From Anaerolineae bacterium (GTDB lineage Bacteria; Chloroflexota; Anaerolineae; UBA4142): DNA of 64,000 nucleotides. The translations under genes were made by a program, and so were the position numbers. The stretch is taken from the NCBI GenBank assembly GCA_034435055.1, contig DAOTXS010000024.1, positions 342 to 64,341 of the forward strand, given 5' to 3'. The notes beneath the pieces are model-generated. The model did not search any database, was not told the origin of the DNA, and was given only the letters and a program-made list of their open reading frames with translations. Positions 1-64,000 of this stretch are shown one piece after another (the stretch's first letter is position 1; each line of letters starts with the position of its first letter).

Positions 1-1
1 C

Positions 2-397
2 GCGCGCACTGTGTTTGGCGAGATTCGCCGCATTCAAAATATGCGCCCCGATGAGTTGATGCACGTTGCCAAAGAAATGGGCGCGCCGTTCGACTTGGTG
101 AAAGAGGTTGCGAAACTGGGACGTTTGCCGGTCGTGAACTTTGCGGCGGGCGGCATCGCTACGCCGGCGGATGCCGCGTTGATGATGCAACTCGGCGTCG
201 ATGGTGTGTTTGTCGGCTCGGGGATTTTCAAATCCAGCAACCCGGCAAAACGCGCGAAAGCGATTGTCGAAGCAACGACGCATTTCAACGACCCGGCGAT
301 TATCGCCAAAGTGTCGCGCGGGTTGGGCGATCCAATGTCCGGGCTTGCCGCGCGCGCGATTCCAGAAAAAGAGCAACTCGCGGTGCGTGGGTGGTAA
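2..397 (+). CDS. pdxS: Pyridoxal 5'-phosphate synthase lyase subunit (5'-truncated by window edge)
   Basis: [35 protein letters not shown] is the PdxS C-terminal signature; directly upstream of pdxT. Confidence 0.97.
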
Positions 398-433
398 TCG
401 TTGGAACGTTCAAATGTTTGAACGATGAAGCAA

Positions 434-1021
434 ATGAAAATTGGGGTCCTCGCGCTTCAAGGCGCGTTCATCGAACATATCAAGATTCTGGAATCGCTCG
501 GTGTACAAGCGGTCGAGGTGCGCAAAGCGGAACAGTTGCGCGACCTGGATGGCTTGATTATTCCCGGCGGTGAAAGCACCACCTTCGGCAAACTTGCCGC
601 CGAATTTGATTTGATCGAGCCGTTGCGAAAATTCTGCAAGACCGGCAAACCGGTGTGGGGCACGTGCGCCGGGATGATTTTTTTGGCAAAAGATGTCGGA
701 CGCAAACAGCCGGTCATCGGCTTGATGGATGTGCGCGTCAAGCGTAACGCGTTTGGTCGGCAAGTCGATAGTTTTGAAACTGATCTCGACATCCCGGTAT
801 TGGGTAAACAACCCTTTCACGCGATTTTTATTCGCGCGCCGTTGATCGAAAGCGTCGGCAGAAATGTCGAGGTGTTGGCGAAGTTGGCTGACGGAACGAT
901 TGTCGCCGCGCGGCAAGAGAATTTGCTTGCGACTTCGTTTCACCCGGAACTGACGAACGACAGCCGGTTTCATCGATACGTGATCGAACACTTGGGGAAA
1001 AAAGGAAGAGGGTATCCATGA
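434..1021 (+). CDS. pdxT: PLP synthase glutaminase subunit
   Basis: [23 protein letters not shown] (catalytic Cys), FHPE (His-Glu); alternative start 425. Confidence 0.97.
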
Positions 1022-1377
1022 ATATCGAGCTCACGCAAGAAATCGCCCGCGCGCCGGTGACGGTGATGCGGATGAACGGGCGCATCAATTTGAGCAACGC
1101 CGAGGAAATACAAAAGGCGGCGCAAACCGCGTATGCAAAAGGTGCGCGCAATCTGCTCATCGATTTGGCGCAAGTCGAATCGATCACGAGCGCTGGCTTG
1201 CGCGCGATTCTGGCTACGGTCAAGTTGTTCGGCGGCGAAACGACCGGCGGCAAGCAATCGCCGCACGTCAAACTTTTGCAACCGAACGAATCGGTGCGGC
1301 AGGTGCTCAAGATTGCCGGCCTTGTCGATTTCATAGAGATTTACGACGACCGCGCGCGCGCCATAGCGTCGTTTTGA
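1018..1377 (+). CDS. STAS-domain anti-sigma factor antagonist
   Basis: 119 aa; [20 protein letters not shown] motif; ATG overlaps pdxT stop. Confidence 0.88.
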
Positions 1378-1390
1378 AAATGGGGCAATA

Positions 1391-1429
1391 AAAAATTTGG
1401 CGCAGGAATCACACTCCTGCGCCAATTTT
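1391..1429. terminator. Bidirectional intrinsic terminator
   Basis: TTGGCGCAGGA (1397-1407)/TCCTGCGCCAA (1415-1425) stem flanked by A-run and T-run, between convergent genes. Confidence 0.8.
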
Positions 1430-1431
1430 GT

Positions 1432-1959
1432 TTACGGGCTGGGGATGCGGGGACCGGATTTGCCGATGTATTTGATGCGCGCCGAGTTCACCATGATCGC
1501 ATCTTGTTCGATGATGTACTTGCGATTGGATTCCAACATAACAACTGCTTTGGTGATCGGCAGAAAGGTGTGTTCAGGCACGGTTAGCACGCGCCGCAAA
1601 TCCAGATCGCCGGCGGTGTGCAGTGTGCCGCGCACTTCCATTCCCTCCATCACCAGAAAAACATCGTGCGCTTCTTTTTTGACATACCCCGAAAATCGAT
1701 GTCCGGGCGGAATAGCAGTTTGCGGTGGTTCAAAAGCCGCCACCACCCACAACTTGGGCACCACTGCCGCGGGATGTTTTTGCAAAATCTTACCCGGCTC
1801 ATCCAACCGCGCGACGGAAGCATCGAGCAAACTTACCGCGGTCTCGCGCCGATCATTCAGAAAATCGGACAAGCGTTGCCCGCGAAATAACAATTCACCG
1901 GCAATCGAATGATTTGCCGTCAACAGAACCACACTGTATCGAACTCGCTCTTCAGCCAT
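1432..1959 (-). CDS. Hypothetical cytoplasmic protein
   Basis: Open frame from ATG 1959 (MAEERVRYSVVLLT..); beta-rich, two loosely similar halves; divergent from sufC. Confidence 0.7.
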   Translation of the reverse strand: MAEERVRYSVVLLTANHSIAGELLFRGQRLSDFLNDRRETAVSLLDASVARLDEPGKILQKHPAAVVPKLWVVAAFEPPQTAIPPGHRFSGYVKKEAHDVFLVMEGMEVRGTLHTAGDLDLRRVLTVPEHTFLPITKAVVMLESNRKYIIEQDAIMVNSARIKYIGKSGPRIPSP

Positions 1960-2087
1960 TGGGCATATTCTATGTCCACCGCGCCTGATTGTCAATTAAC
2001 CGATAGTCCTCCGCTTGTCCATCTCTGGCTTGGAATTCTAACCATTTCTTTATCGGTAATTTCGTATTCTTATACCGCTTTTACAGT

Positions 2088-2116
2088 TTGCAAATAGAAT
2101 GGTCTTGGTTTAAGAT
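2088..2116 (+). promoter_or_regulatory. Putative sigma70-type promoter of suf operon
   Basis: TTGCAA (2088-2093) - 17 nt - TAAGAT (2111-2116). Confidence 0.55.
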
Positions 2117-2129
2117 ATGTGTGCAAAAT

Positions 2130-2148
2130 ATCACGTAGCTTACGTGAT
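2130..2148. promoter_or_regulatory. Putative operator palindrome
   Basis: ATCACGTA-GCT-TACGTGAT, perfect 8-bp inverted repeat between promoter and sufC RBS. Confidence 0.55.
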
Positions 2149-2178
2149 TGACAATTCTTTTAGGAGAAGCAGAACGAC

Positions 2179-2946
2179 ATGACGGCTCATCTTGAAATCC
2201 GCGACCTCCACGTTTCCGTTGAAGGCAAAGAAATTATCAAGGGCATCGATCTGAAAATCAATCGAGGCGAAATTCACGCGATTATGGGACCGAACGGTTC
2301 TGGCAAATCAACACTCGCCAACACGATTGCCGGGCATCCCAAGTACGAAATCACGCAGGGCGATATTCTGTACAAAGGTGAAAGTATTCTAGAGTGGGGA
2401 GCCGACGAACGCGCGCAAAAAGGAATTTTTCTCGCGTTCCAGTATCCAATGGCGATTCCTGGCGTAACGGTTGCCAACTTTCTCCGCACGGCACTCAACT
2501 CCAAACGCAAAGCGACCGGCACGAACGGCGATTCTAAAGCGATCAGTATTCCAGAATTCCGCAAATTGATGCGCGAAAAAATGGCGTTGTTGAAACTCGA
2601 AGATGCTTTTGCAACCCGCTACATCAACGATGGTTTTTCTGGCGGCGAGAAAAAACGCGTCGAGATTTTGCAAATGGCGGTCTTGAATCCGGAACTCGCT
2701 GTGCTCGATGAAACCGATTCCGGGCTCGACATCGACGCCTTGCGCATCGTCTCCGAAGGCGTGAATGCGATTGCCGGACCCAACATCGGCGTCTTGATGA
2801 TCACGCACTATCAACGGATTCTGAATTATATCAAACCACAGTTTATCCACGTTTTGGTAAATGGTCAGGTAGCCATGTCCGGCGGGCCGGAACTGGCGTT
2901 GCAATTGGAAGAAAAAGGGTACGATTGGCTCAAAGAGACAGTTTGA
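2179..2946 (+). CDS. sufC: Fe-S cluster assembly ATPase
   Basis: GPNGSGKST Walker [29 protein letters not shown]. Confidence 0.97.
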
Positions 2947-2978
2947 CGTTTCAACGTTAAACGGTGACAGGAGTTAGC

Positions 2979-4403
2979 ATGGCTGAATTCGATAAAAAAT
3001 CATTCGACATCGGCTCGTCGAGTTCGTTCTACAAAGAGAAATACGGATTTTACGATCCGGAAAAATACGTGTTCAAAGCGAAAAAGGGTTTGAACCGCGA
3101 AATCGTCGAAGAGATTTCGTGGATGAAAAACGAGCCGGATTGGATGCGGCAATTCCGTCTCCGCTCGCTCGAACTGTTCGAGAAAAAACCGATGCCGCAG
3201 TGGGGCGCGAATCTCAACGACATTGACTTTGACGACATTTACTATTTCTTGCGCGCAACCGATAAATCGGAACGCTCGTGGGATGAGGTCCCGGAAGACA
3301 TCAAGAACACGTTTGATCGGCTCGGTATTCCAGAAGCGGAAAAGAAATTCCTCGCCGGCGTTGGCGCGCAGTACGAATCCGAAGTCGTCTATCACAACAT
3401 CCAAGAGCATCTCAAGAAGCAAGGCGTCATCTTCCTGGGAATGGATCAAGCGCTCGCCGAACATCCCGACTTGGTCAAAAAATATTTCGGCACAGTGATT
3501 CCACCCGCCGACAACAAATTCGCGTCGTTGAACAGCGCGGTGTGGTCGGGTGGCTCGTTCATTTACGTCCCGCCGGGCATCCACGTCGAGATGCCGTTGC
3601 AAGCATATTTCCGTATCAACGCGCGTAACATGGGACAGTTTGAGCGCACGTTGATTATTGCGGATGAAGGATCGTATGTGCACTATGTCGAAGGATGCAC
3701 CGCGCCCACTTACTCTAGCGATTCACTTCACAGCGCGGTTGTCGAAATCATCGTCAATAAAGGTGCGCGCGTGCGTTATACCACAATTCAAAATTGGTCG
3801 TCGAATGTGTACAACCTGGTAACCAAGCGCGCGGTTGCGTACGAAGATGCCACAATGGAATGGGTCGATTGCAACCTGGGTTCCAAGACGACGATGAAAT
3901 ATCCGGCGGTGTATATGATGGGCAAAGGCGCGCACGGCGAAATCTTGTCCGTCGCGTTTGCCGGCAAAGGTCAGCACCAAGACGCCGGCGGCAAAGTCGT
4001 TCACGCCGCGCCGTACACTTCGTCGCTTGTCACATCGAAATCGATTAGCAAGGACGGCGGGCGCACCTCGTATCGTGGTTTGCTCAAAGTGTACCCGGGA
4101 TGCGAAGGGGTGAAATCGAATGTGCGTTGCGACGCGCTCTTGCTCGATGAAGATTCGCGCTCGGACACGTACCCGTACATCGAAGTGGATGAAGACAACG
4201 TGCAAATCGGGCATGAAGCAAGCGTGTCGAAAATCGGCGAAGAGCAACTCTTCTATTTGATGTCGCGCGGCTTGAGCGAAGCGGAAGCCGCGACGATGAT
4301 CGTCAGCGGTTTCATCGAACCCATCGTCAAGGAATTACCAATGGAATTCGCGGTCGAGATGAATCGGTTGATTCAATTGCAAATGGAAGGTTCAGTCGGC
4401 TAA
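2979..4403 (+). CDS. sufB: Fe-S cluster assembly protein SufB
   Basis: [36 protein letters not shown]; AGGAG RBS before ATG 2979. Confidence 0.97.
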
Positions 4404-4426
4404 AACGTTTGGAGTACAACAACACA

Positions 4427-5845
4427 ATGGCAAACAATGTGGCAACCTTGAAATTGGAAACCGGGTTTTCAAAGAACGCCATCGAAGCATTATCGAAATT
4501 CAAGCACGAACCGGATTGGGTGCGCGCGCGGCGGTTGGAAGCGTGGCACTTGTACGAAGAGACGCCAATGCCGGCGTCGAACGACGAATTGTGGCGGCGC
4601 ACGTCGGTCAAGGATTTGAAATTTGACAACGTGGTTCCATTTGCGCCGAACGAAAGCGTAAACGCGCTCGAGGTTTTGCCGGCGAAATTCAAACAAATTG
4701 CCAACGATGCAAATGCCGGCGGCGTGTTGGTGCAATACAATTCTGCCGGCGCGCACACGCGTCTCGCCGAGTCGCTCAAAAAGCGTGGTGTGATCTTTTG
4801 TGACCTGGATACTGCGATCCGCGAGCACCCGGAATTGGTCAAGCAATATTTCATGACCCAAGCAGTTACCTACACGGAAAATCGGTACGCCAGCGCCAAG
4901 CCATCCACAAGTTCCAGCGGGAAACACGAAGGCGGCGGGTACGGCGATACGATTGGCGATTTGAAATTCGCGGCGCTGCACGGCGCATTTTTTAGCGGCG
5001 GGACATTTTTGTACGTGCCGCGCGGCGTGATGATTGACGTGCCCTTGCAATCGCTCACGTATTTTAATTCGCCGGACTTGGCGATGTTCACGCACACGCT
5101 CGTCGTCGTGGAAGAAGGCGCGGCGGTCACGCTGATCGAGAATTACGCGTCGAAGGAAAACGTTGCGCGCCGATTCTCGAGCGGCGCGGTGGAATTGATT
5201 CTCAAGCCGGGCGCGCAGCTGCAATATTTTCATTTGCAAGATTTCGCGCGCGACGTGTGGCACTTTACTTCGCAGACGGCGTTGCTCGAACGCGATGCGT
5301 CGCTCACGTGGCTCAACGGCACCCTCGGCAGTCAATCGACCAAAGCATTTCTCGATTGCAAGTTTTTAGGCGCGGGCGCAAATGCAAAACTGCTCGGCTT
5401 TTTCTTCGGCGATGACAAACAGCATTTCGATCAGCACACGTTCCAAAATCACATCGTCGGTCACACCGAAAGCGATTTGCTCTACAAAGGTGCGTTGAAA
5501 GACACGGCCTATTCCGCGTTTCGTGGTTTGATTCGCGTCAACCCGGCGGCGCAACGTTCCGATGCGTACCAAGCCAATCGGAATATTTTACTCAGTCCCA
5601 AAGCGCACGCGGATTCGATTCCGGAATTGGAAATCGAAGCGAACGACGTGCGCTGCACGCACGGCGCGACGGTTGGGCCCATAGATCCCGAGCAAATCTT
5701 TTATTTGCAGACGCGCGGCATTCCCAAAGTTGAAGCGGAAAAAGTCATCGTCGAAGGATTCTTTGATCCGCTCATGCAAAAAATTCCGCTTGAATCGATT
5801 CGCGACGAATTGGCGCAAGCGATTCAAAGCAAAATTGGCGTCTAG
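4427..5845 (+). CDS. sufD: Fe-S cluster assembly protein SufD
   Basis: SufB paralog; PELEIEANDVRCTHGATVGPID..FYLQTRGI; follows sufB. Confidence 0.93.
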   Translation: MANNVATLKLETGFSKNAIEALSKFKHEPDWVRARRLEAWHLYEETPMPASNDELWRRTSVKDLKFDNVVPFAPNESVNALEVLPAKFKQIANDANAGGVLVQYNSAGAHTRLAESLKKRGVIFCDLDTAIREHPELVKQYFMTQAVTYTENRYASAKPSTSSSGKHEGGGYGDTIGDLKFAALHGAFFSGGTFLYVPRGVMIDVPLQSLTYFNSPDLAMFTHTLVVVEEGAAVTLIENYASKENVARRFSSGAVELILKPGAQLQYFHLQDFARDVWHFTSQTALLERDASLTWLNGTLGSQSTKAFLDCKFLGAGANAKLLGFFFGDDKQHFDQHTFQNHIVGHTESDLLYKGALKDTAYSAFRGLIRVNPAAQRSDAYQANRNILLSPKAHADSIPELEIEANDVRCTHGATVGPIDPEQIFYLQTRGIPKVEAEKVIVEGFFDPLMQKIPLESIRDELAQAIQSKIGV

Positions 5846-5927
5846 TGTTTTTGAGGAGGAGCGCGAGGGGTAGGAAATTTTCGCCTCCTCTCTTTGTCTC
5901 CTCCCGTTTTAGAAAGGATGGCTCGCG

Positions 5928-6770
5928 ATGAGTCAATATGCACATCCCGAAGTGTTGGTCGAAACCGACTGGGTCGCCCAACACTTGAACGATAAACATC
6001 TCCGGATTGTGGAATCGGACGAAGACATTTTGCTGTACGAGGTTGGACACATTCCCGGTGCGGTCAAGATCGATTGGCACGTCGATTTGCAGGACACGCT
6101 CGTGCGCGATTACATCAACAAACGTGGTTTTGAAACATTGCTCTCGAATCACGGCATTGCGAACGACACGACGGTTGTGTTCTACGGCGATAAAAATAAC
6201 TGGTGGGCGTGTTATGCGTTTTGGGTCTTTAAATTGTTCGGTCACGAAAAATGCTTGATTATGAACGGCGGTCGCCAAAAGTGGATTGCGGAAAATCGGC
6301 CGATGTCAAAAGATGTGCCAAGTTACCCGCGCACAAATTATGTGGCGAAAGAGCGCGACGACAAAAAGATTCGCGCGTTCCGCGACGATGTGATGAAACA
6401 CATCGGCAGCCGTAACCCGCTCGTCGATGTGCGGTCACCGCAAGAATACAGCGGCGAATTGTTGCATATGCCGGGTTATCCGCAGGAAGGCGCGTTGCGC
6501 GGCGGTCACATTCCCGGCGCCAAGAGCATTCCTTGGGCAAAAGCGGTGCGCGAAGACGGCACGTTCAAACCGGCAGACGAGTTGAAAGCGCTGTACGAAC
6601 CGCAAGGCATCACCGCCGATAAAGATGTGATTGCGTACTGCCGCATCGGCGAACGGTCGAGCCACACGTGGTTCGTGCTGACGTACTTGCTGGGCTATCC
6701 TCAAGTGCGCAATTACGATGGCTCGTGGACGGAGTGGGGCAATCTTGTCGGCGCGCCAATCGAGAAATAA
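5928..6770 (+). CDS. Tandem-domain rhodanese / thiosulfate sulfurtransferase
   Basis: GHIPGA in both domains, active-site [10 protein letters not shown]-terminal YDGSWTEWG. Confidence 0.95.
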
Positions 6771-6805
6771 TAAAGTTCAAAAATCACAACCTGAAACCTG
6801 CAACG

Positions 6806-7246
6806 ATGAATCGAAACGAATATATCGAATTCATTCTCGATCACTTTAACAATCCGCGCCATCAAGGCGTAATCGATGATCCCGATATTTTGGTGAACGG
6901 GGGCAACCCGGGCTGCGGTGATGTCGTCACGATGTACGTCAAAGTCGATAGCGAGAATCGCGTGGTCGATGTAAAATTCGAGGGGAGGGGTTGCACGATC
7001 AGCATGGCTGGCGCATCGCTCATTACGGAAATGGTTATCGGCAAAACGCTCAAAGAAATCGAAGAAATGCCGTACGCGCCGTTAATTGACCAAATGGGCG
7101 AAGATGTGGTAAAATCGCGACTGCGATGCGCGACACTGGGGATCGATACGCTCAAAGGCGGCGCGCGGGAATATCCTAGCCGCCAAGCCCTGGGGCAAAA
7201 ATTGATCCAGCCCATCGTGCTCGCGCACACGCTACCAACCGATTAA
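6806..7246 (+). CDS. sufU: SufU/IscU-family (NifU_N) scaffold or sulfur acceptor
   Basis: ILDHFNNPR, NPGCGD, GCTIS, RLRCATL (three Cys). Confidence 0.9.
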   Translation: MNRNEYIEFILDHFNNPRHQGVIDDPDILVNGGNPGCGDVVTMYVKVDSENRVVDVKFEGRGCTISMAGASLITEMVIGKTLKEIEEMPYAPLIDQMGEDVVKSRLRCATLGIDTLKGGAREYPSRQALGQKLIQPIVLAHTLPTD

Positions 7247-7280
7247 GCAATCCCAAAATTTTCCTCGAAAGGAGAACACA

Positions 7281-7586
7281 ATGGCGTACGTGATTGCTGA
7301 GCCGTGCATCGGTACCAAAGACACCGCGTGCGTGAACGTCTGTCCCGTGGACTGCATTCACCCGAAGAAAGACGAAAACTTCGAACCGGTGCAACAGCTG
7401 TATATCGATCCAGACACTTGCATCGATTGCGGCGCGTGTGTGCCCGAATGCCCCGTGAGTGCGATCTTCCCCGAACCCGATTTGAAGGACGAGTGGAAGT
7501 TCTTCACGGAGAAGAATGCCGATTATTACAAACTCTCAGCCGCCGATTTCGAAGCCAAGTGGAAATCGCCGGGCAAGACCCAGTAA
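7281..7586 (+). CDS. Ferredoxin (7Fe-type, [3Fe-4S]/[4Fe-4S])
   Basis: AYVIAEPCIGTKDTACVNVCPVDCI..CIDCGACVPECPV; GGAG RBS. Confidence 0.93.
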   Translation: MAYVIAEPCIGTKDTACVNVCPVDCIHPKKDENFEPVQQLYIDPDTCIDCGACVPECPVSAIFPEPDLKDEWKFFTEKNADYYKLSAADFEAKWKSPGKTQ

Positions 7587-7610
7587 CGGTATTCGCCTTG
7601 ATGGCATTTT

Positions 7611-7650
7611 GCAACCCCCGTCGGGAATCGTGGACGGGGGTTTGCCTTTT
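7611..7650 (+). terminator. Intrinsic terminator
   Basis: CCCCCGTC/GACGGGGG stem with GCAA/TTGC extension followed by CTTTT. Confidence 0.75.
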
Positions 7651-7685
7651 GCGTGTGGTACGGATAGAATAAGGAAAAGAATAAT

Positions 7686-7746
7686 TCCACGAAGAACTTT
7701 AAGGAACTCTAAAAAATCTTTTGTGATCCTGCGTGTTCTTGGTGGA
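7686..7746. repeat. Intergenic hairpin repeat
   Basis: TCCACGAAGAAC ... GTTCTTGGTGGA (1 mismatch). Confidence 0.6.
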
Positions 7747-7761
7747 TGATATGAGGTTACA

Positions 7762-8100
7762 ATGACCGAATCGAATCTGGCGGGACACAAGCCCGCGCCC
7801 GAATATCCGGAAAATAGTCCGGAAGCGATCATCAAACAAGCACTCCGCACCGTCAAAGACCCGGAGATTGGTTTGGATGTAATTCAACTGGGTCTGATCC
7901 GTGAAATCAATCTCGGTCTCGACGAGCCAGAAATCAAGATGATGTTGACGACGCCGTTCTGCCCGTACGGCGGTTGGCTCATTCAAAGCGTCCGGGATGC
8001 GGCGGAACACGTCGCCGGCAAGAAGATGAAGGTTACCGTGATGCCGGATCTCTGGGATCCCAATTATATGGAAGACCCCGGGTTGCTGATGGGTTGGTAA
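7762..8100 (+). CDS. DUF59 metal-sulfur cluster assembly factor (SufT/PaaD-like)
   Basis: LRTVKDPEIGLDVIQLGLIR, MMLTTPFCP, PDLWDP. Confidence 0.92.
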   Translation: MTESNLAGHKPAPEYPENSPEAIIKQALRTVKDPEIGLDVIQLGLIREINLGLDEPEIKMMLTTPFCPYGGWLIQSVRDAAEHVAGKKMKVTVMPDLWDPNYMEDPGLLMGW

Positions 8101-8991
8101 GTGAATCAATTCGTCAAGCCGATGCAGGCATTTCCCGGCTTGGAATCTTTTGCCCGCACGATCCGTTTGCCCCACGCCGGATTGACGCTTTACATTTACG
8201 ATGCCGGCGACAAGCACGCGTCGCCCATTCTGCTCATTCACGGACTCGGCGATGAGGCGGATACGTGGCGGCATTTGATTCTGCCGCTTGCCGCAACTCA
8301 TCGCGTCATCGCACTCGATTTGCCGGGATTTGGTCGCAGCGACAAGCCGAACGTCGCGTACACGATTCCATTTTTCCAAAACACGCTAATCGAATTGCTC
8401 GACACGCTGGCAATTCAATCTGCGATGCTCGTCGGTCATTCGCTTGGCGCAATTATGGCGCACGCTATCGCATTGAATCACCCGGCACGCGTGAATCGAT
8501 TGGTGTTGGTGGGTGGCGCGCTGGTTGCATCGGTGCAAAAAATCAACCTTGTCGCGTTGTTGTTTCTAATTCCCGGCTTGGGCGAATGGCTCTACAATCG
8601 ATTGCGCAACGATCCGCAAGCCGCGTATCGCACTCTCGCGCCGTACTATCATCGCATCGATGATTTGCCCGAAGCGGATCGTACATTCTTGTTCCAACGC
8701 GTCAACGAACGTGTGTGGAGTGATGAACAGCGCCGCGCGTTTCTCTCGACCTTACGCAATCTCGTGCGTTGGATTCCCGGTCAGCAACGTGATTTACAAT
8801 CGCGCTTGGCATGCTCGTCTGTGCCAACGCTCGCGATCTGGGGGGAGGATGACCAAATCAACGATGCCGAGAATGGTAAAGCGTTGGTCAAACTCCAACC
8901 GACTGCGCGATTGGTGATTGTGCCAAACGCCGGACACAATGTCCACCAAGAAAATCCGGGCGCGGTGTTGGACGCGTTACACACTGAATAG
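8101..8991 (+). CDS. Alpha/beta hydrolase
   Basis: LIHGLG, DLPGFGRS, GHSLG nucleophile elbow, GEDD, AGHNVH. Confidence 0.92.
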   Translation: MNQFVKPMQAFPGLESFARTIRLPHAGLTLYIYDAGDKHASPILLIHGLGDEADTWRHLILPLAATHRVIALDLPGFGRSDKPNVAYTIPFFQNTLIELLDTLAIQSAMLVGHSLGAIMAHAIALNHPARVNRLVLVGGALVASVQKINLVALLFLIPGLGEWLYNRLRNDPQAAYRTLAPYYHRIDDLPEADRTFLFQRVNERVWSDEQRRAFLSTLRNLVRWIPGQQRDLQSRLACSSVPTLAIWGEDDQINDAENGKALVKLQPTARLVIVPNAGHNVHQENPGAVLDALHTE

Positions 8992-8993
8992 TT

Positions 8994-9030
8994 ACAGAGG
9001 TCATAGAGAAAAACTTTCTATGTCCTCGGT
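8994..9030. repeat. Intergenic hairpin repeat
   Basis: ACAGAGGTCATAGA ... TCTATGTCCTCGGT (2 mismatches). Confidence 0.5.
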
Positions 9031-9044
9031 GGCAAAAAATAACC

Positions 9045-9977
9045 ATGTCCAAACGCCGCATCTTGCTCCTTGTATTGTTTATTCTCGCCGCGCTAGTTGT
9101 GATCCCCAACACGCGTTCACTGTACGAGGGCATCTGGTTTTATTTGCGCGATGCCGTGACGTACAATCCGTACGCAAGTATTCCGGTCAACCGCGATGGT
9201 CGTCACGGTTCGCTCTACGATCTCAGCCGGCTTCGCAATGTTGAGCGTTTGCAGTATCTCCACCGTACACTCGATTCGCTAAATCTCTCCGTCACGCCAA
9301 TTGCAATTCCGAATTCATCTTTGCCCAACCTCTTCGTTCGATTTGATAGCGCGGCGCAACCGCTCGTCATTTTTTCCGCGCACTACGACAAACTTTTCGA
9401 CGAGGCAGAATATCAGGGTGCATCGGACAACACGGCAGCGGTGAGTGTTCTGCTCGCGGCAATTGATGAACTGGCGCGGCGCGGCGATGCCGGCAATCGC
9501 GCGTTCCTCTTTACCGGCGAAGAAGAAACCGGTTTGCGCGGCGCGGCGGCGTTCGTCGAGTACGCGCGCGCGAATAAAATAGCGATCCGCGAGATCATCA
9601 GCTTGGACAACCTCGGGCGCGACAAACTGGCCATTCGTCCGTCCGCGCCGATTCCCGGTTTTGTGTTCAACATTCCTTGGCTCGGCGACTTGGTGTTCGA
9701 TGGACGCGAGATTCGTCCCAGTCCGGCGTTTCCGTTGGCAAATTCCCGGCTCACGCAAGCACTCTTGCGCGTGCAACCGGAGATTATCGTCTACGAACGT
9801 TTTACCGCGCTCGGCGATTCGAACGTGTTTCAAGCGAACGGCATCGATACCGTCATGATCAGCGCGAGCAATATGTATTATCTCGAACAAACCTGGCACA
9901 CCTACGCCGACCGCTGGGAATTGATCGACGAGCGCAATCTTGAACGCGCACTCGATTTGATTTTAAATTACCGGTAG
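9045..9977 (+). CDS. M28-family metallopeptidase with N-terminal membrane anchor
   Basis: SAHYD, GASDNTAAV, FTGEEETGLRGA, GDSNVF, WHTYAD. Confidence 0.9.
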   Translation: MSKRRILLLVLFILAALVVIPNTRSLYEGIWFYLRDAVTYNPYASIPVNRDGRHGSLYDLSRLRNVERLQYLHRTLDSLNLSVTPIAIPNSSLPNLFVRFDSAAQPLVIFSAHYDKLFDEAEYQGASDNTAAVSVLLAAIDELARRGDAGNRAFLFTGEEETGLRGAAAFVEYARANKIAIREIISLDNLGRDKLAIRPSAPIPGFVFNIPWLGDLVFDGREIRPSPAFPLANSRLTQALLRVQPEIIVYERFTALGDSNVFQANGIDTVMISASNMYYLEQTWHTYADRWELIDERNLERALDLILNYR

Positions 9978-9979
9978 CT

Positions 9980-10819
9980 ATGACCCTTCGCATCATCACC
10001 GACAGCACGAGCGATTTACCACCCGACCTTGCCGCGCAACTCGGCATCGTCATCGTGCCGTGCTTCATCAACATCGGCGAACAAAGTTTTCTCGACGGCA
10101 TCGACCTATCGCGCCAAGAATTTTACGCGCGACTCCCCACGTACACGCCATTTCCCAAGACCGCCGCGCCCGGCATCGAATTATTCCAGCAAGCGTATCG
10201 GCAAGTGATCCGTGAGGGTGCCACTGAAATTTTATCGATTCACGTTGCATCGAGTTTGAGTGCGGTGTACAATGTTGCGATGATTGCCGCACAAGAAATG
10301 AACGATGCGCCCATCACCGTTTTCGATTCGCGGCAATTATCGCTGGGCACCGGTTTCCAAGCGATGATCGCCGCGCAACTTGCCGCCGCCGGATTTTCAA
10401 TCGCTGAAATCGTCCGGCGACTCGACGAAAAAATCTTGCACATCCACGCTATGGCGGTTCTTGACACACTCGAATTTTTGCGGCGCGGCGGACGAGTCTC
10501 GCGGTTGGTGTCCAGTCTGGGCTCGCTTTTGCACATCAAGCCGGTGATGCACGTCTACAACGGCGAAGTGAACGCCGAACGAGTTCGCTCGCGCAAAACC
10601 GCGGTGGCACGAATGCTCGACATTGCGCAAGCGTCCGCGCCGTTCGAACAACTTGCTATCGTGCATACGCATGCGCCCGCGCTTGCTGAAGAATTGCGTC
10701 AACACGTGCAAACTGTTTTCCCATCGACCGATATTTCACTTTGTGTCGAAGTTACGCCGGTGATCGGCGCGCATTTGGGACCTGATGCCGTTGGTTTGAT
10801 TTACATCGGCGCAAAATAG
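9980..10819 (+). CDS. DegV family fatty-acid-binding protein
   Basis: IITDSTSDL, PKTAAP, SSLSAVY, FDSRQLS, LRRGGR, VIGAHLGP. Confidence 0.95.
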   Translation: MTLRIITDSTSDLPPDLAAQLGIVIVPCFINIGEQSFLDGIDLSRQEFYARLPTYTPFPKTAAPGIELFQQAYRQVIREGATEILSIHVASSLSAVYNVAMIAAQEMNDAPITVFDSRQLSLGTGFQAMIAAQLAAAGFSIAEIVRRLDEKILHIHAMAVLDTLEFLRRGGRVSRLVSSLGSLLHIKPVMHVYNGEVNAERVRSRKTAVARMLDIAQASAPFEQLAIVHTHAPALAEELRQHVQTVFPSTDISLCVEVTPVIGAHLGPDAVGLIYIGAK

Positions 10820-10833
10820 CGGAGGAATTTTTT

Positions 10834-11766
10834 GTGGAAAAAATTCGATTAGGTGCGACGGATCTCGTAATCACTGAAATGGGCATCGGCGCGTGGCAAT
10901 GGGGCGACACCCGCTTTTGGGGTTATGGTCGCGGTTACGGCGAAGATGATGTGCGCGCCGCAATGGAATTAACGATTACATCGCCCATCAATTTTCTCGA
11001 CACCGCCGAAGTGTACGGGTTTGGTACATCGGAACGATTGATTGGTAAATTTCTCGATGGTCACCGTTCGTCGCTTGTCATCGCCTCGAAATTTTTTCCG
11101 TTCCCGTGGCGAGTGCGCCGCGCGCAACTCCTCGATGCGTTGCGTGGAACGCTGAAACGATTGGCCATCGCGCAACTTGATCTGTACCAAATCCACTGGG
11201 CATTTCCGCCGGTGTCAATTGAAACGTGGATGTCGGCGATGGCGGACGCCATTGATGCTGGGTTGATTCGCGCGGTTGGCGTGTCAAATTACAATGCCGA
11301 GCAAACGCGCCGCGCGTACGATGCGCTTGCCAAACGTAACATTCCGCTCGCGTCGAATCAAGTGCCGTACAGTTTGCTCAATCGGAACATCGAGTTTGGC
11401 GGAACGCTGCAGACGTGCCGAGAATTGAACGTAACGATTATTGCGTACAGTCCGATTGCGCAAGGAATTCTTTCCGGCAAATATACGCCGGCAAATTTGC
11501 CGCCTGGGTTGCGGCGCGGACGATACAACCGAAAAGTAGTCGCCCAAGTGCAACCGCTGATTGGTTTGATGCGCGAAATTGGTCAAGCACACGGCGGCAA
11601 GACGTCGGCGCAAGTCGCAATCAACTGGACGATCTGTAAAGGTACCGTGCCGATTCCGGGCGTCAAGAATGTCCGGCAGGCGCAGGAAAATATCGGCGCG
11701 GCGGGGTGGCGGTTGACGGCAGATGAGGTTGCGGCGTTGGATCAAGCGAGTGCGAGGGTAAAATGA
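10834..11766 (+). CDS. Aldo/keto reductase
   Basis: FLDTAEVYG, IASKF, DLYQIHW, VGVSNY, AYSPIAQG, IPG. Confidence 0.95.
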   Translation: MEKIRLGATDLVITEMGIGAWQWGDTRFWGYGRGYGEDDVRAAMELTITSPINFLDTAEVYGFGTSERLIGKFLDGHRSSLVIASKFFPFPWRVRRAQLLDALRGTLKRLAIAQLDLYQIHWAFPPVSIETWMSAMADAIDAGLIRAVGVSNYNAEQTRRAYDALAKRNIPLASNQVPYSLLNRNIEFGGTLQTCRELNVTIIAYSPIAQGILSGKYTPANLPPGLRRGRYNRKVVAQVQPLIGLMREIGQAHGGKTSAQVAINWTICKGTVPIPGVKNVRQAQENIGAAGWRLTADEVAALDQASARVK

Positions 11767-12734
11767 AACGAATGCTCAAAATCATTTTGATCGTGCTTGG
11801 CGTTGTGATTGTCTTGTTGGCGATTGTTCCGTTTCTCATTCCGGTGCCACCGCTCGAAAACGTTGTGCCGCCGGAAAAGCTGGCGGATGCGGATAGCCGG
11901 TTCATCAACATCCACGGCATCAACGTGCATTACAAAATGTTTGGGCAAGGCAAGCCGGTTTTCATTCTCTTGCATGGTTTCGCCGCGAGTGAATTTTCGT
12001 GGCGCGAGGTGATGCAACCGCTTGCACAAGAATACAACGCAACCGTGATCGCGTACGACCGCCCGGCGTTTGGCTTGACCGCGCGTCCGTTGCCCGGCGA
12101 ATGGACAGGCGACTCGCCGTACGGACCGGACGCGCAAGTGAATATGCTAATCGGTTTGATGGACGCGCTGAAAATCGAACGCGCGATTTGGGTGGGCAAT
12201 TCAGCCGGCGGCGGCATTGCCGCGCTCGCCGCGCTTCGTCATCCCAGCCGGGTGGATGCGCTGATTCTCGTCGATGCGGCAATCGGCGGGGGTAGCAACG
12301 CGCCGTGGTATCAGCCGTTGATGACGACGCCGCAAGGACGACGGATCGGACCCTTGATCGCGCGGCAGATCAAAGAGTGGGGCATTGATTTTGGCAAATC
12401 GGCGTGGCACGCTCCATCCAAGATTACGCCGGAGATTTGGCAAGGGTATTTGAAACCACTTCAGGTCGAAAACTGGGATCGCGCGTTGTGGGAGTTTACG
12501 GCGTCGTCCCGCCCCACCGAACTGGCGAGTCAAATCAAAAATATCACGCTGCCGACGCTTGTCATCACCGGCGATGATGACAAAATCGTACCCAAGGAAC
12601 GAAGCATTCGGTTGGCAAATGAGTTACCGAACGCCAAGTTGGTAGTGATTCCAAATTGTGGTCACGTGCCTCACGAGGAATGTCCCGCCGAGTTTCTGAG
12701 CGCGGTGAAAAATTTTATGGGGACGATGCGATGA
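11763..12734 (+). CDS. Alpha/beta hydrolase with N-terminal TM
   Basis: LHGFAAS, YDRPAFG, GNSAGG, GDDD, CGHVPHEE. Confidence 0.92.
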   Translation: MKRMLKIILIVLGVVIVLLAIVPFLIPVPPLENVVPPEKLADADSRFINIHGINVHYKMFGQGKPVFILLHGFAASEFSWREVMQPLAQEYNATVIAYDRPAFGLTARPLPGEWTGDSPYGPDAQVNMLIGLMDALKIERAIWVGNSAGGGIAALAALRHPSRVDALILVDAAIGGGSNAPWYQPLMTTPQGRRIGPLIARQIKEWGIDFGKSAWHAPSKITPEIWQGYLKPLQVENWDRALWEFTASSRPTELASQIKNITLPTLVITGDDDKIVPKERSIRLANELPNAKLVVIPNCGHVPHEECPAEFLSAVKNFMGTMR

Positions 12735-12741
12735 GAAAAGC

Positions 12742-12775
12742 AAAACCGGGTTTCAAGGAGAAACCCGGTTTCTTA
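12742..12775. terminator. Hairpin (bidirectional terminator / REP-like)
   Basis: AAACCGGGTTTC-AAGGA-GAAACCCGGTTT between convergent genes. Confidence 0.7.
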
Positions 12776-12776
12776 T

Positions 12777-13109
12777 TTATGCCGCTTCGGCGAGCGCGCG
12801 ATGTTCTTTGAAATACGCATCGACCTCGCTGCGTGCTTTTTGAAACTGTTTGATCAGTGCTTCGTCATTCCCTTTATACGAAGCCAGTGTTCGCTTGGCG
12901 CACGCCGAGCAACCCATCAACGCTTTGTAGCGATCCGGGTTGCAATCGAGGCAACTGCATTGGCGGATCATCATCAGCGAGAAGGCAAGACTATCGGGGT
13001 GATCCTCGGGCAGGTTGGCGACACGCTTGGTCAAGTCGCGCCACTTGCCGTTGCGTATCGTCATCAACGATGCGATGCTCTTGTGCGGGAACAAAATCTC
13101 GGCACGCAT
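12777..13109 (-). CDS. Cys-rich hypothetical protein (putative Zn-binding)
   Basis: 110 aa; CSCLDC..CSAC; AGAAAGGA RBS; directly downstream of rnpB. Confidence 0.75.
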   Translation of the reverse strand: MRAEILFPHKSIASLMTIRNGKWRDLTKRVANLPEDHPDSLAFSLMMIRQCSCLDCNPDRYKALMGCSACAKRTLASYKGNDEALIKQFQKARSEVDAYFKEHRALAEAA

Positions 13110-13178
13110 AGTTAATCGACTTCCTTTCTATGGACGCGGATAACGCATCCGCATTGGTTTTTCAATCGGCGATGAAAG

Positions 13179-13582
13179 CGGCAAGCAGCCGTACCCCCGA
13201 TTCTGTTCTGTCCGTCATCTGTCTCACGGCTGGCGCCGTGGTCACGCTTGCGTTGCCGAGTGTTGTTCGGCTTTCACAGCGAAACTGCGACGGGAATCCA
13301 CCGGCTTGCGCCAGCCGATCCCACCCGCCTTGCTCCCAGTTGGACATTCACCTAGCCGCCGATATTGCTATCGACGCTGGTGGGCTTTTACCCCACCGTT
13401 GCACTCCTGACTCGCTTACGCGAGCGGATATGTTCTCTGTTGCAGTTGTCGTCACGCGCCGATTACTCGGCGTGTGCCCTCACTTGTCGTTTCGTGAGGC
13501 AACCGCGTTTCTTGCCGCGGCAAGAAACCGGGAGTCGGGAAGTTCCTCTCGTTGATACGAGCGACGGATCACTTGCTTGCCG
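13179..13582 (-). ncRNA. rnpB: RNase P RNA
   Basis: P1 CGGCAAGCA/UGCUUGCCG, P2 UCCGUC/GACGGA, P4 GAGGAACUUCCCGAC/ACAGAAUCGGGGGUA, UGCAACAGAGAAC, P13 GGUGGG-GUAAAAG-CCCACC, P14 with GCAA loop, GGGAGCAAGG. Confidence 0.95.
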
Positions 13583-13625
13583 AAAATGAGGCGGCAGGGA
13601 ATCGAACCCTGAACCCACAGCTTAA

Positions 13626-14319
13626 CCTACCACACTAGCTTTCGCTAGCCGCGCTTGCGCGCGTTGTAGTCTGGATCATCTCTTTACCCTCGGCTTTGTC
13701 CGGTCGGGTAGATTGCGTATGATCTCTGAGGGCTTGCTTGAAATCGAGATAGGTTTCAAACCAATGAACACCTTTGCGTTGATTGTTCTTTGGTTTATCT
13801 ACTCGAATGACGGTGGTGCCTTTGGCTTCAAGTATTTGATCTACACTCAAAAAGAGAATGATATCTCTTTGCGGAATGTAAACCGCAAACACATCCACGT
13901 CTTTTGATTTGTAGCGATAGCGATATCCCCCGGACCACTCTTCCGAGAATCCACGCTAATTTTGCCTTCTTTGAGATTCCTCGTCTTGACTTGGATTTTG
14001 ATTGGTTGGTCATCAACCAAAACAATCAAATCCACTCGCGCCAAGTCTCCCATTTCGGCAAAGACGCTCAAACCTTTGGACATGAGATGCGCCGCGACAC
14101 GCAGTACGCCAATGGCTCCCAACTGTTTACTATGTAGTTTCATCTATGCCGCTCTCCTGCATAGGGTATCAAACTTTGAGAGCCAATTCAAGGTTGCCTG
14201 CTGATTGCCCACATATCCCTGACATTTTCACGCGGAGTAACGTAGTCAGGGCTTGAGGGTGTTCCAGCATACAGCAATCTGCACTGTCCCAAATTACTTT
14301 GGGCAGGCTCCATTCATTA
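13626..14319 (-). mobile_element. Group I intron (694 nt) in tRNA anticodon, with ORF
   Basis: 5' exon ends in U, intron ends in G; P2 CUGCCCAAA/UUUGGGACAG, P3 AGAUUGC/GCAAUCU, P4 UGCUGG/UCAGCA, P7 G(A)GAUCA (13726-13720)/UGAUCC (13678-13673), P8 UACCC/GGGUA, two GNRA-capped P9 hairpins. Confidence 0.95.
13635..14143 (-). pseudogene. Intron-encoded PD-(D/E)XK homing endonuclease (I-Ssp6803I-like), frameshifted at about 13927-13931
   Basis: AGGAG RBS, ATG 14143; GAIG..VDLIV..KIQVKT motif in frame 1; ..GYRYRYKSKDVDVFAVY.. continues in a second frame to TAG 13637-13635. Confidence 0.85.
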
Positions 14320-14381
14320 AAGGCTGTTGCTCTGCCAATTGAGCTACCGCCCCCTATAAGATTTTAACGTGCGTCAGGCAC

Positions 14382-14408
14382 AAAAATCGGCGTGAGTTCA
14401 TCACGCCG
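14382..14408 (-). terminator. Intrinsic terminator downstream of GAF gene
   Basis: CGGCGTGA/TCACGCCG stem followed by ATTTTT on minus strand. Confidence 0.65.
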
Positions 14409-14518
14409 CAACAGGCGTTTCCCCGTTTGCTTGGGCAGTTTACCACAACTATTTATTGCTTGTCAAGCGTTTTGCCAAGCTCAAATTATGTTAATTGGCG
14501 GCGAAGTAAAGTCGATGT

Positions 14519-14959
14519 TCAAAAGCGAATTGCCAATAATCTAGCAATCTCCTCCAAAAATATCCGATCCGATTCGGTGAACGCCGCCGGCACATCGCTG
14601 TCAATATCGATTTCGCCGAACACACGATTGTCGCGCATAATCGGCACGACGATTTCGCTCCGCGTTTCCAAACTGCACGCGATGTACTCGGCATCGCTGT
14701 TCACATCGTCCACGATCACCGTGTCTTTAATGCGCGCGGCGCGCCCACAGATGCCTGCGCCAATCGGAATGCGTGTGTGTTCGGTGGGGCGACCGCGAAA
14801 CGAATGCAACACCAATGTCTCGCCATCGAGCAAGTAAAGATAAACGCCGGTGTAATGTGGAAAATTTTCTTTGAGCGTTGCGGCAACCAAGTCAAGGAGA
14901 TTAGAGATTGGGGATTCGAGATTTTGTTTGACCAGTTCAATTACTTTTTGTTGATTCAT
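14519..14959 (-). CDS. Stand-alone GAF protein (fRMsr/MsrC-like)
   Basis: RIPIGAGICG, VDDV, YIACS, SEIVVPI, GEIDIDS. Confidence 0.88.
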   Translation of the reverse strand: MNQQKVIELVKQNLESPISNLLDLVAATLKENFPHYTGVYLYLLDGETLVLHSFRGRPTEHTRIPIGAGICGRAARIKDTVIVDDVNSDAEYIACSLETRSEIVVPIMRDNRVFGEIDIDSDVPAAFTESDRIFLEEIARLLAIRF

Positions 14960-15034
14960 TTTTCATTCCTCCATAAGAACAAAACCTGTCGGATCCGAGC
15001 ATCGACAGGTCTATCAATCTCTTGTCTCTAATCT

Positions 15035-16471
15035 CTACCTAAACAACCCGCCCACCGCAAGCGCCAGCGCCGGTGCAGGGAACACGCCCAGCGCAATCAC
15101 GCCAACCACGGCGATGATCAACGCAATCGTTACAAACACATCCACGCGCAGCTTGTCCCAACCCGGCTTGGCTTCGTTCATATACATTTGCACGAGGGGA
15201 CGCAAATAGAAATACGCTGAGACGAGACTGTTCAATACGCCGATGACCGCCAGCCACGTCCAACCATTTTCGACTGCCGCGCTGAAAATCAAAAATTTTC
15301 CAACAAACCCGGCGAACGGTGGAAAGCCGGCAAGCGACAGCATGAAAATCGTTAGTGCCGCCGCGACGAGCGGTTGCTTTTGCGCCGCGCCAGCATAATC
15401 TCCAATTTCTAATCTCTCTCGCGCGCCATCGCTTAACGCAATCACTGCGCCAAACGCACCCAGGTTCGTTAGCGTGTACGCCAGCAAATAAAACAACGCC
15501 GATGACGTACCATTCGATCCCATCGCGACGAGTGCAATCAAAATGTACCCCGCGTGCGCGATACTCGAGTACGCGAGCATGCGTTTGATATTCGATTGCA
15601 AGAGCGCGGCGACGTTGCCGAGTGTCATTGTCAGCACGGCGACAATTGCCAGCACCATTTGCCAATCGACAGAAATGCCGGGCAAGGCAACAAGGAACGC
15701 GCGGAAGAATGCGCCGAACGCCGCCGCTTTGACCGCGACGCTCATAAAGCCGGTCACGGCAGTTGGCGCGCCTTCGTAAACATCGGGTGTCCACCAATGA
15801 AACGGGACGAGCGCAACTTTGAATCCAAAGCCAACCAGTAACAATCCCGCACCGACGAGCAACAAATCGTTGCCTTGCTTCGCCGCGAGCGCGATGCGCA
15901 TCAAGTTGGTCGTGCCGGTCGCGCCAAAAATGAACGCGATGCCGTACAAAAAGAATGCCGACGAAAACGCGCCGAGCAAAAAGTATTTCATCCCGGCTTC
16001 CAGCGAATGACCATCTTCACGTTTGAACGCGGCGAGGATATACAGCGGCAACGAAAGTAATTCCAGCGCGAGAAAGATGACGATGAGATCGGTCGCGGTC
16101 GTCATCAGAATCATGCCGACAACAGCGAACAACACGAGCGCGTAATACTCGCCTTGGTCAACGCGATGCGTGCGTACGAAATCAATCGCCAACAAAATAC
16201 TCAACGCTGCGCCGATAAGAATAACAAGCGTGAGAAACAAACCAAAATTGTCGGCGACGATCATTCCGCCGAAGGCCGTTGTGTTCGCACTCCACAAACC
16301 GATCGTTGCACCCGCCGCCATGAGCAAGCCCACCAGACTAAGAAAACCCAGCCAGCGTTTGCGCGCCGGCGATGTGAACAATTCGCCGAGCAAGACGAGC
16401 AAGGCGGTGATCGTAACGATGAGCGCGGGAGCGAGGATGCTTAGATTCAAGTCAGGAATGATTATAGGCAT
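15035..16471 (-). CDS. nuoN: NADH-quinone oxidoreductase subunit N
   Basis: LELLSLPLY, EAGMKYF, FKVALVPFHWWTPDVYEG, KRMLAYSSIAHAGY, SLAGFPP. Confidence 0.96.
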   Translation of the reverse strand: MPIIIPDLNLSILAPALIVTITALLVLLGELFTSPARKRWLGFLSLVGLLMAAGATIGLWSANTTAFGGMIVADNFGLFLTLVILIGAALSILLAIDFVRTHRVDQGEYYALVLFAVVGMILMTTATDLIVIFLALELLSLPLYILAAFKREDGHSLEAGMKYFLLGAFSSAFFLYGIAFIFGATGTTNLMRIALAAKQGNDLLLVGAGLLLVGFGFKVALVPFHWWTPDVYEGAPTAVTGFMSVAVKAAAFGAFFRAFLVALPGISVDWQMVLAIVAVLTMTLGNVAALLQSNIKRMLAYSSIAHAGYILIALVAMGSNGTSSALFYLLAYTLTNLGAFGAVIALSDGARERLEIGDYAGAAQKQPLVAAALTIFMLSLAGFPPFAGFVGKFLIFSAAVENGWTWLAVIGVLNSLVSAYFYLRPLVQMYMNEAKPGWDKLRVDVFVTIALIIAVVGVIALGVFPAPALALAVGGLFR

Positions 16472-16485
16472 TTTCGATTTTCGAT

Positions 16486-16591
16486 TTGTCATTGCGAGGA
16501 GCGTCCCGAGCGAAGCGAGGGATCAGCGACAAAGCAATCTCCTAATTTAGATTTGGGGATTGCTTCGCCCCATCGGGGCTCGCAATGACAA
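16486..16591. repeat. REP-like palindromic element (GTCATTGCGAG family) copy 1
   Basis: TTGTCATTGCGAG..AAGCAATC..GATTGCTT..CTCGCAATGACAA. Confidence 0.85.
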
Positions 16592-16594
16592 GGA

Positions 16595-18067
16595 CTATTT
16601 GATCACATGTAACAACTGCATCACACTCGCCTGAATCGGATCCAAGAACGTGCGCGGGTACACGCCGATCCAAACGATGAACACGACCAACGCAACCAGC
16701 AATGCAATTTCGCGCACGGATAAATCGGAGAGCGATTTATTTTCTTCGTGCGTAATGGGTCCATTCATCACGCGTTGATACATCCACAACAAATAAACGG
16801 CAGAGAGGACAACGCCGGTGGCAGCAAACGCCGCGTACCACACATTCGCCTGAAACGCGCCGACGAGAATCAAAAATTCACCAACAAAGCCGTTCAAGCC
16901 GGGCAAGCCCACTGACGAGAACATCACAATCAGCATGAACGCGGCGTAAATCGGCATCACTTTGGCGATGCCACCAAAATCGGCGATGAGGCGTGTGTGC
17001 CGGCGTTCGTACAACATCCCCACCAGCAAAAACAGTGCGCCGGTCGAAAGACCGTGATTGATCATTTGCAAAATACCACCGCTCATCCCTTGCGCGTTGA
17101 AGGCAAACAAACCCAGCATTACAAAACCAAGGTGTGAGACACTCGAGAACGCCACCAGCGATTTCACATCGCGTTGCACGATAGACACGATGGCGCCGTA
17201 GATGATACCAATGATCGCCAGCACAATCATCCATGGCGCAAACGATTTTGCGGCCTCCGGGAACAGTGGCAAGCAGAATCGAAGGAAACCGTACGTACCC
17301 ATTTTGAGCAAGACGCCGGCAAGGATCACACTGCCCGCCGTCGGCGCTTCCACGTGCGCATCGGGTAGCCACGTGTGAAAGGGAAACATTGGTACTTTGA
17401 TCGCAAACGCCAGCGCGAACGCGAGGAACAAGATCGGTTGCAAGCCCAGCGGCACCGGCGTTCTCAAAACATCCGTGAGCGCGAACGAGAGCGTGCCAGT
17501 TACATCGCGTTGCACAAACACCAGCGCCAGCATCGCCACCAACATCAGCGTCGAGCCGAACATCGTGAACAGGATAAATTTGATGGCGGCGTACACTTTG
17601 CGCCCGTGCCCCCAAATGCCGATCAGGAACGCCATCGGGATGAGCGTAAATTCCCAAAAGATGTAGAATAGAAATAGATCGAAAGATACGAAAACGCCGA
17701 TCATTGCGGATTCGAGCAAGAGGAAAAAGATGTGATACTCTTTGACGCGCTCAATGATGCCAACCCAGGAGCCGCCAATCGCGATGATCATCAAGAACGT
17801 GGTGAGCAACACGAGCAAAATGCTCAAGCCATCCACGGCGAGATACCACGAGATACCCAGTTGCGGAATCCACGCAACGCGCTCGACGAATTGCAAATCG
17901 GCAGTGGCGCGGAAATTCAAGAACAATACAACACTGACGACGAACTCGATAATTGTCGTGGCGAGCGCGAGCCATCGAACTGCTTTTTCGGATTGGTGCG
18001 GAATGAACAATAGAATGAGCGCGCCAACCAGCGGGAGAACAATGAGAAGAGAAAGTAGATTAGTCAT
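16595..18067 (-). CDS. nuoM: NADH-quinone oxidoreductase subunit M
   Basis: [59 protein letters not shown]. Confidence 0.97.
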
Positions 18068-18707
18068 TCTTCAAGTTTCGTTGTGAAAACCAGATTTTTT
18101 CATCCGCAAGCCAACCGTCTTGGGTGGGTTGACCGATAAGATTCTCGCGGTCAAATTTCCATCGAAATGGATTCGACACAATGTACTCACGGATGCGGTT
18201 CAGTTCATTTTCATTGCGGATGATATGTTCGTAATAGTTGCGTTGCCAAAATTTTCCGACAACGTTGAGATTATTTTGTTTGATGTAGTTGAGCCACATT
18301 ATCGTGCACAATGATTTGAATGCACCAACCACATTGCCCAAGGTTGGTCTCGTAGGGGCAGGGCTCGCCCCTGCCCTGCCTTGGACGACCCTCGCCCCAT
18401 TCTGGGCGACCACAAGGGTCGCCCCAACGTCATCCGCCAACACCAGGATGCCGTGAATGTGATTAGGCATGACCACGAATGCATCCAACGCGACCGATGG
18501 AAAACGATTCGGAATATCATTCCAAGACCGATTTACAATTTCGCCTAACGCTGATAATGCGATCCCGCTGTCGCGAATTTCCGATAAGATGCACGCGCGG
18601 TCTCGAACCGTTGCTGTAATAAAGTACGCCCCTGCGCTTGAATAGTCGTACCCTTTCAAGCGGATTGACCGACGATGATGTTTCGTTGGGTTGTATCGTG
18701 ATCTCAT
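18060..18707 (-). mobile_element. REP-associated tyrosine transposase (RAYT, IS200-like Y1 HUH)
   Basis: SIRLKGYDYS, YFITA, FVVMPNHIHGI (HUH), FWQRNYYEHIIR..IREYIVSNP. Confidence 0.93.
18352..18428. repeat. REP doublet (REPIN) inside RAYT coding sequence
   Basis: GTAG-GGGCAGGG..CCCTGCCC and inverted GTTG-GGGCGACC..GGTCGCCC. Confidence 0.8.
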
Positions 18708-18721
18708 TTTGCGATTCTACA

Positions 18722-20671
18722 TTACCGCAACATCAACCACCCCAGCACCATCACCGTGCCGATAAGCATCAACAACGCGTACGCGCGCGCGTAACCGGTT
18801 TGCCATCCGCGCAGAACGCGGCTGACCGACGCCGTGGCTTGTCCCAGCCCATTCGCAAAACCATCAATGATTTTCACATCCACGGTTTGCCACAAGAACA
18901 TGGCGAGCTTGCCACCCTGTTTGACGAAAATCCAAGCATAGATTTCGTCCACATAGTACTTGTGCCACAGCAAGTTATAGATACTGCTAAATCGCTTTGC
19001 CAAGTTCTTTGGAATTTCCGGACGCAGTTGGTAGAACCAGAACGCCGTTGCAATGCCAAGCAAGCCAACTGCAACCGATGCACCGATTAACATCCATTCC
19101 ATTGATGGCGTGAGATGCAAATCGTGTGGCTTGAACACCGGCTCAAAATATCCTTCAAGGAAATTCGGTCCGATTACTTTGGGCATTCCAACAAAGCCGG
19201 CAATGATCGAGAAGAATGCGAGGATGGCAAGCGGAATCGTCATCACCGCCGGCGATTCGTGGGGATGAAGCGACCGATGGCCGACGACCGATGACAGATG
19301 ATGCTCTGCTTCGGTCTTCGGTCCTCCGTCCTCCGTCCAGCGTGCTTGCGTGCGGAAGGTCAAGAAGAACGCACGGAAAATGTAGAACGCGGTAAGTAAC
19401 GCCGTGAGCAAACCGATTGCCCACAAAATCGTATGACCGGAGCCGAACGCGGCGGCAAGAATTTCGTCTTTGCTGAAAAAGCCGGACAGGAGCGGAAAGC
19501 CGGCAATCGCCAGCGCACCCACACCAAAGGTCGTGTACGTCCACGGCATCACCTTGGACAAGCCCCCCAGTTTCCGCATATCAATGATGCCGTTCATCGC
19601 GTGCATCACACTCCCCGCCGCGAGGAAGAGCAACGCTTTGAAAAAGGCGTGCGTCATCAAATGAAAGATGCCAGCGCCGTACGCCATCACGCCAACCCCT
19701 AGGAACATATAACCGAGTTGCGAAATCGTGGAGTACGCGAGGACGCGCTTCAAATCCATTTGCACGAGCGCAATCGTCGCGGCGAAGAGCGCGGTGAGTC
19801 CACCCGTCCACGCAACGACTTCGGATGAGAACGGCGCGAGTTCGAACAAGACGTGCGAACGCGCCACCATATACACGCCCGCCGTAACCATCGTGGCGGC
19901 GTGGATGAGCGCGCTGACCGGCGTGGGACCCTCCATCGCGTCGGGCAACCAGACGTAGAGCGGGAGTTGCGCCGATTTGCCCACCGCGCCGGCAAAAAGC
20001 AACAGCGTGATGATCGTGATGATTGGTGCGCCGGGCTGGAACCATTCGTGCGCGCTCTCAAACACGTGCACAAAATCGAGCGTGCCGAACGTAACGAAAA
20101 TCAAAATCACACCCAGCCCAAAACCAAAATCGCCGACGCGCGTGGTGATGAAGGCTTTTTTGCCTGCCGCCGCCGCTTCCGGCTTGTGAAACCAGAACGC
20201 GATCAGCAAATACGAGCACAAGCCGACGAGTTCCCAGCCGACGTACATCAGCAAATAGTTATTGCCAAGCACGAGCATCAGCATCGAGAACACAAAGAGG
20301 TTGAGGTACGTAAAGAAGCGACCGTAGCCGTCGTCGTGTTCCATATAGCCGATAGAGTACACGTGGATGAGAAAGCCGACGCCGGTAACAACGAGGAGCA
20401 TCAGCGCGGAGAGCGGATCGAGCAGGAAAGCAACGTCAACTTTGAAGTCGCCGACCGGAACCCACGAATACAACGATACGTTGATGACGCGATGATGCTC
20501 GTCTTGCGCTTGCATTGCCAAGAACATCAAAAGCGACACGATGAATGAAAGCCCAACGGTGCCGCACGCGATTGCGCTGACGAGCCAGCGCGGCATCTTG
20601 CGACTAAAAATTGCGTTGATGGTTGCGCCGGCAAGCGGTAACACCGGCACGAGCCAGAGTAAGTTGGTCAA
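18722..20671 (-). CDS. nuoL: NADH-quinone oxidoreductase subunit L
   Basis: TTG start with AAGGA RBS; GWELVGLCSYLLI, GKSAQLPL..WLPDAMEGPTPVSALIHAATMV, HLMTHAFFKALLF. Confidence 0.97.
   Translation of the reverse strand: MTNLLWLVPVLPLAGATINAIFSRKMPRWLVSAIACGTVGLSFIVSLLMFLAMQAQDEHHRVINVSLYSWVPVGDFKVDVAFLLDPLSALMLLVVTGVGFLIHVYSIGYMEHDDGYGRFFTYLNLFVFSMLMLVLGNNYLLMYVGWELVGLCSYLLIAFWFHKPEAAAAGKKAFITTRVGDFGFGLGVILIFVTFGTLDFVHVFESAHEWFQPGAPIITIITLLLFAGAVGKSAQLPLYVWLPDAMEGPTPVSALIHAATMVTAGVYMVARSHVLFELAPFSSEVVAWTGGLTALFAATIALVQMDLKRVLAYSTISQLGYMFLGVGVMAYGAGIFHLMTHAFFKALLFLAAGSVMHAMNGIIDMRKLGGLSKVMPWTYTTFGVGALAIAGFPLLSGFFSKDEILAAAFGSGHTILWAIGLLTALLTAFYIFRAFFLTFRTQARWTEDGGPKTEAEHHLSSVVGHRSLHPHESPAVMTIPLAILAFFSIIAGFVGMPKVIGPNFLEGYFEPVFKPHDLHLTPSMEWMLIGASVAVGLLGIATAFWFYQLRPEIPKNLAKRFSSIYNLLWHKYYVDEIYAWIFVKQGGKLAMFLWQTVDVKIIDGFANGLGQATASVSRVLRGWQTGYARAYALLMLIGTVMVLGWLMLR
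19272..19338. repeat. Inverted heptamer array in frame within nuoL
   Basis: GACCGAT GGCCGAC GACCGAT GACAGAT - spacer - TCGGTCT TCGGTCC TCCGTCC TCCGTCC. Confidence 0.75.
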
Positions 20672-20710
20672 GTGTTAGTTCCTTGATGATATCAATTACA
20701 TCGAAATATG

Positions 20711-21361
20711 TTATAAGCTGAGAATACTTTTTATGGAGCAATATTTGATTGCTTCAGGAACTTGAATCACAATGGGTGTGATCTCCGCGCTTCCTATTGG
20801 TTGCCAAACTCCTCTTACCTCTTTCTGATTTCCAAAATTCTTCCATTGTTTCAGAACTGCAGGATGTGTGTTAGCTAAAGGAGAGTTAATATCTATGCCA
20901 TCATCGGACTCGTAATAATTGACCGCCCCAAATCCCAAGAATATCGCTTGTTTAGATAGTACCCTCGTAATCGCAGCGAAGAATAATTCGGCCGCTGTTA
21001 TTTTATAGCATGCATCATAGTGTTCTTGATTGAACCAAGCTTTATGAAGATCCTTGCTATATTCGACAGATGCGCAAAACACATACAAATTTGGGCACTC
21101 TATTCGAATGTCTTCAAAACTGCAATCAGTGATCGTAACATTACCTTGGAATAATGAGCTTAACACGCTATTTCTTCGCACGTCTTCAGGGCCTGCGTGC
21201 TTTACATGCCCATGCGCTTTCTTGATTCCTTCCATATCATCTGATACCATCCGCCCAAGACTGGAATCGTCGCGGTAACTGTAAAGCGTTCCAATCCGAA
21301 GCGACCCATCGGCAAAGAAATTATCAAGATATTTCTTCTCGGTGTACTTGTATAGCCTCAT
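20711..21361 (-). CDS. AT-rich hypothetical protein (possible DUF2971/ART-like)
   Basis: MRLYKY..LRIGTL..YVFCAS..KQWKNFGNQKEVR; visibly AT-richer than neighbours; alternative start 21382. Confidence 0.7.
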   Translation of the reverse strand: MRLYKYTEKKYLDNFFADGSLRIGTLYSYRDDSSLGRMVSDDMEGIKKAHGHVKHAGPEDVRRNSVLSSLFQGNVTITDCSFEDIRIECPNLYVFCASVEYSKDLHKAWFNQEHYDACYKITAAELFFAAITRVLSKQAIFLGFGAVNYYESDDGIDINSPLANTHPAVLKQWKNFGNQKEVRGVWQPIGSAEITPIVIQVPEAIKYCSIKSILSL

Positions 21362-21465
21362 CTGCTCACCCATGCACACCATTCGTTCAAACGAACTACT
21401 TTCAATCTTAAAACCAGCGGGGGGCTTGCCGGTTAATAGTCGGCGGATTTTTCCGGTGGCGTCAC

Positions 21466-21843
21466 CTACCTTCTCGCCCCAATCTGCAAAAACATCGGGC
21501 TAAAGTACGGAATCAACCAGATGAACCAAACGACCACACTAAATTTGTGAAAGTTCTTGATCCACTTTTCGTCTTGGCGCACCAACACAATCGTCGCCCA
21601 AACGGCGTGGATGAACATCAAAAGAATTGCAATCACGCCGGTGATGCCGTGAATATCAAAAGTCAACCCGCCCGCCATCTCCATCATCAAGCCAGTACCC
21701 CAGGTATCGCAGACAAGTCCGAGCCAAAAGAAAACCAGATGCCACGTCTTGAGCCGACCCTGGAATCGCTCGCTCCACACGCCAATCGAGTAAAAGATCA
21801 ACGCCGAGGTGATGATGATAAATGGTGCAGTTGCGCCGGTCAT
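21466..21843 (-). CDS. HsmA-family small membrane protein
   Basis: ALIFYSIGVW, CDTWGT, HGITG..AILLM..HAVWA; four TM helices. Confidence 0.75.
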   Translation of the reverse strand: MTGATAPFIIITSALIFYSIGVWSERFQGRLKTWHLVFFWLGLVCDTWGTGLMMEMAGGLTFDIHGITGVIAILLMFIHAVWATIVLVRQDEKWIKNFHKFSVVVWFIWLIPYFSPMFLQIGARR

Positions 21844-21856
21844 TCAATCGACTCTA

Positions 21857-22402
21857 TCAAACCCGGACAATCTCGCTGATCTGCACGGGCGTCGTGAGAA
21901 TCTGGCCGTTCGTGGGCAACTGCTGAATCTGGCGCACAACATCCATCCCGCTGATCACTTGACCAAACGCCGCAAATCCTTGCCCATCCGGATTCCGCTT
22001 GCCGCCAAAATCCAATTCCGGCTGATCTTCGATGCAAATAAAAAATTCCGACGACGCGCTGCCGGGCTTGAGCCGCGCCATCGAGACCGTTCCATCTTTG
22101 TGCCGAATGCCGGTCTTGTCATTTGTTTCGTGTGCGATGGGCGGCAACCGGTTTGCCGGCTCGCGCATTCCCAGTTCGACCATACCTAGCCCGCCCTGAA
22201 TCACCTGAATCTTCACCGCATCATTCGGCTGATTATCCAAACGCACGACGCGATAGAACGATGAACTTGCATAGCGATTCTCGTCGACATATCGCAGAAA
22301 ATTCGCGGCGGTGATCGGCGCGCGATCGTTATACACTTGAACGGTAATATCGCCATATTCAGTTCGAATCAAGACCATCGGATTCTGCGCCACCAAATTC
22401 AC
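21857..22402 (-). CDS. Cyclophilin-type peptidyl-prolyl isomerase
   Basis: APITAANFLRYV, FYRVV, IQGG, GTVSMAR, SEFFI, AAFGQVISGMDVV. Confidence 0.93.
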   Translation of the reverse strand: MNLVAQNPMVLIRTEYGDITVQVYNDRAPITAANFLRYVDENRYASSSFYRVVRLDNQPNDAVKIQVIQGGLGMVELGMREPANRLPPIAHETNDKTGIRHKDGTVSMARLKPGSASSEFFICIEDQPELDFGGKRNPDGQGFAAFGQVISGMDVVRQIQQLPTNGQILTTPVQISEIVRV

Positions 22403-22416
22403 CTTTTCAAACGATA

Positions 22417-23034
22417 CTATTCCGCATGCAACGCGATGCGATATTTACACACGGCGTCGCCTTTGGCACAACACGCGATTTCTTCGACAGCAAAATTATC
22501 ATCGTCCAGCGCCCACGCGATCATCCCGCCGATGAAACCAACCGTCGTGTGGCACACCGGCTTGTCACTCTGCCAATCGATGCAGTTACCGCAATGCGGG
22601 TCTTCCCAATAAAAGTACTCACCTTCTTCAGAAAATTTAATCTGCGTGTTCAATTGGTGGCTGTACTCGCGCGCGACCGTATCCATTCCCAGTTTCACTT
22701 TGGCGCGGCGCGGCAAGAATTTCATCGCGATGCGCGTTGCAGTGGCGAGCGCGGCGTTTTCTTCCAACGCATTCAACGCGCGTTGTTTGCCGGCGCGCCG
22801 TAAAATCGCTTTCGCGCCGCGCGCGCCGTACACCTCGAACAAGGCGTGATTGACCTGGCTCATATAGCGCAGTTTGTGACCGCCGTGTTCGGTGTTGCTT
22901 GGCGGAAAATTGTTGATGTATTGAGGCAAGCCGGCTTGCCGGAGAATCGCGTCCGTGCCGTGTTTGCCCACAACATCTTCAACCGCGAGGAGAATGACGC
23001 GAAACGCTTTGTTGACCAGTTCCGCTTCGCTCAT
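22417..23034 (-). CDS. Stand-alone V4R-domain protein
   Basis: C-terminal CGNC..VCH..GFI..VEEIACCAKGDAVCKY. Confidence 0.8.
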   Translation of the reverse strand: MSEAELVNKAFRVILLAVEDVVGKHGTDAILRQAGLPQYINNFPPSNTEHGGHKLRYMSQVNHALFEVYGARGAKAILRRAGKQRALNALEENAALATATRIAMKFLPRRAKVKLGMDTVAREYSHQLNTQIKFSEEGEYFYWEDPHCGNCIDWQSDKPVCHTTVGFIGGMIAWALDDDNFAVEEIACCAKGDAVCKYRIALHAE

Positions 23035-23037
23035 CGC

Positions 23038-23337
23038 TTAGCCCTTCAACCCGCTGATTTCATCGACATCGACAGTTTCGCGCGCGCGGAAAATCGCGAC
23101 GATGATTGCCAGCCCGACGGTAACTTCGGCGGCGGCGACGGCGAGAATCAAAAAGACAAACACTTGCCCGTCGAGAACCTGAAGGAAACGCGAAAACGCG
23201 ACGAACGCGAGATTAACCGCATTCAGCATCAACTCAATACTTATGAACATGATGAGTGGATTGCGACGCACCAGCATCCCAACCGTACCGATGCTGAACA
23301 GAATTGCGCTGAGAATGATAAAGTGATTAACGCCCAT
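23038..23337 (-). CDS. nuoK: NADH-quinone oxidoreductase subunit K
   Basis: [28 protein letters not shown]. Confidence 0.96.
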
Positions 23338-23343
23338 AAACGA

Positions 23344-23401
23344 GTTCCAAGTTCAAGGTTCAAGGTTTGACCTTGAACCTGAAACTTTGAACCTTTAACC
23401 T
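23344..23401. repeat. Inverted heptamer array (CAAGGTT/TGAACCT) between nuoJ and nuoK
   Basis: CCAAGTT CAAGGTT CAAGGTT TGACCT TGAACCT GAAACTT TGAACCT TTAACCT. Confidence 0.8.
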
Positions 23402-23907
23402 TTCTTCGGTTTCTTTGCCAGCACGATTACGCCGACCATCGCCACGAGTAGCAAGAGCGAGGTGATTTCAAATGGCAGCAAGAAATCGGTGAAGAGCAAC
23501 GCGCCGACCGCTTGCGTACTGCCAATCTCGGCGATGGTTTCCGGCGAGAACATCCCACGTGCCGGCGGCAGAACTGCAATCGCCAACACGGCAACCAACT
23601 CGGTGACGAGTGCCAGTCCGAAAATGATCGCCAGCGGTCGTTGGCGTTTCAACGCGCCCGCGCCTTGATCGATGCCAGGACTGAGCATCATAATCACGAA
23701 CACGAACAGGATCAGGATCGCGCCAGCATAAATCATCACTTGCGCCACGGCGATGAATGGCGCGCTCAAAAGTACGTACAACGCCGCGAGCGAAACGAAT
23801 ACGACGGCGAGACACAGTGCGGAGTACACCGCGCTGCGCACCGCCACCACGCCAAGCGCGGCGATTATTGCCAAGCCAGCAAAAACGTAAAAGACGATAA
23901 GGTCCAT
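23395..23907 (-). CDS. nuoJ: NADH-quinone oxidoreductase subunit J
   Basis: AVYSALCL, QVMIYAGAILILFVFVIMML, LPFEITSLLLLVAMVG. Confidence 0.95.
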   Translation of the reverse strand: MDLIVFYVFAGLAIIAALGVVAVRSAVYSALCLAVVFVSLAALYVLLSAPFIAVAQVMIYAGAILILFVFVIMMLSPGIDQGAGALKRQRPLAIIFGLALVTELVAVLAIAVLPPARGMFSPETIAEIGSTQAVGALLFTDFLLPFEITSLLLLVAMVGVIVLAKKPKKG

Positions 23908-23927
23908 TGAGAATCCAAATAATGATC

Positions 23928-24009
23928 TGTCATTGCGAGGAGGCGGTTTGCGCCGACGAAGCAATCTTTAAGTAACTTGAGAGATTGCTTCGCTCCGCTC
24001 GCAATGACA
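23928..24009. repeat. REP-like palindromic element (GTCATTGCGAG family) copy 2
   Basis: TGTCATTGCGAG..GAAGCAATCT..AGATTGCTTC..CTCGCAATGACA. Confidence 0.85.
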
Positions 24010-24053
24010 AAGCGGATTTGGCACGTTCCTCATTGCGACAGGCTTGATGCCTG

Positions 24054-24539
24054 TCATTTCTTCAACTCACGAATCTTTTCGTTGATTTCCTTACAATGCG
24101 ACGTCTCGTGATTGTAAATCACCACCAGCAAATCCTTGAGCGGAATTTCGCCGGCAATTGGATGTTCGCCGCGCAGATCAAGTTGTTGCAAGGTAACGCT
24201 GTCCAAGAACGCAATCAACTCCTGGTGCGCCGCATCGAGTTCTTTGCGCACGTCCGCAAACGACATCGTTTTGCGTTTGGCAACCTGCCGCGCGTTATAG
24301 ACATCGTTGTTATAATCGTCGGGCAGTTGCGGGTCTTCGCCCGTGGCAAAACGTTGTGCCATCCGTGTCATCCCGCGCTTGGCGCCGACGAGGTGCGCGA
24401 TCTGATCTTTGATCGACCATTCCGGCGTAATCATCAGCGTTGTGGCTTGGTCTTCGCTCAATTGATCGAGCGTCCGCGTCATCATCGCGCACGCTTCATT
24501 CAATTTCGCCGCAATTGGTTCGAGTTCTTTGAGCATCAT
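24054..24539 (-). CDS. DinB/YfiT-family protein
   Basis: WSIKDQIAHL and HETSH His ligands. Confidence 0.85.
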   Translation of the reverse strand: MMLKELEPIAAKLNEACAMMTRTLDQLSEDQATTLMITPEWSIKDQIAHLVGAKRGMTRMAQRFATGEDPQLPDDYNNDVYNARQVAKRKTMSFADVRKELDAAHQELIAFLDSVTLQQLDLRGEHPIAGEIPLKDLLVVIYNHETSHCKEINEKIRELKK

Positions 24540-24548
24540 CACCCTCTT

Positions 24549-24600
24549 GTAGGGGCGACGCTGCGTGGTCGCCCGGGCGACCACGCAGGGTCGCCTCTAC
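24549..24600. repeat. REP doublet (REPIN), RAYT-type
   Basis: GTAG-GGGCGACGCTGCGTGGTCGCCC followed by its inverted copy ending CTAC; supplies the nuoH TAG. Confidence 0.85.
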
Positions 24601-25613
24601 CGATTCAACACCACCATCACAATTGCCGTGATAAAAATGTTAGCCAGCGCGAGCGGCAATATCACCTTCCAACCCAAACGCATCAATTGATCGTAACGAA
24701 ACCGCGGGAGCGTACTCCGCACCCACATCAAAATGAAAATGAAAAACGCAATCTTGAGCAAGAGCCACCACACGCCGGGGAACAATCCAAACGGTCCTTG
24801 ATAGCCGCCCAGGAACAGCGTCGCCGCAATCGCGCTGACGGTGATCATGTTGATGTACTCTGCCATATAAAATAACGCGAACTTGAGCGACGAATATTCC
24901 GTCTGATACCCGGCGACGAGTTCCGTCTCCGCTTCCGGCAAATCGAACGGCAGACGATTGATTTCCGCGGTTGCCGCAACGATGTACAGAATAAAGCCAA
25001 GGGGTTGCCACACGACGTTCCACATCGTCGATTGCTTGGCAGTAATATCGACGAGACTCAGCGAGCCAGTGATCATCAACACGCCGACGAGCGACAGTCC
25101 CAACGAGACTTCGTACGAAATCATTTGCGCGGTCGAACGCAACGCGCCGAACATCGAGTACTTGTTGTTCGACCCCCAGCCGCCCAGCACAATGCCGTAC
25201 ACGCCGAGCGAACCCATCGCTAACAAATAGAGCAGCGCAATGTTGACATCGGCGATGTAGAAATCGATTTTGTAATCAAAGAGCGTCGTCGTTGGGTGAA
25301 GCGGAATCACCGCCCACGCGAGCAACGCCGTGGCGACCGCGATGCCGGGCGCAATCGTGTACGTGATCTTGTCGGCGGCGGAGGGCCAAATATCTTCCTT
25401 GAAAATCATCTTAATCGCGTCGGCAATCGGTTGCAGCCACGCGATCCCGCCGAATGCGCCAACGCGATTCGGTCCCACGCGCGCTTGGATGCGCGCGGCG
25501 ACGTACCGTTCCACGAGCGTGAGGTACGCAAACGCGCCCAACAACGCGACGATGACGATAATCGATTTGATGCCCGCGTCGAGAATGGTGATGACTAATG
25601 GATCGAGATTCAC
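24597..25613 (-). CDS. nuoH: NADH-quinone oxidoreductase subunit H
   Basis: ERYVAARIQARVGPN, QPIADAIK, SYEV, RLPFDLPEAETELVAGY, RFRYDQLM. Confidence 0.97.
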   Translation of the reverse strand: MNLDPLVITILDAGIKSIIVIVALLGAFAYLTLVERYVAARIQARVGPNRVGAFGGIAWLQPIADAIKMIFKEDIWPSAADKITYTIAPGIAVATALLAWAVIPLHPTTTLFDYKIDFYIADVNIALLYLLAMGSLGVYGIVLGGWGSNNKYSMFGALRSTAQMISYEVSLGLSLVGVLMITGSLSLVDITAKQSTMWNVVWQPLGFILYIVAATAEINRLPFDLPEAETELVAGYQTEYSSLKFALFYMAEYINMITVSAIAATLFLGGYQGPFGLFPGVWWLLLKIAFFIFILMWVRSTLPRFRYDQLMRLGWKVILPLALANIFITAIVMVVLNR

Positions 25614-25618
25614 CCCGC

Positions 25619-26092
25619 CTAGTCCTTTTGCAACTGTTCGATGATTTCATCCAACTTGGCGTTCGTCAAGTCCTGCGCGTGCTTTTCGCCGTCGATCAAC
25701 ATCACCGGCGCATGATCGCATCCGCCGAGACATTCGGCGGCTTGCAGCGTGACGGCACCATCGGCGGAAGTTTGCCCGGCTTGGCAGCCCAGTTTCTGCT
25801 CGAGATGTTCTAGCATTTCATCTGCGCCGCGCAACGCGCACGGCAAATCGGTGCAGAACATGATCGTGTGCTTGCCCGGTTTCTCACGCGCGTACATCGT
25901 ATAAAACGTTGCCACGCCGTTCACTTCGGTTTTCGACAAGCCGAGCAAATCGCCGATTTCTTGGATGGCTTCGTCCGGCAACCACCCCACCTCGCGTTGG
26001 ACAAGATGCAACGCCGGCATCACTGCCGAGCGTTTGTCCGGGTACTTGGTGGTGAGTTTTTGAATTTCAGTCTTTACGTCTTTGGAAAGCAC
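25619..26092 (-). CDS. nuoE: NADH-quinone oxidoreductase subunit E ([2Fe-2S])
   Basis: SAVMPALHLVQ, VATFYTMY, CTDLPC and CLGGC; GTG start with G-rich RBS. Confidence 0.9.
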   Translation of the reverse strand: MLSKDVKTEIQKLTTKYPDKRSAVMPALHLVQREVGWLPDEAIQEIGDLLGLSKTEVNGVATFYTMYAREKPGKHTIMFCTDLPCALRGADEMLEHLEQKLGCQAGQTSADGAVTLQAAECLGGCDHAPVMLIDGEKHAQDLTNAKLDEIIEQLQKD

Positions 26093-26143
26093 TGTTCCCC
26101 CCAGTGGAAAAGTCGAACATCGGAAATTCCTCAAAATCTATTT

Positions 26144-26613
26144 GCCGCAGAATCACGCAGAAAATTTATCACTTGGATTTGGCAAGTCGCTTGAATTCGC
26201 ATTTCTGCTCACCAAAGTTCAACAATAACCCCACCTGAATTCCAGTTGCCTTCAAATAGTTCAACAATTGTGCTTCGTGTTTGGAATTGTATTCCTTTTC
26301 TGCTTTGAGTTCGACGATTACCTTGCCGTCGACGAACAAATCAGCAGTGTAGTGTCCAACCAGCGTGCCTTTGTAACGAACGGAAATATCAGGTTGTCGC
26401 TCGACGGCAATACCTCGAGATTTCAGTTCGACCAACAGCGCATTCTCATAAACTTTTTCCAGAAATCCATAACCTAATACTTTCCAAACTTCAAATGCCG
26501 CGCCGATGATTTCTTTGGTTAACTCTCCATACAAAAAATCATTCATGTATTTTCCTGCAGATTTTGCCCGGCGGGTTACTTTTCTTCTGCGTTTTTCTGC
26601 GTGAATCTGCGGC
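26144..26613. mobile_element. Putative GxxExxY mini-element bounded by 21-bp inverted repeats
   Basis: GCCGCAGAATCACGCAGAAAA (26144-26164) and TTTTCTGCGTGAATCTGCGGC (26593-26613), 1 mismatch. Confidence 0.65.
26169..26546 (-). CDS. GxxExxY protein (PD-(D/E)XK nuclease fold)
   Basis: GYGFLEKVY motif, ADLFVDGKVIVELKA, AQLLNYL, GLLLNFG. Confidence 0.94.
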   Translation of the reverse strand: MNDFLYGELTKEIIGAAFEVWKVLGYGFLEKVYENALLVELKSRGIAVERQPDISVRYKGTLVGHYTADLFVDGKVIVELKAEKEYNSKHEAQLLNYLKATGIQVGLLLNFGEQKCEFKRLAKSK

Positions 26614-26620
26614 TAATTGT

Positions 26621-26977
26621 CTAATCCCAGTCGAAACCGCCTTTGCGCCAGATGTAGACATAGCCCACCAAAAGAATCGCGATGAAAATTGCCATCTCGA
26701 TCAACCCGAACAGTCCCAGTTGATTGAACAAGACTGCCCAGGGGTAAAAGAAAATGATCTCGATGTCGAAGAGGATAAAGAGAACGGCGGTCAAATAGTA
26801 CTTGATGGAAATTCTGCGGCGCGCGGAACCAAACGGCGGCATGCCCGATTCGTAGGGCGATAACTTGGCGGAATTGGGTTTGCGAGGACCAGTGATGAAG
26901 GAGAAAACCAACGCGATTGCCGCAAACGCTACGGCAATGATGATCATCACGAGGATGGGTAAATAGTCTATCGGCAT
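26621..26977 (-). CDS. nuoA: NADH-quinone oxidoreductase subunit A
   Basis: PYESG, FILFDIE..FFYPWA, WRKGGFDW. Confidence 0.97.
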   Translation of the reverse strand: MPIDYLPILVMIIIAVAFAAIALVFSFITGPRKPNSAKLSPYESGMPPFGSARRRISIKYYLTAVLFILFDIEIIFFYPWAVLFNQLGLFGLIEMAIFIAILLVGYVYIWRKGGFDWD

Positions 26978-27016
26978 TGAAGACCTGATGAGAACGGGAT
27001 CGAAATAACTTTATGA

Positions 27017-27045
27017 ATCATATTACATTTCGCGCAACTTGTCAA
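27017..27045 (-). promoter_or_regulatory. sigma70-type promoter of nuoA
   Basis: TTGACA (27045-27040) - 17 nt - TATGAT (27022-27017). Confidence 0.75.
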
Positions 27046-27076
27046 AAAAAAGACGCGCAGTTCCTCACCGCGCGTC
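27044..27076 (-). terminator. Intrinsic terminator of copper operon
   Basis: GACGCGC/GCGCGTC stem plus 8 T on minus strand; T-run overlaps the nuoA -35. Confidence 0.75.
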
Positions 27077-27084
27077 GAGCAGTG

Positions 27085-27273
27085 CTAATGATCGTGTCCG
27101 TGATCGGGCATATGCATCATCGGTCCGTTTTTCAAAAACTTTTCCGGGTCTTTTTGAAACGCGACCTGACAGCCCTTGGCGCAGAAATAGTACGTGGTGC
27201 CTTGATAGTCCCACTTCCATTTGGCAGTACTTTCCTCCACCATCATCCCGCACACCGGGTCTTTGTGTTGCAT
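27085..27273 (-). CDS. YHS-domain protein
   Basis: KDPVCGM..YQGTTYYFCAKGC..FQKDPEKF, His-rich tail; AAGGAGG RBS. Confidence 0.92.
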   Translation of the reverse strand: MQHKDPVCGMMVEESTAKWKWDYQGTTYYFCAKGCQVAFQKDPEKFLKNGPMMHMPDHGHDH

Positions 27274-27295
27274 CTGCAATCCTCCTTTTGGATTT

Positions 27296-27877
27296 TTATT
27301 TGTTCGCATCGATTCCAATAAATAAACCGCCGATCAACCGATTCACTTGGCGCACGTGAAAGCCGGCGCGCTCCACCGCCCCTAACGTGTCGCGATTCAG
27401 ATGGCAATTGCCGGCAATTTGCTTCCACAGCGGCGTGAGCGCGTCTTGCATCCCGGCAATCAGGCGATTGCGCGTTCGCACGTGTTCGACCAATCGAAAC
27501 GTGCCGCCGGGTTTCAATACGCGATGCACTTCACTCAACGCGCGCGCCGGCTCGCCGATACTGCAAAACGTCAGCGTGCTGACCACCGCATCGAACGAAG
27601 CATCCACGAACGGCAACTCTTCCGCGCGTGCTTGCTGCAAAACGGTCGATGTGCCATTCCGTCGTGCCAACGCTCGCTGCAACGATTCGCCGTTCGGATC
27701 GATGGCGGCAATCGATTGGGCGGCGCGATAGTGTTGCAAGTTGAGTCCGGTGCCCACGCCGATTTCGAGTACGCGTCCGCGCGCGGTACTGACAGCCCAC
27801 CGCCGCCACTGCCGCACGCCAAACGAATCGAACGGCGCGATGATTGTATCGTACGAGGATGCAATGCGTTTATCCAC
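27296..27877 (-). CDS. Class I SAM-dependent methyltransferase
   Basis: VLEIGVGTG, AEELPF, FDAVVS, VLKPGG, LVEH. Confidence 0.92.
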   Translation of the reverse strand: MDKRIASSYDTIIAPFDSFGVRQWRRWAVSTARGRVLEIGVGTGLNLQHYRAAQSIAAIDPNGESLQRALARRNGTSTVLQQARAEELPFVDASFDAVVSTLTFCSIGEPARALSEVHRVLKPGGTFRLVEHVRTRNRLIAGMQDALTPLWKQIAGNCHLNRDTLGAVERAGFHVRQVNRLIGGLFIGIDANK

Positions 27878-28094
27878 TTTGGTTCATCCATCGCGAAACA
27901 ACCGTCCGCAACTTGACCGCGTCTGCCCAAATAATCGGTTGTCCATTCACCGACGCAACCGGCGTATAATGACACTGATCGAGGCAATCGACCAGCTCGA
28001 CTGTAATTTGCGCGCCGTACTGTTTTTTCAAACTCAGCGCAGCAGCGATCACCGGTTTGCTTCGTTCGCAATTGCGACAGACTTTGATGATCAT
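27870..28094 (-). CDS. Small thioredoxin-like (2Fe-2S ferredoxin/DUF1450-like) protein
   Basis: 74 aa, VCRNC..CLDQC..VNG; stop overlaps next ATG. Confidence 0.65.
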   Translation of the reverse strand: MIIKVCRNCERSKPVIAAALSLKKQYGAQITVELVDCLDQCHYTPVASVNGQPIIWADAVKLRTVVSRWMNQSG

Positions 28095-28123
28095 TTTTCC
28101 ATTTTGTCATTGCGCTTGAGAGG

Positions 28124-30631
28124 TTACAACACCGGCGCTTTGAATCCACGCAAGCGCAAAGAATTCGTTACAACAAATACCGACGAAAACGCCATCGCCG
28201 CCGCTGCGATAATTGGATTCAAGAGCAACGCAAAGAACGGATACAACACGCCCGCCGCAATCGGGATGCCGGCGACGTTGTAGAAAAACGCCCAAAACAA
28301 ATTGCCTTTGATCGTGCGAATCGTTTGCTTCGACAACGCAATCGCTGTGGCGACGCCGCGCAAATCGCCGGAGATGAGCGTGATTTCTGCCGCTTGCATC
28401 GCCACGTCGGTTCCTGTTCCAATCGCAATGCCGATGTTTGCTTGTGCGAGCGCGGGCGCATCGTTGATGCCATCGCCCACCATTGCGACGATCTCGCCTT
28501 GCGCTTGCAATTCTTTCACCTTGTCTGCTTTTTGATGCGGCAAAACTTCCGCAAAGAAATTATCGATGCCGACCTGTTGGGCAATCGCGGCGGCAGTGCG
28601 CGGATTGTCGCCGGTCAACATATAGACCTTGACCCCCAGTTTCTTCAACGCCTCGACCGCCGCTTTGGAATTGGGTTTCAATGTGTCGGCGACGGCGATC
28701 AACCCGGCGGGCTTGCCATCGATTGCCGCGAACATCGCCGTTTTGCCTTCGTCCGCCAATTCACTGGCTTGCGATTCCAAACCATCGAGCGCGATATTTT
28801 GATCGAGCATCAATTTGCTGTTGCCGATCAACACCTCGCGTCCGTCGATGCGTGCGCGGATGCCGTGCCCGGCAACCGCGCCAAATTCCGATGGCTCGGT
28901 CAAACTCAATCCGATTTCTTGCGCGTGTTTGACGATGGCTTGACCGAGCGGATGCTCGGAATTTTTTTCCGCGCTCGCAACCAATTGCAACAAACGTTCA
29001 ACGTTCAACGTTTCAGGTTTAAGGTTTGAACTTTGAACCTCAAACTTTGAACTTGTAACTACATCTGTCACGGCAGGTTTTCCTTGCGTCAGCGTCCCGG
29101 TTTTGTCGAGAATAATCGCCGTAACCTTGTGCGCGGTTTCCAACGCGCCGCCGCTCCGTATCAACACACCATTCTCCGCGCCTTTGCCAGTGCCAACCAT
29201 AATCGCGGTCGGCGTGGCGAGACCGAGCGCGCACGGACACGCGATGATCAACACGGCGACGAAATTGACGAACGCCATATTGAACGATGGTTGCGGTCCA
29301 AAAATCAGCCACACCAAAAATGTTGCCATTGCGATAGCGACGACAATCGGCACGAACACCGCCGAGATTTGATCGGCGAGGCGTTGAATCGGCGCTTTCG
29401 ATCCTTGTGCGTCTTCGACGAGTTTGATGATTTGCGCGAGCGCAGTTTCGCGTCCGACTTTCCGCGCCTCGAATTTGAACGCACCCATTTTGTTGATCGT
29501 CGCGCCAATAACGTTATCGCCGACATTTTTCTCGACGGGCAAACTTTCGCCGGTGATCATCGATTCGTCAATCGATGAATAGCCGGAAAGAATCACGCCA
29601 TCGACCGGGATTTTTTCGCCGGGGCGCACGCTAACAATGTCGCCCACGCGCACGTCGTTCACCGGAATTTCGATTTCCTGTCCGTTGCGTTCGATACGCG
29701 CGGTCTTTGCTTGCAACTGCATCAAATTCTTGATCGCTTCGGACGTTTGTCCTTTGGCGCGCGCTTCCAAGTATTTTCCAACTTTGATGAGCGTGATGAT
29801 GACCGCCGCGCTTTCAAAGTACACGTGCGAATCGATTTTGACACCGAACAACCCGGCGACTAGAACGATGACACTGAACCAATACGCCGCGTTCGTGCCA
29901 AGCGAAATGAGCAAATCCATATTCGGCGCGCCGGCGCGCAACGATTTCCACGCGCCGCGATGATACCCACGACCAACGTAGAATTGGACCGGCGTCGCGA
30001 GTGCAAACAACAACCATTTGAAACCGTCCCACCAAAAGAGCCACGGCATAAAATCGTGCATCTTGAGTGCGTGCACAATATCGTGCGTCATCGAGAGGAC
30101 AAAGAGCGGGGCGGTGAATGCAATGCCGATCATCAAGTCGCGCCACTCGCGTTGGCGTTCTTCCTCGCGCAATGCGCGTTCCCGATCGACGAGTTCTTCC
30201 TGTTTGTTGCCGAGTTCAAGTACTTCATACCCGGCATCTTCGACGGCGCGTTTCAGATCCGCAAGTGTTGCCGCGCCGGGAATCATTTCGACCGTTGCGC
30301 GTTCGGTCGCCAGATTAACCGCGACGTTTAGTACGCCGGGAACCTCTTTGAGTCCATTCTCAACGTGCATCACGCAACTGGCGCAGGTCATTCCGCCAAT
30401 TGGCAACGTGATTTTATCGACAACAACATCGTAACCCACATCGCGTACTGCCGTGACCATTTTATCAATAGTGGTTTGTTCTGGATCGAACTGCACTGTC
30501 GCGCGTTCGTTGGCGAGATTGACCACCGCGGTTTGCACACCCGCGACCTCTTTCAATCCGCCTTCGACGTGCATCACGCACGCGGCGCAGGTCATGCCGC
30601 TGATTGGCAATGTTATTTGTTGGGTAGACAT
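28124..30631 (-). CDS. copA: Cu(I)-exporting P1B-type ATPase
   Basis: Two GMTCxxC HMA domains, TGES, CPC, DKTGT, SEHP, GDGIND, YN and MAFSS; csoR upstream. Confidence 0.96.
28992..29054. repeat. Nine-unit inverted heptamer array in frame within copA
   Basis: AAACGTT CAACGTT CAACGTT TCAGGTT TAAGGTT TGAACTT TGAACCT CAAACTT TGAACTT = 63 nt. Confidence 0.85.
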
Positions 30632-30663
30632 CTCTATCCTGTCAGTCAACCAGTGCCTAGTTG

Positions 30664-30945
30664 CTAGATTTTTGAAGCGGTTTCAAACACATCGAGCAAT
30701 TCTTTGATGACGCGCTCGCGTTCTTTGGGTTTGTTGCCGCGAATCGCCGTTGTGACGCAGTGGTTCATGTGGCGTTCGAGCAAAAGCGCGTTCAATTTGT
30801 CCAACGCTTTTTCAATCGCCTGAGTTTGTTTGATGATGTCAATGCAATAGGCGTCTTCGTCGATCATACGCGCCACTGCGCCCATATGTCCCTGAATGCT
30901 CAAAGCACGGTTTTTGAGTTGCTGTTTGTGATCGTCCATTGCCAT
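30664..30945 (-). CDS. csoR: CsoR/RcnR-family metal-sensing repressor
   Basis: [22 protein letters not shown]; precedes copA. Confidence 0.9.
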
Positions 30946-30951
30946 ACCTTT

Positions 30952-30981
30952 TACCCATCCCACCCCCCACCGGAGGGGGTA
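30952..30981. promoter_or_regulatory. Putative CsoR operator
   Basis: Minus strand TACCCCCTCCGGTGGGGGGT: C-tract/G-tract pseudo-palindrome just downstream of the -10. Confidence 0.65.
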
Positions 30982-30991
30982 ATCTAAAGCC

Positions 30992-31020
30992 ATTGTATCG
31001 CGCGCGCGGGAGTTTGTCAA
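30992..31020 (-). promoter_or_regulatory. sigma70-type promoter of csoR-copA
   Basis: TTGACA (31020-31015) - 17 nt - TACAAT (30997-30992). Confidence 0.85.
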
Positions 31021-31055
31021 ATCAAAAACCCGCCAGCGCACCGGCGGATTTCGGG

Positions 31056-32171
31056 TTAGTCGATGTGCGCCTGCGCGTTGGCGTCTGCGGCGCGCTGGCG
31101 TTGCCAGCGTTCAAAAAAGAACGTGACCATCGCCCACAAGACACCGGCAACCGGAATCCCAAAGAACGCGCCCCAAAACCCGGCAATGCGAACGCTGATC
31201 AGAATGGCGGCAAAAACCAGCAATGGGTGCAGACCTAGCGAATCGCTCAGCACGCGTGGCATGAGAACGTTGACGATTACAAATTGGTACACAAATAAAA
31301 AGATAAACAGCCACAAGGCGACATCGGGTGTCTGGAAGAGCGCGACCAACACTGGTGGAATCAGCGCCAGAAAAGGTCCAACCAGTGGAATGAGCATAAA
31401 CAAGCCGGCAAACAGCGCGGCGATCAGGACAAAATTCAATGCCAACACCGTCATGGCAATTCCTGTGCCAACGCCAACGAGCAATGCTTGCATCAATTGG
31501 CTGCGCAAGAAACCACCGAATGTACGGTCGACATTTTGGGAAAAGACATCGACTTCATCGTGAAATGCTTTTGGCACGCGCGACAAAATCTTATCCCACA
31601 TGCGTGGCCCATCCATCGTCATAATGAATCCGATGATGACGACGAAAAATAAATTTGCCAAGACGCCGAGCACGCCCGTGAAAATACCCAGCGCATTTTG
31701 AATGATCGTGCTGGCATAGTTCTGCAAACTGTTCAGTCCGCTGTCGATGGCTTGCTGAACGTTGACTCGAATGCCCACGCGCGCCAATTCCACTTGGGCG
31801 GTTTTACTCAGTTGGGGAACTTGATCCATATATTCTGGCAGATGACTTGCTAACAGCGTCAATTGTGTGATTGCCGTTGGCGCAAACAAGCCGACGGCAA
31901 TAATGATCACCAACACTAGCGCCAGATAAACGAATATCACCGCCTGCTCGCGTGAAAAACGCGCTGGCGCACCGGCGGCTGATGGACGGCTCAAGGATGC
32001 AACCGCCGGATTCAAGATGAAGGATACAAGCCAGCCCAGAACAAACAACAACAACAAATCGGCATAGTTGCTGAGAATCTGCCACACCATTTGCGCCAGC
32101 GCGAGCGTGGCAAGAATGATTAGCAGAATTAAAAGTGTATTGATGAGTTTGTCGCGCAATGTTTTGTCCAT
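31056..32171 (-). CDS. AI-2E family transporter
   Basis: SFILNPAV, GGFLRSQL, IPLVGP, LMPRVLSDSLGLHPL, GAFFGIP. Confidence 0.92.
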   Translation of the reverse strand: MDKTLRDKLINTLLILLIILATLALAQMVWQILSNYADLLLLFVLGWLVSFILNPAVASLSRPSAAGAPARFSREQAVIFVYLALVLVIIIAVGLFAPTAITQLTLLASHLPEYMDQVPQLSKTAQVELARVGIRVNVQQAIDSGLNSLQNYASTIIQNALGIFTGVLGVLANLFFVVIIGFIMTMDGPRMWDKILSRVPKAFHDEVDVFSQNVDRTFGGFLRSQLMQALLVGVGTGIAMTVLALNFVLIAALFAGLFMLIPLVGPFLALIPPVLVALFQTPDVALWLFIFLFVYQFVIVNVLMPRVLSDSLGLHPLLVFAAILISVRIAGFWGAFFGIPVAGVLWAMVTFFFERWQRQRAADANAQAHID

Positions 32172-32182
32172 CGCTTCAATCC

Positions 32183-33859
32183 TCACGCCGATTTAGCGCG
32201 CCGCCAACTCCAAACCAATAATCCACTCGCGCCGATAAACAAAATACCAAAGAGACTTGCCAGCAGCCACGGAAAAGCCGGATGACTATCGGCGTAAATT
32301 TCCAGACCGTCTAACGCAACTTCGCCATTCTGCCCCACCACAATTTCGACCGAGTGCGTCGTGCGTGGCAGGTCGCGGACAATCGACACGCGAACTTGCC
32401 ACTCGTCGTTTGGCGATGCCAGATCGATGTAACTATTGTTGTTCGCGTCAAGTGGCAGACCCGGCACGCGCTGACCATCAACTGTAATCCACGCGCGCCC
32501 AAGTGTGGGCGACCGTTGCACGATCAAGTCCAAACCATCGCCCCAGAATTTGAAATTGACGCGCGCGCCCGGTTGGCGCGTCATCAGCAAACTTCCCCCG
32601 CTGGCGCGTGGATTGAGTAACGGTTGCCAGTTGCCGGTCATTTGAATGGCAATGTTTGTTTCTTGATGCAAGCCCGGCTGGGCAACTTGCGGAAACGTCG
32701 CAACTTCTTTCAGGCGTTGATAAACCAGCCGTGGCGTAAAATCGACGTCGACCATCCGGAAGTAATAATCGGCGCGGTCAGGAGTGATGTCGCCCACTTG
32801 CCGGAAATACCACAGGTTGAACACACCAACCCAGTTCCAATTCGCGCGCGCGTACTCAATGCCGCGCAACGTGTAATCGGCTTGCTGTTGTTCCGGCACG
32901 CGCCCCCACAATAATTTCTCGGCGGGAAAATCCGGCGGCGCGGCGTTCCAACCGTACTCGTTGATCCAAATGGCTTTGTTCGCGTCGCCGTATTTTTCCA
33001 TGATCTGCCGCGCCAGCACGACGCGTTGGAAATTCAATTGCTTGGGGTCGGGCGGATCCGTGGGCGTGGATTTCAAACCAAACGCGTTCGCGGAAAGAAT
33101 GTCGAAATAGTCTTTGGCGCCGGCTTTGTACAACGCTTCAAGATAATCGAGGTCGTTCATATGTCGCCAGAAATCGGAATTGGGTTCCCAGCCTTCGCCA
33201 AGCGTGATGGCGAGCGGCGCGGATAATACGCGAATGTTCGGGTCAGCGCCTTTGGCGCGTCGATATGCAATTTCCAAAAGCGCGGCGTACCCGGCAGGAT
33301 CAACGGGGCGATTGCCCCATTCTGGAAAAATGTTTGGCTCGTTCCAAATTTGGATGTACCGCACGCGCCCTTTGTACCGCCGCACAAACGCATCGATAAA
33401 ATTTCCGTAATCGTTCAGATCGTCCGGCGGCGCTTGTGGAATCGATTTGTCTTTGTGTGTCCACGCGGGCGGTCGATCCAAGCGCGCGATGATTTGCAAA
33501 CCGTACTTTTCAAACGTCGCAATGATTTGATCCGATTTTTCCCAATCGTATTGGTTCTGGCGTTTTTCGATTTCTTCCCACGAGAATTGTTGTTTTGCCC
33601 ACACAATGCCGGCTTCGCGTGCCATCCGCACCGTGCGATCGCGTTTCCAATCTTCCACTTCGCGGTCGAGAAAAAAATTGGCGCCGTACGGATTTACGTC
33701 CGTGTCCGGAATCAAGCGCGGCGGCAGCGGTGATGGTGCGGGACTATCGGCTTCTACCCACGTGGCAACGCTCCACGACAAACCGACGAGCGCGGCGAGC
33801 GCGACGAGCGTGAGGAAAAATCGAACGAGACGGGATTTCAAGCACAACTCCTTGACCAA
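32183..33859 (-). CDS. Membrane-anchored GH-A clan glycoside hydrolase (GH5/GH39-like)
   Basis: WAKQQFSWEEIE, YIQIWNEPN (acid/base), WINEYGW (nucleophile); N- and C-terminal hydrophobic segments. Confidence 0.8.
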   Translation of the reverse strand: MVKELCLKSRLVRFFLTLVALAALVGLSWSVATWVEADSPAPSPLPPRLIPDTDVNPYGANFFLDREVEDWKRDRTVRMAREAGIVWAKQQFSWEEIEKRQNQYDWEKSDQIIATFEKYGLQIIARLDRPPAWTHKDKSIPQAPPDDLNDYGNFIDAFVRRYKGRVRYIQIWNEPNIFPEWGNRPVDPAGYAALLEIAYRRAKGADPNIRVLSAPLAITLGEGWEPNSDFWRHMNDLDYLEALYKAGAKDYFDILSANAFGLKSTPTDPPDPKQLNFQRVVLARQIMEKYGDANKAIWINEYGWNAAPPDFPAEKLLWGRVPEQQQADYTLRGIEYARANWNWVGVFNLWYFRQVGDITPDRADYYFRMVDVDFTPRLVYQRLKEVATFPQVAQPGLHQETNIAIQMTGNWQPLLNPRASGGSLLMTRQPGARVNFKFWGDGLDLIVQRSPTLGRAWITVDGQRVPGLPLDANNNSYIDLASPNDEWQVRVSIVRDLPRTTHSVEIVVGQNGEVALDGLEIYADSHPAFPWLLASLFGILFIGASGLLVWSWRRAKSA

Positions 33860-33971
33860 AAGTCGGCGGGGACGTTGGGGGCGAATTTGTTCTAATCATA
33901 TCACAACGTAGCGCGAGCGTCAAAAAATAAAAAACCTTGCGAAGGTTTTCTGCGCAAGGTTTTGGGGATTT

Positions 33972-34892
33972 CTATTGCACACCCGACCACGAACGTTCGT
34001 AGATGAGGACTTTCCAAATCTCGTCTTCTTTGAGTGTGCCTTTCCACGGTGGCATACCGGTATTCTTGACGCCTTCCATCACCAGATAAAAATGGCAATC
34101 GACCGGCATTCCTTGCATAAACGCCTTGTCCGCTAGATTTGCTGGTTTGGGGTTGAGCGCGCCTGCGACAACCCCATCGCCCTTGCCGGCGGTGCCGTGG
34201 CACGACGCGCAATTAGTATCGTAAATCGTTTTGCCTTGTGCTAGAATCGCGCGGTCGCTAAACGGATATGGGGCTTTTTTGCCGGCGTACTCCGCCGGGA
34301 TATTTTGGCACAATGGAATCAAGCCGGCAGCCCCCGGTTGCGGGGTTGGCGTGGGACCGCGCGTGGGGGTGGGACCGGGCGGGCCGGCGGGAGGCCAGGC
34401 ATTTACTTCCGGCGCTTGTTTTTCCCAGTTCGATACAAAAGCCACGAGCGCATCGATTTGGTCGGGGCGCATCGGTCCGCCGTACTGTTGCGCCCACGTT
34501 GGCATTTTTGCCGCGTACAAATCAGGACGCGATTGCACCGGTCGGCCGGCGGCAATCGTGTTCTTTAAAAAGGCTTGATTACTGCCAACCCATCCGATTT
34601 CTTTAGCGCGTCGACCATCGAACATATCTTTGCGCGCGATTGCCGGCGCCACGCCCGGCAGACCTTCGCCAAGTTTGCCGTGACACGAATAGCAGTATTG
34701 CCCGTACAGGTCTGCACCGACTTCGATCTCGCGTCCTTTGAGCGCCATTCCGCGTCGTTCCATTTCGGTGGGCTCGTCCGGCGGAATCAGCCCCAAATCG
34801 CGCCCCAAATCATTCACGGCGATGGATGCCAGCGGGATGCACGTGAGCAAAGTAAAAATCAAACCGACGAGAATTTTGAGTTGAATGGACAT
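33972..34892 (-). CDS. Di-heme cytochrome c, membrane-anchored
   Basis: CYSCH and CASCH, MPTW and MPPW axial Met motifs. Confidence 0.92.
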   Translation of the reverse strand: MSIQLKILVGLIFTLLTCIPLASIAVNDLGRDLGLIPPDEPTEMERRGMALKGREIEVGADLYGQYCYSCHGKLGEGLPGVAPAIARKDMFDGRRAKEIGWVGSNQAFLKNTIAAGRPVQSRPDLYAAKMPTWAQQYGGPMRPDQIDALVAFVSNWEKQAPEVNAWPPAGPPGPTPTRGPTPTPQPGAAGLIPLCQNIPAEYAGKKAPYPFSDRAILAQGKTIYDTNCASCHGTAGKGDGVVAGALNPKPANLADKAFMQGMPVDCHFYLVMEGVKNTGMPPWKGTLKEDEIWKVLIYERSWSGVQ

Positions 34893-34922
34893 GGTAACTA
34901 CTCGCTGTTGAGAATCGACGAG

Positions 34923-36749
34923 TTACTCGTACGCCGAGTCTTTATGGAGATAGATGATTTTTTCGAACGTGCCGGTATCGCCGATTTCGCGTGGCGTCCA
35001 CGTGATGCGCAAGGTTACTTTTTTCAAGTCGGTTTGCCAATCTTCGACGATGAAAAAGCCGAGTGCGTCTTGCAATCCTTGCTTGTCCGAGTGTTTTGCC
35101 AGTTCGGCTTGATGCGCGACTGCCTTTTGCATATTCGCAAGTAGTGCTTCGAAATGACCGGCGTTGGCAGGCGGATTGGCAAACTGTGCCAATTCGTACG
35201 TGCCCGTGGGTAATCCTTCGTACCCGAGCTGGCGCACCTCGCCGCAGTTATCCGGCAAGAGCGGAATCGGCGGCAAGACACATTCTTCCGGGATAAATTC
35301 CTGTCCTAATTCAACGGCGGGCGGTGCGCTGACACCAAAATACGGTGTGCCCAAGTAGGTTAGAACAAGAAGTAACGCGGTAAAGCCCAAGCCCATCGTG
35401 ATACCCAGTTTGCGATTTTTGCCCAAGCGGCTGGACGAACGTCCCCAGAATTTGTCCCACCATTCATCGATGTACGGAATCACCAGTGCGATCAACGCCA
35501 TGCCGGTGGGCAAAATAATGCCTTGCCACGCTGGGCTATCGTAAAATTGCACAAGGTCGATGCCAAGAAAATCGCGCATTGCCCGCAACATCGGCAAGAG
35601 AACCGGGTCTTTGAGCATTCCTTGGAGCCAGAGGAAATACCACGGCGCGGTGGTGTGTAACGGCGTGCGGTATGGATCGGCGTGATGTTCCAGCGGCGCG
35701 TGGAAAGCGTACGCGGCAAACGCCGTCATCGCAAATACGGCGATGGCAACCCACATCAACTCTTTTGTCAAAATGTCGGGGAGATAATCGAGTCGTTCCT
35801 TCGCCGCTTTGCGCACTTCGGGATCGGGTGATTCTTCTTCGCTGGCTGGCAGACTGATGCCGTGCAAGCGCGAGACGCGATAGTAATGCACCGAGATGAG
35901 GAGCGCGGTGATGGCGGGAGCCAGAATAACATGCACGAGATAAAATCGCAACAGACCATTCTGACCGATGGTGTCGCCGCCGCGCATAATCAGGTTGGAA
36001 ATATAACCCATGATCTCTTTGGGTGGGGCGGATTTTGCCATACTTGTGCCAATCGTGACCGCCCAGTATGCCAATTGATCCCAGGGGAGTAAATAGCCGG
36101 AGAAGGAAAGTGCGAGCGTGAGAATGAGCAGAATCACGCCGGTCACCCACGTGAACTGACGCGGATGTTTGTACGAACCGGTCAGGTACACACGCAACAT
36201 ATGCAACCCGACGAACAACACCATCAACTCCGCGCCGATGCGATGAATGTCGCGCATCAATTGACCAAACGGAACCTCGCTGATGATCTTGATCATCGAT
36301 TGGTACGCCTGATCTTGCGCCGGAATGTAGAACACCATCAGAATAATGCCCGTGATGCTTTCGACGATGAAGGTCAATGCGCTCATAAAGCCCAAGCCAA
36401 ACGTGTGGGTGAACTTGGTGGATGAGCGTTCGTAATAGCGTGGGCGGATGTGTGCCAGAAAAGCGTTCGTAAAAACTTTATAGCGTGGATTCGGTTTTTC
36501 CACCGGCGGATCGCCGCGGAACAACGCGCGCACATCGGCGATACCCATCCCCGCCGAAACCGCGCGCATCGTATCGTCTGCAACTTTCCACGATGTATCG
36601 CGCGTCTGTTGCGCAATCTGCTTGCGCCCATCGGGTGAACGCAGGTTGCTCAAAACCGTAAATAGATTTTTTAAACCGACTGGCAATCGCTCGGATAACT
36701 TGCTGAAGAAACCGGCAATGAAATGAGTGCGCCCTTTTCGTTCGAACAT
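34923..36749 (-). CDS. Cytochrome b (fused b6 + subunit IV type) of Rieske/cyt b complex
   Basis: RDIHR, GLHMLRV, SGYLLPWDQLAYWA, RFYLVH..SVHYY, APWYF. Confidence 0.93.
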   Translation of the reverse strand: MFERKGRTHFIAGFFSKLSERLPVGLKNLFTVLSNLRSPDGRKQIAQQTRDTSWKVADDTMRAVSAGMGIADVRALFRGDPPVEKPNPRYKVFTNAFLAHIRPRYYERSSTKFTHTFGLGFMSALTFIVESITGIILMVFYIPAQDQAYQSMIKIISEVPFGQLMRDIHRIGAELMVLFVGLHMLRVYLTGSYKHPRQFTWVTGVILLILTLALSFSGYLLPWDQLAYWAVTIGTSMAKSAPPKEIMGYISNLIMRGGDTIGQNGLLRFYLVHVILAPAITALLISVHYYRVSRLHGISLPASEEESPDPEVRKAAKERLDYLPDILTKELMWVAIAVFAMTAFAAYAFHAPLEHHADPYRTPLHTTAPWYFLWLQGMLKDPVLLPMLRAMRDFLGIDLVQFYDSPAWQGIILPTGMALIALVIPYIDEWWDKFWGRSSSRLGKNRKLGITMGLGFTALLLVLTYLGTPYFGVSAPPAVELGQEFIPEECVLPPIPLLPDNCGEVRQLGYEGLPTGTYELAQFANPPANAGHFEALLANMQKAVAHQAELAKHSDKQGLQDALGFFIVEDWQTDLKKVTLRITWTPREIGDTGTFEKIIYLHKDSAYE

Positions 36750-36785
36750 AATATATCCTCTTGGATGATGAATCGCGTGAAAGGA

Positions 36786-37355
36786 CTAGCCGTGCGGCTC
36801 GCCTTCGACTACTTTGCCTGTATCGATGATGACTTCGAGATTTGGATCCGCCGGCGGGGTAATGGGTTTGGCTTTGGCGTCGGTCTGCGCCACAACTTGA
36901 TTATTCGCGCCAACAAAACGCACTTGCATCCGATCCAAACTGCGCGGCGCGGGACCTTCGATGTACGTCCCGTCGCGGGTGTACTTGGAACCGTGACACG
37001 GACATTCAAAGCGACCGCTCACCGGTTGCCATTCGTACAAACAGCCGAGGTGGACACAGACATCGTACAACGCGACAATCGCGCCGTTGACGTTAGATAG
37101 CCAGAACTTGCCAATCGTATCGTGTTTGGGCGGATCGGTGGGGCCGGGCAAGATATCGCCGGCTTTGCCGAGGGGGAAGAGACCGCCAAATTCGCCGGTC
37201 TTGAAACGGGGAAATGCAAAAAAATACGTCGCGCCGCCAAAGCCCACCAAAAAAACAAACCCCAGACTGGACAGCCACGCGTAATTGAGAAACTCGCGGC
37301 GCGTCAGGGGGGGCATTTGAGGCGCAGGATTTGCGCTGGCTTTGGCTTCCGCCAT
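36786..37355 (-). CDS. Rieske [2Fe-2S] subunit
   Basis: TRREFL Tat-like motif plus TM; CVHLGC and CPCHGS. Confidence 0.95.
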   Translation of the reverse strand: MAEAKASANPAPQMPPLTRREFLNYAWLSSLGFVFLVGFGGATYFFAFPRFKTGEFGGLFPLGKAGDILPGPTDPPKHDTIGKFWLSNVNGAIVALYDVCVHLGCLYEWQPVSGRFECPCHGSKYTRDGTYIEGPAPRSLDRMQVRFVGANNQVVAQTDAKAKPITPPADPNLEVIIDTGKVVEGEPHG

Positions 37356-37577
37356 ATTGTTCCAACTCCTTACAAAGATGTCGAGAAAATCAAAATGCTC
37401 TCGCAAGAGCGGTGCGATTATAGCATAATCAAAAACAAATATCAAGTGCATTTTCAGAAATCCGCGCGCCGACGATGAACTCACAATGAATTCGATCCTT
37501 TGACGGACGAAACACGGTCGATAAAAAATAGCGCTGAGATTTTTCAGCGCTATTTTTTATCGAGGGGAGTTGTGCGA

Positions 37578-38477
37578 TTATTCTGCCACCACCGGTTTCT
37601 TGCGGCGACGGAATACGGTGCGTAAAATCCACGCCAGGACGATGAACGGCAAGAGCAAGATGATCAAAATCGGCAGGAAGAATAACACAAACCAGATGGC
37701 AAGATCGGCGATGCCTTGTAACGCTTGCACCAACGCCTTCAACGCTTGCGCGACGGTTTTGTTCGGCATCCACGTGTCCGGTTCGAGAATTTGCACATCC
37801 TCATACGGGACAAGATCGATGGTCATCGTCGCGAGCGTGCTGGTTTTTTCGAGCACGTTGATCTGACCTTTGGTCTGTTCGATCTGTTGACGAATCTCGG
37901 TCAATCGATTGTACACCGCGAGAATATCCTCGGCTCTGCCGGTGCGCTCGCGCACGGTCGCTAGTAACTTGGTCAATTCGACTTCGGTGGCTTCGAGATT
38001 TTTCAAACGCGCGTCGAGATTAACATACTGATCGGTTACATCTTTCGAATCTTTGTTGCGGCTCAACGTCTTGAGCGCGACGGCTTCGATTTTCTTTTGG
38101 GCATCGTCCAGCGATTCTGCCGGAATTCGCAAAGTAATCGTCCCGCGCATTCGTCCTTTGTTATCGCGCGACAAGTTGGAACCGGCAATGTAACCTTTGT
38201 ACGCTGTTGCAATTGTCGCAATCTCGTTTGCTGCCTTGTCTGCATCTTGAACTTGAAGCGATAAACGCACAGTATAGACAATCATGCGCTCTGCGTTCTG
38301 CGTTTCTGGCGCGTTCGTCGTTACCGCGTCGGTGGATCGCTTGACGGCATCGGCGGCAGGCGCGGGCGGTTGCGCGGGAAGTCCGCTGGTCTCAATCGAC
38401 GAGCGCGAGACGGGCGCGGCACAGCCGGCAATCGTGAAAAGAGAAATCAAAGCAAAGGTTAGCCAAAAGCGTTTCAT
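37578..38477 (-). CDS. DUF4349 lipoprotein
   Basis: Lipobox IAGC; ERMIVYT, DVTDQYVNLDARLKNL, C-terminal TM. Confidence 0.88.
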   Translation of the reverse strand: MKRFWLTFALISLFTIAGCAAPVSRSSIETSGLPAQPPAPAADAVKRSTDAVTTNAPETQNAERMIVYTVRLSLQVQDADKAANEIATIATAYKGYIAGSNLSRDNKGRMRGTITLRIPAESLDDAQKKIEAVALKTLSRNKDSKDVTDQYVNLDARLKNLEATEVELTKLLATVRERTGRAEDILAVYNRLTEIRQQIEQTKGQINVLEKTSTLATMTIDLVPYEDVQILEPDTWMPNKTVAQALKALVQALQGIADLAIWFVLFFLPILIILLLPFIVLAWILRTVFRRRKKPVVAE

Positions 38478-38575
38478 TGTATCCTCCGTCGAGAAATCGG
38501 TTTCATTCGTTAGACGCTTTCTGCCGTAAAAAGTTCCAAGACCTGACCGGCTTTTTCAATCGGTCAGATCTTCAT

Positions 38576-39310
38576 TCACCATCCATAACTCAAGCGCTGA
38601 ATCAATCGGGTGGGGAGTTTGGCTTGTTCCATTTTCGCTTGGGTTGCCACAATGTCGTACTCGATGCGATAATGCGTCAGCGTGGTCGTTTCCAGATCGA
38701 GGATGGCATACGCAGCGCGCGGGTCGCCGTCGCGCGGCTGACCGACGCTCCCCGGGTTGATCATCATTCGTTCGGGACCAAGCGCGATGGGAAATCCTTC
38801 TGGCATCGGTTCGGCGGTTGCCATTTGTTCTTCACGGTGATAACGGTACAAGACCGGCACGTGCGTATGACCCACCAAGCAAAACGGCGTGTCGAAATGT
38901 TCAAAGTTGATGCGCGCGACGGCAGGCGTCAACACGTACTCCCAAATCGGATAGCGCGGACTGCCGTGCACCAGCGTATATTTCGATTCTTGAACCGGGA
39001 TGCGTTCTGGCAGTGCGTGAAGCCAGCTCAAACTTTCGGGGTTCAATTGATTGCGCGTCCAAATCGCGGAGCGGCGCGCGTCTGGGTTGAACTCTTCCAA
39101 ATCGAGTTTGTCCAACACCGCCCAATCGTGATTGCCGGCAAGGCACGTCAAATCGTAATGTCGCAACCGATCGATGCAGGCGTTGGGTTCAGGTCCATAA
39201 CCGACGACATCGCCCAGGCACCAAACCCGGTCGAAGCGTTCGGCGTTGTTGATCACGGCGTCGAGCGCAACGAGATTGGCATGAATATCGGAGACGATGA
39301 GAATTCTCAT
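38576..39310 (-). CDS. Calcineurin-like metallophosphoesterase
   Basis: SDIHAN, GDVVGYG, GNHD, HGSP, GHTH, NPGSVGQPRD. Confidence 0.95.
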   Translation of the reverse strand: MRILIVSDIHANLVALDAVINNAERFDRVWCLGDVVGYGPEPNACIDRLRHYDLTCLAGNHDWAVLDKLDLEEFNPDARRSAIWTRNQLNPESLSWLHALPERIPVQESKYTLVHGSPRYPIWEYVLTPAVARINFEHFDTPFCLVGHTHVPVLYRYHREEQMATAEPMPEGFPIALGPERMMINPGSVGQPRDGDPRAAYAILDLETTTLTHYRIEYDIVATQAKMEQAKLPTRLIQRLSYGW

Positions 39311-39383
39311 AGGTGATTTGGCGGTATTCTACCACAGGAAAGCAAAATCGCAAACAAGGACAATAGTACTTGCCGGGTCTGCA

Positions 39384-39412
39384 TTGTCCAACCTCGTCAA
39401 TCGGAGTATAAT
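39384..39412 (+). promoter_or_regulatory. Putative promoter of tsaE operon
   Basis: TTGTCC - 17 nt - TATAAT. Confidence 0.6.
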
Positions 39413-39433
39413 GCGGTTGAAAAAGAAACGGCG

Positions 39434-39916
39434 ATGGCTTTTACTTTACACACCATTCTCACACACAGCGCAGAACAAACGCAACGAATCGGCGAACGCT
39501 TGGGCAACCGCGCGCGCGCCGGCGATCTGTTTTTTCTTGAAGGCGAATTGGGCGCGGGCAAAACGTGTTTTGCGCAAGGGCTGGGACGCGGGCTGGGGAT
39601 CGTCGAAGAGATCAATAGTCCGACGTTTATTTTGGCAAACGAACATCGCGGCGGTCGCTTGACGTTGTATCATCTTGACGTCTATCGCGTGCACAGCGCA
39701 GACGAAGCCATCGGGATTGGCTTGGACGATTACTTGTCCGGCGATGGCGTGTGCGTGATCGAATGGGCGGAGAAGATTCGCGCCGCGTTGCCAGCCGAAG
39801 GACTGTGGATTGCCTTTCGTCACGTTGACGAAAATTCGCGCGAGTTGAAATTCACGGCGACCGGTAAACGGTACGTCGATTTGTTGAACGAGTTGAAAAA
39901 TGCTACTCGCGATTGA
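39434..39916 (+). CDS. tsaE: t6A biosynthesis ATPase
   Basis: GELGAGKT, SPTF, HLDVYR, IEWAE. Confidence 0.96.
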   Translation: MAFTLHTILTHSAEQTQRIGERLGNRARAGDLFFLEGELGAGKTCFAQGLGRGLGIVEEINSPTFILANEHRGGRLTLYHLDVYRVHSADEAIGIGLDDYLSGDGVCVIEWAEKIRAALPAEGLWIAFRHVDENSRELKFTATGKRYVDLLNELKNATRD

Positions 39917-40589
39917 CACTGCCACGCGCGCCGCGAGCATCGCGCTGTACGACGAAACCGGCGTTCTCGCCGAATTGACGTGGCGCTCGCGTGAAAATCA
40001 CACCGTCGAATTGATGGCGCAAATCGTTCGCCTGCTCAATTTGGCGCACGCGCAGAAATCGGATTTGCGCGCGATTGGCGTGGCGTCGGGTCCCGGCTCG
40101 TTCACCGGCTTGCGCGTCGGGATGAGCGTTGCAAAAGGTTTGGCGTACGGTTGCGCGATTCCAATTTTCGGCGTGCCGACGCTGGACGCGGTTGCGTTGC
40201 CGCACGCGTTTCAGCCCGCGCCAATTTGGGTGATTCTCGCCGCCGGGCGTGGACGTTTTTCCGTTGCGAAATACACATCGCAGCGTGGCGCGATTTCCCG
40301 CGTGAGTGATTACGCGCTGGTCAATATCGATGGACTGGGTGAGCTTGCCGCGCGCGCGGCGGATGCATCGATGTTGTTTGGCGGCGATGTCGATGAAGCG
40401 ATGACGAATCGATTGAAAGAAAAATTTGGCGCGCGCGCGGTGATCGCGTCGCCGGCGATGAATGTGCGGCGCGCCGGCTTCATCGCGGAATTGGCGTGGG
40501 CGCGTTTCTGTCGTGGCGAGTCAGATGATGTGGCGACGCTGGCGCCAATGTATCTGCCGCACGAATCAGTCGAAGGATCGAAAGCGTAA
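39900..40589 (+). CDS. tsaB: t6A biosynthesis protein TsaB
   Basis: LAIDTAT, GPGSFTGLRVG, APMYL. Confidence 0.96.
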   Translation: MLLAIDTATRAASIALYDETGVLAELTWRSRENHTVELMAQIVRLLNLAHAQKSDLRAIGVASGPGSFTGLRVGMSVAKGLAYGCAIPIFGVPTLDAVALPHAFQPAPIWVILAAGRGRFSVAKYTSQRGAISRVSDYALVNIDGLGELAARAADASMLFGGDVDEAMTNRLKEKFGARAVIASPAMNVRRAGFIAELAWARFCRGESDDVATLAPMYLPHESVEGSKA

Positions 40590-40597
40590 TTTTGTTA

Positions 40598-40648
40598 GCC
40601 GCAGAAACACGCGGAAATCCGCAGAAATTTTCTGTGGGATTCAGTGGC
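40598..40648. repeat. Empty GCCGCAG hairpin repeat
   Basis: GCCGCAGAAACACGCGGAAATCCGCAGAAA..TTCTGTGGGATTCAGTGGC; resembles GxxExxY flanks. Confidence 0.7.
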
Positions 40649-40658
40649 AAAGATTACA

Positions 40659-41279
40659 ATGCTTGATTATTCCAACTTGCCGTATCGCGTCGAACCGATG
40701 GTGCCGCAGGATGTTGCGACGATTATGGAGATCGAAAATGTTTCGTTCTCCGCGCCGTGGTCGGCGCGCGCGTACGATTACGAGTTGCGTTACAATGAAA
40801 TGGCGCATTATTTCGTCGCGCGGTTGCAACAGCAACCAGCGGTGGCAATTCCGCCCAAGCCGGTTTTTTCGTGGCGGCGTTGGTTTGAGCGCGGCACTCG
40901 TTTGGCGGATGCGGATGCGGCGAACGTCGTCGGTTATGCCGGCTTTTGGTTGATGGTCGATGAAGCGCACATCAGCACGATTGCCACCCATCCGCAATGG
41001 CGGCGGCGCGGCATCGGCGAATTGATGTTGATCGCGATGATCGATGCGGCGGCGGCAATCGGCGCGCGGTGGATGACGTTGGAGGTTCGTGTGTCTAACA
41101 CCGGCGCGCAAGCGTTGTATCGCAAATTTGGGTTCGATGTAACTGGGATGCGGCGGCATTACTACACCGATAATAATGAAGACGCGCTGATTATGACGAC
41201 GCCGTTGATCACGACGATCGAATACCAAATGAAACTCGATGGTTTGAGAGGCGCGTTGTTCAGCCGCTTGTCGAGATAA
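40659..41279 (+). CDS. rimI: Ribosomal protein S18-alanine N-acetyltransferase
   Basis: EAHISTIA..RRRGIG, TLEVRVSN..AQALY..FGF, YYTDNNEDALIM. Confidence 0.93.
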   Translation: MLDYSNLPYRVEPMVPQDVATIMEIENVSFSAPWSARAYDYELRYNEMAHYFVARLQQQPAVAIPPKPVFSWRRWFERGTRLADADAANVVGYAGFWLMVDEAHISTIATHPQWRRRGIGELMLIAMIDAAAAIGARWMTLEVRVSNTGAQALYRKFGFDVTGMRRHYYTDNNEDALIMTTPLITTIEYQMKLDGLRGALFSRLSR

Positions 41280-41396
41280 GGTGGCTGTGGTAAAATCCAG
41301 CCGCAGGTTTCGCAAATGCTCCGCACGTAAAAAATTATACCGGTGTAATTGACGGAATCTGCGGATTGCTTTGGGATAAGGTGTCGAGGAGAAAAA

Positions 41397-41612
41397 ATGG
41401 TCAGTCCAGAGTTGCTCGAAATCTTACGTTGTCCCGCGTGCGTGCGCAACGGACCAAACGCCGGGATGCTTGATTTCATCCGCGAGACGTGGCTGGTCTG
41501 CCGCGATTGCGGCCGCAAGTATCCGGTCAAGAACGACATTCCGATTATGCTCATCGAGGAAGGCGATAAATACCGCGCCACGCCGATCGAGCAGTTGGGC
41601 GCGCCGGCATAA
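41397..41612 (+). CDS. Trm112-family small protein
   Basis: LLEILRCPAC..LVCRDCGRKYPVKNDIPIML. Confidence 0.92.
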   Translation: MVSPELLEILRCPACVRNGPNAGMLDFIRETWLVCRDCGRKYPVKNDIPIMLIEEGDKYRATPIEQLGAPA

Positions 41613-41703
41613 TCCGGCGAACGCTGAAAAACGTAGCATAAACAGGTAAAGTCAACGGGGACGACGTTACTTTGACCTGTTTATTTTTTCTGAGGGAGAA
41701 AGT

Positions 41704-43065
41704 ATGAAAAAGCCAATCCTCGTACTTGGCGCAATTTTGTTTGTGTTGAGTGTGTTCGCCGCGCCGGCGTTCGCGGCAGACCCGATTGCAATTACGTCGA
41801 ACAAGTTCGTCAACAACTTTCGACAAAATCTGCAATTCAAATTGGACGCGACGAGTACGGCCGGCAAAATCAATCAAATCGCGCTCTTTATTCAAATCGA
41901 TGGGGTGTCGTCGAGCGCGCGGCAATTGCCGGAATTCACCGCCGACAAACAGGTTGCGGCGACGTACGAATGGAATCTCACGCGCAATTATTTGCCGCCC
42001 GGCGTGACCGGTCAATTTTGGTGGATCATCGAAGATGATGCCGGGAGCAAATTGACCACCGACAAGCAATCGTTCCGGGTCGAAGACACCTCGAAACAGT
42101 GGAGGAAATTATCGAACGAGAAGCTCGCCATCTTTTGGTACAACGGCGGCGATAGTTTCGGCAAAGCGTTGTTTGAGCGCGGTGTCGAGGCGATGAAATT
42201 TTTGGAGCAGGACACCGGCGTCGTCATCGATCGGCAAATTCAAACGTACATCTACGGCAATCGCGCCGATTTTCGCAACGCGTTGTCGGTGGGCGCGCAA
42301 GAGTGGACGGGTGGACAGGCGTTCCCGGATTACAGCGTCGTTTTGATCAACGTCGAGCCGACGGCGTTGGAGTGGGGCAAAGGCGCGACGGTGCACGAGT
42401 TGACGCATCAAGTCATTCATCAAAAGATCAAGGGTCCGCTCGGCGATTTGTCGATGCCACATTGGATGGACGAAGGGCTGGCGATGTACTATGAAACGTA
42501 TCCCGACCAACTCGATTCGCAATTCAACACGCCGTTGCGCCGCGCCATTCAAAACGATACGGTCGTTGCGTTGCGAACGTTGAGCGGCGCCTTCCCCGCC
42601 GATTCCAACGCGGCGAATCTGGCGTACGCGCAAAGTTACGCCGTCGTCGATTTCATCTATCGCAAGTACGGCAAAGACAAGATGGCGACGATGCTCCAAG
42701 AATTCAAAAAGGGCGGAAACTATGACGACATTCTCAAAAAAGTGATTGGTGTCGATACCGATGGGTTGGATAATGCGTGGCGGCAGGAAGTAGGATTGAA
42801 GCCACGTGCGGTGGCAACCCGTTCGTTGCCGCAATCAAGCGCGATTCCGACCATCGGTCTCTCCACCGATTACTCGACGCCGATGCCGGGCGCGCCAGCA
42901 ACCGCGACGCCGCCGCGCGTCTCGCAGAATGTTACCCCTGCCGCGCCATCGTCGAGCGCGTCCAGCAGTTCCGGGACGACGATTCAAATCTGTAGTGCGT
43001 CGTTCTTGGTGTTTGCGGTGGGATTTTTGGGAGTCGTGCTGAGCCGGCGGAAGAAAGTTTTGTAG
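41704..43065 (+). CDS. Secreted peptidase MA-family (HEXXH) protein
   Basis: Signal peptide, VHELTH, WMDEGLA, AYAQS; S/T/P-rich linker and C-terminal hydrophobic anchor with basic tail. Confidence 0.88.
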   Translation: MKKPILVLGAILFVLSVFAAPAFAADPIAITSNKFVNNFRQNLQFKLDATSTAGKINQIALFIQIDGVSSSARQLPEFTADKQVAATYEWNLTRNYLPPGVTGQFWWIIEDDAGSKLTTDKQSFRVEDTSKQWRKLSNEKLAIFWYNGGDSFGKALFERGVEAMKFLEQDTGVVIDRQIQTYIYGNRADFRNALSVGAQEWTGGQAFPDYSVVLINVEPTALEWGKGATVHELTHQVIHQKIKGPLGDLSMPHWMDEGLAMYYETYPDQLDSQFNTPLRRAIQNDTVVALRTLSGAFPADSNAANLAYAQSYAVVDFIYRKYGKDKMATMLQEFKKGGNYDDILKKVIGVDTDGLDNAWRQEVGLKPRAVATRSLPQSSAIPTIGLSTDYSTPMPGAPATATPPRVSQNVTPAAPSSSASSSSGTTIQICSASFLVFAVGFLGVVLSRRKKVL

Positions 43066-43179
43066 TACCTCTCTCCGACCCTCTCCTAAAAGGAGAGAGC
43101 GCAAATGAAACGGGCAATGCTCATAAAGCATTGCCCGTTTTGTTGTACTCTAAAAATCAACTGCGAAGACAAAAAGGAA

Positions 43180-43266
43180 TTGTCATTCCGAGTGACCCGC
43201 GCAGCGGGGAGCGAAGAATCTCGTTCAAGTCATAACGAAACCCTTCGCTTTGCTCAGGGTGACAAA
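43180..43266. repeat. REP-like palindromic element (GTCATTCCGAG variant)
   Basis: TTGTCATTCCGAG..GCGAAGAATCTC..CTTCGCTTTGCTCAGGGTGACAA. Confidence 0.75.
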
Positions 43267-44754
43267 GGAATCGCGCCGCGCACAAAATTTGCCAACGTCT
43301 TTTTGAGTTTTGCGAGCGAGGGCAGGTGGATGTACATCATATGCCCGGCTTCGTAAAACGACAGCGACAAATTCTTTTCGAGCGACGGATCGATGCCGAG
43401 ATGGTTGAACGTGTACTGCGTGGCAAAGTACGGCGTCGCAAAATCGTAATAGCCGTTTGCCACGTGGACTTAGAAACGGATTGATCGTCATCGCCTCGCG
43501 CAACGTTTCCGCGACGTTGACGTACTGATTTTCGTGTTGTGCGTAACTCCACGGTTGCACGCGCGGCGTCAGAATTTCGTACGGCAGATCGGTTTCAAAA
43601 CGCAACTCGCCGCGCACGTAATCGTTGAACGTTGCGGTGTACGGTCCGATGATGTTGGTCAAACTGGGATCGTACTCGTGCGCCTCGCCCGCCGCATCCC
43701 GGTCGATGCCCTTGAAGCGACTGTCGAGCCGTCCAACGGTGCGACGCTCGTCGCGCAACAGTTCTTTGCAAAAGCGATGAATCTCGATGCGCAGATTCGT
43801 GCGGTCGATGTAATCGATGGATAGACCGGTGTAGCGGGATAATTTTGCGACGATGGCTTGACGTTCGTCGGCGGTGAGCGTTGCGCCTTTTGCCAACGCG
43901 AGCGTGTACTCGCCGAGCGCAAATGCTTCAACCTCACGCAGTGTCGCTTGCAAATCGTTCTGCAATTCCGGCGCGAGTCGTTGGTGATACCACGCGGTCG
44001 AAGTGTACGTCGGCAAGAATAAAATGTATGGCAAATCGTTGCCGGTGTTAAAGCGCGCGGTCGCAAAATTCAGAATCGACGAGACGAGCATAATGCCGTT
44101 CAAGTACATCCCGTGTCGATTTTGTAAATAGCCGGCCAAGCCCGCCGCGCGCGTCGTGCCGTAACTTTCGCCGATCAAAAATTTGGGCGAGGTCCAGCGT
44201 TGATAGCGCGTGGCGTACAGTCGAATGAAATCGCCGACCGACTCGATGTCCTTTTTGAAACCGTGAAACTCTTTCGCTTTTTCGCCGACGACCGGTCGTG
44301 AAAACCCGGTGCTGACCGGATCGATGAACACGAGATCGGTTACATCGAGCAGTGAGAATTCGTTGTCGGTGAGTTGGTACGGCGGCGGCGGCAAATCGCC
44401 GAGGTCGGTCATCACGACGCGGCGCGGACCCAGCACGCCGAGATGCAACCACACCGATGACGACCCAGGACCGCCGTTGAACGAAAATGTCAGCGGGCGT
44501 TTCGTTTTGTCGGTTACGTCGTCGCGCGTGTAGGCGATGAAGAAAATGGATGCTCGTGCCTTTTCGCCTTCCGACTCGCCGGCTTGGTCGCCTTTCTTTT
44601 CTGATTCCTCTTTCAGCACGATGGTGCCGCAGGTGACGGTGTATTTGATTTCCTGTCCACCCAGCGTGATGCTGTGTTTGGTCTCGACGATTTGGTCTTT
44701 GGGTTCTGGTTTTTGGTCTTCGGATTTCTTTTCGTGGGTGTCTTTATCGGACAT
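43254..44754 (-). pseudogene. S10 serine carboxypeptidase, frameshifted near 43470
   Basis: FNGGPGSSS, DPVSTGFS, GESYG in main frame; VANGYYDFATP..YEAGHMMY (catalytic Asp/His region) in second frame. Confidence 0.85.
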
Positions 44755-44779
44755 TGAAAACTCCGGTGAATTGCTATTG

Positions 44780-44866
44780 TCGCCATCGGCTCAAGCCGAC
44801 GGCGATTGGGCGTGAAACCCGCCAAGCGGGTTTGAAGATTGATAGCCGTCGAATTTATTCGATGGC
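44780..44866. repeat. Triple-hairpin REP-like element
   Basis: TCGCCATCGGC/GCCGACGGCGA, AAACCCGC/GCGGGTTT, GCCGTCGAAT/ATTCGATGGC. Confidence 0.65.
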
Positions 44867-44958
44867 GCGGTCGGTGCGCGTGTGTTTGCTGCCGTGCGTT
44901 GTCGCAATCCACTCAGACAGTCAATCTGGTACTGAAGTAATCACCAGGGATGATTGAA

Positions 44959-45399
44959 TTAGCCGTCCTTTTTCGATTCTTTCTTTTGGTCATCATTGAA
45001 ATAAACATCCAAATCTTTTAACTCAGACCAATGAGAAGCACTTGAGCCATCTTTGATTGGGCCGTACACTGGATATCCGAACTCGTCAGGCTGTCCAATC
45101 ACGTAATGATAAACATTGAGAGGTGGCTCACCTGCTCTCGGTTTATTTTCTATTCTAACCCAATCAATCCCCCCCACCAAGCTGCTCGGCGGTGGCTGAA
45201 AAGTGTGTTGCGTAGGAGCAATGCCGCTGGCAAATACAGCAAATGTATTCACACTTCCAAAATGGTCTTTGATTAGATTCCACCGTTCTTGTGGAAGGTC
45301 ATTCACCTTCCAAAACCCAGGGCCGACAAGTTCATTAAGATTCTCTCTGGTGATATAGAAATTCGGTCTTGGCGGAATTCCCGAAGGTGTTTCTGTCAT
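44959..45399 (-). CDS. AT-rich hypothetical protein
   Basis: ATG 45399 with GGGAGA RBS; about 146 aa; no motif recognised. Confidence 0.6.
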   Translation of the reverse strand: MTETPSGIPPRPNFYITRENLNELVGPGFWKVNDLPQERWNLIKDHFGSVNTFAVFASGIAPTQHTFQPPPSSLVGGIDWVRIENKPRAGEPPLNVYHYVIGQPDEFGYPVYGPIKDGSSASHWSELKDLDVYFNDDQKKESKKDG

Positions 45400-45460
45400 T
45401 GTATTCTCCCAAATAGCAACCACTTGCGCGTGTTTGCTAAATCCGTTCTGGGTCACCAGG

Positions 45461-46501
45461 TTATTTTGTGTCTAGCCAAACTCGCATCTCGTTTGGGAAT
45501 ATCGCTTGCCCATACGCGAGCAGTGGATGAGAGTCTCCCGCTGTAACTGTGAATGCTATCCAACCTTCAAGAGAACCATTGGCATATATTCTTCCCAAGA
45601 ACTGGGGGTCAGGAGGAACAACCGTCTGTCCCTTGAATGACTGAGCTTCTTTTCCATCGGATGTCACGACGACAAAGTACGCATCGCTCAGCATAACTGA
45701 TGATTCTTTACCCGCCTTGACAAGACGAGCGCGAACTTTGAACAACATGTATTCAGCACCAGACGGAGGAGGTTTGTTGTATTGATTCGCTGATTTTATT
45801 CGGTTCCAAGCGTCCTGCCCACGAAAATATTGAAGCAAGGTGAATTCAATTTGCTGATTGTCATGACCTGTCCAAATCACGCTTTTTCCGAGTGGGACTG
45901 GATTAGAACGTGTATAGCCAGGAACATTGGGCGGTGGTGTTGGTGTCGGAGCAAACAGAGCAAGCGTTGGTAGAGGACGAAGCGTCGGTATAGGAGCAAG
46001 TGTTGGCGTCGGAAGGAGCGTTGGAGTTGGTATATTTACAAACGTAGGATTATTCAGAATTGCTAACTCTGCTTTGGCTCTCTGAAAATTGTTAGCAGCA
46101 GAGGTAAGCTTTATACTGACTATCCAATCACTCTGTTGCCCCATGAAAGAAATATATGCTTCAATCGTTTCATCCATTCCCGCGACAACGTATTGGAAAT
46201 ACGCGTCAGCACAACTAGGATGTTGGAGATTTTTGTAATCGCGCCTAATCTGTTGCATCTCCCCGATGACAGGAGATAACGCAATTCTTGGTGTAGCATC
46301 AGCGCGCCTTGTGGCGTCATAGAACTTGTCAAGAGTTTCGCTTGTCGTTTTTAGGAAATCCTTTGCGTTGCATTTGGGTAATCCTATTACTGCAGGAGTA
46401 TTCGTGCTATAGAGAATTACACCACCGACGCAAAAGACTCCGATGGCTGCGAGTGTCAAAATAGCTAGAATTGTCCATTGCGTTCGAGTGAATCCCACCA
46501 T
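45461..46501 (-). CDS. Membrane-anchored protein with C-terminal Ig-like (DUF4352-like) domain
   Basis: AGGGAGGA RBS, N-terminal TM, helical domain, PTPTL linker, GAEYMLFKVR..GSLEGWIAF. Confidence 0.75.
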   Translation of the reverse strand: MVGFTRTQWTILAILTLAAIGVFCVGGVILYSTNTPAVIGLPKCNAKDFLKTTSETLDKFYDATRRADATPRIALSPVIGEMQQIRRDYKNLQHPSCADAYFQYVVAGMDETIEAYISFMGQQSDWIVSIKLTSAANNFQRAKAELAILNNPTFVNIPTPTLLPTPTLAPIPTLRPLPTLALFAPTPTPPPNVPGYTRSNPVPLGKSVIWTGHDNQQIEFTLLQYFRGQDAWNRIKSANQYNKPPPSGAEYMLFKVRARLVKAGKESSVMLSDAYFVVVTSDGKEAQSFKGQTVVPPDPQFLGRIYANGSLEGWIAFTVTAGDSHPLLAYGQAIFPNEMRVWLDTK

Positions 46502-46956
46502 ATCCTCCCTATCAAAGCTCGCTTGGGGCGCGAATGCACCTTCGTTAAAAGGGCATGTCAGCAAACTTATATTTCACGAACTACGAGTGCGGGAATCACG
46601 GAATTTCACGCTCAAGCTGTTTGGATTCCCGCATCTTTGGGTGCGGGAAACCAAACGGGGTTTTCCGCACCTGTAATGATTCTGTGTCTTTTATCCCCCC
46701 TCGCTTGACAAAACTCGCCCATCCAACCATCCCATCACCTAACCACCCAACTATCGCACTATTGCACTATCGCACCATCGCACTATCAAACTATTCAACT
46801 CTCCTCACCACCGCTTTCTCCAAATCCTTCACCACAATCAAAATTTCGTGCCGGGCACGGGTGCGCCTAAAATATAAAGCAGATTCCGCATCACGTCAAC
46901 ACAGAACCTGCTTTGGGGAGTTGAAAAGTGTGGCTGTCCACTTTGAATTAGGCAAC

Positions 46957-47259
46957 TCATGAGGAAGAACGATTTTTTAGCCAGCGTTCAAACGAGGTCA
47001 TGCTTTCGGTAGATTTTTTCCCCAATAACATTCCCTCCACGCCAATATCCTCGTCCAAATCGGGCCAATAAATTCCAAAACCCGCGCCGCTAACCTGAAA
47101 ATTCTCGCGTTCAGCGGGCGTGCCATGTGCGAGCCGTGGATACCAGCCAATCGGCACGGAAATCGTTCGACCATCTTCCAGGTCAACGGTCAATGTATCG
47201 TCGTCGATGGAAACCGCGATGATTTTAGCCAATCCGATTATTGCTTGAGCAGAAATCAT
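46957..47259 (-). CDS. DUF2442 protein (putative antitoxin partner)
   Basis: LTVDLEDGRTISVP..YPRL..AT..ER..GIYWPDLDEDI. Confidence 0.88.
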   Translation of the reverse strand: MISAQAIIGLAKIIAVSIDDDTLTVDLEDGRTISVPIGWYPRLAHGTPAERENFQVSGAGFGIYWPDLDEDIGVEGMLLGKKSTESMTSFERWLKNRSSS

Positions 47260-47479
47260 CCCACACCTTTCTCAATTTTGGCAGATTGTCTCTCGTGATT
47301 CGTTCAATGTCGCGCAATTCTTTCCTGTTGTAACCAAAATTTTCCGCCAGTGCGACGTCAGGATCAAGCCAGAACTTGGCACTTTTGTTTTCTCGATCAA
47401 CGTGCATATGTCGTGGTTCCCCACAATCATACGAGTAGAAATAAAATCGATACGGACCGATGAAAATTGCAGTTGGCAT
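47225..47479 (-). CDS. DUF4160 protein (putative toxin partner)
   Basis: MPT..IGPYRFYFYS..EPRHMHV..AKFWL. Confidence 0.9.
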   Translation of the reverse strand: MPTAIFIGPYRFYFYSYDCGEPRHMHVDRENKSAKFWLDPDVALAENFGYNRKELRDIERITRDNLPKLRKVWDDFCSSNNRIG

Positions 47480-47620
47480 TATTGTTTCGACTCTTGCTGA
47501 TTTCTTGATGAGCGGTTCATCGCATTTCTATATCCGAATATAGAACATATTCTACTTCGCGTCAAACCTCAAATGCTCAACAACCCACCCACCTAACCAC
47601 CCAACTATCGCACCATTGCA

Positions 47621-48538
47621 CTATCCAACTCGTTTGACCGTTGCTCTCTCCAAATCCTTTACCACAATCGTGTTCGGGAAAACCGCGCGCGCTTCCGCTT
47701 CAATCACCGCGCCAGAGTAGCGCCGCGAAATGTGCGTGAGATAAAGTTGCTTGACCTTCGCATCGCGCGCGCATGCGGCAGATTCCGCGGCGGTGATGTG
47801 CCCAAACTTGCGCGCTGTCTCCACGTCGTCCATTGTGTACGTCGCTTCCATCACGAGTGCATCCGCGTCGCGCGCCGGTTCCAGCACTTCGTCCGTGCGC
47901 GCAATATCGCCGACGTAAACCAATTTTGTGCCCGGCACCGGCTCGCCCAACACATCTGCCGGCTTGACGATGCGCCCGTCCGCGAGCGTGAGTGTTTCGC
48001 CCGCGACGAGGCGTTTGCGTTCGGGTCCCGCCGGCACGCCCAGTTTTTCCGCTTGCTCGACTAAAAACGGGCGCTTGGTTTTTTCCTGAAACACAAAACC
48101 GAAACAACCGCTTCCGCGATGAACGACCGGAAACGCGTAGACATCGAGATTCTTTTCCGACAGCACCAAACCATGTTTCAGTTCGATGAATTCGATCTCC
48201 ATCTCGACTTCTTTGCCGCGCAAGACGACCTTCATCAAATCGCGCACGCGGTCGATTGCCCAGCGCCCGCCGTAAATCTCGATTTTGTTGATCGCTTCCC
48301 AACGTCCAAACGTCGACACGATGCCGCCCAGTCCCAGGATGTGATCGAGGTGTCCGTGCGTCAAGAAAATTCGGCGCAGGTCTTTGAACCCCAGACCGCT
48401 CGTCAAGATTTGGCGTTGCGTGCCTTCCGCGCAATCGAGCAGGAAACGCTGACCTTCGTGAATCAGCATCGTCGAGGTCATATTGCGTTCGATACTTGGC
48501 GCGGACGCCGAGGTGCCTAAGAAACAAAGTTCAAACAT
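47621..48538 (-). CDS. rnz: Ribonuclease Z
   Basis: FLGTSASAPS, DCAEGTQRQ, THGHLDH, exosite GVPAGP, EATY, GHITA, THISRRY. Confidence 0.95.
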   Translation of the reverse strand: MFELCFLGTSASAPSIERNMTSTMLIHEGQRFLLDCAEGTQRQILTSGLGFKDLRRIFLTHGHLDHILGLGGIVSTFGRWEAINKIEIYGGRWAIDRVRDLMKVVLRGKEVEMEIEFIELKHGLVLSEKNLDVYAFPVVHRGSGCFGFVFQEKTKRPFLVEQAEKLGVPAGPERKRLVAGETLTLADGRIVKPADVLGEPVPGTKLVYVGDIARTDEVLEPARDADALVMEATYTMDDVETARKFGHITAAESAACARDAKVKQLYLTHISRRYSGAVIEAEARAVFPNTIVVKDLERATVKRVG

Positions 48539-48551
48539 GAAAATCCATTTT

Positions 48552-48602
48552 GCCGCAGAACCGCGCAGAAAAATTCTGTGTAATTCTGCGTGGTTTTGCG
48601 GC
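48552..48602. repeat. Empty GCCGCAG hairpin repeat
   Basis: GCCGCAGAACCGCGCAGAA..TTCTGCGTGGTTTTGCGGC. Confidence 0.75.
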
Positions 48603-50335
48603 TAGATATTCAATCCCTGCAATTCCCACACTTCGGTGCGCGCCTCACGTCCTTTGGCTTGGATCGACGGCAATTTCTTCGCCTTGATCAAGTGTTGAAT
48701 GTGAGCGTAGGTCTGTTTGCTGATCAAAATCTGTCCTTCCGCCGCGTTCTCTTGCAATCGCTTTGCCAGATTCACCGCGTCACCAATCGCCGTGAAATTC
48801 ATTTGTTGCGCGGTTCCAATATTTCCCACCACCGCATCGCCGGTATGAATGCCGATGCCGTAATGCAAGCGCAAACTCTTGGGCAACTCGGCATGCAACT
48901 TGACGACCGCACCTCGCATCGCGAGCGCGGCACGCGCCGCGCGCAACGCGTGATCACTCTGAAGCAACGGCGCGTTGAACAACCCCATCACCGCGTCGCC
49001 CATAAATTTATCGAGCGTGCCTTCTTCCGCCAGAATCGCGTCGGCGGCGACAGCAAGATAGTCGTTCAAAATATCGACGAGTTCTTCCGGCGGGAGTGGT
49101 TCGCTAAAGCGCGTAAAGCCGCGAATGTCTGCGAATAAAATCGTGATCTCTTGGCGATTGCCGCCGAGTTTTAGAAAATCCGGATTCGGCGGCAAGCGAT
49201 CAACGACGGCAGGCGCAACGTACCGCTTGAACATTTCGCGTGTCGCTTCCAATTGGCGCATTTCTGTCAGGTCCTCGACGACAATCGTAACGCCTTGCAT
49301 TCGACCGCTTGCGTCTTTCAACGATGAAACGCTGAAACCCAAATGCACAACGCCGCGATTCGGCAGTTCCGGCGCGATTTCCGCATCGACGCGACGTTTG
49401 CCGGCGCGTTTCACTTCGTCGACCATTTGCGGCAACCGCGTTGAACGCAACGGGGCAAGCGCGCGCCAGTACGGTTGTCCCAACGATTGCTGCGCGCCCG
49501 TCGCAAAAATAGTTTCTGCCGCGCGATTGAACGCGGTGATGCGGTCTTCCAAATCGGTGGCGACGACGCCGGATGTGATCGACGCAAAAATGTTGTCCTG
49601 AAATGTTTTGAGCGCGCTGATCTCATCGACTTTTTGGCGAATGTTTTCGTACAACCGTGCATTTTGAATGGCGACGGCAACGTGATCCGCGAACGCGCGG
49701 ACGGCATTCAAGTCGGCGGACTGGAACATGCCGGGACGCAAACGATTATCGACGTAAACCACGCCAATCACGCGGTCGCGCACTTTGAGCGGTGTGCACA
49801 TGATCGAACGGAGCGATAAACTCACCACACTGTCAGTATCGGAAAAACGCGGATCGAGCGTGGCGTTGGTGCTGAGCACCGGCTCGCCGGTTTCGGCAAC
49901 GCGCGTGATGATACTGCGGCTGACTTGAAACGCCGGGCTGGAAATAGTCGCGCGTTCAAAATTGCGCGCCACGCGGAATGTCAGATTGCCGTCGTCTTCG
50001 GCGAGCATCAAAAAGCCGCGTTCGGCGCGTGTCGTTTGGATGATAATATCCATCGCGCGGTCGAGCACTTGTTTGAGATCGAGTGTGGAGTTGACCGCGT
50101 GGCTCAATTGAAAGAGCCCGGCAAGTTGCACGCGCTCTTTTTCTTGTTGTTCCAGATCGGCGCTGAGGCGTTCCAAAAATTCGCCGAGTTTGGAAACGCG
50201 TTCGCTCAATTCGCCGGCGTGCGGAAACGTGGCTTGCCGCGAATCGAGCCAGAGAAAGAGGTCGCTCAAGCCGCGTCGCAGTTCGGCAATGTCGCGGCGC
50301 GTCCGTTCGATGGTGGAGAGGGTGAGTTCCGGCAT
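48602..50335 (-). CDS. GAF-PAS class III adenylate/guanylate cyclase
   Basis: LFADIRGFT, DKFMGDAVM, GIHTGDAVVGNIG, IGDAVNLAKRLQ; GAF (RSIMCTPL) and PAS upstream. Confidence 0.94.
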   Translation of the reverse strand: MPELTLSTIERTRRDIAELRRGLSDLFLWLDSRQATFPHAGELSERVSKLGEFLERLSADLEQQEKERVQLAGLFQLSHAVNSTLDLKQVLDRAMDIIIQTTRAERGFLMLAEDDGNLTFRVARNFERATISSPAFQVSRSIITRVAETGEPVLSTNATLDPRFSDTDSVVSLSLRSIMCTPLKVRDRVIGVVYVDNRLRPGMFQSADLNAVRAFADHVAVAIQNARLYENIRQKVDEISALKTFQDNIFASITSGVVATDLEDRITAFNRAAETIFATGAQQSLGQPYWRALAPLRSTRLPQMVDEVKRAGKRRVDAEIAPELPNRGVVHLGFSVSSLKDASGRMQGVTIVVEDLTEMRQLEATREMFKRYVAPAVVDRLPPNPDFLKLGGNRQEITILFADIRGFTRFSEPLPPEELVDILNDYLAVAADAILAEEGTLDKFMGDAVMGLFNAPLLQSDHALRAARAALAMRGAVVKLHAELPKSLRLHYGIGIHTGDAVVGNIGTAQQMNFTAIGDAVNLAKRLQENAAEGQILISKQTYAHIQHLIKAKKLPSIQAKGREARTEVWELQGLNI

Positions 50336-50338
50336 GAA

Positions 50339-52030
50339 TTATTTTCCACTCAACTGTTTGAGTTGTTTGTTCGCTTCGTCTTTCAATTCCGGCGGGGTGT
50401 TGGGATTGTTGACAACCATCTGAAATTGGCGTTTGGCTTCATCGGTTTGTCCGCGATTGAGCGCAAGCATACCCAAACCGTAATGCGCTTGCGGTAAATT
50501 GGGATCGATGGCAACCGCGCGCGTGTAATCGCGCAACGCCTCCGCGATTTTGCCTTGCGCGCGCTCGATGTCGCCCAATCGCCACAATGCCTGCGCGTTG
50601 CCAGCATCCGCCTTGAGAACCTTTTCCACTTGCGCGCGCGCCTCGTCGAATTTTTTCTGCTCAAAATACAGATCGCCAAGTCCAAGTAACAACCCGGCAT
50701 CGTCGGGCGCGATATTCAAGCCGGCTTGGAAATAACGCGTCGCGCGCTCGTAATCGTTGATGCGCGTTGCCGCTTCGCCGGCGCGCAGGTACGCTCCCGG
50801 GCTGGCGGGATTGAGTCGAATGGCTTGATCGAATTCGGCGAACGCGGCGGCGAAATCTTTCTGCCGCATCAACGCTTCCGCAAGTTGCACGTGCGCAACC
50901 GGGTCTTGGGGATTTGCGGTAACTTTGTCGCGCGCCGCGCGCACGGGATCGACTGTTTGCGACGGCGGCGGCAGATTCTTGGATGTTTGGCGCAACGGCG
51001 ATTGCGGATTGATCGTCATCACACCGCACAACAATAAAATCACAATCGTACCGATGACACCGCACGTAACAAGCCATCGATTCTTTTGGGGTTGCGGCGC
51101 GGGTTTGGGCATTCCCTCGCTGATTTTTGCCGGCGGTGGTGTCGTTCTATCGCCCAGGTCGGGCGGCGGAGCCGGCACCGGCGTAATCGTCGAACCGGTT
51201 GGCGCGGGAATGCCCGCCGCTTGATACAGTGCATTCAGTAATTCGAGTGCGTTGGTGTACCGCGCCGCCGGGTCTTTGGCAAGCGCTTTGAGCAAAACGC
51301 GTTCCACGTCTTTGGGCAAACCGGGATTGATTGACGAGGGCAACGGCAGGGGTGAATAGATGTGATCGTGGATGATGGCGTATGGGGTGTCTGCACTGAA
51401 CGGCACGCGCCCGGTCAGCATTTCGAACAGCACGACGCCGAGCGAGTAAATGTCGCTGCGTTCTGTCGCGGATACGCCGCGCGCTTGCTCCGGCGAAATG
51501 TATTGCGGCGTGCCGATCAACATATCTTGTGAGATTGTTGAGTCGCTTGCTTGGGCGATGCGCGCGAGTCCAAAATCGGTGAGGAAAATGTGTTGGTCGC
51601 TCGCAAGGATAATGTTCGACGGTTTGATGTCGCGGTGCAAAATTCCTTGCGTGTGCGCGTACGCCAACCCCTCGGCAACCGGGCGAATGATCGATAACGC
51701 GCGTCCGACCGGCATCGCACCTTGGCGCAAGATTGTCTTGAGCGTTTTGCCATCGATGTAGCGCATCACGAGGTACGGCATCCCGCGTTCTTCGTCGAAA
51801 TCGTAGATGGGGACGATGTTGGGGTGATCGAGTTTGGCAACGATGCGCGCCTCACGCTTGAAACGCGCGAGAAAGTTGGGGTCTTCTTTGAACGCCGGGT
51901 GCAATACTTTGATGGCAACGTAACGATCCAGTGCAGCGTGGTACGCTTTGTACACGGTTGCCATGCCACCTTGCCCCAGCGGTTCGATCACACGGTACGG
52001 TCCCAAATTGTCGCCCGGTGAAATGTTCAT
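50339..52030 (-). CDS. Ser/Thr protein kinase with TM and TPR repeats
   Basis: GQGGMATVY, VAIK, HRDIKPSN, DFGLA, GTPQYISPE; C-terminal TPRs. Confidence 0.96.
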   Translation of the reverse strand: MNISPGDNLGPYRVIEPLGQGGMATVYKAYHAALDRYVAIKVLHPAFKEDPNFLARFKREARIVAKLDHPNIVPIYDFDEERGMPYLVMRYIDGKTLKTILRQGAMPVGRALSIIRPVAEGLAYAHTQGILHRDIKPSNIILASDQHIFLTDFGLARIAQASDSTISQDMLIGTPQYISPEQARGVSATERSDIYSLGVVLFEMLTGRVPFSADTPYAIIHDHIYSPLPLPSSINPGLPKDVERVLLKALAKDPAARYTNALELLNALYQAAGIPAPTGSTITPVPAPPPDLGDRTTPPPAKISEGMPKPAPQPQKNRWLVTCGVIGTIVILLLCGVMTINPQSPLRQTSKNLPPPSQTVDPVRAARDKVTANPQDPVAHVQLAEALMRQKDFAAAFAEFDQAIRLNPASPGAYLRAGEAATRINDYERATRYFQAGLNIAPDDAGLLLGLGDLYFEQKKFDEARAQVEKVLKADAGNAQALWRLGDIERAQGKIAEALRDYTRAVAIDPNLPQAHYGLGMLALNRGQTDEAKRQFQMVVNNPNTPPELKDEANKQLKQLSGK

Positions 52031-52120
52031 CTGTTGCCTGCCGAGGAAAAATAAAAAAGCGCGTTCGGAAGTATTATATCCGATTTCGCGCCTTAAGCAA
52101 TAAGCGATTTCTAGAAATAT

Positions 52121-54208
52121 TTACGGTCCCGCGCTCAACGATTCCCGCGCCCACAGATTGGCGTCTGGCGCGGCTTTGGGGATGAGCAATCGTTTGTCCG
52201 TTCCGTCCGCGCGCATTAGGAAAATCGCCCATTCTTTGCCTTCTTGATCGGAACGATAAAAAATGAAATTGCCGTCACTCGACCAAGTGGGTTGACCGGT
52301 GTTGCCTTTGTTGGCGGTCAATTGTTTTTGCCCCGAGCCGTCAGGATTTACGGTGAAAATATTGACGCCGCCGCCCACGCTGGCTTGATAAACAATCTTG
52401 TCGCCGCGCGGCGACCATTGCGGACTGCCGCCGCTATCGCGCGTGATGAGCGTTGCAGCTTTGGTTCGCAAATCGTACACGAACAAACCGCATTGCGTCG
52501 TGTTGGGTTGACACCCGGCATACACGATGCGATTGCCGTCCGGCGCCCACGCCGGATTGAACCCGGTAGCGATTTCGCTAATGTTGGTGCCATCCACGTT
52601 GACGATGGTGATTTTGGTATCGCCGATGCTGAGTTTGCCGCGCACGTACATCAACCGCTTGCCGTCCGGCGACCACTGCACGCAACACGTTTCATTCTTG
52701 ACGACGACGCGCGCGCCACTGCCATCGATGTTTGCAATGTAGATGCCTTCGTCTTTGATGCGATGATACGCAATCAGTTTACCGTCCGGCGAAAGCGCGG
52801 GCCAATTGGAATTTTCGATGATCATTCGCGCGTCTGTGCCATCCGCATCGGCAATCCAAATGAAATGCTGTTCCGCCGCTTCGCCGGTGGCAATGGTGTA
52901 CACAATTTTCCCGCGTGGCACCGCCGCAACCGGCGCGGTCGATGCATCGCGCGTGGGTGTTGGCGGTACTCGCGTGGGCGAGGGCGGTGGCGGCGTCGGC
53001 GGAATTGGGGTGGCGGATGGTGTCGGCGTCGCCGTGGGCGATGGCGGAATTGCTGTTGCGGTTGGTGGAATCGTTGACGATGGCAAGACGACTAGAACGG
53101 CAGATGGCGATGGAATCGTCGTAGAAATTGCGGCGGTGATTGGCGGAGCAATCGCCACTTTGGGACTAGAAAACTGATATGTAACAAGTCCGATGCTGAC
53201 CGCGCACCCAAAGAAAAGCGCGAGCGCGACCAGGATGATAAAAATGCCGGGCACCTGCGGACGTTGCGAGCGTTGGCGTAATTTTCCACCGACGCGCTCG
53301 AGTGATCCTTGTAGAGGATTGCCGTTGACGCGTTTATATTCGATGAGTGGAAACATTACGGCGGAAGATTCGTCGTCTTGACGCGGACCTTCAATGGCGT
53401 TTTCCAGCGCGTGCATCATATCGCGGATACTGGCGTACCGGTGTTTCGGTTCTTTGGCAAGGGCTTTGAGTAAAACTTGTTCGACCGCCGGGCGAATCTT
53501 GGGATTGATCGTACGCGGTGCGGGCGGTGGTTGGTTGATCTGCGCCAGAATCGTCGCGTAGGGCGTGTCGCCCTGAAAAGGTGTGCGCCCGGTGAACATT
53601 TCGTACAGCACAACGCCGAAGGCGTAAATATCGGTGCGCGGATCGACCGGTTCGCTTTTGGCTTGTTCGGGGGAAATATATTGCGGCGAGCCAATCAACA
53701 TATCTTGCGATGATGTCGATTCACTGCTGTGTTCGATGCGCGCGAGTCCAAAGTCGGTGAGGTAAACGTGCCCCTCGTGATCGATCAGAATGTTCGAGGG
53801 TTTGACATCGCGATGCAAAACACCGCGGCTGTGCGCGTACGCCAACGCGCTGGCAACCGCGCGCGCGATGTTGAGGATTTGGCGGGTGGCGAGCTTTTGC
53901 GATTGCAAAACGGCTTTGAGCGTTGTGCCGTCGATGTATTGTAGAACAAGGAATGGGGTACTCTCAAACTCGGCGTAATCGTACACCGTAACAATGTTGG
54001 GGTGGTTGAGCTTGGCAATGATCGCGGCTTCGCGCTTGAGGCGCATTAAAAACGCTTTGTCTTCTTTGAGAATTGGATGGATGACTTTGAGCGCAACATC
54101 CCGTTCGAGCGTGGTCTGATGCGCTTTGTAGATGGTTGCCATCCCGCCTTGCCCAATGTAGGCGGTTATCTTATAGGGCCCAACACTTTCGCCGACAATA
54201 AAACCCAT
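52121..54208 (-). CDS. Ser/Thr protein kinase with TM and TolB/PD40 beta-propeller
   Basis: HRDVKPSN, DFGLA, GSPQYISPE; repeated PAWAPDG/PQWSPRG/PTWSSDG. Confidence 0.96.
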   Translation of the reverse strand: MGFIVGESVGPYKITAYIGQGGMATIYKAHQTTLERDVALKVIHPILKEDKAFLMRLKREAAIIAKLNHPNIVTVYDYAEFESTPFLVLQYIDGTTLKAVLQSQKLATRQILNIARAVASALAYAHSRGVLHRDVKPSNILIDHEGHVYLTDFGLARIEHSSESTSSQDMLIGSPQYISPEQAKSEPVDPRTDIYAFGVVLYEMFTGRTPFQGDTPYATILAQINQPPPAPRTINPKIRPAVEQVLLKALAKEPKHRYASIRDMMHALENAIEGPRQDDESSAVMFPLIEYKRVNGNPLQGSLERVGGKLRQRSQRPQVPGIFIILVALALFFGCAVSIGLVTYQFSSPKVAIAPPITAAISTTIPSPSAVLVVLPSSTIPPTATAIPPSPTATPTPSATPIPPTPPPPSPTRVPPTPTRDASTAPVAAVPRGKIVYTIATGEAAEQHFIWIADADGTDARMIIENSNWPALSPDGKLIAYHRIKDEGIYIANIDGSGARVVVKNETCCVQWSPDGKRLMYVRGKLSIGDTKITIVNVDGTNISEIATGFNPAWAPDGNRIVYAGCQPNTTQCGLFVYDLRTKAATLITRDSGGSPQWSPRGDKIVYQASVGGGVNIFTVNPDGSGQKQLTANKGNTGQPTWSSDGNFIFYRSDQEGKEWAIFLMRADGTDKRLLIPKAAPDANLWARESLSAGP

Positions 54209-54304
54209 TAGTTGAGACTCTCCGCAGAACCGCTCACATTATAGCCGAATTTGCGTGGATAGACAAACCAGAAAATGGTCATAGGGTTATGCGCTGAAAA
54301 AGTT

Positions 54305-54347
54305 ACGGACGACAGCCGTCAGAGGGTTTCCGTCGTCTGTCGTCCGT
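54305..54347. repeat. Heptamer-based hairpin
   Basis: ACGGACGACAG/CTGTCGTCCGT perfect 11-bp arms; same unit type as nuoL insert. Confidence 0.65.
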
Positions 54348-54364
54348 GTACAGATAGTTCCAAG

Positions 54365-57301
54365 TTATGGCATTGTGGTGAGTTGGAATGTAACGCGATA
54401 GTTGACGTGGCGGCGCATTGGCATAATCATCCCGCTGGCTTGATCGCTGGGATATTGATCCATCACTTTGACACTGTACCCATCGCCATACATAAAGACA
54501 CCATAGTTGCAATTGCAGATGTCATCAGCGCTTTTCTGCGGAAGACTTTCTGCCGGATAATCGCCGGAACTTTCGCCCCACGCTCTAATCTTGGCTTCGG
54601 TGCGCTTGCCGTTTTCATCCTTGATCATCACGTAGATCGTGTGATCGTTGTTCGATTCGGAAATGTCTTCAAAGACTACGCTGGTGATCCGCCAGAATTT
54701 TTGTCCGCGCGCGACGGTGGCGGGGATCAATTTGAATTGATTCACGTGCGGCAAATCTTTCCCGCTTCCCGGCACCAGACGCGGATCGATCGATGCGGGC
54801 GGCAACGCCGGCACTGGTGCGGCGGGAGCCGCGGCAACGGCCGGCGCGGCAGGAACTGGGGTCTTGGTCGGCAGAACGCGTGTGGGTTGCGGACGCGGCG
54901 TAAAGGTCGGTTGTGGTGTACGGGTCGGCACCGGCGTATTCGTCGGTAACGCGTACGCAACTTTGGAGCGACCGCCGTTGGAATTGCCATTCGACGTTTC
55001 GGCAGTCTTGTTTCCGTTTGTCGCGGCGGTATTTTCCGCGCTCGACAATTGCAAACCGCCGACAGCCGAACTCACCGTCGAGATGGTCATCCAAGGAATC
55101 GAGACGATCAAAAACCAGAAGGCGAACATCAACAGAACGAGCAAGCGCAATTTTCCGCCAACCGATAGTTTATTCAGCCAAGGTCCAAATTCTCTGCCGA
55201 ACGAATTATCGCGGCGCGCGGCGTGGGGTTGCGCTTTTGCAGCGGTCGATTTATGCGTTGGTAAATGCGGCGCGGGAAGGTGCGGCATTTGCACGTGTGG
55301 TAATTGAACGTGCGGCAAATGCGGTGTTTCGATATGCGGTAGATGCGGTTTCGAAATGTGCGGCAAATGAACATTCGGCAGATGCGGCTTGTTCGATTGT
55401 TCTGGTTTCGGCGTTTGCTTTGGCGCAATCGTTTGTCGTGCGGCGGGTGTTGCCGCCGGTTTTGGCGCGCTCGGCGCCACCGGTTTGGCTACCGTTTGCG
55501 GTTTCGGTGGAACTGCCGTCGCTCGAATGGGACGCGCGCCGGAAGGTGGTTGCTGAACGCGCGGCGGTGGCGGAACATTTGCCGGCGGACGCGCGGCAGG
55601 CGCGCGTGGCGGTACCGCCATCCCGGGACGCGGACGACTGCCGGGCGGCGGCGTTTGGGCGCGTTGAACGCGCGCCAATCGATCTGCCATCACGCGCGTA
55701 ACCGTCAACGCAAGCGCGGGATAATTTTCCATCAACGCGATGAAATCGGCTTTGCTGATCGTCCACAGCTCCGCTTCGGTCAGCGTTTGCGCGGTGGTGG
55801 CGTACAGCGTGTTCTGGACGATTTCTTGTTCGCCGAAGGAATCGCCGGCATCGAGAATATCGATGGTGATTGGTTCGCCGGCGGGACCGGTGGCAATTCG
55901 CTTGACTTCGCCTTTTTCGATAAGATACAATGTTTGGGCGGGTTGACCGGCAAGGCAAATGATTTCGCCGGGGCGGAAGCGCAAACCGCGGACGTGCTTG
56001 GAAATTTCTTTGAGTTCGCTCGTGGCGAGGTTGGAGAACAAGTGGATGCGACGCAAATGCCGGATGACAAAATCGCTTTCGCGCGAGGTGAGCCGCTGAC
56101 TGAGCGCGCGGCTGAGCGAGACGCTGATTTCCGGATACTGCACCATCAAATCGTCGAAATCGTTTTTGTACATCACCCACACAGTCGTATCTGTTGCGGC
56201 ACGCGCACATTCGGCGCGGGTGCGGCCGGTGAGCAACGCCATTTCGCCAAAGGCATCGCCGGGGCGGAGCCGTTCCAACAACATCGCGTCGGAAAACACA
56301 GAATCGGTCAAGCGGACTTCGCCGGAATCGACGATGTACATTGCATCGCCGGGCGTACCTTCGCGGTAGATCAATTCGTCGGTTGGAAAGTGACGCAAGA
56401 CCAGATGCGCGGCGAGCATCGTGAGCGTGTCGGTTGGGACATCAGCAAAGAGTTGGAGTTGACGCAAACGCTCGACCGCGTCGGCTTGGTCGCGTTGGCT
56501 CAACGATTCGGCGAGCGCGCGGCTCAACGCCAACGTGACGGCGGGGTGATCTTGAATGATGGTTTGGTAAACTTGGTGCGACAAAATCCACACGGTTACA
56601 TCGGTGATGGCGCGCGCGGTTGCCCCGTGTGCTTTGCCGGTCATTAACGCGGTATGCCCAAAGAGCGCGCCTTCTTTCAAATCCTCGAACGATTCTCCCT
56701 CGCTCGATTTGGTGACGAGCCGGACCGTGCCCTCTTCGATGAGGTACGCATTGTCGCCGGGGGAACCGGCGTCGATGATGACTTCGCCGCGCGGAATTGC
56801 GCGGAAATCGAGTTGTTGTGCGATGGCGCGCAAATCGTCTTGCGGCAGTGCGCTCAAGAGTTCGAGATTGCGTAAGCGTTGTTGCACCAAGTACTCTTCG
56901 AGGAAGGCAAGTCGGACGCCGATACTTGCGCTGAATTTCAATCCGATGCTGGGACATTCGTTGATGAGGTCTTCCAAATCGGCGCGCGCAAGTGTGAGCA
57001 ATTGAGTATTCGCGGCGGAGCGAGCGGACGTGGAATACGGTCGCCCCATCAACATATCGATTTCGCCCAGCAAACTGCCGGCGCCTAGATTAGCCAGAGT
57101 AACGGAATGATCGACCGAGCCGCCTTCCAACTTGACCCAGCCGGCGGTGATGATGAACAAGTGGTTTGCCGGCTGACCCTCGGCGATGATCAATTCGCCC
57201 GGCGCGGCTTGACGTCGCTTGAGGCGTTGGGTGACCAGTTGGCGTTCTTCTTCCGAGAGTCGTTGGAACAATGGCACCGTGTCGATGGGTTGCGGTATCA
57301 C
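54365..57301 (-). CDS. Single-pass membrane protein with four cNMP-binding domains
   Basis: Four CNB repeats, Pro-rich linker with PHL/PHV repeats, one TM, C-terminal beta-rich domain. Confidence 0.9.
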   Translation of the reverse strand: MIPQPIDTVPLFQRLSEEERQLVTQRLKRRQAAPGELIIAEGQPANHLFIITAGWVKLEGGSVDHSVTLANLGAGSLLGEIDMLMGRPYSTSARSAANTQLLTLARADLEDLINECPSIGLKFSASIGVRLAFLEEYLVQQRLRNLELLSALPQDDLRAIAQQLDFRAIPRGEVIIDAGSPGDNAYLIEEGTVRLVTKSSEGESFEDLKEGALFGHTALMTGKAHGATARAITDVTVWILSHQVYQTIIQDHPAVTLALSRALAESLSQRDQADAVERLRQLQLFADVPTDTLTMLAAHLVLRHFPTDELIYREGTPGDAMYIVDSGEVRLTDSVFSDAMLLERLRPGDAFGEMALLTGRTRAECARAATDTTVWVMYKNDFDDLMVQYPEISVSLSRALSQRLTSRESDFVIRHLRRIHLFSNLATSELKEISKHVRGLRFRPGEIICLAGQPAQTLYLIEKGEVKRIATGPAGEPITIDILDAGDSFGEQEIVQNTLYATTAQTLTEAELWTISKADFIALMENYPALALTVTRVMADRLARVQRAQTPPPGSRPRPGMAVPPRAPAARPPANVPPPPRVQQPPSGARPIRATAVPPKPQTVAKPVAPSAPKPAATPAARQTIAPKQTPKPEQSNKPHLPNVHLPHISKPHLPHIETPHLPHVQLPHVQMPHLPAPHLPTHKSTAAKAQPHAARRDNSFGREFGPWLNKLSVGGKLRLLVLLMFAFWFLIVSIPWMTISTVSSAVGGLQLSSAENTAATNGNKTAETSNGNSNGGRSKVAYALPTNTPVPTRTPQPTFTPRPQPTRVLPTKTPVPAAPAVAAAPAAPVPALPPASIDPRLVPGSGKDLPHVNQFKLIPATVARGQKFWRITSVVFEDISESNNDHTIYVMIKDENGKRTEAKIRAWGESSGDYPAESLPQKSADDICNCNYGVFMYGDGYSVKVMDQYPSDQASGMIMPMRRHVNYRVTFQLTTMP

Positions 57302-57348
57302 TAAATTCTACCTCCAATAACCGCGATGAGCCATCAGCGGTTGGGATT

Positions 57349-58101
57349 TCATTTCTGTTGAAAAGTTATTTTCCAGCCGCGCGGCGTTGCGCGTTCGTTT
57401 CGACAATTTGCCGGCGCGGGTCCAATCACCAGATCGGACACGGTTTCGGCTTCTGCGCCCAGAATCGTAATCGCGTATTTTCCCGGCGCGGCTTCGTAAT
57501 CGGCGAAACCGACGCCGCGTTCCGGCTTGAGGCCGGTGTAAATTGTTTCGAGCGTGTCCGCACTTCGAATTTCAATCCCGATGTTTGGCATATCATTGCC
57601 GGCGGCATCGCGGACGATGACGTACAAATGCGCCGTGTCTGGTTCTTCCACGCAACTCAGCAGTTTGTGTTCGACCACGCGATACATCAGCGATTGCGCG
57701 GCTGGCGTGGCGACGACGAAAACCGGCACGGGCGTTGGCGCGCCAGGCGCCGGACGCGCGGCTGTGTAGGGCAGTTTTAGTCCGAGCGCTTGTCCCAGGT
57801 GAATGAGTGCATCTTGCGTCAGTGAGTTATCGGAACCGGATTTCGCAATCAAATCATCGAAGGTTTTGGTCTCATTCGCCAGGTGCAATGCTTGGAGCCG
57901 GCGGCGCGCGGTACTTTGATCGCCGCTCAATTCATACGCCGCGCTGATCATTCGAACGTAATCGTCTTTGAGTGCTGGACGTAAATCCGCGGGATCAGCG
58001 TTTTGAAATTCGACGGGTGCCACCAGCCACGCGATACTCAAGCCCAGCGTAATGCCAATTGCCAAACCGAGTAATCCCGCGCCGATTAGCGGACCTCGCA
58101 C
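57349..58101 (-). CDS. Membrane-anchored hypothetical protein with C-terminal beta-sandwich
   Basis: N-terminal TM, helical domain, PTP linker, YVIVRDAAG..TGLKPERG. Confidence 0.75.
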   Translation of the reverse strand: MRGPLIGAGLLGLAIGITLGLSIAWLVAPVEFQNADPADLRPALKDDYVRMISAAYELSGDQSTARRRLQALHLANETKTFDDLIAKSGSDNSLTQDALIHLGQALGLKLPYTAARPAPGAPTPVPVFVVATPAAQSLMYRVVEHKLLSCVEEPDTAHLYVIVRDAAGNDMPNIGIEIRSADTLETIYTGLKPERGVGFADYEAAPGKYAITILGAEAETVSDLVIGPAPANCRNERATPRGWKITFQQK

Positions 58102-58275
58102 GAATCCCGAGTTGCTCGCAAAAATGAGATCGTCTCCGTTCGACTCCTGATGCTTGTGTTACAACACGTTCCGCCCGTTGGTTCGGAACATGGCTAAAGA
58201 TGATGAAAAACGAGGATAAAGAATTAGGTGGTCTGGATACTCAAATGATGATATAATAATTATCGTTGGCTCGTG

Positions 58276-58360
58276 TGCCGAAGGAGGGAATCGAACCCAC
58301 AAGAGCGTTTAGCTCACACGATTTTGAGTCGTGCGCGTCTGCCAGTTCCGCCACTTCGGC
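58276..58360 (-). tRNA. tRNA-Leu(CAA); CCA not encoded
   Basis: GCCGAAG/CUUCGGC acceptor, CACGA-CUCAAAA-UCGUG anticodon arm, long variable arm, UUCGAUU T-loop. Confidence 0.95.
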
Positions 58361-58465
58361 TTACGCCTCCAAGTATAGTGTAAACGGCAAGATAAGTCAA
58401 ATTAAAATAATGACCGAATGAGCCAATTTTTATGAAAAGTCGCAAGTTTTACGCATAAACTTCCA

Positions 58466-59068
58466 ATGGACGAGCAGGCATTTATTCGCGCGGCGCAAAA
58501 AGGCGATGTCGCCGCATTCAATCAATTGGTGCGCGCGTATCAAGCGCAAGTCTATCGAACCGCGTATCGCGTGATGGGCGATCAAGCGGCGGCGGAAGAC
58601 GCAACGCAAGATGCGTTCATCTCTGCGTTCAAACATATTCGCGCGTACCGCGGCGGTTCGTTCAAAGCGTGGTTACTTCGCATCGTGACGAATGCGTGTT
58701 ACGATCAGTTGCGCGTCAAGCAACGCCGCCCCACCGCTTCACTCGATGCGATGTTGATCGACCCGGATAATCCGGCGCCGGGTGCAGAGCGCGCCGCGCT
58801 GGAATCGCCACACGATGTCGCGGAACGTCACGAGCTTGGCGCGACGATTCAAGCCGGCTTGTCAACGCTTCCCGCCGATCAACGAATGACGCTCGTTTTG
58901 GTCGACATCGAAGGATTGAGTTACGACCAAGTGGCGGACGCGATGCAAACGAATGTTGGCACGGTGAAATCGCGGCTCAGCCGCGCGCGCTTGGCGATGC
59001 GCGATTTTCTGACGAAGCAAGTGGAACTTGTGCCCGCCCGCTATCGTCTAAAGAGTGAGCGAGATTAG
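58466..59068 (+). CDS. ECF sigma factor
   Basis: AEDATQDAF, SFKAWLLRIVTN, GTVKSRLSRAR. Confidence 0.95.
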   Translation: MDEQAFIRAAQKGDVAAFNQLVRAYQAQVYRTAYRVMGDQAAAEDATQDAFISAFKHIRAYRGGSFKAWLLRIVTNACYDQLRVKQRRPTASLDAMLIDPDNPAPGAERAALESPHDVAERHELGATIQAGLSTLPADQRMTLVLVDIEGLSYDQVADAMQTNVGTVKSRLSRARLAMRDFLTKQVELVPARYRLKSERD

Positions 59069-59069
59069 A

Positions 59070-59927
59070 ATGTTCGGTCAAAAAAATTCCGAATTGCATA
59101 CGTGGGTCGAAGAACGCTTGTCCGATTTCATCGACAATCAACTTGCGCTGGCGGAACGCGCGCGCGTGGAAAATCATCTTGCCGATTGCGCGCAATGCCG
59201 CGCGTCGTTGGAATCGATGCGTTGGACGATTGCGCTCATCAAGCAAGCGCCCGCGCCGGCGACGAATCGATCATTCGTGTTGCCGGTGCCGCCGCGGCGC
59301 GAGCCATCGTCATTTGCGTTTGGATTCGCCCGGTTCGCCACCGCGCTTGCAACGTTGTTGTTGTTCGCGGTGATCGGCGTCGATTTGCTCACACAATTTG
59401 GTGGGGCATCTTCATCCGCGCCGGCGGCAATGCGCGAAAGTGCGGCAACCCAATCGATTGCCTTCGCGCCGACCAAAGCGCCAGAACCAACTTCAGAACC
59501 CAAACCAGTTGGAGCAATGTCGTCCGCCGCGCCGTTGCCGCCCGCACCCGCCGCAGTTCCACCCGCCGCACCAACTGCAACCGCGGTCTTTCGTTCATCC
59601 GAAGTTTCGCCCACGCAATCCGCCGCGGATATGACGCAAAAATCAAATGCCACGCAACCGACGCAACAACCGGCAATGCGCGGTGCCGTGGCAATCACAG
59701 CAACGGTAACTGCTACCGCGACTGTTACGCCAACCCAAACCGCTACGCCCTTGCCGCCCACCGCGACACCATCGCCAACATTCACACCAACACCGATGCC
59801 AGTTGCGCCGGCTGTTGCGCCAGCCCTGCCGATGTTTTCGCCCTTGCGAGTTGCGCAACTTGCCTTCTTGTTCGCGGCAATCTTCTTCGGCACGCTGACG
59901 TTGCTTTTATGGCGACAGAAAGGTTAA
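59070..59927 (+). CDS. ZAS (zf-HC2) anti-sigma factor
   Basis: HLADCAQC, TM, long A/T/P-rich region, second C-terminal TM. Confidence 0.88.
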   Translation: MFGQKNSELHTWVEERLSDFIDNQLALAERARVENHLADCAQCRASLESMRWTIALIKQAPAPATNRSFVLPVPPRREPSSFAFGFARFATALATLLLFAVIGVDLLTQFGGASSSAPAAMRESAATQSIAFAPTKAPEPTSEPKPVGAMSSAAPLPPAPAAVPPAAPTATAVFRSSEVSPTQSAADMTQKSNATQPTQQPAMRGAVAITATVTATATVTPTQTATPLPPTATPSPTFTPTPMPVAPAVAPALPMFSPLRVAQLAFLFAAIFFGTLTLLLWRQKG

Positions 59928-59975
59928 ATCAAAATGGCGCATCCCAAGTGGATGCGCCATTTTTCTTTTTGCGGG

Positions 59976-60533
59976 TCAGTCTTGAACCGCTTGCGCGAAT
60001 TTTTCCAACACGCGCGCCCAAAACGCTTTCATCCGATTTGCCGCGCGCGCGTTCGCAAGTTTACTGTGCTGAAGCATAACCTGGCTTTTCGTTTTACCTT
60101 TGGCGTAGAAATTGAAATCGACCCGGCTCTCGCTGTTCTTCCACGCCGCGCGCAGCGATTTGTTGCGCGTCGCTTTGCTGACGCTGAGCGATTTTGCCGG
60201 CAAAAATTTCGCACGCGCTTTTTCATCCGCCCACGCGGCGAATAACTTGGATACCGGCATATTCACGGTCTTGCTCGCACCGATTTGAAATCCTTCCGGC
60301 TTTTGATGTGCTTGACGTTTGCCGCGCGCTTGTTCGTATCCGACGGTGAGCATTTGTTGCCACCAATCGCCGACATTGTGTTTGGTGCGGAGATGCGCGA
60401 CGATTTGTTGGTGCGTCATCTTTTGCGCGCCAGCTTGATCCAGCAACGTGATCCACTCTGTCCACGTTTTGCCGGTTTTCTCGCGCACAGCGGAACTGCT
60501 GATTCCACCCACGCGCTCGTATTTGGTTTTCAT
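59976..60533 (-). CDS. DUF4287-like hypothetical protein
   Basis: VREKTGKTWTEW..H..GDWWQQMLTVGYE; SRPBCC-like C-terminal half. Confidence 0.7.
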   Translation of the reverse strand: MKTKYERVGGISSSAVREKTGKTWTEWITLLDQAGAQKMTHQQIVAHLRTKHNVGDWWQQMLTVGYEQARGKRQAHQKPEGFQIGASKTVNMPVSKLFAAWADEKARAKFLPAKSLSVSKATRNKSLRAAWKNSESRVDFNFYAKGKTKSQVMLQHSKLANARAANRMKAFWARVLEKFAQAVQD

Positions 60534-60539
60534 TCTCCC

Positions 60540-60911
60540 CTATCCTTTCACGTACGATAATTTTTCGGCGATGCGTCCCTCGCGAATTGTGTACACATCC
60601 ACGCCGCGAATATGGCCACGTTCGCCGCCGGTTTCCCAGCGATACCTCCATCGCATCACGCACCGATTGCCGGTGGCGAAGATCTCCTCGATTTCAAAAT
60701 GCGGCTTGTCCGCCGCGCGGAAAAAATCCTCCCAAAATTTGCGCACGTCGCGTTGTCCCTCGTAACGCGTGCCATCGGGTGCCGGAAAGGTATTTTCAAA
60801 AACGCAATCGTCAGTCATCAATTGCATCATTGTGTCAACATCGCGTGCGTTGAGTGCATCGTTGAAATCGGTGATGAGCCGAACGATGGCTTCGGGGGTA
60901 AGTGTTGGCAT
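60540..60911 (-). CDS. SnoaL/NTF2-like protein
   Basis: FNDALNARD, DDCVFE, GVDVYTIREGRIAE. Confidence 0.9.
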   Translation of the reverse strand: MPTLTPEAIVRLITDFNDALNARDVDTMMQLMTDDCVFENTFPAPDGTRYEGQRDVRKFWEDFFRAADKPHFEIEEIFATGNRCVMRWRYRWETGGERGHIRGVDVYTIREGRIAEKLSYVKG

Positions 60912-60921
60912 GGATCGATTA

Positions 60922-61182
60922 TCACAAAACGAACATTACGTTCTCTGTGGTGCTGAGTTCGTAATACAAACCGTCCAGCTGTTCACGGCTCTGCGCGGTA
61001 AATACAGTAGTGATCGAAATATATTTCCCGTCACGACTCAAGCGGCTGGAAATGTGACGCTCTTCCAATTCGGGGACGTGCCGGCGGACGATTTCGACGA
61101 CGATATTTTCTAACACGCCGGTATTTTTGCCAATTGTCTTGAGTGGAAATTGGCAGGGAAATTCTAAACCTTTTTGCTCCAT
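60922..61182 (-). CDS. YbeD/DUF493-family protein
   Basis: LEFPCQFPLKTIG..SRDGKYISIT..LYYELS..VMFVL. Confidence 0.9.
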   Translation of the reverse strand: MEQKGLEFPCQFPLKTIGKNTGVLENIVVEIVRRHVPELEERHISSRLSRDGKYISITTVFTAQSREQLDGLYYELSTTENVMFVL

Positions 61183-61193
61183 CTTCTTCCTCG

Positions 61194-61832
61194 TTATCTC
61201 AACAGCTCCTGCACGAGCGGACGCAAACCGTTGAAGAAAAATTCAACGGCAATTGCCATCACGATCAAACCCATCAGCCGCAGAAGAATTTTATTGCCGC
61301 TGGGTCCCAACGCGTGCGTGACTTGGCGCGCGCCGATGAGAAATATAAAAGCGAGCACCAAAACGGCGGAAATCGCAATCAACAAGGCAATTTGTTTCGC
61401 GGGATCGCCGGTTGCTTCGTTCATCAACACGATGACGGTGGCAATTGCGCCCGGTCCCGCAATCAGCGGAATGCCGAGCGGCGTGATTGCGATATCCTCG
61501 ATGTACTCACTCACCGATTCCTCATCCGATTTTGCGCGCGTCAAGCGTGCTTCCAACATTTCGTACCCCATCGCAAAAAAGATCACGCCGCCGACGATGC
61601 GCAGACTGTTGACCGAGATTCCAAAGAAATCGAAAATGAATCTGCCGGTCAATGCGAACAGCATCAGCACCAGCCACGCCGTCAGCGCCGCGCGCAATGC
61701 CACGCGTCGCGATTCCGGGTGCGATAACTTGGCGGTCATCGTTGTAAAGATCGGCAATGCACCAATCGGATCGATCATCGTAAAGAGCGAGACGAAAGAA
61801 AGTAAACCAAATTGCAAAGGTTCGGTGGTCAT
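61194..61832 (-). CDS. MarC-family membrane protein
   Basis: IDPIG, IVGGVI, IAITPLGIPLIAGPGAI, RLMGLI. Confidence 0.94.
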   Translation of the reverse strand: MTTEPLQFGLLSFVSLFTMIDPIGALPIFTTMTAKLSHPESRRVALRAALTAWLVLMLFALTGRFIFDFFGISVNSLRIVGGVIFFAMGYEMLEARLTRAKSDEESVSEYIEDIAITPLGIPLIAGPGAIATVIVLMNEATGDPAKQIALLIAISAVLVLAFIFLIGARQVTHALGPSGNKILLRLMGLIVMAIAVEFFFNGLRPLVQELLR

Positions 61833-61897
61833 TGGGCGGATTATACGCAGACGCGCACGCGTGGTCAACTGTCCGACGACTAGCCCAAAAAGGTTGG

Positions 61898-61925
61898 TTG
61901 ACAAACTTGCGGGTGTGATTATACT
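61898..61925 (+). promoter_or_regulatory. sigma70-type promoter of small ORF
   Basis: TTGACA - 16 nt - TATACT. Confidence 0.7.
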
Positions 61926-61980
61926 TGAATCACTCACGACGGTGTGGTCGGGCAATTAAATTTTTGACGGAGGAAATGGA

Positions 61981-62151
61981 ATGCCCAACACGTCACGTCC
62001 CAAACGCAAAGCCGGGAACAAAAAATCAACCGAGGACGGCAGTTCGCGCACGCTCGAAGATTTGTTAGAACAATTGCTTTCGATCCTGCGACCGCGGATG
62101 CCCGCGCGTGTGCCGGTGCGCAAGCCCGCATACCCACGTCGAATCCGATAA
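61981..62151 (+). CDS. Small basic protein, 56 aa (not in ORF track)
   Basis: GGAGGA RBS 6 nt before ATG; MPNTSRPKRKAGNKKSTEDGSSRTLEDLLEQLLSILRPRMPARVPVRKPAYPRRIR; own promoter and terminator. Confidence 0.7.
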   Translation: MPNTSRPKRKAGNKKSTEDGSSRTLEDLLEQLLSILRPRMPARVPVRKPAYPRRIR

Positions 62152-62159
62152 TCGTCCAG

Positions 62160-62198
62160 ACCTGTCAGTTTTCGCCCCCGCGAGCTGACAGGTTTTTT
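62160..62198 (+). terminator. Intrinsic terminator
   Basis: ACCTGTCAG/CTGACAGGT stem then TTTTT. Confidence 0.7.
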
Positions 62199-62275
62199 AT
62201 CGATTGCAAAAAAATTTTCTGTGGGTATAATCAAAATACTCTCATTTACCAACGCCTTTGCCAAAACCATATACT

Positions 62276-62336
62276 CCGCGAATCACAAAGCGCGCAAATG
62301 CAATCAAGAATTAGCGGACATTCGTGTGATTCGCGG
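62276..62336. repeat. Intergenic hairpin repeat
   Basis: CCGCGAATCAC/GTGATTCGCGG perfect 11-bp arms. Confidence 0.6.
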
Positions 62337-62389
62337 ATGGAAAAATGCGACTAGCCAATTTGGCAAAGGGACAGACTTGGAGAAAAAAG

Positions 62390-64000
62390 ATGCCTGCTGG
62401 TTATTATCGTTTCCCAACGATTGCCGGGAATTCCGTAGTGTTTGTGTGTGAAGATGATTTGTGGACGGTTGCTACTTCGGGAGGTGTCGCGCGCCGCTTG
62501 ACATCGAACCTGGGTGAAGCCACGCGTCCGATGCTTTCGCCGGATGGGACGCAACTGGCGTTTGTCGGATTTGAAGAAGGCGCGCCGGAAATTTTTCTGA
62601 TGCCGGCGCTCGGTGGGCAAGCCCAGCGCCTAACTTTTCTCGGCGGCGGGCTATGCCAAACCGTCGGCTGGCGCGATGGCAAAATTATTTTTGCGAACAA
62701 CGCCGGGCAACCGTTCAACGCGCTCTTGCATCTTTACATGGTCGATACCAACGGCAATCCGCCGGAACGTCTCAACATCGGTCCCGCGCGGACGATTTCG
62801 TATGGCGGGCGCGGCGCGGTCATCGGACGGAATACGGCAGACCCGGCACGCTGGAAACGTTATCGCGGCGGGACGACCGGGCAAATTTGGATCGATGAAA
62901 ACGGCGATGGCAATTTTGTCCCGCTGAAACTCGAAGGCAATCTTGCCGCGCCAATGTGGATTGGCGAGCGCATTTATTTCATCTCCGATCACGAAGGCAT
63001 TGGCAATTTATATTCATGCTTGCCAAACGGCAACGATGTCCAGCGCCACACGCATCACGCCGATTTCTACGCGCGCAATCCATCGACCGACGGCAAACGC
63101 ATTGTCTATCACGCCGGCGCGGATTTGTTCGTCTTTGACCCGGCGACGAACACAACCCAAATGATCCCGGTCGAATTTCATTCGCCGCAGACGCAACGCA
63201 ATCGCAAGTTTGTGTACGCCGGCAAATATCTGGAAGACGCAATGTTGCATCCGAATGGTCAAGCGATTGCGATTTCCGCGCGCGGCAAAATTTTCACGAT
63301 GGCAAACTGGGAAGGCGCGGTATTCCAACCCGGCGACGGTGACGGCGCGCGTTATCGTTTGCCGGCGTGGTTGAACGACGGCGAGCGTTTGATCGCCGTT
63401 ACCGATGCCGGCGGTGAAGAATCGTTTGTCCTGCTCCACGCCACCGCGAATAAAGAACCGGAACGTATCGAAGGTTTAGACATCGGTCGCCCGGTCGCCT
63501 TGGCCGTCAATCCTAAAAAGGACCAAATCGTTTTTACGAATCATCGCTACGAACTGCTGTGGCTCGATTTGACCAGCCGTGAGTTAAAAGTGATCGATGC
63601 CGGCTTGGCGCATCCCATCACCGGTTTCGATTGGTCGCCGGACGGCGCGTGGCTGGCGTACAGCGTTTCGATTTCACTCCAAGTCGATGTGTTGAAATTG
63701 TGGAAGTTGGAGACCGGCGAAAAATTTCAAATCACCAACCCGGTGCTGCGCGATGTTGCGCCCGCTTTCGATCCCAATGGCAAGTATTTGTATTTCTTAT
63801 CGTACCGCTATTTCAATCCGGTGTACGACAATCTGCACTTTGACCTGAACTTTCCGCGTGGAATGAAACCGTATCTCATTACCTTACAAAAAGATACCAC
63901 ATCGCCTTTTGTGCCTAAGCCGCGCGTGGACAAGAAAAAAGAGGACGCCGAAGAGAAGAAGGAAGACCAGCGCGAAGGTGAAGAAAAGAAAGAAGCAGAA
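62390..64000 (+). CDS. Tricorn protease (S41), 3'-truncated by window edge
   Basis: GYYRFPTI..VVFVCEDDLW, ARRLT, WKRYRGGTTGQIW, DWSPDG, FDPNGKYLYFLS; frame open to window end. Confidence 0.93.
   Translation, partial: MPAGYYRFPTIAGNSVVFVCEDDLWTVATSGGVARRLTSNLGEATRPMLSPDGTQLAFVGFEEGAPEIFLMPALGGQAQRLTFLGGGLCQTVGWRDGKIIFANNAGQPFNALLHLYMVDTNGNPPERLNIGPARTISYGGRGAVIGRNTADPARWKRYRGGTTGQIWIDENGDGNFVPLKLEGNLAAPMWIGERIYFISDHEGIGNLYSCLPNGNDVQRHTHHADFYARNPSTDGKRIVYHAGADLFVFDPATNTTQMIPVEFHSPQTQRNRKFVYAGKYLEDAMLHPNGQAIAISARGKIFTMANWEGAVFQPGDGDGARYRLPAWLNDGERLIAVTDAGGEESFVLLHATANKEPERIEGLDIGRPVALAVNPKKDQIVFTNHRYELLWLDLTSRELKVIDAGLAHPITGFDWSPDGAWLAYSVSISLQVDVLKLWKLETGEKFQITNPVLRDVAPAFDPNGKYLYFLSYRYFNPVYDNLHFDLNFPRGMKPYLITLQKDTTSPFVPKPRVDKKKEDAEEKKEDQREGEEKKEAE

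Follow-up and report, generated by a model that had tools for sequence, protein, structure and literature searches.

A rhodanese paired with its own SufU paralogue in a rearranged Chloroflexota suf operon

The suf operon in the window and its missing half

The stretch of DNA analysed here (the window, 64,000 nucleotides) carries on its plus strand a suf operon in which Pfam and NCBIfam profiles recognize, in this order, sufC, sufB, sufD, a tandem rhodanese, a SufU-like gene, a ferredoxin and a DUF59 gene. The operon begins with sufC (2179-2946, +), which encodes the Fe-S assembly ATPase (TIGR01978, 349.7 bits against a cut-off of 212.8), followed by sufB (2964-4403, +; TIGR01980, 733.8 bits against 346.4, with a SUFBD_core match) and sufD (4409-5845, +; TIGR01981, 263.3 bits against 222). 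The start codon of sufD is uncertain by a few codons, and the alignment of relatives begins at about residue 7. As all three genes exceed their curated equivalog cut-offs, they constitute the SufBC2D core of a SUF system, and the sufB/sufD pair occurs in single copy in the genome. Downstream lie a tandem-domain rhodanese of the SseA/CysA type (5928-6770, +; PF00581 in two stretches) and a SufU-like gene of the NifU_N fold, here called SufU1 (6806-7246, +; PF01592, E 4e-32). These are followed by an FdxA-like ferredoxin with Fer4 motifs (7281-7586, +; Fer4 families, and NF045480 at 96.5 bits, which is below the cut-off). The last gene of what proves to be a truncated operon is a DUF59/SufT-like Fe-S maturation factor (7762-8100, +; PF01883, E 8e-13).

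The profiles thus reproduce exactly the gene order and the extent, 2179-8100, given in an earlier note on this DNA, and also bear out its remark that this copy of the operon lacks a PLP-dependent desulfurase, since the Aminotran_5 family (PF00266) has zero matches on contig C24, from which the window is taken. A promoter and terminator scan of positions 1900-9100 found terminator-like sites no more often than in shuffled sequences, and none inside the operon that would separate its genes. Several candidate features were set aside. A hairpin in the spacer between sufD and the rhodanese (5846-5927) is no better than shuffles (z-score -0.55); an overlapping open reading frame of 122 amino acids at 7304-7672 has no family match, and the ferredoxin frame is preferred there; and a GTG start at 6668 for the SufU-like frame would overlap the rhodanese gene, with relatives aligning from the ATG at 6806.

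The earlier note had read the rhodanese as standing in place of SufS, a claim that does not survive a search of the whole genome. A type II cysteine desulfurase, SufS, is encoded outside the window on contig C47 (G000:C47:77341-78573; TIGR01979, 602.5 bits against a cut-off of 475.1), directly followed by a second sufU gene, SufU2 (TIGR01994, 120.6 bits), so that the sufS-sufU2 locus occupies G000:C47:76977-78573 on the minus strand. SufU1 and SufU2 are the only two NifU_N genes in the genome. In both genomes of the same genus (G001 and G002) and in a further relative (G012) the two modules form a single nine-gene operon, sufC-sufB-sufD-rhodanese-sufU1-(fdx)-DUF59-sufS-sufU2. Both congeners and 21 of the 25 rhodanese-bearing relatives have this one-operon form; in 21 relatives sufS follows the rhodanese within about 3 kb, without a change of contig or strand.

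The window genome departs from G001 and G002 only by a break in synteny within the spacer between DUF59 and sufS. Its DUF59 gene is orthologous to the DUF59 gene preceding sufS in G001, G002 and G012, and homology to the congeneric operons stops at the DUF59 stop codon (breakpoint at 8098-8103, unstranded). In the relatives a spacer of about 55-110 bp then leads to sufS-sufU2; in the window the next gene is an unrelated alpha/beta hydrolase (8101-8991). In G002 and G012 the DNA that follows the operon is syntenic with the corresponding block on C47, where an aminotransferase gene and sufS meet at the junction. Because synteny breaks exactly in the DUF59-sufS spacer, the operon has been split: a rearrangement there carried sufS-sufU2 and the genes downstream of it to another locus, as read from a metagenome-type assembly of 98 contigs, and it is for this reason that the window has no desulfurase. 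The window serves as a warning that a normal suf operon, once rearranged, can seem devoid of SufS.

The rhodanese, SufU1 and their conservation as a cassette

The product of the rhodanese gene has two rhodanese domains, of which the C-terminal one carries the catalytic cysteine in a loop of six residues, the arrangement of SseA/CysA-type enzymes. The active-site loop, CRIGERS, spans residues 238-244, with Cys238 (codon 6639-6641) as the catalytic residue, and the stretch from C238 to S244 is invariant across 13 rhodanese orthologues. The matches among solved structures are the Thermus thermophilus rhodanese 1UAR (E 7e-132), Mycobacterium tuberculosis SseA 3HZU (E 1e-113) and the CysA-type entries 3AAX and 3HWI (E about 3e-98). 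With the NCBIfam equivalog for 3-mercaptopyruvate sulfurtransferase it reaches 126.5 bits, short of the 250 that the model requires. The protein is a putative thiosulfate/3-mercaptopyruvate sulfurtransferase.

SufU1 passes the SufU profile TIGR01994 marginally (95.7 bits against 92.5), and the match spans only positions 5-86 of the 137 in the model. Its residues are those of a SufU protein: the ligand set Cys/Asp/Cys/Cys is present as Cys37 (codon 6914-6916), Asp39, Cys63 and Cys108, and the third cysteine is preceded by Arg107 rather than by His. Among 43 members of the SufU1 clade the residue before the third cysteine is Arg or Lys in 42, and Cys37 is invariant in all 43. Four copies from Rubrobacteraceae have lost the Asp and the second and third cysteines and have kept Cys37. 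By alignment this residue is homologous to Cys41 of Bacillus subtilis SufU and Cys40 of the M. tuberculosis protein, which are the sites of persulfuration (PMC10216065). SufU1 thus looks like a persulfide acceptor, as judged from its residues. It does not have the insertion between the second and third cysteines that distinguishes Bacillus-type SufU (noted in PMC10216065); the Cys63-Cys108 spacing is 45 residues and is colinear with IscU proteins. The SufS-linked SufU2 likewise lacks the insertion, and B. subtilis SufU aligns to it with extra residues in this region. The two paralogues, one on the rhodanese side and one on the SufS side, fall into separate clades with 100/100 support, and SufU1, unlike a SufU encoded beside its donor SufS, always adjoins the rhodanese.

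The relatives with an orthologue of SufU1 (127-289 bits) are precisely the 24 with a rhodanese gene next to it, and the remaining relatives yield SufU2-type matches only (56-97 bits). SufU1 is a paralogue in its own right, encountered only alongside the rhodanese. In seven relatives (G005, G007, G009, G014, G020, G021 and G026) the order is sufCBD-(fdx)-DUF59-sufS, with neither rhodanese nor SufU1. This identifies rhodanese and sufU1 as a facultative cassette of two genes, placed by insertion between sufD and fdx/DUF59; it coexists with sufS-sufU2 and is dispensable, given that these close relatives manage without it. The ferredoxin is also present in rhodanese-less operons and so is not specific to the cassette. 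Members of at least two families and one additional class-level relative, with protein identities of 46-89%, have the insertion at the same site. The arrangement is not due to chance, since 24 of the 25 relatives with a rhodanese orthologue show it as well. The suggestion of the earlier note that the adjacency of rhodanese and sufU is meaningful is upheld by this recurrence, and by rhodanese-SufU1 pairs outside any suf context in Rubrobacteraceae, Thermomicrobium and others, other phyla among them. The observations that the note had set together against its own proposal include a sufS elsewhere in the genome and a lack of conserved adjacency; sufS is indeed elsewhere, and the adjacency is conserved.

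Beyond the Chloroflexota most rhodanese orthologues have no suf neighbours, and the partner varies. The gene following the rhodanese is SufE-like in about 29 of 80 wider orthologues and SufU1 in about 16 of the 80; a single locus has the order rhodanese-SufE-SufU1; and in Gemmatimonadota an OsmC-like redox protein takes the partner's place. On the rhodanese tree the type of partner changes at least six times. At two loci, L049 and L054, a rhodanese within a suf operon directly precedes sufS and SufU1 is missing; the partnership with SufU1 is thus not obligatory. SufE-like and SufU-like proteins are the same two types of acceptor that SufS uses. The SufE family (PF02657) was not found in the window genome, which is 96% complete. 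This alternation of SufE-like and SufU-like partners extends the single published case, SseA-Rv3284 of M. tuberculosis, to a pattern across phyla.

A possible second entry of sulfur into SUF

To our knowledge, the characterised bacterial SUF systems all begin with cysteine, by way of SufS. The cassette is likely an auxiliary entry of sulfane sulfur into SUF that runs parallel to SufS-SufU2, a route whose direction of sulfur flow and donor we infer. In this scheme Cys238 of the rhodanese would acquire a persulfide from a sulfane-sulfur donor such as thiosulfate, 3-mercaptopyruvate or a low-molecular-weight persulfide, and would pass the sulfur to Cys37 of SufU1. SufU1 would deliver it to the SufBC2D scaffold as a second, cysteine-sparing input beside SufS to SufU2. 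The ferredoxin is a possible electron donor and might supply electrons for the reduction of S0 to sulfide. A cysteine-independent input of sulfur is possible only as an auxiliary route and not as a replacement. A 2026 review of the sources of sulfur for Fe-S clusters mentions neither rhodanese nor thiosulfate (PMC13066941).

The absence of a desulfurase from the window operon, together with a rhodanese at the position that sufS occupies in sufCBDSU operons, might be taken to mean that the rhodanese has replaced SufS as the sole, cysteine-independent sulfur donor of this SUF system. We regard this as extremely unlikely, because the same genome holds a bona fide sufS-sufU2, the two congeners combine the modules in a single operon, the absence here coincides with a rearrangement breakpoint, and SufS is found in all 24 cassette-bearing relatives except G016, a genome that is 78% complete. 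Nor does it seem at all probable that the adjacency is without meaning for Fe-S assembly, a housekeeping thiosulfate or cyanide sulfurtransferase and its small partner having hitch-hiked into the operon. Such an origin would suit the cassette's absence from close relatives and the scarcity of suf neighbours outside Chloroflexota, but not the insertion position kept across families and up to class level, nor the fact that SufE-like and SufU-like partners both have folds of Fe-S sulfur carriers.

The role of SufU1 itself can be read in other ways. Its best solved matches are the IscU/NifU scaffolds of Aquifex (9WFY/2Z7E) and Archaeoglobus fulgidus (4EB5), with which it is colinear from end to end, and with its IscU-like spacing and all three cysteines and the Asp in place SufU1 could be an IscU-type scaffold or carrier that forms, with the rhodanese, a small independent assembly line within the suf operon. 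This is unlikely, since the His of IscU before the third cysteine is replaced by Arg or Lys in nearly the whole clade, the LPPVK motif is absent, GCTIS and R-C-A-T-L are motifs of the SufU kind, the IscU profile TIGR01999 gives 73.2 bits against a cut-off of 192.4, and only one of the four ligands survives in the Rubrobacteraceae members. The cassette may instead act downstream of or beside SufS as a buffer or regulator of sulfane sulfur, in which case the rhodanese would take up or remove excess persulfide from SufS, SufU2 or SufBCD, or detoxify sulfane sulfur, and SufU1 would serve mainly as an allosteric activator. In M. tuberculosis, SseA (Rv3283) binds the neighbouring SufE-like protein Rv3284 with a Kd of about 3 uM and is activated fourfold by it (FEBS Lett 2025, PMC12375888), and rhodaneses can be loaded by cysteine desulfurases, as in transfer from ABA3 to STR18 (PMC8931425, in excerpt). 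The rhodaneses that directly precede sufS at L049 and L054 and the OsmC-like partner in Gemmatimonadota point the same way. A mere activator, however, has no need of an acceptor cysteine, yet Cys37 is retained throughout the clade, even in copies that have lost the other ligands, and the cassette is positioned between the scaffold and the maturation genes. We therefore hold buffering or regulation to be somewhat unlikely, though the most serious of these alternatives.

On balance it is probable that the window holds the 5' part of a Chloroflexota SUF operon whose clade-typical form is the nine-gene order given above, with rhodanese-SufU1 as a parallel, auxiliary sulfur input of inferred mechanism. 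A wider proposal is advanced only tentatively: SseA/CysA-type rhodaneses may be a second class of SUF sulfur donor that, like SufS, has a SufE- or SufU-type transpersulfidase as dedicated acceptor, and the Chloroflexota cassette may supply SufBC2D with sulfur derived from thiosulfate or persulfides without recourse to cysteine and SufS. The conserved pairing of a rhodanese with a SufU paralogue of its own, in suf operons that are otherwise complete, offers a concrete candidate, open to testing, either for a second point of sulfur entry or for a step of persulfide buffering.

Comparison with known systems

In the literature outside subscription, we found no description of a rhodanese inside suf operons or of a rhodanese-SufU pair. 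A close parallel is SseA of M. tuberculosis, which belongs to the same tandem-rhodanese family, shares the CRIGERS loop as well as an additional loop ahead of the catalytic domain, and likewise has a gene for a small Fe-S-type sulfur carrier directly downstream. The partner here is NifU_N/SufU-like and not of the SufE fold, and the pair lies inside a sufCBD operon, whereas Rv3283-Rv3284 lies outside the suf operon of M. tuberculosis; for SseA-SufE the authors favour a role outside Fe-S assembly, in the handling of cyanide or redox (PMC12375888). The closest solved relatives of the rhodanese are the T. thermophilus HB8 enzyme and M. tuberculosis CysA2/CysA3, represented by the structures cited above, and CysA2 is described as a dual thiosulfate/3-mercaptopyruvate sulfurtransferase (PMC6856128, in excerpt). 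The single Thermaceae locus examined, in Thermus tenuipuniceus (L083), differs in that neither suf genes nor a SufU gene adjoin the rhodanese.

With the Bacillus- and Mycobacterium-type systems, sufCDSUB and sufCBDSU, the operon shares the SufBCD genes, a SufU-type acceptor and an acceptor cysteine in an NPxCGD motif, and the genome also has their canonical SufS-SufU pair in the form of SufS-SufU2. It differs from them in that the neighbour of SufU1 is a rhodanese and not a PLP enzyme, in that SufU1 forms a clade apart from SufU2, and in that both paralogues lack the long insertion of Bacillus-type SufU and have their second and third cysteines at a spacing of 45 residues. Finally, the combination of sufCBD, a small redox protein and DUF59 is that of actinobacterial and Chloroflexota suf operons with an embedded ferredoxin or Rieske protein and SufT (DUF59), to which the present operon adds the rhodanese-SufU1 cassette and from which it departs, in this genome, by the detachment of sufS-sufU2.

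The suf operon and the desulfurases of its genome

Positions 2179-8100 of the window are occupied by seven plus-strand genes: sufC (2179-2946; TIGR01978, 350 bits), sufB (2964-4403; TIGR01980, 734 bits), sufD (4409-5845; TIGR01981, 263 bits, cut-off 222), a two-domain rhodanese of 280 residues (5928-6770; CRIGERS at residues 238-244), the NifU_N protein SufU1 of 146 residues (6806-7246, from an ATG), an FdxA-like ferredoxin (7281-7586) and a DUF59/SufT-like gene (7762-8100). A GTG at 6668 was rejected as the SufU1 start because beginning there would make sufU1 overlap the rhodanese gene, and because alignments with relatives begin at the Met encoded at 6806. The 5' flank holds pdxS/pdxT, a STAS gene and, on the minus strand and divergent from sufC, a DUF6812 gene (1432-1995) that has an 11/12 sigma-70-like promoter match (1967-1995); on the 3' side a gene for an alpha/beta hydrolase begins at 8101, and no SufR/Rrf2-type regulator gene adjoins the operon. 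Given this gene map, and since a whole-genome search returned no Aminotran_5 match on the window's contig, the gene order and missing desulfurase reported in the earlier note are correct as written.

The same note had the rhodanese standing in place of SufS, a claim refuted by the remainder of the assembly, which was searched whole (96% complete, 98 contigs). The best of its twelve Aminotran_5 matches is a bona fide SufS on contig C47 (77341-78573, minus strand; TIGR01979, 602.5 bits against a cut-off of 475), directly followed by the gene for the second SufU paralogue, SufU2 (142 residues; TIGR01994, 120.6 bits). Contig C41 encodes a NifS/IscS-like enzyme. The genome has one sufB/sufD pair, that of the window, and only two NifU_N genes; a genome search found no SufE gene. 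The system is not a SufS-less SUF but a SUF system with an accessory sulfurtransferase cassette, rhodanese plus sufU1.

About 33 kb from sufS, C47 also carries (42234-44706; loci L002 and L161) a gene for an SclA-like selenocysteine lyase/cysteine desulfurase homologue (TIGR01977, 462 bits) beside one for a putative selenium transporter of the YedE family (TIGR04112, 498 bits), likely a selenium-handling pair.

An optional cassette and a divided operon

Rhodanese orthologues were present in 25 of the 40 relatives searched (69-89% identity), and the rhodanese-sufU adjacency recurs in 24 of these, G036 being the exception. Wherever contigs extend far enough, sufD precedes the cassette and (fdx)-DUF59 follows it. 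In 21 relatives sufS shares contig and strand with the rhodanese and lies at most about 3 kb 3' of it; in G018 and G022 the contig ends between the two, and no sufS was found in G016 (78% complete). Explicit maps of G001 and G002, of the same genus as the window genome, and of G012 give nine consecutive genes, sufC-B-D-rhodanese-sufU1-fdx-DUF59-sufS-sufU2.

The cassette is facultative. Seven relatives, six of the same family (G005, G007, G009, G014, G020, G021) and one of the sister family (G026), have the order sufCBD-(fdx)-DUF59-sufS, fdx or DUF59 coming straight after sufD, and lack a SufU1 orthologue as well as the rhodanese; the ferredoxin and DUF59 genes are thus not specific to the cassette. 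Scores with the SufU1 query were bimodal: the 24 genomes with an adjacent rhodanese, and no others, gave 127-289 bits, and the rest gave 56-97 bits (SufU2-type). The sufD orthologues at G019:C29:12620-14005 and G021:C124:12372-13793 each contain one in-frame TAG, which could be a sequencing error, a pseudogene or readthrough.

In the window genome the ancestral nine-gene operon is cut in the DUF59-sufS spacer, since nucleotide homology with G001/G002 ends at the DUF59 stop codon and picks up again on C47 at the ribosome-binding site of sufS, where the preceding gene, for a BhcA-like aminotransferase, is unrelated. By tblastx, the C47 block (sufS-sufU2 and about 5 kb 3') is colinear with what G002 and G012 carry 3' of the operon. 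The apparent split may be an assembly chimera, and no relative shows such an internal split; both junctions lie inside long contigs (C24, >64 kb; C47, 123 kb).

Rhodanese partners and the two SufU paralogues

The rhodanese groups with that of T. thermophilus (1UAR, E 7e-132), M. tuberculosis SseA (3HZU, E 1e-113) and CysA-type 3AAX/3HWI. A search across 185,579 species genomes gave about 600 relatives, of which the best 80 (62-76% identity) span Chloroflexota, Actinomycetota, Gemmatimonadota, Verrucomicrobiota, Planctomycetota, Deinococcota and others. These matches also assign the source of the window to Chloroflexota (Anaerolineae-like). Among these 80, the gene directly 3' of the rhodanese is SufE-like in about 29 (query from L057; PF02657, E 2e-25) and SufU1-like in about 16; other 3' neighbours include OsmC-like genes in at least four Gemmatimonadota (L089, L108, L117, L123), DUF4395 and a PALP enzyme. 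Suf-embedded arrangements comprise sufCBD-rhodanese-sufU1-sufS-sufU2(-DUF59) (L051, L060, L086), sufD-rhodanese-sufU1-DUF59-sufS-sufU2 (L048) and, without SufU1, sufCBD-rhodanese-sufS (L049, L054); in L075 rhodanese-sufU1 is divergent from sufCBDSU, and the pair stands alone in Rubrobacteraceae, in Thermomicrobium and in several MAGs. In a phylogeny of 105 rhodaneses (FastTree, local supports only) the partner label switches at least six times each for SufU1 and SufE; one orthologous family therefore alternates between two acceptor folds, the same two that SufS uses.

A MAG labelled Thermodesulfobacteriota (L057:7001-8734) has both acceptor types behind one rhodanese, in the row rhodanese-SufE-SufU1. 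The Gemmatimonadota OsmC-like gene, of peroxiredoxin fold, takes the SufE/SufU place after the rhodanese, and in Thermomicrobium such a gene lies just 5' of it (L076:6337-6879). On an uncultured Chloroflexi contig a PALP-family (cysteine-synthase-like) gene follows the rhodanese (L069:2963-3895), with sufB about 0.5 kb upstream of the latter.

A 16-residue rhodanese loop, at about residues 179-194, shows almost no variation among orthologues and is deleted in the two paralogous rhodaneses aligned alongside, from C40 of the window genome and from relative G013. By residue numbering it would correspond to SseA loop 185-201, implicated in contacting the SufE-like activator in M. tuberculosis (PMC12375888).

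In a tree of 51 NifU_N sequences from the loci, the 40 beside rhodanese and the 11 beside SufS form two clades (branch support 100/100), with one change per label. The best solved matches of SufU1 are IscU/NifU of Aquifex, Archaeoglobus and Methanothrix, colinear, and its motifs are GGNPGCGD, GxGCTIS and sR-R-C-A-T-L; SufU2 best matches B. subtilis SufU (1XJS/5XT5), with NPlCGD, GCAISqAsAS and R-x-K-C-A-L-L. Both have a Cys2-Cys3 spacing of 45 residues, and both lack the IscU His before Cys3, the LPPVK motif and the long Bacillus-type insertion. Cys37 is invariant across the SufU1 clade (43/43) and aligns with Cys41 of B. subtilis SufU, the persulfuration site there, as is Cys40 in M. tuberculosis SufU (PMC10216065). 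Asp39, Cys63 and Cys108 are kept in 39 of the 43; the other four, all from Rubrobacteraceae, retain Cys37 and none of these three. That some copies keep the acceptor cysteine alone argues for SufU1 as a sulfur carrier rather than a scaffold.

The Rubrobacteraceae copies, beside rhodanese at L065:7850-8224, L067:7854-8225, L082:5044-5433 and L084:7893-8273, have Gly, Asp and Asn/His in the three positions and look like metal-free, single-Cys derivatives of the SufU fold. A C-terminal tail of about 25 residues (window 7172-7246, SufU1 residues ~123-146) is conserved in suf-embedded SufU1 of families f1 and f2 and missing from stand-alone and more distant copies.

A proposed sulfur route and related systems

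What the comparison shows is the gene content, the co-occurrence of rhodanese and SufU1, the division of the SufU paralogues, the conserved residues and the rearrangement. Such comparative evidence supports the functional rhodanese-SufU link put forward in the earlier note, as distinct from replacement of SufS, and we infer a sulfur route from rhodanese through SufU1 to SufBC2D. The rhodanese would build a persulfide on Cys238, its donor being any of thiosulfate, 3-mercaptopyruvate and a low-molecular-weight persulfide; the sulfur would then be handed to SufU1 Cys37 and delivered to SufBC2D, parallel to SufS and SufU2. In the leading alternative the cassette would instead buffer or remove persulfide and SufU1 would chiefly activate the rhodanese, as the SufE-like Rv3284 is reported to do for SseA in M. 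tuberculosis (PMC12375888).

Neither a rhodanese inside a suf operon nor a rhodanese-SufU pair was found in the open-access literature searched, and a review from 2026 on where Fe-S clusters obtain their sulfur (PMC13066941) mentions neither rhodanese nor thiosulfate. M. tuberculosis CysA2 is reported to use both thiosulfate and 3-mercaptopyruvate (PMC6856128), and transfer from cysteine desulfurase to rhodanese is reported in plants (PMC8931425). An SseA-SufE pair was described in M. tuberculosis in 2025 (PMC12375888); there the partner, Rv3284, is SufE-like, whereas the window rhodanese, in whose genome no SufE gene was found, is paired with SufU1.

Follow-up and report, generated by a model that had tools for sequence, protein, structure and literature searches.

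The fold of a tRNA embedded in a longer transcript recruits RNase P and RNase Z, and in MALAT1-mascRNA and the plant tRNA-snoRNA dicistrons these enzymes define the ends of the neighboring RNA. The same principle operates as tRNA punctuation in mitochondria, and in human mitochondria an abutting downstream RNA acquires its 5' end through RNase Z (PMC3790967). In yeast mitochondria, the RNase P RNA itself, RPM1, is part of such a transcript, tRNAfMet-RPM1-tRNAPro, and tRNase Z contributes to its release (PMC3866640). For bacteria, cotranscription of rnpB with an upstream gene is described for S. aureus, where RNase J trims the RNA back to helix P1 (PMC3937233).

The locus described here lies in a stretch of 64,000 nucleotides (the window) from an Anaerolineae bacterium and places an RNase P RNA gene of the bacterial class A directly 3' of a tRNA gene. 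The order on the minus strand is promoter, leader, tRNA-Lys(UUU) with a group I intron, UUUU, rnpB, a 66-nt spacer, a 110-amino-acid open reading frame (ORF), and a terminator (Table 1). Every element that the initial annotation had placed in this unit was located on the minus strand, positions included.

Table 1. Features of the tRNA-Lys/rnpB locus and the RNase Z gene in the window
Feature	Position	Strand	Basis or remark
Sigma-70-type promoter, TTGACA-N18-(TGg)TAAACT	14437..14466	-	Scan; 10/12 matches, TG extension
Structured leader, three adjoining hairpins	14354..14431	-	MFE -30 kcal/mol, z -4.6
tRNA-Lys(UUU) exon 1	14320..14353	-	Cloverleaf once spliced; orthologs uninterrupted
Group I intron (putative)	13626..14319	-	694 nt; anticodon loop, between positions 34 and 35
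PD-(D/E)XK (PF11645) homing-endonuclease gene, broken	13635..14143	-	Both halves match PF11645
tRNA-Lys exon 2	13587..13625	-	3' end is discriminator A13587, no CCA
UUUU spacer, tRNA to rnpB	13583..13586	-	Sequence
RNase P RNA, bacterial class A	13176..13582	-	Rfam RF00010, nhmmer
Hairpin GCGGAU-GCGUU-AUCCGC	13136..13152	-	Few nt 5' of ribosome-binding site; no U-tract on this strand
Shine-Dalgarno AAAGGAAG	13120..13127	-	10 nt 5' of ATG; within conserved motif AUAGAAAGGAA
Gene for 110-aa basic all-helical protein, uncharacterised family	12777..13109	-	153 homologs; pI 9.1
Strong intrinsic terminator	12742..12772	-	Scan; 13-bp stem, bidirectional, 4 nt past ORF stop codon
RNase Z gene (rnz)	47621..48538	-	NCBIfam NF000801, 267.7 bits, cut-off 252

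Relatives were collected through the ORF, and adjacency counts cover the ORF-bearing clade. Within it, 27 loci reach far enough upstream to be informative, L012, L016, and L023 being cut by contig ends. The order tRNA-Lys(UUU), rnpB, ORF is kept in all 27 informative related loci, those of this bacterium and 26 relatives, which answers the question of synteny in relatives raised by the initial annotation and takes the layout far beyond chance. The gap between tRNA and rnpB measures about 4 to 17 nt in 17 of the 27 loci and 27 to 94 nt in ten. The initial annotation saw no space for a promoter in the UUUU of the window, and the gaps are likewise too short for one in those 17 loci. Scanned with the criteria used for the window, none of the 27 loci shows a terminator-like site in the gap from tRNA to rnpB. 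Subgroup A, to which the window belongs, comprises 19 loci including the window; the stretch from rnpB to the ORF is free of terminator-like sites in all 18 related loci, and none of the 19 has a sigma-70-like promoter in the interval from tRNA exon 2 to the ORF. The spacer between rnpB and the ORF shrinks to 31 to 36 nt (L005 and L003), and a terminator-like site follows the ORF at a distance of 4 to 23 nt in 11 of the 18 related loci as well as in the window. The minus strand of the window has a single promoter-like site upstream of or within the unit (14466..14437; the scan covers sigma-70-type sites only) and two terminator-like sites, one at 14408..14388 between promoter and tRNA and the other at 12772..12742. 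No internal sigma-70-like promoters or intrinsic terminators occur in the stretch that starts with the tRNA and ends with the ORF stop codon, in agreement with the earlier remark that no clear terminator precedes the ORF; the next one lies past it.

The sister subgroup B shows a different downstream part, with an extra RNA of ∼250 nt and its own terminator between rnpB and the ORF. Compared with Rfam, this RNA gives only a partial tmRNA match, at its tRNA-like end, and inspection by eye for a tmRNA-style tag frame reveals no conserved one. Because the ORF follows a separate terminated RNA in subgroup B, its cotranscription is not general. The single transcription unit proposed by the initial annotation is thus supported for tRNA-Lys and rnpB by adjacency, gap lengths, and the lack of internal sites, and its extension to the ORF does not hold across the clade. 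For the window, cotranscription of tRNA-Lys, rnpB, and the ORF is the best reading, and we infer it from the arrangement of the genes.

The RNase P RNA aligns to the full RF00010 model (positions 1 to 367) at 13581..13176 with an E value of 3e-28; its 92.3 bits lie below the gathering score of 100, and the orthologs of relatives range from 76 to 118 bits. Helix P1 contains 9 bp formed by 13582..13574 with 13187..13179, and this pairing shows that position 13582 was rightly taken as the 5' end. Helix P4 is formed by 13543..13535 with 13200..13193 and consists of the pairs A-U, C-G, U.G (U-A in four relatives), C-G, C-G, C-G, G-C, and A-U, with a bulged U after the third. Read from the sequence, the P1 closing helix and the P4 with bulged U of class A are both present. 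The CR-I/CR-V consensus GAGGAAAGUCCGGGC/ACAGAACCCGGCUUA is not matched by the window, which has GAGGAACUUCCCGAC/ACAGAAUCGGGGGUA: four P4 base pairs are off consensus, each of them still paired. The P4 variant is invariant in all related rnpB copies that include the region, and because it is common to all of them, the deviation represents a lineage variant and not decay. The clade-wide helix variant also explains why the gene falls below the Rfam gathering score.

Joining 14353..14320 to 13625..13587 yields a canonical 73-nt tRNA-Lys(UUU) cloverleaf with ARAGORN, and the spliced sequence, ending in discriminator A13587, confirms the earlier statement that no CCA is encoded. Both ARAGORN and Rfam miss this tRNA in the raw window because the intron interrupts the gene; uninterrupted orthologs reach 61 to 73 bits with the Rfam tRNA model. 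The intron boundaries are fixed by strain L113, which is near-identical to the window and lacks precisely 14319..13626. Exon 1 ends with CCUU, giving a 5' exon terminal U, and the intron ends with GGUAGG, giving a terminal G. Homologous introns occupy the same site in L001, L003, L017, L018, and L019. RNAalifold folds the six introns into a multi-helix consensus, in which two stems, compared by eye, vary in sequence yet stay complementary; the P-, Q-, and R-like elements AUGCUGGAA, AAUCAGCAGG, and CCAGACUACAA were likewise found by eye. The Rfam model Intron_gpI (RF00028) reaches 16 bits (E value of 0.47; gathering score of 50) and covers the P4-P6 part only, and its core model gives no match at an E value of ≤0.01 in four related introns. 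Judged by the U and terminal G at the splice sites, the helices, and the presence/absence pattern, the intron is assigned to group I, and self-splicing is predicted.

The endonuclease gene inside the intron matches PF11645 with 40.8 bits in its N-terminal half (cut-off of 26.1). Two extra nucleotides in the G-run at 13931..13927, which is GGGGG here but GGG in L111, disrupt the frame; the near-identical strains L111, L115, and L116 contain an intact endonuclease of 168 amino acids. The frameshift may be an assembly error in the homopolymer, although L112 has the same change. Judging by these strains, intron and endonuclease follow the classic course in which invasion leads to decay and loss. 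The intron occurs in 6 of the 27 loci, is precisely missing from L113 and 21 orthologs, and is polymorphic within the species. This distribution gives no support to the role in RNase P RNA biogenesis that the initial annotation had given it; the intron is an incidental, sporadic selfish insert. In cyanobacteria, the group I intron of tRNA-fMet encodes I-Ssp6803I, a PD-(D/E)XK homing endonuclease of PF11645 (reference 105 in PMC3984707). The intron described here shares with it the bacterial tRNA anticodon loop as insertion site, the group I assignment, and the endonuclease family but differs in its host, tRNA-Lys(UUU) of a member of the Chloroflexota, and in a ribozyme far below the Rfam group I cut-off. 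Literature searches, with most subscription journals outside their coverage, found nothing specific on a group I intron in tRNA-Lys, a bacterial tRNA-rnpB operon, or RNase P RNA in Chloroflexi/Anaerolineae. To our knowledge, a group I intron at this tRNA-Lys(UUU) site has not been described.

A conserved promoter-leader-terminator module 5' of the tRNA had been overlooked by the initial annotation. A promoter of the form TTGACA-N18-TAxAxT precedes tRNA-Lys in 24 of the 27 loci. The middle leader hairpin, GGCGUGA-loop-UCACGCC (14408..14388) followed by U residues as far as 14381, resembles a terminator and has a conserved sequence, with one copy in the window and the same position in most relatives. 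An Rfam search of the leader finds no family at an E value of ≤10 in the window and none at ≤0.01 in the relatives. The spacing of the module varies: in L022 the promoter lies 11 nt from the tRNA without a leader, in L010 and L015 only 10 to 13 nt separate the leader U-run from the tRNA, which leaves no space for a second promoter, and in L005 and L009 an extra protein gene stands between module and tRNA. Subgroup B leaders show a frame of 23 to 24 codons and an internal stem kept paired, with three pairs changed on both sides. A resemblance of this frame to the N-terminus of ribosomal protein L34 (HGFxR, two sequences) was dropped because the peptide is poorly conserved whereas the RNA stem inside it stays paired. 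An attenuator based on a leader peptide with Lys codons was also rejected, each frame containing only one or two AAA codons and no run.

The ORF is, by the measure of its 153 homologs, a real conserved gene. Among the cysteines C51, C53, C56, C67, and C70 of the protein, Cys53, Cys56, Cys67, and Cys70 are invariant (CxxC...CxxC) and suggest a metal site; many Arg and Lys residues of the family are invariant as well. The hairpin at 13136..13152, listed by the terminator scan as a plus-strand site only, has an equivalent of varying stem sequence ahead of the ribosome-binding site in most but not all of 20 subgroup A spacers. Comparison with Pfam gives no significant match (one at chance level, FlhE, with an E value of 0.073), NCBIfam gives none, and distant homologs, sought with a closer five-sequence alignment, show isolated weak Pfam matches only. 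Structure prediction, which the initial annotation had recommended, produces an AlphaFold model with a pLDDT of 81.5 and no PDB fold match with an E value below 2; the PDB sequence-profile search returns only a designed helical repeat protein. Across Pfam, NCBIfam, PDB profiles, and PDB folds, the protein resembles neither RnpA nor any RNA-binding family or fold.

The tRNA-Lys gene and tRNA-Leu, the window's other tRNA gene, both lack an encoded CCA, and the rnz gene noted initially is indeed present, but 34 kb away and unlinked. The prerequisites of tRNA punctuation are thereby found at this locus, a CCA-less tRNA directly 5' of rnpB, in an arrangement kept in 27 of 27 loci, and an encoded RNase Z. 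They support the initial proposal that RNase Z releases the RNase P RNA up to the point of the cleavage itself, which would proceed as follows. The locus is probably an operon of stable RNAs, characteristic of a single Anaerolineae lineage and processed from one primary transcript. The near-consensus promoter about 85 nt upstream would drive this transcript, which would contain the leader, tRNA-Lys(UUU), the RNase P RNA, and, for loci of this subgroup, the ORF mRNA, and would end at the strong terminator past the ORF. In the suggested order of steps, the group I intron would splice itself from the tRNA, RNase P would cleave off the leader at the tRNA 5' end, and RNase Z, proposed for the 3' end because the tRNA gene lacks CCA, would cut past discriminator A13587. 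The same RNase Z cut would yield a 5'-monophosphate RNase P RNA with only UUUU ahead of P1, and the four U residues would be either kept or removed as far as P1. Additional cleavage within the 66-nt spacer would part the RNase P RNA from the mRNA of the ORF; the 5' end of this mRNA may be capped by the conserved hairpin beside the ribosome-binding site.

Instead of a shared transcript, the synteny could be inherited without cotranscription, with rnpB and the ORF having their own promoters invisible to a sigma-70 scan; these would overlap the 3' half of the tRNA or the 3' end of rnpB or use another sigma factor, and the tight spacing would reflect genome compaction around stable-RNA genes. The ten loci with wider tRNA-rnpB gaps agree with this explanation, as does the motif ATTAACAA, conserved in subgroup B about 10 nt 5' of both the tRNA and rnpB, which may serve as a lineage-specific promoter element or mark a site of processing. 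Yeast mitochondria, moreover, have a second promoter 5' of RPM1 despite cotranscription (PMC3866640), and S. aureus rnpB is possibly fed by both upstream and proximal start sites (PMC3937233). Independent promoters are nevertheless unlikely: the short gaps of 17 loci would force them into an invariant tRNA that has no promoter-like match, candidates sought by eye in the 3' half of the tRNA and in the spacer between rnpB and the ORF all fall short of the scan criteria, and no terminator follows the tRNA in any of the 27 loci. The upstream module bears on the same question, since its terminator-like hairpin, and in L005 and L009 also the protein gene, splits the promoter from the tRNA; the tRNA's real promoter is perhaps unrecognised, and the recognised one may belong to a small RNA. 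The leader hairpin module either acts as an attenuator or represents a small RNA in its own right. As a cis-acting attenuator, the module would meter read-through to tRNA-Lys, rnpB, and the ORF, which is consistent with its single copy and fixed position, with the tight spacing in L010, L015, and L022, and with the paired stem and retained frame of the subgroup B leaders. A conserved UUCACCC just upstream can also pair with the 5' half of the terminator stem (GGcGUGAA), leading to mutually exclusive hairpins. The sequence of this antiterminator hairpin is conserved, but the hairpin is energetically no better than shuffled controls (z of about 0) and weaker than the terminator; the leader body is poorly conserved and varies between about 50 and 170 nt, the short version of the window is without UUCACCC, the leader matches no Rfam family, and promoter plus terminator fit a free-standing small RNA gene equally well. 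Attenuation is entertained here tentatively.

The four-cysteine protein was viewed by the initial annotation as a candidate RNA-processing partner, and in an extended form it would be a dedicated cofactor, chaperone, or regulator serving the RNase P RNA or the maturation of tRNA and RNase P RNA. Its gene follows rnpB in each of the 27 loci and accompanies the P4 variant throughout the sampled loci. The rnpB-linked proteins are basic, with a median pI of 8.8 (n = 69), compared to 5.6 for the acidic, unlinked distant homologs (n = 15), and the invariant Arg, Lys, and Cys residues point in the same direction. On the other hand, the linkage is restricted to the clade: nhmmer and ARAGORN find neither rnpB nor tRNA-Lys near the ORF in the 80 loci of the nearest homolog clade, where its neighboring genes vary, and Rfam finds nothing in 20 of them. 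The intervening RNA gene with terminator in subgroup B and the lack of similarity to RnpA or an RNA-binding family or fold also weaken the proposal, and gene order in one lineage can come by descent alone. A dedicated partner is accordingly considered improbable. The most far-reaching interpretation joins these parts into a re-wired RNase P, with a re-paired P4, an RNA made only via the tRNA-Lys precursor under attenuator control, and the four-cysteine protein as a new RNase P or maturation factor; it is regarded as highly doubtful, and, if true, it would imply that RNase P activity, the supply of tRNA-Lys, and the synthesis of the RNase P RNA feed back on one another.

For the preferred reading, a stable-RNA operon, the yeast mitochondrial tRNAfMet-RPM1-tRNAPro unit is the closest precedent. 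In both, the RNase P RNA gene lies directly 3' of a tRNA, and the precursor includes (here, would include) the enzyme's own substrate (PMC3866640; PMC3790967); the resemblance extends to subgroup B, where rnpB is flanked by tRNA-like structures on both sides. In contrast to the reduced, A/U-rich RNA of an organelle, the RNA described here is a full-size class A RNA of a free-living bacterium, a protein-coding gene takes the place of the downstream tRNA in the window, and the processing is a proposal. The S. aureus gpsB(SA1279)-rnpB locus is similar in that rnpB is expressed partly by read-through, its 5' extension, processed by an endonuclease plus RNase J, being trimmed to, and protected by, P1 (PMC3937233). 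It differs in its upstream protein gene and an additional proximal start site; in the Anaerolineae locus, a tRNA occupies the upstream position, and the processing of its own 3' end would provide the cleavage. With mitochondrial tRNA punctuation, the locus would share the recruitment of RNase P and RNase Z by a tRNA fold that sets the neighbor's ends (PMC3790967). Unlike in those systems, the neighbor released would be RNase P's own catalytic RNA, encoded on a bacterial chromosome.

The findings bear on annotation and on RNase P biochemistry. At least seven of the examined loci fall below the Rfam gathering score, and standard annotation will report such genomes as lacking rnpB; the intron conceals the tRNA-Lys gene from tRNA finders. 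The fixed adjacency of tRNA-Lys and rnpB provides a route to locating both genes. The naturally re-paired P4 offers ready compensatory mutations in the catalytic core. The logic of a precursor shared by a tRNA and the RNase P RNA is documented so far mainly in yeast mitochondria. If transcripts confirm the proposed operon, this lineage would present a conserved bacterial case in which the RNase P RNA is made on the precursor of its substrate and freed by the tRNA 3' enzyme, and it would provide a simple system for the coupling of RNase P RNA and tRNA levels.

The gene for a tRNA-Lys(UUU), rnpB, which encodes the RNase P RNA, and a 110-codon ORF for a Cys-rich protein lie in series on the minus strand of the window, as listed below. 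At gathering thresholds, ARAGORN and Rfam miss both the tRNA-Lys and rnpB in the window; a relaxed Rfam search aligns the class A RNase P RNA model along its entire length at 92.3 bits (E 3e-28), short of the gathering score of 100. The joined exons yield a canonical 73-nt tRNA-Lys(UUU). It ends without an encoded CCA, and the gene for RNase Z, rnz, is present in the window, both as described in the initial annotation; the window's other tRNA gene likewise lacks CCA. Helix P1 pairs 13582..13574 with 13187..13179, so the rnpB 5' end at 13582 and the four-base spacer are upheld. The ORF follows after a 66-nt spacer, and the only promoter-like site upstream of or within the unit on the minus strand (scan of 12500..14700) precedes the tRNA.

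Features of the tRNA-Lys-rnpB-ORF unit and the RNase Z gene in window coordinates
Feature	Position	Strand	Basis
Promoter-like site TTGACA-N18-TAAACT with TG extension	14466..14437	minus	promoter scan
78-nt leader with three adjacent hairpins	14431..14354	minus	MFE -30 kcal/mol, z -4.6
Middle leader hairpin GGCGUGA-loop-UCACGCC with U-run, terminator-like	14408..14381	minus	terminator scan
tRNA-Lys exon 1	14353..14320	minus	
694-nt insert in tRNA-Lys	14319..13626	minus	
tRNA-Lys exon 2	13625..13587	minus	
UUUU spacer	13586..13583	minus	
RNase P RNA	13582..13176	minus	
Helix P4 of RNase P RNA	13543..13535 and 13200..13193	minus	
110-codon ORF	13109..12777	minus	
Terminator, 13-bp stem	12772..12742	minus	
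RNase Z gene (rnz)	48538..47621		

Homologs of the ORF protein number 153, at 64 to 99% identity; few of them carry a source name, and those that do are mostly labelled Chloroflexota. A scan of the genome collection with this protein gave 30 loci (L001 to L030), of which L030 (Bacteroidales) is spurious and L012, L016, and L023 are cut by contig ends. The order tRNA-Lys(UUU), rnpB, ORF, whose conservation in relatives the initial annotation had proposed as a check, is found in the window and in each of the other 26 loci (27/27). Between the discriminator and the rnpB match lie 6 to 17 nt in 17 loci and 27 to 94 nt in the other ten; by P1 pairing, the gap in the window is 4 nt. With the terminator and promoter criteria of the window scan applied throughout, all 27 loci are free of terminator-like sites between tRNA and rnpB, and the 18 relatives of subgroup A also lack one from rnpB to the ORF. 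Subgroup A comprises the loci sharing the window's short rnpB-ORF spacer, which shrinks to 31 to 36 nt in some of them. Likewise, the 19 subgroup A loci, window included, show no promoter-like site from tRNA exon 2 to the ORF. A strong terminator follows 4 to 23 nt past the ORF stop in 11 of the 18 relatives and also in the window, and a promoter with TTGACA, an 18-nt spacer, and TAxAxT precedes the tRNA in 24 of the 27 loci. Conserved order and the lack of internal promoters and terminators point to a single transcription unit, unlike the pattern of independent genes. In subgroup A, the proposed unit would include the ORF; in the sister set, subgroup B, the ORF stands behind a terminator. The proposed tRNA-rnpB transcription unit is well supported by these comparisons.

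Processing of the precursor would take place at the tRNA. RNase P would cut at G14353 to form the tRNA 5' end, and RNase Z would cut after A13587, since CCA is not encoded. After the latter cut, the RNase P RNA would begin with a 5' monophosphate, and the UUUU spacer would remain attached beside helix P1. The ORF mRNA would then be freed by a cut within the spacer; in most subgroup A loci, a hairpin of varying stem sequence lies just 5' of the conserved ribosome-binding motif AUAGAAAGGAA and could stabilise the 5' end of this mRNA. Each step appears plausible from three published cases. In yeast mitochondria, tRNase Z contributes to the release of RPM1 from the tRNAfMet-RPM1-tRNAPro transcript (PMC3866640), and in human mitochondria RNase Z makes the 5' end of the abutting RNA (PMC3790967). 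In S. aureus, rnpB derives partly from an upstream read-through transcript, which RNase J trims to P1, the helix protecting the end (PMC3937233). The tRNA-rnpB layout of these loci amounts to a bacterial variant of the principle known from mitochondria. Unit and processing taken together are moderately probable, with the tRNA-rnpB part rated higher than the whole.

Subgroup B (L017 to L021, L023 to L026) comprises more distant loci; the truncated L016 seems to be of this type as well. Here, rnpB and the ORF are separated by a conserved extra RNA of ∼250 nt (L019, 3590..4000). It starts with a tRNA-like domain of ∼80 nt that matches both ends of the tmRNA model (28 to 37 bits; E 1e-7 to 1e-11) and contains a G3-U70 pair and a discriminator A without CCA, and it ends with a GC-rich hairpin and a U-run ∼100 nt before the ORF. 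An mRNA-like part is absent from this RNA, and no conserved tag reading frame is seen. The position of rnpB between tRNA-like structures on both sides strengthens the model of tRNA punctuation. The tRNA-rnpB gaps are longer in this subgroup, and a conserved ATTAACAA, which may serve as a promoter element or mark a site of processing, precedes each of the two mature 5' ends by ∼10 nt. On the short contig of L016 (1..667), an apparent subgroup B-type RNA 5' of the ORF is split by an extra reading frame.

Upstream of tRNA-Lys, most of L001 to L029 share a leader module with the window (14466..14354), consisting of a near-consensus promoter, a structured leader of 50 to 170 nt, and a sequence-conserved GGCGUGA...UCACGCC hairpin with a U-run between promoter and tRNA. 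The hairpin is single copy and specific to this position, and no Rfam family matches the module in the window or its relatives. The module may act as an attenuator or may be a small RNA gene of its own. In L010 and L015, the U-run lies only 10 to 13 nt from the tRNA, so that transcription there must arrive by read-through; L022 has no leader, and its copy of this promoter directly adjoins the tRNA. Many loci contain a UUCACCC segment that could pair with the terminator stem on its 5' side, as in an attenuator; the predicted stability of this alternative pairing is no better than that of shuffled controls. L005 (2929..3408) and L009 (2856..3320) carry unrelated, differing protein genes between module and tRNA, which look like those for a YbaK-type deacylase and a zinc-ribbon membrane protein; the L005 gene stops 4 nt before the tRNA. 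A 6S RNA gene (L010, 3110..3287; Rfam, 65.9 bits) lies just 5' of the promoter-leader module, forming a stable-RNA gene cluster of 6S RNA, leader, tRNA-Lys, and rnpB in series. The leaders of L017 to L021 and L024 to L026 keep a frame of 23 to 24 codons (ATG ... GCGCGG-TAA/TAG) ∼150 to 220 nt 5' of tRNA-Lys, within which a CCGUC...GACGG stem remains paired although its sequence varies; HGFAR closes two of the peptides, recalling ribosomal protein L34, and the peptides are otherwise poorly conserved.

The 694-nt insert is, by its sequence features, a group I intron. A U closes the 5' exon and a G closes the insert, inspection by eye shows P-, Q-, and R-like core elements, and the Rfam group I model matches only weakly (16 bits). 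Homologous inserts, six in all, occupy the same anticodon-loop site; RNAalifold predicts a multihelix consensus for them, and two stems vary in sequence yet remain complementary by eye. The insert holds two halves of a PF11645 PD-(D/E)XK endonuclease. Among contigs whose ORF protein is identical to that of the window, the endonuclease is intact (168 amino acids) in three (L111, 1970..2476), whereas two extra G residues in the G-run 13931..13927 disrupt its frame (+2) in the window and in L112, which could alternatively be a homopolymer assembly error. In L113, exactly the 694 nt are absent, leaving an intron-free tRNA-Lys. Together, these near-identical strains capture every stage in the life cycle of the element: intact, frameshifted, and absent. 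L018 retains the ribozyme with an internally deleted endonuclease gene. The initial annotation tied RNase P RNA biogenesis to the intron; since it occurs in only 6 of 27 orthologous tRNA-Lys genes, and is polymorphic among near-identical strains, it is better seen as an incidental passenger than as part of the design.

The Cys-rich protein is, judging by its alignment, real and strongly constrained, with a mean column identity of 75% over 69 sequences. It is basic (pI 9.1), and the structure prediction suggested in the initial annotation gives an all-helical model (pLDDT 81.5). It has no significant match among Pfam or NCBIfam families, and comparison with solved structures, both by sequence and by fold, gives none either. 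A profile search extends the family to 220 cluster representatives; across distant members, only W23 and C53, C56, C67, and C70 (CxxC...CxxC) are invariant, and the four cysteines suggest a metal site. Linkage to rnpB holds in all 27 informative loci, but none of 80 metagenome loci of the nearest homolog clade has rnpB or tRNA-Lys nearby (nhmmer, ARAGORN). Rfam finds nothing in the 20 such loci with full flanks, and neighbouring genes vary within this clade. The rnpB-linked proteins are basic, whereas distant unlinked homologs are acidic, the only hint favouring an RNA-related role. Given the unlinked homologs, the lack of a family or fold match, and charge as the sole hint, the proposed function as an RNA-processing partner is quite improbable. 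The simpler view is that the ORF in this lineage is expressed off a strong stable-RNA transcript.

Elsewhere in the window, genes for complex I antiporter-like subunits (16595..18067 and 18722..20671) flank a 215-amino-acid ORF (18060..18707, minus strand), which overlaps the first of them by 8 nt, has no Pfam match at E ≤ 1e-5, and appears to have been inserted into the nuo operon.

Helix P4, which forms a lining of the active site, ranks with the best-conserved elements of RNase P RNA, making its alteration here a notable natural variant. CR-I and CR-V of the window read GAGGAACUUCCCGAC and ACAGAAUCGGGGGUA, compared to GAGGAAAGUCCGGGC and ACAGAACCCGGCUUA in the Rfam consensus. Four of the eight P4 pairs differ from the bacterial consensus, all still paired, and the bulged U is retained. 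Placed on the E. coli P4 helix, the changes are A67-U359 to C-G, G68-C358 to U.G, G72-C355 to C-G, and G74-C353 to A-U. The variant occurs in every related rnpB copy covering the region (L001 to L029), with the U.G pair changed to U-A in four loci; no published description was found in literature of incomplete coverage. Rfam scores of rnpB across the relatives range from 76 to 118 bits, and at least seven genes fall under the cutoff of 100 because of the P4 variant. Several rnpB copies of this clade would thus escape standard annotation. The P4 variant, the leader module, and the tmRNA-like element of the relatives merit follow-up.

Follow-up and report, generated by a model that had tools for sequence, protein, structure and literature searches.

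An uncultured Anaerolineae bacterium with a lysine tRNA gene whose anticodon is very probably interrupted by a group I intron that carries a frameshifted homing-endonuclease gene

What separates the two halves of a tRNA gene that lie 694 nt apart on an Anaerolineae (Chloroflexota) contig, which tRNA do these halves encode, and would the gene still be able to yield it? These questions were addressed in a window of 64,000 nucleotides, by which we mean the whole stretch of DNA that was analysed, and by comparison with homologous loci, which carry L numbers below. The sequences make it very probable that this uncultured bacterium has a lysine tRNA gene whose anticodon is cut by a 694-nt group I intron containing a frameshifted homing-endonuclease gene. 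The elements of the locus are the following.

14320..14353, minus strand: tRNA-Lys(UUU) 5' exon, positions 1-34, with acceptor strand GGGGCGG, D arm, anticodon stem ACAGC and C32, U33, U34; sequence GGGGCGGTAGCTCAATTGGCAGAGCAACAGCCTT

13626..14319, minus strand: group I intron of the Lys.3Ug class, 694 nt, beginning UAAUGAAUGGAG and ending GUGGUAGG, with the omega-G at 13626

13587..13625, minus strand: tRNA-Lys 3' exon, positions 35-73, with U35, U36, A37, A38, stem GCUGU, variable loop GGGUU, T arm, acceptor strand CCGCCUC and A73; sequence TTAAGCTGTGGGTTCAGGGTTCGATTCCCTGCCGCCTCA

13176..13581, minus strand: RNase P RNA gene, class A, outside the intron and given as context (Rfam RF00010, 92.3 bits, E 3e-28; the gathering score of 100 is not reached)

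An earlier note on this DNA had placed both tRNA halves correctly on the minus strand and had expected a standard tRNA scan to miss the gene, which is what happens: the interrupted tRNA was detected neither by ARAGORN in default mode nor by the Rfam tRNA model at its gathering score, and the split cloverleaf was recovered by ARAGORN -i. When the exons are joined between positions 34 and 35, ARAGORN reads them as a canonical 73-nt cloverleaf of tRNA-Lys(ttt), with no CCA encoded in the 3' exon. The only other tRNA within the 64-kb window is a tRNA-Leu(CAA), which was also the only Rfam match at gathering score over the whole window, while the Rfam E-value mode added the RNase P RNA and gave no second group I intron within the 64 kb.

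The isotype of the split gene was ambiguous at first sight, as ARAGORN -i calls the tRNA here and in most homologues Asn(gtt) with the intron at 33/34. According to this call, U33 would be the last nucleotide of the 5' exon and G13627 that of the intron, one position upstream of the junction given above. Indeed, the 5' exon ends in ..CUU and the intron in ..GG, so that, throughout the family, a U precedes the 5' site and a G precedes the 3' site whichever junction is chosen. The intron-less alleles rule the call out. The intron is absent in 32 of the 37 genome matches to the 5' half, and the anticodon of these 32 genes, which share the same tRNA body, is UUU in 29, CUU in 3 and GUU in none; three of them (L016, L036 and L051) share the 5' exon exactly and are identical over 73/73 positions to the window exons joined at 34/35. 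Set against these alleles, the intron ends in G only with the 34/35 join. Furthermore, the tRNA carries G1-C72, A73 and G2.U71, and all family members have A73 and U35; A73 is the discriminator of Lys, while G73 is that of bacterial Asn and Asp, and a published report names G2.U71 as a determinant for class I LysRS (PMC9976931). In the P1 helix of 13/13 sequences, A stands opposite U33 and the U.G wobble takes its U from U34, and a homologous seed was called Lys.3Ug by the isotype-scored pipeline of Williams (2020, bioRxiv 10.1101/2020.01.27.920355), as listed in the supplementary alignment. An asparagine tRNA is thus left with a negligible probability. Since the intron-less genes are all Lys, with none reading GUU and three identical to the joined exons, the host is taken as tRNA-Lys(UUU) with the insertion at 34/35, a U34.G pair at the 5' splice site and the omega-G at 13626, an assignment that on sequence grounds we consider settled. 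The reading as Lys(UUU) at 34/35, for which the earlier note had relied on G1-C72 and A73, is therefore borne out, and the search of relatives for intron-less alleles that it had called for removed the ambiguity.

Between the exons, a full group I core can be drawn, with the P3/P7 pseudoknot and the helices P3 to P9 present in canonical order.

14308..14322, minus strand: P1, formed by C32, U33, U34 and intron U1 (14322..14319) with the internal guide GGAG (14311..14308); U34.G14310 is the 5' splice-site wobble

14284..14306, minus strand: P2, CUGCCCAAA-GUAA-UUUGGG(A)CAG, with a GNRA loop and compensatory changes in 8/9 pairs

14274..14280, minus strand: P3 5' strand AGAUUGC, partner 13716..13710; 6/7 pairs are invariant, 96.7% of cells pair, and Rfam aligns it as P3 in L026

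14199..14269, minus strand: P4-P5 domain, the region covered by the partial Rfam match of the window

14185..14192, minus strand: P6 5' strand CUUGAAUU, partner 13744..13737, with the endonuclease ORF in loop L6

13737..13744, minus strand: P6 3' strand AUUUCAAG, which also codes for D-F-K of the endonuclease

13719..13726, minus strand: P7 5' strand G(A)GAUCAU, bulged A at 13725, preceded by J6/7 CUCAGA, partner 13679..13673

13710..13716, minus strand: P3 3' strand GCAAUCU, which forms the core pseudoknot together with P7

13686..13709, minus strand: P8, ACCC..CGG-ACAAAG-CCG.GGGU; in L026 and L093 the helix is longer by an extra C-G pair

13673..13679, minus strand: P7 3' strand AUGAUCC

13630..13669, minus strand: P9 domain, with P9.0 formed by CUAC (13669..13666) and GUGG (13633..13630)

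13626..13629, minus strand: 3' tail UAGG ending in the omega-G (13626), YAGG in 13/13; splice site fixed by the intron-less alleles

In P1, the exon nucleotides C32, U33 and U34 pair as C-G, U-A and U.G with the intron GAG at 14310..14308, followed by one C and then P2, exactly as had been described in the earlier note; these three pairs are invariant in 13/13 sequences and the fourth is UG in 12 and CG in 1. Within the P4-P5 domain, P4 is UGCUGG/UCAGCA (14269..14264 with 14204..14199), P5 is CCC/GGG, P5a is CCCUGAC/GUCAGGG (14251..14245 with 14223..14217) and P5b is ACGU/GCGU, with compensatory pairs in P5a (6/7), P5 (one) and P5b (one). P6, which was missing from the helices first listed for this otherwise complete core, is seen as a plain hairpin in the ORF-less L123 (CUUGAAAU-UAAA-AUUUCAAG). 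P7 is invariant in 13/13 and shows no covariation; its layout is that of GAGACUA/UAGUCC in the Williams seeds. P9.0 encloses two GNRA hairpins, CGCGC-GCAA-GCGCG and GCUAGC-GAAA-GCUAGU, with compensatory pairs in P9a (4) and P9b (1) and a U.G to C-G change in P9.0 of L135. The helix CUAC/GUAG that had been proposed immediately before the terminal G was out of register, given that L135 (CCAC...GUGGCAGG) fits only CUAC/GUGG followed by the 4-nt tail. The omega-G at 13626 stands on the intron-less alleles and on the YAGG tail; the pairing argument by which it had been chosen relies on the helix that was out of register. The tail of the Mle24.Lys.3Ug seed in the Williams alignment, 'cagg', is of the same kind.

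The statistical support for this fold was evaluated on a set of 13 homologous introns, using 14 hand-drawn helices with 76 pairs. Standard pairs occupy 97.1% of the pair cells, whereas sliding the partners as a control leaves 29-41%; changes on both strands are seen in 21 pairs, and the observed values were reached in 0/500 shuffles. Within the family no variation occurs in the helices P3, P4, P7 and P8, which are supported by conservation, not covariation; all 13/13 sequences keep the terminal G and the splice-site U.G of P1. With Rfam Intron_gpI (RF00028), the ORF-less homologues L026 and L123 match the full model (1-253) at 32.1 bits (E 4.4e-6) and 32.4 bits (E 2.9e-6) respectively, and the window copy matches at 16 bits over a partial P4-P6, because its ORF splits the core. 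The Rfam gathering score of 50 bits is reached by none of these three sequences; according to the bacterial survey preprint of Williams (2020), in which cut-offs of 18-20 bits were applied, the Rfam seeds are non-bacterial. Rfam's own alignment of L026 places P1 and P3-P9 at the same positions as the hand-drawn helices. A group II intron, an archaeal BHB intron and an IS insertion were also considered for the insert and rejected, as it has a full group I core; the sole group II model match is a 14-bit chance match inside rnpB.

The question then arises as to how this intron relates to those already known. The earlier note knew of no characterised Lys(UUU) group I intron and had named a previous catalogue entry as a refutation; by this measure, novelty is not supported. 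According to the preprint, the bacterial tRNA group I intron types rose from 4 to 21 (Williams 2020), and its supplementary seed alignment, which is the source for the prior cataloguing, holds Mle24.Lys.3Ug (CUU/...g/UUAA) along with Lys.4Ug, Lys.2Ug, Asn.4Ug and Asp.4Ug. Inserted between nucleotides 3 and 4 of the tRNA-Lys anticodon loop, with a U at -1 and a G at omega, the window intron opens no new category and is a further instance of Lys.3Ug, catalogued in 2020. No paper on the window intron itself came up in literature searches that combined group I introns with Chloroflexi or with tRNA-Lys. In pairwise comparisons with 8 seeds of the alignment, Mle24.Lys.3Ug was the closest (local score 69 compared with at most 44 for the others) and was alignable from P3 through P9.0. 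As given in that alignment, it shares with the window intron the tRNA, the site CUU/intron/UUAA (34/35), U-1, the omega-G, the P1 guide GGAG, the core elements UAUAUGCUGGGAC / GGGUAAUCAGCAGG, UCAGAGA and AAGAUAU..UCCAGACU.CAA of P3-P9.0, an extended P5 arm and the 4-nt tail (c/u)agg. Unlike the window intron, this seed is G+C-rich, has 253 nt and no ORF, and differs in P3 (CGCCGC/GCGGCG), P7 (GACUA/UAGUC) and P6, which is a short GNRA hairpin, whereas in the window intron L6 holds an endonuclease ORF and P7 is longer by one pair (GAUCAU/AUGAUC).

The cyanobacterial and plastid tRNA-Leu(UAA) intron (Leu.3Ug, subgroup IC3, e.g. Anabaena, Nostoc azollae), as represented in the same source, has in common with the window intron the insertion after U34 (CUU/a...g/AAAA), the short P1 of exon CUU with guide GAG, a likeness that had been pointed out before and is correct, and GNRA loops on P2 and P9. 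It differs in the tRNA, in J3/4-P4 (AAAUUCGGGG vs UAUAUGCUGG) and in P7, it usually has no ORF, and it is an experimentally characterised self-splicing bacterial tRNA intron, while the window intron is known from sequence. The Synechocystis PCC 6803 tRNA-fMet intron with I-Ssp6803I (PDB 2OST) is likewise an anticodon-loop group I intron with a PF11645 PD-(D/E)xK enzyme whose catalytic motif aligns, but its host tRNA and site are different (fMet.2Ug), the protein similarity is low (E 0.0017) and it belongs to Cyanobacteria, not Chloroflexota; for enzymes of this type the expected target is the pseudo-palindromic anticodon stem-loop DNA (PMC3384342). The IC3 introns of Azoarcus tRNA-Ile(CAU) and Agrobacterium tRNA-Arg(CCU) share an IC3-like compact core, the bulged A of P7 and GNRA loops, and differ by their loop position 5 (36/37), their size of ~ 200 nt, and the lack of an ORF and of a P5a/P5b extension.

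The homing endonuclease announced for this intron was next considered. A PD-(D/E)xK ORF of the I-Ssp6803I family (PF11645) is present as claimed, but in the window copy it is a pseudogene, disrupted by an additional GG.

13847..14143, minus strand: homing-endonuclease ORF, N-terminal part, with ATG at 14143, GGAGAG Shine-Dalgarno 8 nt upstream and 98 codons, out of frame past the G-run

13927..13931, minus strand: frameshift site, 5 G compared with 3 in the intact relative L003 (+GG), from the pairwise intron alignment

13635..13926, minus strand: endonuclease C-terminal part in the shifted frame, YRYRYKSKDVDVFAVY...ALRDHTQSTR..., with stop TAG at 13637..13635

The N-terminal part matches profile positions 2-68 of PF11645 PDDEXK_5 (E 2.8e-10) and the C-terminal part positions 80-135 (E 1.7e-7); taken singly, these parts reach 40.8 and 31.8 bits, and 74.6 bits are obtained after repair of the frame, for a Pfam gathering score of 26.1. 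PF11645 is found in 32/32 homologues, most of them intact with 148-169 aa, and the match to PDB 2OST aligns the D...DL...QVK motif. The last ~ 35 endonuclease codons overlap P6', J6/7, P7, P3', P8 and P9 of the ribozyme core. In the 96%-identical relative L003 the ORF is intact (168 aa), and the ribozyme parts of the two introns differ by 1 nt. Given that the change lies in a homopolymer, GGGGG instead of GGG, and that both halves are otherwise open and score on PF11645, it could be asked if the +GG arose as an error in assembly or sequencing, or is bypassed by ribosomal frameshifting, with the enzyme still made and the intron still mobile. However, the Logan contig L001, for which the same source reads are possible, carries the same +GG sequence in a separate assembly, a 2-nt homopolymer error is unusual in short-read data, and 11 substitutions relative to L003 are clustered just downstream of the +GG (13828-13863). 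Moreover, independent disruptions are seen in L012/L037, L017 and L137 and a deletion in L026, so that endonuclease decay is the norm in the family. We therefore hold it improbable that the enzyme is still produced, and retain a gene inactivated by the frameshift.

The course of splicing proposed here follows the standard group I pathway. The exon nucleotides C32-U33-U34 would pair with the intron guide GAG to form P1, which would be kept short, as in the cyanobacterial tRNA-Leu introns, by an anticodon stem that stays formed. A free guanosine bound in P7 would attack after U34 of the U.G wobble pair, the omega-G (13626) would next occupy the G site, and the 3'-OH of U34 would attack after the omega-G, joining CCUU to UUAAGC and giving an ordinary 73-nt tRNA-Lys(UUU); the predicted ligated exons read ...ACAGCCUUUUAAGCUGU... 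As for homing, the L6-encoded PD-(D/E)xK enzyme of the relatives presumably cuts the intron-less tRNA-Lys gene, into which the intron would then be copied, the presumed target being the intron-less allele ...GCAACAGCCTTTTAAGCTGTGGG... (intron-less site GCAGAGCAACAGCCTTTTAAGCTGTGGGTTC). With the endonuclease probably inactivated by the +GG frameshift, the window intron would now be an immobile passenger that must still splice.

It is also conceivable that the interrupted gene is a dead copy, in which the intron no longer splices, the work being done by an intact tRNA-Lys(UUU) elsewhere in the genome. The decayed endonuclease gene would fit, because it makes the element old at this locus, and the part of the genome inspected is limited to 64 kb. 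Nevertheless, functional-looking orthologues without the intron match the exons exactly, and the ribozyme differs by 1 nt from that of the relative whose endonuclease gene is intact, while the core helices are invariant and the peripheral ones keep their pairing by compensatory changes across species, which indicates selection for splicing. In addition, the 5'-half pattern was matched once per genome in five species-representative intron carriers, hence no second copy with the same 5' half is present in these, whereas one Uhrbacteria MAG gave two matches. Altogether, a dead copy is very improbable, and the intron most likely splices from a functional, presumably essential tRNA gene.

The surroundings of the gene were compared as well. 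The RNase P RNA gene starts 5 nt past A73 of tRNA-Lys, a linkage that is conserved in the relatives: in the intron-less L036, L045, L046 and L051 the tRNA is likewise followed by the rnpB start GGCAAGCAA, and L051 matches the window on the upstream (GAF) side too. In several species the intron is found within one shared gene order, nuoN-[GAF]-tRNA-rnpB, and the site is empty in equally close relatives. An intact endonuclease gene, a frameshifted one, a deleted one, an ORF-less intron and an empty site are all found at one locus, corresponding to every stage of the homing cycle. A metagenome scan with the 17-mer ATGATCCAGACTACAAC gave 81 loci, of which two belong to the family (L093, L123), the rest being mostly chance matches or classical tRNA-Leu(UAA) introns.

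We tentatively propose, at somewhat less than even chances, that the interrupted tRNA-Lys gene and rnpB, which are separated by 5 nt with no CCA encoded, form one transcription unit conserved across Anaerolineae in which the maturation of both RNAs is coupled, and that the family is a natural series of the homing cycle. If there is a single transcription unit, three events would be required of its precursor: self-splicing of the group I intron, cleavage of the 5' side by RNase P, and a cut in the 3' trailer that also makes the 5' end of the RNase P RNA. Maturation of the latter would then be tied to the processing of an essential tRNA that itself carries a ribozyme.

The gene is invisible to default tRNA finders, and Anaerolineae MAGs with the intron therefore seem to be without tRNA-Lys(UUU) and may be scored as incomplete. 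The partnership between an I-Ssp6803I-type endonuclease and a tRNA intron is extended from Cyanobacteria into Chloroflexota, and the family allows a clean comparison of how the endonuclease decays and the intron is lost at a single, presumably essential locus.

On the minus strand of the window, two tRNA halves lie 694 nt apart, as the earlier note had read them:

Halves of the split tRNA gene
14353..14320, minus, 5' half: GGGGCGG-UA-GCUC-AAUUGGCA-GAGC-A-ACAGC-CUU (acceptor strand, D arm, anticodon-stem 5' strand, three loop bases)
13625..13587, minus, 3' half: UUAA-GCUGU-GGGUU-CAGGG-UUCGAUU-CCCUG-CCGCCUC-A (remaining anticodon loop, stem 3' strand, 5-nt variable loop, T arm, acceptor strand, A73)

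As had been expected of a standard tRNA scan, default ARAGORN missed this gene and gave tRNA-Leu(CAA) at 58275..58360 as its sole call on the window, and Rfam at its gathering score matched only the same tRNA-Leu(CAA) gene. With introns allowed, ARAGORN recovered the split cloverleaf as Asn(gtt), placing the intron at 33/34. Indeed, the junction itself is ambiguous: the exon reads ...CCUU then U and the insert ends ...GUAGG then UUAA, so that a U precedes the 5' site and a G the 3' site whether the intron lies at 33/34 (Asn GUU) or at 34/35 (Lys UUU).

The 5'-half pattern TAGCTCAATYGGCAGAGCAACAGCCT, which is blind to downstream sequence, was scanned over GTDB at one genome per species. Among the 37 loci obtained, 32 are uninterrupted tRNA genes, which continue as TTTAAGC in 29 cases (Lys UUU) and as CTTAAGC in three (Lys CUU; Patescibacteria, Babeliaceae), and the Asn continuation GTTAAGC occurs in none of the 32. 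Three loci, L016 (Candidatus Aquidulcis), L036 and L051, match the window exons joined at 34/35 over 73 of 73 nt. In L036, L045, L046 and L051 the RNase P RNA start GGCAAGCAA directly follows the tRNA as it does in the window gene and, judged by this arrangement, these are empty versions of the window locus. With CCUUUUAAGC as the mature tRNA, an insert ending in G is possible only with the 34/35 junction. [quoted passage not shown] Moreover, in all 13 sequences P1 pairs U33 to A and places U34 in a U.G wobble. On the evidence of these empty sites, A73 and the P1 pairing, tRNA-Asn(GUU) with a 33/34 intron is rejected, and the earlier assignment to tRNA-Lys(UUU) at 34/35 stands.

An independent short Logan contig, L002 (SRR10095342), is identical to the window and breaks off exactly at 14319. 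Its end (...CCTTT) is the last base common to the intron-containing and the intron-less Lys alleles, and would be two bases off were the junction Asn; it would look like the assembly-graph branch expected from co-occurring intron-less tRNA-Lys genes. A G2.U71 acceptor wobble (14352 / 13589 in the window) is kept in every Chloroflexota tRNA-Lys gene seen. It further supports the Lys reading: a review of tRNA identity (PMC9976931) lists G2.U71 among the elements that class I LysRS requires, and as an antideterminant against the class II enzyme of E. coli, which suggests that these organisms use LysRS-1.

The group I fold was examined with relatives gathered through the contigs of 32 endonuclease protein homologues and two collection scans, giving 13 distinct introns in the same tRNA at the same site. 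On the window intron, Rfam gives only a partial match (16 bits, P4-P6) because the ORF splits the core. Two introns without a complete endonuclease ORF, L123 (264 nt, no ORF) and L026 (339 nt, short ORF remnant), match Intron_gpI from end to end (model positions 1-253), L123 with 32.4 bits (E 2.9e-6) and L026 with 32.1 bits (E 4.4e-6). Both scores are below the curated cut-off of 50 bits. Williams 2020 (bioRxiv 10.1101/2020.01.27.920355) states that the Rfam seeds hold no bacterial sequence and uses cut-offs of 18-20 bits. After the L6 insert was taken out, the 13 introns were aligned (alignment A1) and the structure was drawn by hand:

Core elements of the intron, all minus strand, from the hand-drawn structure of the 13-intron alignment
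14322..14319 with 14311..14308: P1
14306..14284: P2, GUAA loop
14280..14274 with 13716..13710: P3
14269..14264 with 14204..14199: P4
inside 14259..14208: P5, P5a, P5b
14192..14185 with 13744..13737: P6
13726..13719 with 13679..13673: P7, bulged A 13725
13709..13686: P8
13669..13666 with 13633..13630: P9.0, two GNRA hairpins inside
13629..13626: 3' tail UAGG

Standard pairs occupy 97.1% of 985 cells, and 21 of 76 pairs, in P2, P5, P5a, P5b, P9a and P9b, change on both sides. None of 500 shuffles matched the observed percentage paired, either count of both-side changes or the covariation score, while the count of further pair types was unremarkable (121/500). When the 3' strands were displaced by 1-3 columns, pairing fell to 29-41%. 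Helices P3, P4, P7 and P8 of the catalytic core do not vary, which represents conservation and not covariation. The CUAC/GUAG helix proposed previously has to be corrected, the actual partner being GUGG: in L135, a relative with CCAC...GUGGCAGG, pairing is perfect in the GUGG register and has two mismatches with GUAG. The published relative Mle24 (gcag-cagg) likewise ends in a 4-nt tail. In all, the insert is a real and well supported group I intron in tRNA-Lys(UUU) at 34/35.

A 17-mer from P7'/J7-9 also matches classical tRNA-Leu(UAA) group I introns (...GUAGUAAG/AAAAUC) on metagenome contigs L065 and L128; six further contigs with the match (L072, L074, L084, L086, L115, L129) probably also carry such introns. 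The P7'-P9.0 junction sequence is thus shared between tRNA intron classes.

The ORF in L6 starts at ATG 14143 after GGAGAG with a 98-codon frame, and a second frame runs on to TAG 13637..13635. Both pieces match PF11645 (PDDEXK_5), at profile positions 2-68 and 80-135, and score 74.6 bits when joined. The sole PDB match (E 0.0017; D...DL...QVK motif aligned) is 2OST, the structure of I-Ssp6803I, a PD-(D/E)xK homing endonuclease encoded in the tRNA-fMet intron of Synechocystis (PMC3384342). The closest homologue, P0001, is intact (168 aa, 96% identity). Relative to the intron of P0001 (L003), the window's G-run 13927..13931 is longer by two G, which makes the window's endonuclease gene a pseudogene; Logan contig L001 agrees with the window there. 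The ribozyme parts of the window intron and L003 differ by one base (14193). The homing endonuclease announced by the earlier note is present, but as a frameshifted gene.

With its last ~35 codons (13635-13744, minus), the endonuclease frame overlaps P6', J6/7, P7, P3', P8 and P9. Nearly all homologues keep the C-terminal peptide ...ALRDHTQSTR, whose codons lie in J6/7-P7-P3'-P8; the ORF thus extends into the ribozyme core, and the peptide is apparently conserved because the underlying RNA is.

Endonuclease genes of relatives
L012/L037: N-terminal frameshift
L017: frameshifted, 77 aa
L137: C-terminal frameshift
L026: internal deletion; Shine-Dalgarno, ATG and ~12 codons left
L123: ORF-less, clean intron

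On sequence comparison, the gene has been damaged independently in many relatives. Both flanks of L051, an empty site, are as similar to the window as those of intron-bearing L008/L052. Together, the intron family and the many empty sites display the classical homing cycle in all its stages.

Among the species representatives, those with the intron carry the annotations Anaerolineales UBA4826 (L017), uncultured Anaerolineales bacterium (L025), Anaerolineae H63_652 (L052) and Chloroflexi/Chloroflexota MAGs (L026, L037). The syntenic gene order is nuoN-like antiporter subunit, GAF protein, tRNA-Lys and RNase P RNA.

Neighbouring gene
13581..13176, minus: class A RNase P RNA gene, two large insertions; Rfam 92.3 bits, E 3e-28, below the gathering score of 100

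The RNase P RNA starts 5 nt past discriminator A73, with no CCA encoded and no space for a promoter between. This tRNA-Lys(UUU)-rnpB tandem, the most interesting loose end at the locus, is found in most Chloroflexota loci fetched, intron present or absent; we infer that the two may be co-transcribed and the rnpB 5' end freed by tRNA 3' processing. A sigma-70-like promoter match (TTGACA-18-TAAACT with TG extension) lies 5' of the tRNA (14388-14466, minus), and a terminator-like hairpin with a T-run (14408..14388) stands between it and the tRNA, an odd order; the hairpin could just be the terminator of the GAF gene (14959..14519). Just 3' of rnpB, a 110-aa ORF (12777-13109, minus) without a Pfam match has a counterpart of 109-110 aa at the same place in every syntenic relative, and in more distant ones an HNH endonuclease gene comes next.

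Using Rfam, ARAGORN and tRNAscan-SE isotype scoring on ~80,000 genomes, Williams 2020 (10.1101/2020.01.27.920355) expanded the list of bacterial tRNA/group I settings from 4 to 21, and its seed alignment includes Mle24.Lys.3Ug, Mpe6.Lys.4Ug, Dba165.Lys.2Ug, Pam37.Asn.4Ug and Wba81.Asp.4Ug. Lys.3Ug, as defined there, is exactly the setting of the window intron. Lys(UUU) group I introns are thus already catalogued, which the earlier note had named as a ground for refutation. In pairwise local alignment with eight Williams seeds, Mle24.Lys.3Ug was the top match (69 vs <=44), aligning from P3 through P9.0. Leu.3Ug introns (CUU/a...g/AAAA) have the same layout, in which the exon contributes a short stretch of 3 bp to P1 and the anticodon stem flanks the intron. 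The window intron hence belongs to an already catalogued class and carries a decayed PD-(D/E)xK homing-endonuclease gene. The Chloroflexota host range of Lys.3Ug introns, the I-Ssp6803I-type ORF in L6 and the endonuclease decay series may be new; close I-Ssp6803I homologues are generally cyanobacterial (PMC3384342). The literature searched apparently holds no experimental test of any Lys group I intron.

With the exons, junction, fold, endonuclease family and frameshift established here, the splicing steps can be proposed from the established group I mechanism. The guide GAG would pair with C32-U33-U34 to form P1, and exogenous guanosine held in P7 would attack 3' of U34. The terminal omega-G (13626) would then occupy the G site instead, and the 3'-OH of U34 would attack 3' of it, ligating the exons into tRNA-Lys(UUU). 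In relatives, the intact endonuclease presumably cleaves the empty allele within its pseudo-palindromic anticodon-arm DNA (ACAGCCTTTTAAGCTGT), like I-Ssp6803I at tRNA-fMet.

The main practical value of the finding lies in annotation, because MAGs carrying the intron will seem to be without tRNA-Lys, and its main biological value is a comparative series for the homing cycle.
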